A stretch of 7,439 bases of DNA from IMG/VR virus record IMGVR_UViG_2645727715_000009; one strand, given 5' to 3'. The stretch is from a virus. Its lineage: Duplodnaviria; Heunggongvirae; Uroviricota; Caudoviricetes. Below the pieces are notes generated by a model that saw nothing but the letters and a program-made list of their open reading frames with translations, was not told where the DNA came from and searched no databases. Numbering within the stretch: the stretch's first letter is position 1; each line of letters opens with the position of its first letter. Position numbers and translations under genes: made by a program. Of the stretch, positions 1 through 7,439 are shown piece after piece.

Positions 1-253
1 CATGCTGGCGAACGTCTCCGGCGCACCGTTAATGTTAACTGCGCTGGCGCTGCTTTTTTTTTCTCCAACTCCTATGGCGGCATGGCTTACTCACTATGGC
101 GGTGCGGCAGGTCCGGTCATCTTCGGCGTAGGCTATAACGATATTAAATCCTGGTGGTTGGTCGGTGCGGTACTGACGATATTAACCTTCCTGGTACATA
201 TCACCCTCGGCGTGTGGTGGTGGAATATGCTGATCGGCTGGAACATGCTGTAA
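1..253 (+). CDS. ybhI: C-terminal fragment of an inner-membrane transporter (DASS/SLC13-like anion transporter); 5' end lies outside the window
   Basis: Reading frame open from the window edge to TAA at 251-253. Translation is hydrophobic and Trp-rich (LTILTFLVHITLGVWWWNMLIGW), typical of a transmembrane C-terminus. Symbol assigned from remembered K-12 gene order (ybhI-ybhJ-ybhC-attB lambda), not from a search. Confidence 0.6.
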   Translation, partial: MLANVSGAPLMLTALALLFFSPTPMAAWLTHYGGAAGPVIFGVGYNDIKSWWLVGAVLTILTFLVHITLGVWWWNMLIGWNML

Positions 254-397
254 ATATACTCGTCATACTTCAAGTTGCATGTGCTGCGTCTGCGTTCGCT
301 CACCCCAGTCACTTACTTATTTAAGCTCCTGGGGATTCACTCGCTTGCCGCCTTCCTGCAACTCGAATTATTTAGAGTATATCCATTTATTATCTTT

Positions 398-419
398 CTG
401 CGCACTTAACGGTGCGCAG
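398..419. promoter_or_regulatory. Perfect inverted repeat CTGCGCAC-N6-GTGCGCAG (8-bp stem) in the ybhI-ybhJ intergenic region
   Basis: Seen directly: 398-405 pairs with 412-419. No U-run follows on either strand, so it is not a canonical intrinsic terminator; possible regulator binding site or RNA hairpin just upstream of the GGAG/ATG at 426-438. Confidence 0.3.
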
Positions 420-587
420 ATATCTGGAGCATTTGATGATCAAGTTATCTGAAAAAGGCGTGTTTCTCGCCAGTAATAACGAAATAATTGCCGAAGAACA
501 TTTCAGCGGCGAAATTAAAAAAAGAAGAAGCCAAAAAAAGGCACTATTGCCTGGTCTATTCTCTCTTCTCATAATACGTCCGGAAAT

Positions 588-2699
588 ATGGATAAACTTA
601 AAATTAAGTTTGATTCATTAGCCTCTCACGATATTACCTTTGTTGGTATTGTACAGACCGCTAAAGCGTCCGGTATGGAACGTTTCCCGCTGCCGTATGT
701 GCTGACCAACTGCCATAACTCACTCTGCGCCGTCGGCGGCACCATTAACGGTGATGACCATGTTTTTGGTTTATCGGCAGCGCAGCGTTATGGCGGTATT
801 TTTGTGCCTCCACATATTGCGGTCATCCATCAATATATGCGTGAGATGATGGCAGGCGGCGGCAAAATGATCCTCGGGTCAGACAGCCACACCCGTTACG
901 GTGCGTTAGGTACGATGGCTGTCGGCGAGGGCGGCGGCGAGCTGGTAAAACAACTGCTTAATGATACCTGGGATATCGATTATCCGGGCGTGGTCGCGGT
1001 GCATCTAACCGGAAAACCTGCGCCGTATGTGGGGCCGCAGGATGTGGCGCTGGCTATCATTGGTGCCGTGTTCAAAAACGGCTACGTCAAAAACAAAGTG
1101 ATGGAATTCGTGGGGCCCGGTGTTGCAGCGCTCTCTACCGATTTCCGTAACAGCGTTGACGTGATGACCACTGAAACGACCTGTTTAAGTTCTGTCTGGC
1201 AAACTGATGAAGAAGTCCATAACTGGCTGGCGCTGCACGGTCGCGGCCAGGATTATTGTCAGCTTAACCCTCAACCGATGGCGTACTACGATGGCTGCAT
1301 CAGCGTTGATTTGAGTGCCATCAACCCAATGATTGCGCTGCCGTTCCACCCAAGCAACGTGTATGAAATCGACACGCTGAACCAGAACCTGACCGACATT
1401 CTGCGTGAGATTGAAATTGAGTCCGAGCGCGTGGCGCACGGGAAAGCCAAACTCTCGCTGCTGGATAAAGTGGAAAATGGTCGCCTGAAAGTGCAGCAGG
1501 GGATTATCGCGGGCTGTTCTGGCGGTAACTACGAAAACGTCATCGCGGCGGCGAATGCACTGCGTGATCAATCCTGTGGCAATGACACCTTCTCGCTGGC
1601 GGTTTATCCGTCATCACAGCCGGTGTTTATGGATTTAGCCAAAAAAGGCATGGTAGCAGATTTGATTGGCGCAGGCGCAATCATCAGAACCGCGTTCTGC
1701 GGCCCATGCTTCGGTGCGGGTGATACGCCAATCAACAACGGTTTGAGTATTCGCCACACCACGCGTAACTTCCCGAACCGCGAAGGCTCTAAGCCAGCTA
1801 ATGGTCAGATGTCAGCGGTGGCGTTGATGGACGCCCGTTCTATTGCTGCGACTGCGGCAAACGGAGGCTATTTAACCTCTGCCAGCGAACTCGATTGCTG
1901 GGACAACGTGCCGGAGTATGCCTTCGATGTAACGCCGTATAAAAACCGTGTTTATCAGGGCTTTGTGAAAGGGGCGACCCAGCAATCGCTGATCTACGGA
2001 CCGAACATCAAAGACTGGCCGGAATTGGGCGCGCTGACTGACAATATCGTCCTCAAAGTGTGCTCGAAGATCCTCGACGAAGTGACCACCACCGACGAAT
2101 TGATTCCTTCCGGTGAAACCTCTTCTTATCGTTCAAATCCGATTGGTCTGGCGGAGTTTACCCTGTCACGCCGTGATCCGGGCTATGTTGGCAGAAGTAA
2201 AGCGACTGCCGAGCTGGAAAATCAGCGTCTGGCGGGCAATGTCAGCGAGCTGGCAGATGTATTTGCGCGCATTAAGCAGATTGCTGGTCAGGAGCATATT
2301 GATCCGCTGCAAACTGAAATTGGCAGCATGGTCTATGCGGTGAAACCAGGCGATGGTTCTGCGCGTGAGCAGGCGGCGAGCTGCCAGCGTGTGATTGGCG
2401 GTCTGGCGAATATTGCCGAGGAATACGCGACTAAACGCTACCGTTCTAACGTCATCAACTGGGGGATGTTACCGCTGCAAATGGCGGAAGCACCAACGTT
2501 TGAAGTGGGGGATTACATTTACATCCCTGGCATTAAAGCGGCGCTGGATAATCCAGGTACGACGTTTAAAGGTTATGTGATCCATGAAGATGCGCCGATA
2601 ACAGAGATTACGCTCTATATGGAAAGTCTGACTGCTGAAGAGCGCGAGATTATCAAGGCGGGTAGTTTGATTAACTTCAATAAAAACCGTCAGATGTAA
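588..2699 (+). CDS. ybhJ: Aconitase-family (Fe-S) hydratase, 703 aa as drawn; true start may lie upstream (see findings)
   Basis: Long ORF with aconitase signatures GSDSHT and CGPCFG (cluster-ligand cysteines) and an [14 protein letters not shown] swivel-type motif. Stop TAA 2697-2699. The ATG at 588 has only a weak SD (GGAA). Confidence 0.85.
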
Positions 2700-2715
2700 A
2701 AAGCGCCATGTGAAT

Positions 2716-2823
<108 letters not shown>

Positions 2824-2839
2824 AAAAAGTTAATCGCTT

Positions 2840-4123
2840 TTACTTCTTCGCCTCTGCAACCACTTTGCTACCCACGCCGCGGTTATTGTATTCCCACATG
2901 CGGTTGTAGTTAGTGTCATTCAGATTACGCTGTACTTCGTCGTTATCATCAACGTTGCCAGTATTACCCGCAAACGGACGATTGGAAATCACCGCATCGG
3001 CCCACGGTTTAGCCGTGTTAAAACCTTCGTTGATGGCGCTATCACGGATCACCACCTGACCGTTGGTATTGGCATCAACATCCAGCGAGCGGCCCAGTTG
3101 CGCCACGCCATCACCAGAAGCATTGAAACGGCTGTTTACGGCGAGGAAACCGTAATAGATGTTTGACAGCGTAGCCGGTGCAAACACATACGCTTCTTGC
3201 TGGGTACGGGAGTTCACCACGCGGAATTCGGTATTATCGAACACCACTGCGCCGCGACCAGAAACGATATCCACATCCCCTTCAATGTAACTGTTGGTCA
3301 CCAGAGTACGCGGCTGACGGTTGGTTTCCAGACGGTTTTGCACACCACTGTTGGTGACAAAGAATGTATTCTGACGACCGAGAATGTTGACGTTATTGAT
3401 CTGCACTTTGTCGCCATCAGTACGCAGTGCCACCGCCGGATGGTTACCCGCATCTACGCTATCACCCAGCGTGTTTTCGATGGTCAGGTTTTGCAGTTGC
3501 AGGCCATTGTTTTGTGACCAGAAGACCGCAGAGCAGAGAACGCCGATACTGTCGCTGCGTTTGCTCTGGCAGCTATCGTACATATACCACGCTGGTTTAC
3601 CTGGCATATATTTGCCGCGCGGGTTGACGTCGTGACGCCAGTCGGCAGGGCTCATGCCCCCATCAAGGGAAAGCCCAATCTTCACATCAATCGGTTTTTC
3701 ACCTGTACCGTACAGAGTAATTCCACCCGGAGCGGCAGGGACATACACCGTTCCCTGATATTCACCAGGCATCACGGCAATATACTGGCGCTTGTTGGTG
3801 CGCTTGATAATTGCCGCATCTACCGCCGCCTGAATCGTGGTATGCGTTACACCTTGAGTACCCGCCGGGCCGACAACAAAGTCAGGTTGCGCAGGCAGGG
3901 TAATCGGGGAAGGATTCCACGCTGCAGCACCTGGCGTCAGGGACGCAAAATAGTGTTGAGCATCGAAATTCTGCGCTTCTTTTGCCGACAGAATCGGGCG
4001 AGAAGAGGTACCAGGCGCGGTTTGATCAGAAGGACGTTGATCGGGCGGTGTTGAGCTACAGGCGGTCAGCGTCACGCCAAAAGCCAATGCCAGCGCCAGA
4101 CGGGAAACTGAAAATGTGTTCAC
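2840..4123 (-). CDS. ybhC: Outer-membrane lipoprotein with pectinesterase fold (YbhC-type acyl-CoA thioesterase), 427 aa, GTG start
   Basis: Signal peptide plus lipobox (LTAC) at the N-terminus; pectinesterase-like motifs (PAVALR, GDVDIVSGRG). GGAG sits 6 nt upstream of GTG at 4121-4123. Lies immediately next to the lambda att core, as expected for ybhC. Confidence 0.85.
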   Translation of the reverse strand: MNTFSVSRLALALAFGVTLTACSSTPPDQRPSDQTAPGTSSRPILSAKEAQNFDAQHYFASLTPGAAAWNPSPITLPAQPDFVVGPAGTQGVTHTTIQAAVDAAIIKRTNKRQYIAVMPGEYQGTVYVPAAPGGITLYGTGEKPIDVKIGLSLDGGMSPADWRHDVNPRGKYMPGKPAWYMYDSCQSKRSDSIGVLCSAVFWSQNNGLQLQNLTIENTLGDSVDAGNHPAVALRTDGDKVQINNVNILGRQNTFFVTNSGVQNRLETNRQPRTLVTNSYIEGDVDIVSGRGAVVFDNTEFRVVNSRTQQEAYVFAPATLSNIYYGFLAVNSRFNASGDGVAQLGRSLDVDANTNGQVVIRDSAINEGFNTAKPWADAVISNRPFAGNTGNVDDNDEVQRNLNDTNYNRMWEYNNRGVGSKVVAEAKK

Positions 4124-4162
4124 AGGTTGCTCCGGGCTATGAAATAGAAAAATGAATCCGTT

Positions 4163-4260
4163 GAAGCCTGCTTTTTTATACTAAGTTGGCATTATAAAAA
4201 AGCATTGCTTATCAATTTGTTGCAACGAACAGGTCACTATCAGTCAAAATAAAATCATTA
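4163..4260. other. attL (B-O-P') of a lambda-type prophage; 15-bp core GCTTTTTTATACTAA at 4170-4184
   Basis: Exact lambda core sequence, followed by P' arm sequence (GTTGGCATTATAAAAAAGCATTGCTTATCAATTTGTTGCAACGAACAGGTCACTATCAGTCAAAATAAAATCATTATTTG) running into the int stop codon. Bacterial arm sequence on the ybhC side. Confidence 0.92.
4209..4260. promoter_or_regulatory. P' arm protein-binding sites: IHF H' (TATCAATTTGTTG) and Int arm-type sites P'1-P'3 (AGGTCACTAT / CAGTCAAAAT / AAAATCATTA)
   Basis: Matches to the IHF consensus WATCAANNNNTTR and the Int arm-type consensus C/AAGTCACTAT read directly from the sequence; assignment by analogy with lambda attP. Confidence 0.7.
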
Positions 4261-5328
4261 TTTGATTTCAATTTTGTCCCACTCCCTGCCTCTGTCATCA
4301 CGATACTGTGATGCCATGGTGTCCGACTTATGCCCGAGAAGATGTTGAGCAAACTTATCGCTTATCTGCTTCTCATAGAGTCTTGCAGACAAACTGCGCA
4401 ACTCGTGAAAGGTAGGCGGATCCCCTTCGAAGGAAAGACCTGATGCTTTTCGTGCGCGCATAAAATACCTTGATACTGTGCCGGATGAAAGCGGTTCGCG
4501 ACGAGTAGATGCAATTATGGTTTCTCCGCCAAGAATCTCTTTGCATTTATCAAGTGTTTCCTTCATTGATATTCCGAGAGCATCAACATGCAATGCTGTT
4601 GGGATGGCAATTTTTACGCCTGTTTTGCTTTGCTCGACATAAAGATATCCATCTACGATATCAGACCACTTCATTTCGCATAAATCACCAACTCGTTGCC
4701 CGGTAACAACAGCCAGTTCCATTGCAAGTCTGAGCCAACATGGTGATGATTCTGCTGCTTGATAAATTTTCAGGTATTCGTCAGCCGTAAGTCTTGATCT
4801 CCTTACCTCTGATTTTGCTGCGCGAGTGGCAGCGACAGGGTTTGTTGTTATATGGCCTTCAGCTATTGCCTCTCGGAATGCATCGCTCAGTGTTGATCTG
4901 ATTAACTTGGCTGACGCCGCCTTGCCCTCGTCTATGTATCCATTGAGCATTGCCGCAATTTCTTTTGTGGTGATGTCTTCAAGTGGAGCATCAGGCAGAC
5001 CCCTCCTTATTGCTTTAATTTTGCTCATGTAATTTATGAGTGTCTTCTGCTTGATTCCTCTGCTGGCCAGGATTTTTTCGTAGCGATCAAGCCATGAATG
5101 TAACGTAACGGAATTATCACTGTTGATTCTCGCTGTCAGAGGCTTGTGTTTGTGTCCTGAAAATAACTCAATGTTGGCCTGTATAGCTTCAGTGATTGCG
5201 ATTCGCCTGTCTCTGCCTAATCCAAACTCTTTACCCGTCCTTGGGTCCCTGTAGCAGTAATATCCATTGTTTCTTATATAAAGGTTAGGGGGTAAATCCC
5301 GGCGCTCATGACTTCGCCTTCTTCCCAT
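4258..5328 (-). CDS. int: Tyrosine site-specific recombinase, phage lambda integrase (356 aa)
   Basis: Translation recognised as lambda Int: N-terminal arm-binding domain (MGRRRSHERRDLPPNLYIRNNGYYCYRDPRTGKEFGLGRD), catalytic box HELRSL and LLGHKSDTMASQYRDD with the tyrosine nucleophile. Stop abuts the P' arm. Confidence 0.97.
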   Translation of the reverse strand: MGRRRSHERRDLPPNLYIRNNGYYCYRDPRTGKEFGLGRDRRIAITEAIQANIELFSGHKHKPLTARINSDNSVTLHSWLDRYEKILASRGIKQKTLINYMSKIKAIRRGLPDAPLEDITTKEIAAMLNGYIDEGKAASAKLIRSTLSDAFREAIAEGHITTNPVAATRAAKSEVRRSRLTADEYLKIYQAAESSPCWLRLAMELAVVTGQRVGDLCEMKWSDIVDGYLYVEQSKTGVKIAIPTALHVDALGISMKETLDKCKEILGGETIIASTRREPLSSGTVSRYFMRARKASGLSFEGDPPTFHELRSLSARLYEKQISDKFAQHLLGHKSDTMASQYRDDRGREWDKIEIK

Positions 5329-5524
5329 TTCTGATCCTCTTCAAAAGGCTACCTGTTACTGGTCGATTTAAGTCAACCTTTACCGCTGATTCGTGGAACA
5401 GATACTCTCTTCCATCCTTAACCGGAGGAGGGAATATCCTGCATTCGCGCACCCATCGACGAACTGTTTCAAGGCTTCTTGGGCGTCGCTGGCGAGCGTT
5501 CCACTCCTGAAGTGTCAAGTACAT
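5306..5524 (-). CDS. xis: Excisionase Xis (72 aa)
   Basis: Translation MYLTLQEWNARQRRPRSLETVRRWVRECRIFPPPVKDGREYLFHESAVKVDLNRPVTGSLLKRIRNGKKAKS recognised as lambda Xis; 3' end overlaps the int start by 23 bp as in lambda. Confidence 0.97.
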   Translation of the reverse strand: MYLTLQEWNARQRRPRSLETVRRWVRECRIFPPPVKDGREYLFHESAVKVDLNRPVTGSLLKRIRNGKKAKS

Positions 5525-5551
5525 CGCAAAGTCTCCGCAATTACACGCAAG

Positions 5552-5572
5552 AAAAAACCGCCATCAGGCGGC
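5552..5572 (-). terminator. Candidate intrinsic terminator on the minus strand about 28 bp upstream of the xis start
   Basis: Minus-strand RNA would read CCGCC-UGAU-GGCGG followed by UUUUUU (plus-strand A6 at 5552-5557). Short all-GC stem, so strength is uncertain. Confidence 0.45.
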
Positions 5573-5742
5573 TTGGTGTTCTTTCAGTTCTTCAATTCGA
5601 ATATTGGTTATGTCTGCATGTGCTATCTGCGCCCATATCATCCAGTTGTCATAGCAGTCATTGATGTTCTCTGCTTAGATAACTCTGTTGAATGGTTCTC
5701 CATTCCATTCACCAGTGACTCTGAAGTGCATTTATCATCTCC

Positions 5743-5768
5743 GTAAAACAAAACTCGCCGTAGCGAGT
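5743..5768 (-). terminator. Intrinsic terminator downstream of the 141-aa gene (minus strand)
   Basis: Stem ACTCGC / GCGAGT (5753-5758 with 5763-5768), 4-nt loop, followed on the minus strand by UUUUGUUUUAC (plus 5743-5752). Confidence 0.6.
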
Positions 5769-5818
5769 TCAGATATAATTTTCACCAAAGGCAGTAGTTG
5801 CTTGATGCTAAGAATTAT

Positions 5819-6244
5819 TCAATATCTATTCCTGTAATATTCTTTTATTTTTTTCCTTGCAAAGACTTTTGCTAGTGATTTTGAAACACTCATAAGAGTA
5901 CTAATTCCCTCATCCTTAAAGTTTGTTTTTATAGCTTGCCAGACCTCCTTTTGACGTAAGTCAGCAATAAAATCATGCCCTCTTGCTGTCAACCTCAGTG
6001 GTACTTCGATCCAACTATATTCAACACCTTCCCCTAACTCGTTGGACATTATATGACCGAACCCTGGTTTTCCATCAACCCTAACTATTAATTCGTAGTC
6101 ACATAATAATCGCATATGGAAAATAAAATTTTGGTCATATCTATTAAAGCCATTATCCTCTAGTTCACTAAGCATCGTGTCAGGGCCATAAGTTTTTTCG
6201 AATGCGATAAGTAGATCTTTTAGATATTGCTGGTCTAATTTCAT
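5819..6244 (-). CDS. Small AT-rich prophage accessory protein (141 aa), DUF2513-like (putative winged-helix); function unknown
   Basis: Clean ORF with strong SD (GGAGG, 5-nt spacer, ATG) and TGA stop. Sequence pattern MKLDxxYLKDLLIAFE ... FIFHMRLLCDYELI ... LRLTARGHDFIADLRQKEVW resembles the DUF2513 family as I remember it; needs HMM confirmation. Markedly AT-rich by eye relative to the host genes and int. Confidence 0.8.
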   Translation of the reverse strand: MKLDQQYLKDLLIAFEKTYGPDTMLSELEDNGFNRYDQNFIFHMRLLCDYELIVRVDGKPGFGHIMSNELGEGVEYSWIEVPLRLTARGHDFIADLRQKEVWQAIKTNFKDEGISTLMSVSKSLAKVFARKKIKEYYRNRY

Positions 6245-6249
6245 TGCCG

Positions 6250-6300
6250 CCTCCGTGACATGTCACAGAGATTTATATCATTAATTTTGTTTCGTGCCAG
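6250..6300 (-). promoter_or_regulatory. Predicted sigma70 promoter with extended -10 (TGATATAAA), a 12-bp perfect palindrome GTGACATGTCAC at the predicted transcript start, and the SD of the 141-aa gene
   Basis: On the minus strand: -35-like CTGGCA (plus 6295-6300), 17-nt spacer, TG-n-TATAAA (plus 6272-6280), palindrome at plus 6255-6266, GGAGG at plus 6250-6254. All read by eye; no expression data. Confidence 0.4.
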
Positions 6301-6611
6301 CCTTTGGTCACCCAGTATTGTGAGTCACCATTACACGGGCATGAATTAACAGGAACTCTCTCGCCGCACTTACGGCAACGTTTTCTGCTAATCGATTTTA
6401 TACGCCAGCGCACACGTGCATCATCCTGGCGGCTCAGTAATGCTATGTACTCACCAAACTCGTAAGGCGCACGCCTGAAGCGGCGCGTGGCTCAGTTACG
6501 CTCCAGCATTTCAATTTCCTGAGCATCAAGTACAAGCTCCAGCTTACGCATACCGGATGATGCTTGCTTGGCTCTCTGATCGGCTTTGCGCTCTGCTGCT
6601 GATCTAGTCAT
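6273..6611 (-). pseudogene. 112-codon reading frame interrupted by a single in-frame TGA (6492-6494): 39-aa basic N-terminal segment plus 72-codon C-terminal segment with a C-X2-C-X8-C-X-C zinc-ribbon-like motif. Could be a nonsense-disrupted gene, two small genes, or a readthrough product
   Basis: Hand translation of the minus strand: ATG at 6611 (AGGA 8 nt upstream) gives MTRSAAERKADQRAKQASSGMRKLELVLDAQEIEMLERN, then TGA, then in frame ATRRFRRAPYEFGEYIALLSRQDDARVRWRIKSISRKRCRKCGERVPVNSCPCNGDSQYWVTKGWHETKLMI, then TAA at 6273-6275. Absent from the ORF track because each piece is under 60 aa from a start codon. Confidence 0.3.
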
Positions 6612-6804
6612 TCTGCTTTTCCTGCATCAGGAGAAAGACAATCATGGCGGCGCGGATACTTCCGGTATCTTTTTACGCGATATTACCCTTCAATGGCACA
6701 TACAAGAAGACAGCCATCAGCAGGAATGAGTGAGGAATCGACAACCAGTAACGCTTAATTATCTATAGTGTCGTATTTGCTTCATAAAATATGGCGAATA
6801 ACAC

Positions 6805-6836
6805 AAAGCCCGCAGCAGCTCATTGTGCGGGCTTTT
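6805..6836. terminator. Hairpin terminator, possibly bidirectional, downstream of the 5'-partial ORF
   Basis: Stem AAAGCCCGCA / TGCGGGCTTT (6805-6814 with 6826-6835), 11-nt loop, followed by TTTTCTTAT on the plus strand and by UUUGUGUUAUU on the minus strand. Confidence 0.55.
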
Positions 6837-6904
6837 CTTATACTTACTTCCTGGAGATAATTCTATGGAGGCATTAAATTAATGCTGTCATTGGTAATAT
6901 CATA

Positions 6905-7439
6905 TTATCTAAAAGTCTTTCCACTTTTAACGTCTAGATATATTCTGTTCGACAACGTCATTCCTCCGCAATATGTGAAATAGATGTTTTCACCCTTATT
7001 GCTTGATGCCATCCACCCTCCGATTTCCTTAAAATCGCTTTCCGTGCAGACCCCTTCATTTATTAACTTCCTAGCTGCCGAAGAAAACTCTTTTTTGTAT
7101 ATACGGTAGTCATCAGATCCTTTGATTAAAGTATCATCTCCGCTCGCATTTTCAGCAGGATCTGATGGCCTTTCACTGCTAAGATCACTAAGTTTAACCC
7201 ATTCTGAAAACTTGCCATTAACGATTCCATTTTTTCTTGTGCAGGATTTATTACCTTCTTTAATATATTCGCTTTCCCCTCCAACACATGAGGCTGAATA
7301 TGGCTCAGTTATACGAACCCATTCACCTTTTTTTTTTCTAGAAAATCTACGCCTTCCCTGAAAAAAAAAATAGTTTCCCAGCCACTCCACATTTACTTGA
7401 AGGGCAGGTATGTCTTTCCGTTCGATCAACAACAACCCA
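6905..7439 (-). CDS. Hypothetical prophage accessory protein, 5'-partial (frame open to the window edge); at least 177 codons; AT-rich
   Basis: Minus-strand ORF ending at TAA (6905-6907). The M in the ORF track is a TTG at 7433-7435, but the codon upstream of it (GGG) is also open, so the real start probably lies beyond the window. No motif I can assign. Contains T10 and A10 runs near its 5' end. Confidence 0.6.
   Translation of the reverse strand, partial: GLLLIERKDIPALQVNVEWLGNYFFFQGRRRFSRKKKGEWVRITEPYSASCVGGESEYIKEGNKSCTRKNGIVNGKFSEWVKLSDLSSERPSDPAENASGDDTLIKGSDDYRIYKKEFSSAARKLINEGVCTESDFKEIGGWMASSNKGENIYFTYCGGMTLSNRIYLDVKSGKTFR
7328..7370. repeat. Inverted homopolymer pair T10 (7328-7337) - 23 nt - A10 (7361-7370) inside the partial ORF
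   Basis: Counted directly. On the coding (minus) strand this is T10 (codons YFFFQ) followed by A10 (codons RKKKG). An XbaI-type palindrome TCTAGA lies between them. Confidence 0.9.

Follow-up and report, generated by a model that had tools for sequence, protein, structure and literature searches.

Homology to phage lambda in the window (the whole stretch of 7,439 nt that was analysed) starts with the att core, the first homologous base being position 4170. The core, at the attL junction (4170-4184, plus strand), is an exact match to GCTTTTTTATACTAA, and BLASTN aligns positions 4170-5779 with lambda 27724-29333 at 98.7% identity, the homology ending about 40 bp before ea8.5. Lambda-type int (4258-5328) and xis (5306-5524) lie on the minus strand in this segment, outside the variable block, and their products share 99.4% (Int) and 98.6% (Xis) identity with the lambda proteins, in agreement with the initial annotation, in which int and xis were described as essentially lambda. 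An orf55 homologue (lambdap35; phrog_676, E=1.7e-39) was located by tblastn at 5567-5731 on the same strand. It is a pseudogene with a TAA at codon 19 (5675-5677 in the tblastn alignment), and in the nearest genome it carries the PGAP label 'internal stop'. A terminator-like hairpin found by scanning on the minus strand 3' of the DUF2513 gene (5751-5770; RNA fold -15 kcal/mol, z=-3.99) sits within the lambda-homologous DNA ending at 5779.

The DNA past position 5779 is not lambda. It holds four unrelated pieces, i.e. a DUF2513 gene, a gene for a 112-aa Cys-rich protein, a UmuD-like fragment and a gene for a 204-aa SH3b protein. Comparison of positions 5525-7439 with lambda by BLASTN did not reveal near-identity to ea8.5 or ea22, and BLASTP of the DUF2513, 112-aa and 204-aa proteins showed no similarity to Ea8.5 or Ea22 (E>1), which rules out that the block products are Ea8.5 or Ea22. 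The earlier statements that the xis-distal region is unlike the ea8.5/ea22 region of reference lambda, and that its first ORF of 141 aa, now placed in PF10711, is not ea8.5, were thus correct. Rfam and tRNA scans of 5525-7439 gave no match. The GC content along the block is 36-39% for DUF2513, 50-52% for the 112-aa gene and again 36-39% for the last gene; the label 'AT-rich block' therefore applies to two islands, but not to the segment between them.

The block has already been sequenced and annotated. It is 96.9% identical to CDS0047-CDS0051 of phage Chlobot (PP925838), with the same gene order and position relative to int and xis, and copies with 97.7-99.6% identity occur in 131 complete E. 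coli genomes (e.g. NZ_CP155555, the host prophage of which is a deleted remnant). In Chlobot the orf55, 112-aa and 204-aa genes are intact, whereas the window has the nonsense codons of orf55 and the 112-aa gene in common with its closest relative NZ_CP155555, in which the latter gene is likewise labelled 'internal stop', and adds private homopolymer insertions. Just past the block, Chlobot has a separate ORF for a homologue of the Ea22 N-terminus (92% identity to residues 1-78), and an 'ead/Ea22-like' fragment follows the block in a plasmid copy. The block occupies the same slot as lambda ea8.5/ea22, between orf55/xis and the ea22 N-terminal segment, with the same leftward transcription and small genes that in lambda are non-essential (PMC7093339; Wegrzyn and Donaldson laboratories). 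Among the small non-essential regulators encoded in the exo-xis region is Ea8.5, a homeodomain/zinc-finger protein affecting pI and paQ; Stx phages lack ea8.5 (PMC7093339). The small helical and zinc-finger architecture of Ea8.5 (93 aa) is loosely echoed by the 112-aa protein, although the block products lack sequence similarity to Ea8.5 and Ea22, and lambda has no counterpart of the DUF2513 or SH3b genes.

The DUF2513 gene (5819-6244, minus strand) encodes a predicted winged-helix DNA-binding protein. Its match to PF10711 covers the full domain (profile positions 1-100 of 100) and scores 42.7 bits, with the cut-off at 29.6 (E=7.4e-11), so that the ORF first described as DUF2513-like is a true family member above the gathering threshold. 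As read, the ORF has 141 codons rather than the 142 of its relatives, because a 1-nt insertion near position 5840 rewrites the last 7 residues. The modelled fold is a winged helix, and the protein is most likely a small dimeric DNA-binding regulator; it shares only 8-20% identity with winged-helix factors of the MarR, PadR and HxlR types, has no Pfam MarR or PadR match, and differs from them in the unusual length of its wing (residues 53-85). Neither a sequence nor a profile search of the PDB gave a match. The gene is present in 177 complete E. coli genomes, and homologues in Citrobacter (74% identity) lie between replication and nin genes, without the other two genes of the block.

A perfect palindrome, GTGACATGTCAC, is located at 6255-6266, between the stop codon of the 112-aa gene and the ribosome-binding site of DUF2513 (GGAGG, 6250-6254). 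Escherichia, Cronobacter, Yersinia and Enterobacter all have its core TGACATGTCA unchanged, with variable flanks, and Citrobacter has it with one mismatch. This conservation of a 12-bp palindrome across five genera is the one conserved detail that stands out in the block. An exact copy occurs once in the window and once in the Chlobot genome, where additional copies indicative of a possible regulon were not found above chance. An extended -10-like sequence, TGATATAAA, lies at 6272-6280, and a 9-bp RNA hairpin is predicted over the DUF2513 Shine-Dalgarno sequence (-10.8 kcal/mol, z=-2.0). We infer that the palindrome is a candidate operator or translational hairpin. DUF2513 would probably have an extended -10 promoter of its own, with control exerted at the palindrome either by autoregulation or by translational occlusion.

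Upstream of the palindrome, tblastn identified a pseudogene of the 112-aa Cys-rich protein family (6273-6611, minus strand; phrog_536, labelled 'transcriptional regulator', E=7e-48). Members of this family have six invariant cysteines, and in the window the tblastn alignment shows that the codon of invariant Cys40 is changed from TGC to TGA (6492-6494), with further changes C50Y, G80R and C99Y. The interrupted frame reported earlier is real, but its proposed ea8.5-like length of 92 codons is not, since the gene encodes 112 aa with a nonsense codon at position 40. PDB chain searches with the 112-aa protein (sequence, E<=1; profile, E<=10) returned nothing, and hence no entry of an Ea8.5 homologue. 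For the N-terminus, similarity to the LexA-regulated protein YbfE stayed below the NCBIfam threshold (16.8 versus 62 bits) and is a hint only. With its basic N-terminus and Cys-rich sequence, the protein is probably a zinc-binding phage regulator, dead in this lineage.

In Escherichia, Cronobacter and Yersinia, the 112-aa gene has DUF2513 as its neighbour, with a conserved spacer of about 28 nt and the invariant TGACATGTCA, while protein identity across these genera has dropped to 47-63% for the 112-aa gene and 64% for DUF2513. DUF2513 of Citrobacter and Enterobacter is preceded by a retained 3' remnant of the 112-aa gene; in Cronobacter the pair lies directly 5' of terS, and in epsilon15- and phiV10-type phages the 112-aa gene stands alone at the right end of the genome. 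One could thus regard the two as a regulatory cassette, half-destroyed in this lineage and unrelated to the SH3b gene, for example a zinc-finger activator and a winged-helix repressor acting at a shared palindrome, or an effector paired with a regulator of the Aca-like kind. We consider this unlikely. The 112-aa family is far more common (394 versus 113 protein clusters) and occurs without DUF2513 in at least 50 phages, close DUF2513 homologues outlast the loss of the 112-aa gene, and both the partner and the palindrome are missing from homologues with less than about 53% identity. Nevertheless, the conserved adjacency in three genera and the 3'-end remnants in two further genera speak against a fully independent origin of these two pieces, the reading preferred below, and the two may be, or may have been, a functional pair.

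The third piece is a UmuD/LexA-type (peptidase S24) remnant at 6647-6751 (minus strand), with both ends missing and a stop inside. It is annotated as 'UmuD-like' in Chlobot and as 'DNA repair protein, incomplete' by PGAP. The match to PF00717 is weak and below the cut-off (E=0.037), covering about 35 residues (profile positions 54-87 of 116). A full peptidase S24/UmuD domain with a Ser-Lys dyad can be dismissed, as the catalytic N-terminal part is missing.

The last gene runs off the window, which contains only its 3' 535 nt (6905-7439, minus strand) and ends 87 nt (29 codons) short of the start codon. It encodes a putatively exported SH3b-domain protein of 204 aa (phrog_8310), and within the window its frame is shifted by homopolymer insertions of +2 at 7328-7337 and +5 at 7361-7370. 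The partial ORF of at least 177 codons in the initial annotation is therefore a chimaera of frames from a frameshifted copy of this gene, and the suggestion that it would reach 182 aa like ea22, with a start 6 codons beyond the window, is not tenable for a gene of 204 codons starting 29 codons beyond it. The coincidences in length with ea8.5 and ea22 are thus spurious, being artefacts of the frameshifts and the window edge.

The 204-aa protein qualifies as an SH3b protein by fold or Pfam match (PF08239), and its family has six conserved cysteines. Reading the alignment by eye, we observed a hydrophobic N-terminus ending in AMA|K, with a weak LPAM_1 match, and L-x-x-C lipoboxes in distant homologues. 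The protein is presumably Sec-exported and disulfide-bonded, with a location in the cell envelope, where it would act in the periplasm or on the cell wall. It combines an SH3b domain of the peptidoglycan-binding type with a C-terminal alpha/beta domain of about 85 residues (SDD, GGW and YFTYCGG motifs) that has no match among PDB structures, viral predicted structures (BFVD) or Pfam families. Pfam searches with 10 longer or divergent relatives added SH3b, ankyrin and zinc-ribbon domains, and left the C-terminal domain unmatched. Profile matches to designed TIM barrels in the PDB were regarded as spurious, because none extended over a domain-level stretch. Compared with the cell-wall-binding SH3b domains of endolysins and NlpC/P60 peptidases (e.g. 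the lysostaphin SH3b domain, PDB 9ovi), the 204-aa protein has no catalytic domain attached and is predicted to be exported by the Sec system in a Gram-negative host. The family is large, with 1516 representatives at E<=1e-3 and 169 at E<=1e-30, and the gene is found in 132 complete E. coli genomes. Homologues with 66-69% identity adjoin another integrase in Pseudomonas, belong to a prophage in Aeromonas and, within a core genome, are neighbours of metW/pheT.

A GC-rich hairpin followed by UUUGUGUUAUU (6805-6835, minus strand) is the likely intrinsic terminator of the SH3b gene, with a predicted stem of 10-12 bp and a U-rich tail (RNA fold -21.6 kcal/mol, z=-2.15); the hairpin terminator noted before is thereby confirmed as a structure. 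An A-run flanks its other side and a plus-strand scan picks up part of it, so that the terminator may potentially be bidirectional. The SH3b gene is moron-like, with its own predicted terminator. Like the lambdoid morons bor and lom, it is a single AT-rich gene between phage genes, encodes a predicted envelope protein and has closely related copies in other mobile elements; unlike them, it belongs to the early-left and not to the late region, and a simple scan of the minus strand found no sigma-70 promoter upstream of it. Expression in the lysogen is therefore putative, a point against the explanation preferred below.

As read, all four frames of the window are damaged, two of them (orf55 and the 112-aa gene) by nonsense codons. 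In addition to the umuD scrap and the heavy deletion of the prophage, this might suggest that the block in its entirety is decaying debris of a cryptic prophage, without a function for phage or host; the 8 non-synonymous versus 4 synonymous codon differences between the DUF2513 genes of Chlobot and NZ_CP155555 would fit weak constraint, albeit that they are too few to be informative. Such a general decay is very improbable, as both DUF2513 and the SH3b gene have open frames in a viable phage and in the 128-168 complete genomes covering them, and both families are conserved across genera with many invariant residues. The window-specific frameshifts, moreover, look like sequencing artefacts. Homopolymer insertions also affect ybhI/ybhJ, leaving ybhJ broken, and are absent from 128 of the 128 complete genomes that cover the stretch; most likely they are homopolymer sequencing errors, although a change of +5 is large for such an error. 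The source strain would then probably have intact DUF2513 and SH3b genes next to dead orf55 and 112-aa genes. The case illustrates how ORF lengths may mislead where homopolymer errors or window edges intervene.

According to the initial annotation, the three genes would make up a single undescribed system in an integrase-proximal hotspot, of the anti-phage, superinfection-exclusion or moron kind. The slot beside int and xis is indeed variable, the products are uncharacterised, and Chlobot as well as about 131 E. coli genomes carry all three genes together. This co-travel is seen only inside one block of 97-99% identity, however, and therefore reflects recent common descent. Outside this block the genes separate: the SH3b gene was near none of the 55 DUF2513 loci examined, among which the 112-aa gene was adjacent only in Cronobacter and Yersinia, and DUF2513 and the SH3b gene differ in number among complete genomes (177 versus 132). 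Co-occurrence across divergent genomes, as expected for a multi-gene system, was thus not observed. The GC content is heterogeneous, and in both the window and NZ_CP155555 the middle gene has decayed to a pseudogene, whereas the genes flanking it are annotated as intact in the latter. The suggested HMM check for defence genes, performed with PADLOC-DB v2.0.0, gave no match for any of the four products at E<=1, which argues against membership of a known anti-phage defence system; the database dates from 2023, and newer or undescribed defence genes are beyond its reach. A literature search for DUF2513, PF10711, the WP accessions and Chlobot yielded nothing relevant. With the block already annotated in other genomes, we regard a single undescribed system as extremely doubtful. 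The more general expectation of accessory cargo, with products without a tested function, was borne out.

We therefore prefer, as the probable explanation, that the xis-distal region is independently acquired exo-xis mosaic accessory cargo in a defective lambda-type prophage at attB-lambda, and that its pieces do not make up one system. In this explanation, recombination would have swapped ea8.5 and part of ea22 for pieces of differing origin. The analysis shows the sequence identities, the borders of the mosaic, the damage to genes, the folds and the separate distribution of the pieces, from which the binding of DNA and zinc, an operator role of the palindrome and an envelope location of the SH3b protein are distinct as inferences. 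A quite unlikely, more far-reaching possibility is that the DUF2513/palindrome/112-aa unit and the 204-aa SH3b protein each represent new biology. DUF2513, the invariant palindrome and the often adjacent 112-aa gene could then constitute a phage switch under its own control or an acr-aca-like effector/regulator cassette moving from one prophage region to another, and the SH3b protein could be a new periplasmic, peptidoglycan-anchored factor, which might block superinfecting phages or modify the envelope.

For the window itself these findings matter little, as they illustrate the known mosaicism of the lambdoid exo-xis region. Two leads of modest value emerge for the protein families: DUF2513 as a phage-borne family of predicted winged-helix proteins with a conserved candidate operator, and the SH3b protein as a member of a large, uncharacterised family of putatively exported proteins, the C-terminal domain of which matches no fold or family.

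The prophage is of the lambda type and is integrated at attB-lambda. Its host flank comprises the 3' end of ybhI at the window start, ybhJ (588-2699, plus strand) and ybhC (2840-4123, minus strand), followed by a lambda att core (4170-4184) that matches GCTTTTTTATACTAA exactly, and by int (4258-5328, minus strand) and xis (5306-5524, minus strand), whose proteins are 99.4% and 98.6% identical to those of lambda. A single BLASTN alignment pairs window 4170-5779 with reference lambda 27724-29333 at 98.7% identity, and lambda homology thus runs from the att core to about 40 bp short of the ea8.5 stop codon (lambda 29374). In the closest complete E. coli genome, NZ_CP155555, the prophage is a heavily deleted remnant, in which ninD, bor, a terminase fragment, lom and a tail fibre gene come after the last gene of the xis-distal block. 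In the host flank, the ybhJ-ybhC gap (2719-2835) contains REP/BIME-type repeats (sub-threshold Rfam naRNA4 matches), and one 93-bp REP copy of NZ_CP155555 is missing from the window. A stretch between ybhI and ybhJ (259-382, minus strand) gives a sub-threshold Rfam V_AS5 match (48 bits versus a gathering score of 96, E=2e-8) and may be an ERIC/IRU-type repeat element.

The initial annotation held that the region distal to xis is not the ea8.5/ea22 region of reference lambda, and this is borne out. Lambda and its relatives, among 50,697 phage records searched by megablast, match 5525-7439 over the first 255 bases only, i.e. orf55 and its flanks, and no BLASTP match of the intact block products to Ea8.5 or Ea22 was better than E>1. 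Near-identity to ea8.5/ea22 was therefore not found, and the identification of the block with these genes was rejected. In Escherichia phage Chlobot (PP925838), an 83-aa ORF beyond the 204-aa gene shares 92% identity with residues 1-78 of Ea22; as this Ea22 N-terminal homologue adjoins the block, the insertion has taken the place of ea8.5 and of the distal ea22 segment.

The anatomy of the block was read from the intact versions in Chlobot and NZ_CP155555. Its reading direction is that of pL (minus strand), so that the parts, given here by rising coordinate, are read from last to first. The lambda-derived DNA contains orf55 (5567-5731) and a hairpin (5751-5770). At higher coordinates lie the DUF2513 gene (5819-6244), a 28-nt spacer with the palindrome GTGACATGTCAC (6255-6266) and a GGAGG ribosome-binding site, the 112-aa gene (6273-6611), a umuD/S24-like scrap of roughly 100 bp or ~35 codons (6647-6751; Pfam S24 E=0.037, below the cut-off), a hairpin rich in GC and ending in a U-rich tail (6805-6835; -21.6 kcal/mol, z=-2.15) and the 3' part of the 204-aa gene (6905-7439), the ATG of which lies 87 nt past the window end. 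The umuD scrap, which separates the terminator from the 112-aa gene, lacks both of its ends, contains a stop and looks like a recombination scar. It is annotated as 'UmuD-like' in Chlobot and as 'DNA repair protein, incomplete' by PGAP; the 105-aa 'UmuD-like protein' of Chlobot, called in a frame that overlaps the scrap, is probably a mis-call.

Several of these genes are damaged in the window. A TAA occurs at codon 19 of orf55, and in the 112-aa gene a TGA (6492-6494) replaces the invariant Cys40, next to the substitutions C50Y, G80R and C99Y (Cys99 is invariant and Gly80 nearly invariant in the family). Both are likewise annotated as 'internal stop' pseudogenes in NZ_CP155555 and are therefore genuinely dead in the lineage. 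In the DUF2513 frame, a 1-nt insertion near 5840 alters the last 7 residues. The 204-aa gene shows, on the plus strand, expansions of A5 to A10 (7361-7370) and of T8 to T10 (7328-7337), a net +7 that gives the listed 176-aa ORF a nonsensical N-terminus. These insertions occur in none of the 128 complete genomes spanning the stretch, all of which have 193 nt where the window has 200 nt. Comparable insertions relative to NZ_CP155555 are found outside the prophage, in a T-run at 54-62 (+5) and in A-runs near 517 and 533 (+1 each), the latter two disrupting the conserved ybhJ N-terminus; all indels lengthen single-base repeats, except for a C insertion near 86 and the 93-bp REP difference. On both grounds, sequence comparison points to the frameshifts being probable sequencing or assembly artefacts, though +5 is large for one. 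Real or not, they do not rescue the suggested resemblances in length of the interrupted frame to ea8.5 and of a 182-aa last ORF to ea22; both are spurious, because the true products have 112 aa and, with a start 29 codons past the window, 204 aa.

What the initial annotation noted thus holds in part, and its interpretation likewise finds only partial support. The block is non-lambda and uncharacterised, yet it is not new sequence, and it is partly pseudogenised. The entire 1915 bp of 5525-7439 are 96.9% identical to Chlobot, the block is present at 97.7-99.6% identity in 131 of the 5426 complete E. coli genomes, and within 5525-7439 the sole difference from NZ_CP155555 is 8 bases inserted in the window. 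The products belong to existing families, i.e. phrog_676 (orf55), phrog_585 (DUF2513), phrog_536 (112-aa protein, labelled 'transcriptional regulator') and phrog_8310 (204-aa protein). The term 'undescribed' thus applies to function, as no tested function for any of these four products was found in the searchable literature, but not to the sequence; the block belongs to an already known sort, the variable cargo (exo-xis or moron) of lambdoid prophages. The arrangement int-xis-orf55-DUF2513-112aa-204aa also occurs at 11 places on large E. coli plasmids; on pECO-cbb3 (NZ_CP026206, 1580-7280) it is broken by IS110 and IS5 elements, with the 112-aa gene intact.

The proposal that three products form one system is not supported by the evidence, and we consider it the least probable reading. 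Against a common system stand the mixed GC content (36-39% for the DUF2513 and 204-aa genes, 50-52% for the 112-aa gene), the separate distribution of the genes, and the failure of any PADLOC model to match a block product. Within E. coli, the DUF2513 gene is present in 177 complete genomes, the 204-aa gene in 132 and the full block in 131. In Citrobacter prophages, a 74%-identical DUF2513 has a MazG-like gene on one side and dinI on the other, and other copies follow replication genes in Serratia or lie just upstream of terS in Cronobacter. Homologues of the 204-aa protein (66-69% identity) occur in a Pseudomonas island, where their neighbour is a 499-aa integrase, and in an Aeromonas prophage, and a 48%-identical lipoprotein version adjoins metW/pheT in a core genome. 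When 55 DUF2513 loci were surveyed by tblastn, with up to 4-6 kb of flank, the 204-aa gene was near none. In the Pseudomonas loci (5001-6432), a conserved 208-aa protein without a Pfam match always comes after the SH3b homologue (69%), and the pair has a 499-aa tyrosine recombinase as neighbour and pyocin S genes nearby; it may represent another kind of island cargo, made up of two genes.

At the same 55 loci, the 112-aa gene adjoins DUF2513 only in Cronobacter and Yersinia, and is 4 kb off in one Citrobacter. In Escherichia, Cronobacter and Yersinia, where the two genes adjoin, a spacer of ~28 nt separates them, with an invariant core TGACATGTCA and variable flanks. GTGACATGTCAC, located just before the DUF2513 ribosome-binding site, is a perfect 12-bp palindrome, the 10-bp core of which is invariant in these genera and Enterobacter and has one mismatch in Citrobacter; in Citrobacter and Enterobacter mori it is retained while the 112-aa gene upstream of DUF2513 is reduced to its last ~30 nt. 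It is absent from DUF2513 homologues below about 53% identity, and the exact 12-mer is single-copy in the window and in the 46.5-kb Chlobot genome. TGATATAAA (6272-6280), overlapping the 112-aa stop codon, resembles by eye an extended -10 element, from which transcription would initiate inside the palindrome. As RNA, the region would form a 9-bp hairpin over the Shine-Dalgarno sequence (-10.8 kcal/mol, z=-2.0); what is conserved is sequence, not pairing. Judged by sequence, the palindrome is a candidate operator or translational control hairpin for DUF2513, and we take its conservation as evidence that the DUF2513 gene travels as a cassette of its own, small and self-contained.

The 112-aa protein has no match in Pfam or PDB. 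It has a basic N-terminus with below-threshold resemblance to the LexA-regulated protein YbfE, and its family, which is very common (394 protein clusters; epsilon15, phiV10, Yersinia and Aeromonas phages), shares six invariant cysteines; we infer a zinc-binding regulator. The gene lies immediately upstream of the small terminase gene in Cronobacter prophages (L015-L017, 3635-5105) and, in epsilon15 and phiV10, at the far right end of the genome, a position that presumably fits a late-gene regulator, e.g. the zinc-finger activators Ogr/Delta.

Independent mosaic cargo, rather than a system, is the reading we consider probable. A two-gene regulatory cassette is a somewhat better candidate than the three-gene system, albeit an unlikely one, and pure debris is very improbable. 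Our best guess is that the block would be accessory cargo carried early-left, in the pL direction, in the exo-xis region. The lambda version of this region encodes small non-essential modulators of the lysis-lysogeny decision, among them Ea8.5, which combines a homeodomain with a zinc finger and affects pI and paQ; Stx phages lack ea8.5 (PMC7093339). Here the slot would hold a predicted autoregulated winged-helix protein (DUF2513) and a predicted moron-like exported SH3b protein, probably peptidoglycan-binding, together with two dead parts, a zinc-finger-type regulator (the 112-aa gene) and the umuD scrap. The two probably functional products may serve in developmental tuning, or in envelope modification or exclusion.

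Follow-up and report, generated by a model that had tools for sequence, protein, structure and literature searches.

The DNA examined in this study, hereafter the window, is a whole draft contig of 7,439 bp, in which E. coli ybhJ and ybhC are followed by the lambda att core (GCTTTTTTATACTAA, 4170-4184, an exact match to lambda) and then by int (lambda-type, 4258-5328) and xis (5306-5524), both on the minus strand. Because ybhJ and ybhC, the exact att core and lambda-type int and xis sit together, the window is one end of a lambdoid prophage at attB-lambda, beside ybhC. Beyond xis lie, all on the minus strand, a homolog of lambda ORF55 (5564-5731), a terminator-like hairpin with a T-tract (5741-5770), a DUF2513 open reading frame (5819-6244), a gene of the phrog_536 family (6273-6611) and a phrog_8310 reading frame (6905-7435; 205 aa in full) that runs past the contig end. 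The ORF55 homolog is a pseudogene with a TAA at codon 19 (5675-5677), where lambda has GAA; this early stop is common to the window, E. coli LZHX12 and a few viral loci. The phrog_8310 frame had no match in Pfam, PADLOC or NCBIfam and corresponds to a conserved gene upstream of phrog_536 in Chlobot-type phages.

The comparison set comprised about 350 related loci. The environmental phage Chlobot (PP925838) is 98.0% identical to the window over 4170-7439, and E. coli LZHX12 is 98.7% identical over 2723-7439, which makes it near-identical, not identical. The LZHX12 prophage (L107; NZ_CP155555, 3.232-3.251 Mb) is a patchwork remnant at attB-lambda, in which the 205-aa gene is followed by ninD, an rzpD fragment, bor, ybcV, ybcW, ylcI, terS, gpJ fragments, lom and a tail fibre, and from which the immunity region, the replication genes and the recombination genes are all absent.

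A first-pass annotation, made from the window alone, had described the DUF2513 gene as a self-contained moron with its own promoter, start-site palindrome and terminator inside the pL-side operon. Morons are extra prophage genes that form transcription units of their own, such as bor and lom of lambda and gp15 of HK97; the concept is said to come from Juhala, Hendrix and colleagues.

The DUF2513 gene, its product and its family

The DUF2513 frame encodes 141 aa in the window and 142 aa in relatives. The strong Shine-Dalgarno sequence noticed earlier is present (GGAGG, 6250-6254, minus strand), lies 5 nt before the ATG and, as we infer, forms the first bases of DUF2513-specific DNA. Assignment to the family was borne out by an HMM search, in which the Pfam profile (PF10711) matched at E = 7e-11 with 42.8 bits against a cutoff of 29.6, residues 2-115 of the protein covering positions 1-100 of the 100 in the profile; phrog_585 also matched the 141-aa protein (E = 3e-33). 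An AlphaFold model built with 40 homologs (pLDDT 92.2, pTM 0.82) runs from three helices through a four-strand wing (residues 53-85) and two short helices to a long C-terminal helix (114-140). The winged-helix pattern read from the sequence thus reappears in the model, and the protein is predicted to fold as a MarR/PadR-like winged helix with C-terminal helices. Pfam gave no MarR or PadR match and the PDB no sequence match, a search of a viral fold library with the model returned nothing, and PADLOC 2.0, which has no DUF2513 model, left the window protein unmatched. The remark that the family has no established function also holds, with no match in PADLOC or NCBIfam and a literature search on DUF2513 that yielded one unrelated paper naming it.

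Relative to Chlobot and the family consensus, the window carries an extra A at 5840-5841 (minus strand; GAA in place of GA). This 1-nt insertion shifts the last 7 codons, turning DITGIDIE into EYYRNRY where the family consensus ends in ...AKKKIKDITGIDIE, and the unshifted frame would stop at the TAA at 5815-5817. The basic C-terminal tail that had been proposed is present, and the conserved part of the basic patch in DUF2513 is A(K/R)KKIK, but YYRNRY itself results from the insertion and is absent from the family consensus. Since the exact 141-aa protein is on record solely from this 7.4-kb contig, the insertion could reflect either a mutation or an error in sequencing. The window copy retains 134 of 142 codons intact, every conserved residue included.

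The family comprises 1,616 cluster representatives at E <= 0.001, mostly of ~135 aa. Its recurrent positions are after Rz, directly before terS and before xis/int, with no constant partner gene over the family contexts compared. Of the 55 unique contexts of DUF2513, 31 have a hairpin with a T-run within 120 nt of the stop, compared with 93 of 629 control ORFs (15%), and at least 17 different hairpins occur among the terminator-followed contexts. These results show that DUF2513 usually ends at a terminator, and to this extent the cargo habit of a moron, as supposed for the window gene, is a habit of the family.

Among the E. coli-type loci, the full 142 aa of DUF2513 are present in 40 of 43, and ORF55 is broken in 12 of the 43 by at least 3 independent lesions. 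The phrog_536 gene is broken in 25 of the 42 loci with an intact DUF2513, by at least 5 independent lesions, and a type II toxin-antitoxin pair was rejected on this count. Within-lineage dN/dS was 0.38 for DUF2513, 0.65 for phrog_536 and 0.16 for ORF55. Retention of DUF2513 by selection is suggested by these sequence comparisons, and is put at that strength because a value of 0.38 is unremarkable beside the 0.16 of ORF55.

A few DUF2513 representatives carry C-terminal TIR domains. One (P0150) matches PF10137 (E = 8e-21) together with the PycTIR and PDC-S35 models, another (P0233) matches TIR_2 (E = 3e-19) together with the ThsB and PDC-S66 models, and a third (P0217) matches the PDC-S60 model. 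Additionally, Serratia prophages hold a 305-aa gene 19 nt upstream of DUF2513 with a weak TIR-effector match (E = 1e-4). The fusions in distant relatives and this one weak neighbour match hint at a role in conflict.

Origin of the flanking signals

The gene upstream of DUF2513 belongs to a family of 112-aa, Cys-rich proteins (phrog_536) that PHROG labels 'transcriptional regulator'. In the window it is a pseudogene with an in-frame TGA at codon 40 (6492-6494), which is TGT in intact copies; of 43 related loci, 20 have the same stop, as does LZHX12, whose RefSeq annotation notes an 'internal stop'. The Chlobot copy is intact, and its record annotates just the last 46 codons along with an overlapping 106-aa 'UmuD-like' ORF in another frame, apparently an artefact of annotation. 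The phrog_536 protein gave no Pfam, NCBIfam or PDB match and a poor AF2 monomer model (pLDDT 58); an RHH fold, which we had read from its sequence pattern, is unsupported by either.

Between this gene and the Shine-Dalgarno sequence lies the 12-bp palindrome GTGACATGTCAC (6255-6266), which had been placed at the predicted transcription start of DUF2513. Shuffles of the window contain on average 1.8 perfect 12-bp palindromes; because chance alone gives one per 7.4 kb, the reality of this one is shown only by its conservation elsewhere. A second perfect 12-bp palindrome in the window, TTTTCTAGAAAA at 7334-7345 inside the phrog_8310 frame, fits the chance expectation.

Conservation was examined in a survey of phrog_536 that covered 274 loci from viral contigs, reduced to 130 unique gene ends. 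The sequence GTGACATGTCAC occurs with at most one mismatch at 108 of the 130 ends and its exact 10-bp core at 99; wherever it occurs, the site has the 12-bp form GTGAC-AT-GTCAC. The 99 ends over which it is invariant come from E. coli-, Salmonella-, Citrobacter-, Klebsiella-, Yersinia- and Cronobacter-type phages, while the synonymous sites just upstream and the bases from +13 on are near random. The commonest layout has no TATAA box, and there the TGA within the palindrome is itself the stop codon of phrog_536; E. coli genomes with phrog_536 but without DUF2513 read ...AAATTAATAGTGTGACATGTCACGAG... followed by the terminase small subunit, again with the palindrome's TGA as the stop. At least 15 unrelated cargos follow the palindrome, similarity ending directly after GTCAC(G/A), and DUF2513 follows just 13 of the 130 ends. 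The palindrome is thus without DUF2513 in ~90% of cases, and some DUF2513 loci are without the palindrome. These counts (108/130 ends with the site; 13/130 with DUF2513) exclude DUF2513 as the specific partner of the palindrome, and autoregulation of DUF2513 through it was rejected. The palindrome is present and perfect, as had been reported; it is not DUF2513's own, and tracks the 3' end of the upstream phrog_536 family whatever lies downstream.

Some loci of terminase-linked phages carry a second copy of the palindrome, TGACATGTCA, after terL and a terminator-like hairpin (AGCCAGC-TCATC-GGCTGGCT; L105/L106 at ~4911, L116 at ~5288), and the DNA downstream differs between loci from that point. 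Extra copies numbered 57, against ~1.3 expected by chance; Chlobot has a single copy.

Both half-sites, GTGAC and GTCAC, are shared with matS of E. coli, the consensus of which is quoted as GTGACRNYGTCAC, 13 bp, in PMC6907758, citing Mercier 2008. The phage palindrome differs from matS in its length of 12 bp and its fixed AT centre. Comparison of phrog_536 with MatP by hhalign gave a probability of 0.1%, and there was no Pfam MatP match. With the spacing different and the protein comparison negative, a MatP/matS relationship was rejected and the resemblance is one of DNA only. Rfam had no match for the palindrome region, and a literature search for the 12-mer returned no description of a palindrome-marked cargo slot, which appears to be previously undescribed.

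The other cargos downstream of the palindrome are diverse. A 109-aa protein starting MGFPSPANDY..., which we take to be UmuD/S24-like, is frequent (L226-L230, L316, L333, L342 and others), and upstream of it TTGACT, a spacer of ~17 nt and TATACT running into CTGT... read like an SOS-regulated promoter. Further cargos (L287:2384-3121, L277, L299, L330) include a 246-aa protein with a below-threshold match to HEPN_RiboL-PSP (E = 0.0045), one membrane protein of the bPH_2 type and orphans whose N-termini carry transmembrane segments. Proteins of the HEPN, bPH_2 and transmembrane types are often met among exclusion and abortive-infection genes. A reading of the slot as a defence hotspot was dropped, ten alternative cargos having given no PADLOC match and one sub-threshold HEPN-like Pfam match. 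In one E. coli DUF2513 copy (L056, 1-127), what is presumably an IS1 terminal inverted repeat lies exactly between the position of the palindrome and the Shine-Dalgarno sequence; this foreign DNA was the ground for dismissing the copy as a mosaic junction between the two.

The box TGATATAAA (6272-6280, minus strand), predicted earlier as an extended -10 element, is made up of one extra base and the closing codons of the upstream gene, ATG ATA TAA (Met-Ile-stop). Its hexamer, TATAAA, is without the conserved final T, and the best -35 candidate, CTGGCA at 17 bp spacing, coincides with Gly-Trp-His codons of the same gene. A sigma-70 consensus scan found no promoter on the minus strand of the window, and a consensus scan upstream of DUF2513 in four other independent contexts found none. 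The window belongs to a minority layout in which a gap of 2-6 nt (4-6 in most) separates NTA and TAA or TAG from the palindrome downstream. Because all 23 unique gene ends of this layout share the form NTA + TAA/TAG and several precede cargos other than DUF2513, the extended -10 is the neighbour's last codons and stop. The predicted box is therefore real as sequence, and a promoter of DUF2513's own is unsupported. The best argument favouring an internal promoter is that diverged lineages keep TGnTATAA as a nucleotide string by means of rare NTA codons, so that the box could have been selected as a -10; the end of the upstream gene may possibly form a weak internal promoter.

A DUF2513 subgroup of ~45-50% identity (L009, L010, L012, L014) has another conserved upstream element, GGCATTCACTGAGTGCCTGTGATAAT, ~40-70 nt before the start. 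This imperfect palindrome, which overlaps a TGnGATAAT-like box, went unflagged by the consensus scan and could be a genuine promoter or operator for DUF2513 copies of this type.

The downstream end of the DUF2513 cassette was placed by aligning the DNA after the stop codon in the window, Chlobot, lambda, 434 and HK022. The cassette ends in a 3' untranslated tail of ~40 nt (5778-5818, minus strand), homology of lambda, 434 and HK022 with the window restarts at ~5777, and the hairpin GAACTCGCTACGGCG(A/G)GTTTTGTTTT with all that lies downstream (ORF55, xis) is common to the five phages aligned. In the window the hairpin reads GAACTCGC-TACG-GCGAGTTT (5751-5770), is followed by TGTTTT and has 8 pairs and a UACG loop (-14.3 kcal/mol, z = -3.4). 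It begins 48 nt after the DUF2513 stop, so that the canonical terminator said to lie ~50 bp downstream of the gene is found there with its T-tract; its ownership is another matter. Lambda, 434 and HK022 share the hairpin at the identical position yet lack the gene, and the hairpin therefore did not arrive with DUF2513.

In both the window and Chlobot, DUF2513 and the 40-nt tail stand in place of lambda ea8.5 and the first tL4 hairpin. The tL4 terminator is annotated in 434 (M60848) and HK022 (X51962) at the same position upstream of ORF55 as the window hairpin, which is the conserved second hairpin directly after tL4; the annotated tL4 hairpin (ATCCTCG...CGAGGAT and a T-run) is absent from the window. 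A literature search for tL4 found nothing. The retained hairpin of the window and Chlobot shows a G-to-A change (GCGGGTT to GCGAGTT) relative to lambda, 434 and HK022, which replaces a G-U pair with A-U; the change possibly strengthens the stem and compensates for the lost first tL4 hairpin. The backbone hairpin can still end a transcript.

Expression of the gene and competing explanations

Chlobot is a complete lambda-like genome in which one strand carries, in order, N, ral, kil, gam, bet, exo, several small genes, phrog_536, DUF2513, ORF55, xis and int, and DUF2513 is therefore a distal pL-operon gene there. The same distal pL genes lie upstream in 33 of 40 E. coli-type viral loci, and no terminator-like site of any strength was found between the upstream genes and DUF2513. 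The proposed location inside the pL-side operon is accordingly sound for the intact relative Chlobot; the window contig itself ends at 7439. In the LZHX12 remnant, N, cI, exo and pL are deleted and DUF2513 is intact. A description of the prophage as a remnant without pL is true of LZHX12, but was rejected for the group as a whole on the 33 of 40 loci that keep the distal pL genes.

Taken together, these results lead us to regard the locus, with a probability of roughly 0.6, as a swappable accessory cargo gene with borrowed signals that is read from pL. The self-contained unit of the first-pass annotation dissolves on comparison, with palindrome and box belonging to phrog_536, the hairpin belonging to the lambda backbone and the promoter scan negative. 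According to our reading, a lambda-like prophage at attB-lambda would possess a variable slot for which DUF2513 is one of at least 15 alternative cargos. The DNA specific to DUF2513 would extend from the Shine-Dalgarno sequence (6254) to ~5778 and comprise that sequence, the ORF and the 40-nt tail, flanked by a palindrome and TATAA box that would be the 3' end of phrog_536, fronting many unrelated cargos, and by a hairpin that would be lambda backbone upstream of ORF55-xis-int. In Chlobot, an intact phage, DUF2513 would be transcribed from pL as a distal gene under N antitermination, and transcripts unmodified by N would stop at the backbone hairpin. The product would be a small winged helix, probably dimeric via the long C-terminal helix of the model, that most likely binds nucleic acid or another conserved ligand, and the TIR fusions and genome positions suggest a role in phage-host or phage-phage conflict; it would not act through the adjacent palindrome. 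Counting against this explanation are the retention of TGnTATAA described above and LZHX12, which is without pL or N yet has an intact DUF2513 and so favours independent expression.

Transcription in the lysogen from TGATATAAA, with the palindrome as an operator at +1 and an end at the hairpin, would make the gene an autonomous moron after all, and we think this unlikely. The elements are suitably spaced (CTGGCA, 17 bp, TG-n-TATAAA and 6-7 nt before the palindrome), and TATAA or TATAG is kept via rare NTA codons in all 23 unique ends of the layout, with TGn kept in E. coli, Enterobacter and Cronobacter-type lineages. A terminator follows the gene, which stays intact in decaying prophages including the remnant without pL, and the family elsewhere occupies classic moron positions, for example after Rz. 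The comparative evidence, however, assigns all three signals to neighbours, the -35-like bases are fixed by the Gly-Trp-His codons, the hexamer is without its final T, and the scan returned no promoter in the window or the four other contexts. Moreover, box and palindrome do not form a unit, because the palindrome is also kept in the commoner layout without TATAA. Another proposal, that in this contig DUF2513 is a decaying remnant without current function, seems distinctly improbable to us. Both neighbours are pseudogenes, the last DUF2513 codons are frameshifted, a close relative sits in a heavily deleted prophage and truncated variants exist in E. coli; against this stand the 134 of 142 intact codons with every conserved residue, the full-length gene in 40 of 43 related loci, and a frameshift seen in one short draft contig only, where it is possibly a sequencing error.

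Two further explanations concern the palindrome. It may be an operator that gates or insulates the downstream cargo, DUF2513 included, with the phrog_536 protein or a conserved protein of the host as its reader, and we regard this as a tentative possibility. An invariant site over 99 unique ends amid near-random flanking positions argues for it, as do the second copy after terL, again at a junction to variable DNA, and the PHROG label of phrog_536 as a 'transcriptional regulator'. The likeness to matS (GTGACRNYGTCAC) at the DNA level points the same way but is offset by the absence of MatP homology (hhalign 0.1%) and by a site of 12 bp, not 13. The phrog_536 protein, for its part, has an AF2 pLDDT of 58 and neither a Pfam nor a PDB match, its N-terminal segment varies while the site is constant, the same segments occurring with and without the palindrome so that no co-variation was seen, and it would be unusual for a gene to carry its own operator at its 3' end. 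Alternatively the palindrome could act in RNA, where with its flanks it would form a hairpin that hides the DUF2513 Shine-Dalgarno sequence and limits translation. The predicted fold in the window lineage, UCUCUGUGA-CAUG-UCACGGAGG, reaches -10.8 kcal/mol (z = -2.7) with the whole of GGAGG paired, and the Shine-Dalgarno sequence directly follows the palindrome in every DUF2513-linked locus. This is highly doubtful nonetheless: the flank pairing is unconserved, other lineages adding 1-2 pairs to the 4-bp core, the core is invariant and not co-varying, the palindrome is equally conserved where no Shine-Dalgarno sequence follows, and Rfam gave no match.

As a speculation to which we give a minor share of belief, GTGACATGTCAC could be a boundary or operator element of enterobacterial temperate phages, located at the 3' end of phrog_536 with a second copy after terL in some, that marks a slot in which cargo is exchanged and perhaps gated by the phrog_536 protein or by a host factor with MatP-like specificity; DUF2513 would then be a sensor-type winged helix of conflict systems, a role suggested by its TIR fusions.

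Significance and comparison with known systems

The DUF2513 locus is an ordinary accessory gene of a catalogued family and, taken by itself, of modest value. Signals round one phage gene that resemble a promoter, an operator and a terminator can each come from a different mosaic module, and a moron call from a single sequence is therefore unsafe. The near-invariant 12-bp palindrome makes it easy to find, by sequence, a slot for cargo exchange in enterobacterial prophages, and together with phrog_536 it makes a candidate protein-DNA pair that is open to test. The link between DUF2513 and TIR domains offers a first experimental angle on a family of ~1,600 clusters without known function.

DUF2513 resembles the lambdoid morons as an extra, non-essential gene between conserved genes that varies between phages and usually has a terminator after it, and like morons the family is often found after Rz or before terS. 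At the window locus the gene lies between otherwise adjacent genes, with at least 15 alternative cargos known for the place and the backbone resuming at ~5777. Unlike in a moron, the promoter-like box and the terminator are parts of neighbouring modules: the hairpin, which lambda, 434 and HK022 also have, was not brought in by the gene, and as regards an own promoter the consensus scan is negative and the TGATATAAA box is the upstream stop region without a final T.

The model shares the winged-helix fold with MarR, PadR and HxlR regulators and with Pfam YjcQ (PF09639), a family on which a literature search found nothing. There is no sequence-level membership in any of these groups, Foldseek E-values are only ~0.07, and the wing of DUF2513 is an unusually long four-strand insert unlike theirs. 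Regulators of the MarR/PadR type bind as dimers to a palindromic operator at their own promoter, whereas the palindrome adjacent to DUF2513 is not specific to the DUF2513 protein. In some TIR defence effectors (ThsB, PycTIR and the PADLOC candidates PDC-S35, S60 and S66) DUF2513 serves as the N-terminal module; the window protein, unlike these, has no effector domain and no PADLOC match.

The ea8.5/ea22 region of lambda occupies the same place on the map, from the exo-side genes to tL4-ORF55-xis-int, and the same strand as DUF2513. The two have no sequence relationship, DUF2513 having replaced ea8.5 and the first tL4 hairpin, but ea8.5/ea22 are dispensable cargo expressed from pL with N antitermination, as we propose for the DUF2513 slot.

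Follow-up and report, generated by a model that had tools for sequence, protein, structure and literature searches.

A probable nonsense-mutated pseudogene of a small RHH and Cys-rich phage regulator at the int-xis end of a lambda-like prophage in Escherichia coli

The PHROG 536 family and its copy in the prophage

The closest described relatives of the gene analyzed in this study are the members of PHROG 536, a phage protein family labeled "transcriptional regulator". Salmonella phage epsilon15 gp49 and Escherichia phage phiV10 p55 are intact ORFs of 339 nt each, the gene is also intact as one ORF in Pectobacterium phage ZF40 gp22, SPN1S_0052 and Pantoea AH07_31 (AH07 gene 31), and the E. coli prophage proteins WP_001129736, WP_001129693 and WP_001129688 are intact single ORFs. 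All of the intact homologues that we read, including that of phage Chlobot, were single ORFs of 102-115 aa in which codon 40 was TGT or TGC; the search for a sense codon in orthologues that the first-pass annotation had proposed therefore returned a Cys codon. The epsilon15 record mentions similarity of gp49 to phage N15 gp46. Our literature search on the function of epsilon15 gp49 and on prophage nonsense pseudogenes found nothing relevant.

The window, which is the whole 7,439-nt stretch of DNA that was analyzed, was E. coli DNA. It carried ybhJ (588-2699, plus strand) and ybhC (2840-4123, minus strand), followed on the minus strand by a lambda-type integrase gene (4258-5328), an excisionase gene (5306-5524), a 55-codon gene homologous to lambda orf55 (5564-5731), an intact DUF2513 gene of 141 aa (5819-6244) and, beyond the gene under study, a 204-aa hypothetical gene (6905 onward), only the start of which lay in the window. 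These genes mark the int-xis end of a lambda-like prophage inserted beside ybhC, in the lambda attachment region, and the pseudogene described below occupies the accessory region close to that end.

Lambda Ea8.5, which reportedly contains a zinc finger, is likewise a small protein encoded in the region adjoining int-xis of a lambdoid phage, and it had been suggested that the window held a displaced and disrupted ea8.5-like gene, to be checked by BLASTP. An ea8.5-like identity was rejected on that search, as the match to lambda Ea8.5 extended over 3 residues at E = 22; Ea8.5 was also absent from the profile and fold search results for the PHROG 536 family. The gene that comes after the orf55 homologue is ea8.5 in lambda, but in this prophage it is the DUF2513 gene, which was kept in all related prophages examined.

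The gene itself was found on the minus strand, where window positions 6611..6273 formed one frame of 112 codons with an ATG at 6611 and a terminal TAA at 6275..6273. A Shine-Dalgarno-like AGGA (6623..6620, within 6612..6623) was present 8 nt 5' of the ATG. The translation read MTRSAAERKADQRAKQASSGMRKLELVLDAQEIEMLERN, a stop, ATRRFRRAPYEFGEYIALLSRQDDARVRWRIKSISRKRCRKCGERVPVNSCPCNGDSQYWVTKGWHETKLMI and the terminal stop, and contained only one in-frame TGA, at codon 40 (6494..6492), with G as the next base. The first-pass annotation had described a 112-codon frame with TGA-G at codon 40, leaving its strand unstated, and the translation bore out that description; the peptides AERKADQRAKQ and GMRKLELVL and the CRKCGERVPVNSCPC motif that it had listed were all found in the minus-strand translation. 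The ORF finder split the frame into pieces of 39 aa (6492..6611) and 46 aa (6273..6413).

When the stop was repaired, the product matched PHROG 536 with E = 5e-47, residues 1-111 aligning to profile positions 2-114 of 115. In tblastn, the conceptual product aligned collinearly with 50 phage records, at least 80% of the query being covered in 42 of these, and a protein search gave 394 matching clusters; of the 120 that were listed, most had a length of 112 aa. Because of the full-length PHROG 536 match and the 394 matching protein clusters, the 112-codon frame was not regarded as open by chance. Family members such as epsilon15 gp49, phiV10 p55 and ZF40 gp22 were collinear with the window copy over all 112 codons at 55-93% aa identity, and they shared with it the basic arm, the RHH core, the C-x2-C...C-x-C...C motif and the early/accessory gene position. 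In contrast to these members, the window copy carried a stop at Cys40 together with G80R and C99Y, leaving no 112-aa product and no uninterrupted frame of about 112 codons. The TGA at codon 40 therefore set the window copy apart as a pseudogene derivative rather than a functional member of PHROG 536, and we considered it very probable that this copy (6273..6611) is a nonsense-mutated pseudogene of a small RHH and Cys-rich phage regulator. Its pseudogene status is not novel, as the PGAP/RefSeq annotation already has it; in RefSeq genomes with 99-99.9% identical DNA, PGAP labeled the identical 339-nt span a "hypothetical protein; internal stop" pseudogene.

Position of the stop within the protein

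The closest intact allele (L010), found in phage Chlobot and in an E. coli plasmid-borne prophage, differed from the window at 13 of 339 nt. At codon 40 this allele had TGT where the window had TGA, with no other difference there, pointing to a single T>A transversion that turned the Cys40 codon into the premature stop (6492..6494). In an alignment of 35 sequences, C40, C79, C82, C91 and C99 were invariant and C93 and G80 nearly so. An alignment of 105 sequences agreed, C40 again being invariant, except that C99 was nearly invariant, and in a diverse alignment reaching down to 28-40% identity, C79 and C82 were invariant, C99 was nearly so, and a Cys at 91/93 was conserved. The window copy kept C79, C82, C91 and C93. 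At conserved sites it had exchanged C40 for the stop, the glycine of the C-G-K-C-G knuckle for Arg (G80R; codon 80 CGT, 6372..6374) and C99 for Tyr (codon 99 TAC, 6315..6317), the latter two being secondary degenerative changes by the alignments, and thus it was without two conserved cysteines and the conserved C-G-K-C-G glycine. Gly80 was struck independently, as G80D, in another TGA allele (L037).

A library-wide profile search yielded 184 clusters at 50% identity, which were the source of the diverse 60-sequence alignment. The family profile from this alignment matched E. coli YbfE, an RHH protein regulated by LexA, over family residues 8-69 in hhalign (probability 94%, E = 1e-7); a narrow profile of relatives with at least 65% identity gave a probability of 3% against YbfE. 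AlphaFold2 with the diverse 60-sequence alignment reached a pLDDT of 92.1 and placed helices at 5-19, 30-42 and 52-74, and when 105 close relatives (at least 65% identity) were used instead, the pLDDT was 63.7 and Foldseek gave only noise. Pfam has no model for the family, and Pfam and NCBIfam searches with the repaired protein gave nothing above threshold, only noise and a weak YbfE match, and a PDB sequence search with the single sequence and with the narrow profile of close relatives gave no useful relative.

By profile and fold comparison, the PHROG 536 family has the beta-strand, helix A and helix B of an RHH core, as in the CopG/Arc/MetJ superfamily. The RHH domain, at approximately residues 8-69, is predicted to span the stop, with codon 40 at the end of helix A and helix B downstream, such that the stop would bisect a domain and would not divide two modules. 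The RHH-like N-terminus that had been proposed from the first reading was thus upheld, but the TGA was not the boundary between an RHH part and a zinc part, as it falls inside the RHH domain. The Cys4 zinc ribbon proposed for the C-terminal part was retained as a plausible reading of a Cys-rich C-terminal module, which probably binds zinc. Family residues 48-111 gave a weak profile match to the zinc fingers of TraR and YbiI (E = 0.05-0.07). The likeness to these TraR/DksA-type C4 zinc fingers, which is a hint only, centers on C-x2-C-G-x2-(I/L)-P ... C, whereas the second Cys pair is spaced differently, and a search for a structural match between TraR/YbiI and PHROG 536 found none. The PHROG 536 family can now be described as joining a YbfE-like RHH domain to a Cys-rich, probably zinc-binding tail (C-x2-C ... 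C ... C).

We propose that the parent gene encoded a 112-aa phage protein with a basic arm, an RHH DNA-binding domain (approximately residues 8-69) and a Cys-rich, probably zinc-binding C-terminus. After the T>A change at the Cys40 codon, translation from the ATG at 6611 would end after 39 residues, within RHH helix A. The residual N-terminal ORF (39 codons, 6495..6611), as judged from the ORF list, AlphaFold2 and hhalign, would retain the basic arm, the predicted beta-strand and most of helix A without helix B; the alignments and the substitution pattern suggested that codons 41-112 (6273..6491), with RHH helix B and the Cys-rich C-terminal module, form an untranslated remainder. Since the 39-residue peptide would be missing both helix B, which forms the RHH dimer core, and the Cys-rich module, it is not expected to fold or to bind DNA. 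The codons past the stop would be free of selection and decaying, the window copy having gone on to lose Cys99 and Gly80, and no functional product would come from this copy.

It had also been proposed that the frame holds two independent genes, one for the 39-aa N-terminal peptide and one for a 46-aa zinc-module protein starting at GTG 6413 with an AGGA of its own. Both signals do exist, the GTG at 6413..6411 being codon 67 and the AGGA lying at 6427..6424, 10 nt 5' of it, and the two pieces were those listed by the ORF finder. Gene callers elsewhere gave fragments of 39 and 46 aa (P0214 and P0158), annotators of Chlobot named the 46-aa piece a "transcriptional regulator", and PHROGs has a 40-position family of N-terminal fragments, phrog_34005. 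However, every homologue that we read outside the TGA clade was one continuous ORF, and this included the 112-codon frame of Chlobot itself. In the family alignments, the AGGA and GTG (6411..6427) are coding sequence of the conserved Q62-D63-D64-A65-R66-V67, which would be present with or without a start. The split between the two pieces falls within the RHH domain, the 46-aa piece of the window is without C99, a probable metal ligand, and both halves gather nonsynonymous changes in the TGA clade (5 nonsynonymous versus 1 synonymous in the N-terminal half and 6 versus 3 in the C-terminal half). Two genes are therefore highly unlikely here, and the 39-aa and 46-aa database entries and phrog_34005 are gene-caller products of disrupted copies.

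Distribution, selection and decoding of the TGA allele

To count the two versions of codon 40, a 55-nt query was centered on the third base of the codon, and every 28-nt seed was required to contain that base. Among 5426 complete E. coli genomes, at least 64 carried the TGA version and at least 353 the TGT version; among sequenced phage isolates, no TGA version was found. When IMG/VR was scanned with a degenerate pattern fitting any family member that has TGA as codon 40, 18 loci were returned, all from one E. coli lambdoid clade, and no in-frame stop at codon 40 was seen outside this clade in the homologues read or in the 35- and 105-sequence alignments. The TGA alleles had linked synonymous markers in common (codon 43 CGC and codon 78 CGT). 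Since the markers are linked and the pattern scan was confined to one clade, the TGA appears to have arisen once. Recurrent origin of the TGA in divergent lineages was ruled out by the same scan. An assembly error, a doubt raised by the first-pass annotation, was also ruled out, as the same allele was present in at least 64 independently assembled complete genomes and in 18 IMG/VR contigs. The TGA alleles formed three sublineages up to 13 of 339 nt (3.8%) apart, which suggested that the mutation is not extremely recent; of the earlier proposal of a recently inactivated gene, inactivation by a nonsense mutation was sustained, and "recently" held only in part.

The TGA allele was also found in NZ_CP174001.1 (L014, "plasmid pOHT76-1_1", 43,337 bp, circular), which was deposited as an E. 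coli plasmid but is the nearly complete genome of a lambdoid phage, containing genes for lysis, Q, replication, recombination, int/xis and tail. As its allele is identical, the dead gene travels on an apparently complete phage genome as well.

Selection was assessed on 9 chromosomal and 18 IMG/VR copies of the TGA allele. The sampled chromosomal alleles had 15 variable sites, 11 of them nonsynonymous and 4 synonymous, and the nonsynonymous sites (codons 2, 3, 5, 10, 37, 47, 48, 50, 66, 80 and 99) were distributed on both sides of the stop. The IMG/VR copies contributed G80D and R85K. Downstream of the stop, the conserved residues that had been struck were C99, G80 (twice), R47 and R66. Within the TGA clade, dN/dS (NG86) was 0.74-1.11, with a wide error from only 15 variable sites, versus 0.08-0.28 among intact genes, and the ratio of nonsynonymous to synonymous sites differed between the TGA clade and one intact pair (Fisher's exact p = 0.003). 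The counts are small, but the direction is clear, and they indicated that constraint is relaxed on both halves. The dN/dS between the closest intact allele (L010/Chlobot) and the TGA clade was also raised, to 0.4-1.0, and for this reason the relaxation may partly be older than the stop. No indel or second stop was found in the TGA copies examined despite divergence of up to 3.8%, and a frame of intact length is mildly unexpected for an old pseudogene; at 339 nt, it is a small target.

A different account of the same dead gene is adaptive loss, by which the truncation would have been selected because the intact regulator was costly to the lysogen, with the allele spreading as a result. The TGA allele does persist, in at least 64 genomes and three sublineages and also in the 43-kb circular lambdoid genome that looks near-complete. 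However, there was no evidence for toxicity of the intact gene, intact alleles were approximately 5 times commoner in E. coli, and hitch-hiking with the prophage accounts equally well for the spread. Adaptive loss has the same mechanism, a dead gene, as the best explanation, and we gave it very little credence. As a nonsense-mutated pseudogene, the TGA copy would represent routine decay of a prophage accessory gene, and it matters little.

Like the window copy, bacterial selenoprotein genes of the fdhF type have an in-frame UGA at the site of a Cys in homologues, and E. coli possesses the Sec machinery. The Cys that the UGA replaces does not vary among close relatives, which is the classic Sec/Cys pattern and formally a selenoprotein signature, and the UGA of the window could by this reading be decoded as selenocysteine (Sec) for Cys40, or be subject to programmed readthrough, giving a 112-aa protein beside the 39-aa product. 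The window allele has a GC-rich hairpin starting 4 nt past the UGA (z = -1.8), and the linked synonymous change at codon 43 (CGT>CGC) strengthens it. By the rules for bSECIS elements, as in the fdhF SECIS, the loop is expected approximately 16-37 nt from the UGA, with a bulged U and a GU-containing loop. However, the hairpin loop of the window allele is too near, lying 10 nt past the UGA (+14..19 when counted from its U), and neither a bulged U nor a GU loop is present; G>A and G>T changes disrupt the hairpin in the two remaining TGA sublineages, which comprise most carriers (z = +0.62, -0.20). An Rfam scan of 5500-7439 gave no match at E <= 1.

Downstream of the UGA, conserved residues have been lost (C99Y, G80R, G80D, R47H and R66H), with dN/dS near 1 on small counts, and the stop is limited to one clade and not conserved across divergent homologues. 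With G as the next base, UGA terminates translation comparatively efficiently, and the residue inserted by basal readthrough would be Trp, not Cys. Unlike genes of the fdhF type, the window thus has no SECIS-like element at the right distance, its hairpin is not conserved, and the codons downstream are in decay rather than under purifying selection. Regulated UGA readthrough giving two isoforms, which had been offered as an option, did not hold up against the one-clade stop, the neutral evolution downstream and the hairpin that is not conserved among the TGA sublineages, and decoding of this UGA by either route is very improbable. More generally, a UGA at a conserved Cys with a hairpin is evidence of Sec only where the UGA alleles also conserve that hairpin and the codons downstream.

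A low level of Sec or Trp insertion could potentially supply some full-length protein, or the 39-residue peptide could have a role of its own, and we judged both to be most unlikely. If such a role did exist, the peptide, with its basic arm and beta-strand, might, for example, interfere with intact RHH regulators of co-resident phages, and recoding or a peptide role would explain the persistence of the allele without frame damage in three diverged sublineages.

Neighboring decay and side elements

Decay was also observed in genes close to the pseudogene. The homologue of lambda orf55 (lambdap35, NP_597778), at 5731..5564 on the minus strand, had GAA>TAA at codon 19, with the stop at 5675-5677; it is intact in lambda and relatives (L009), and PGAP likewise labeled it an "internal stop" pseudogene, the second within 1 kb. 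Directly upstream of the pseudogene, at approximately 6640-6754 on the minus strand, the C-terminal end of a UmuD/HumD-like S24 peptidase persisted as a remnant with an in-frame stop, which read ALLVVDSSLIPADGCLLVCAIEG before the stop and YRVKRYRKYPRRH after it. The same truncated remnant was found in related prophages and in Chlobot, and PGAP annotated it as a partial "S24 family peptidase / DNA repair protein". At least one near-identical genome had a prophage that was heavily deleted overall.

Public proteins included damaged or truncated-looking members of PHROG 536 (P0154, P0200, P0220 and P0234). In P0154, many residues departed from the consensus and position 99 was Tyr, and this set also included fragments of 42-47 aa with ends near codons 40-47, some of which may be contig ends. 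Disruption of the PHROG 536 gene may be common in prophages.

Between the 204-aa gene and the pseudogene (6808-6840), a GC-rich hairpin at 6817-6833 on the plus strand was followed by TTTTCTT. It resembles an intrinsic terminator, and it may act bidirectionally. More terminator-like hairpins were present on the minus strand at 5770-5751 and 5574-5555, on either side of the orf55 homologue.
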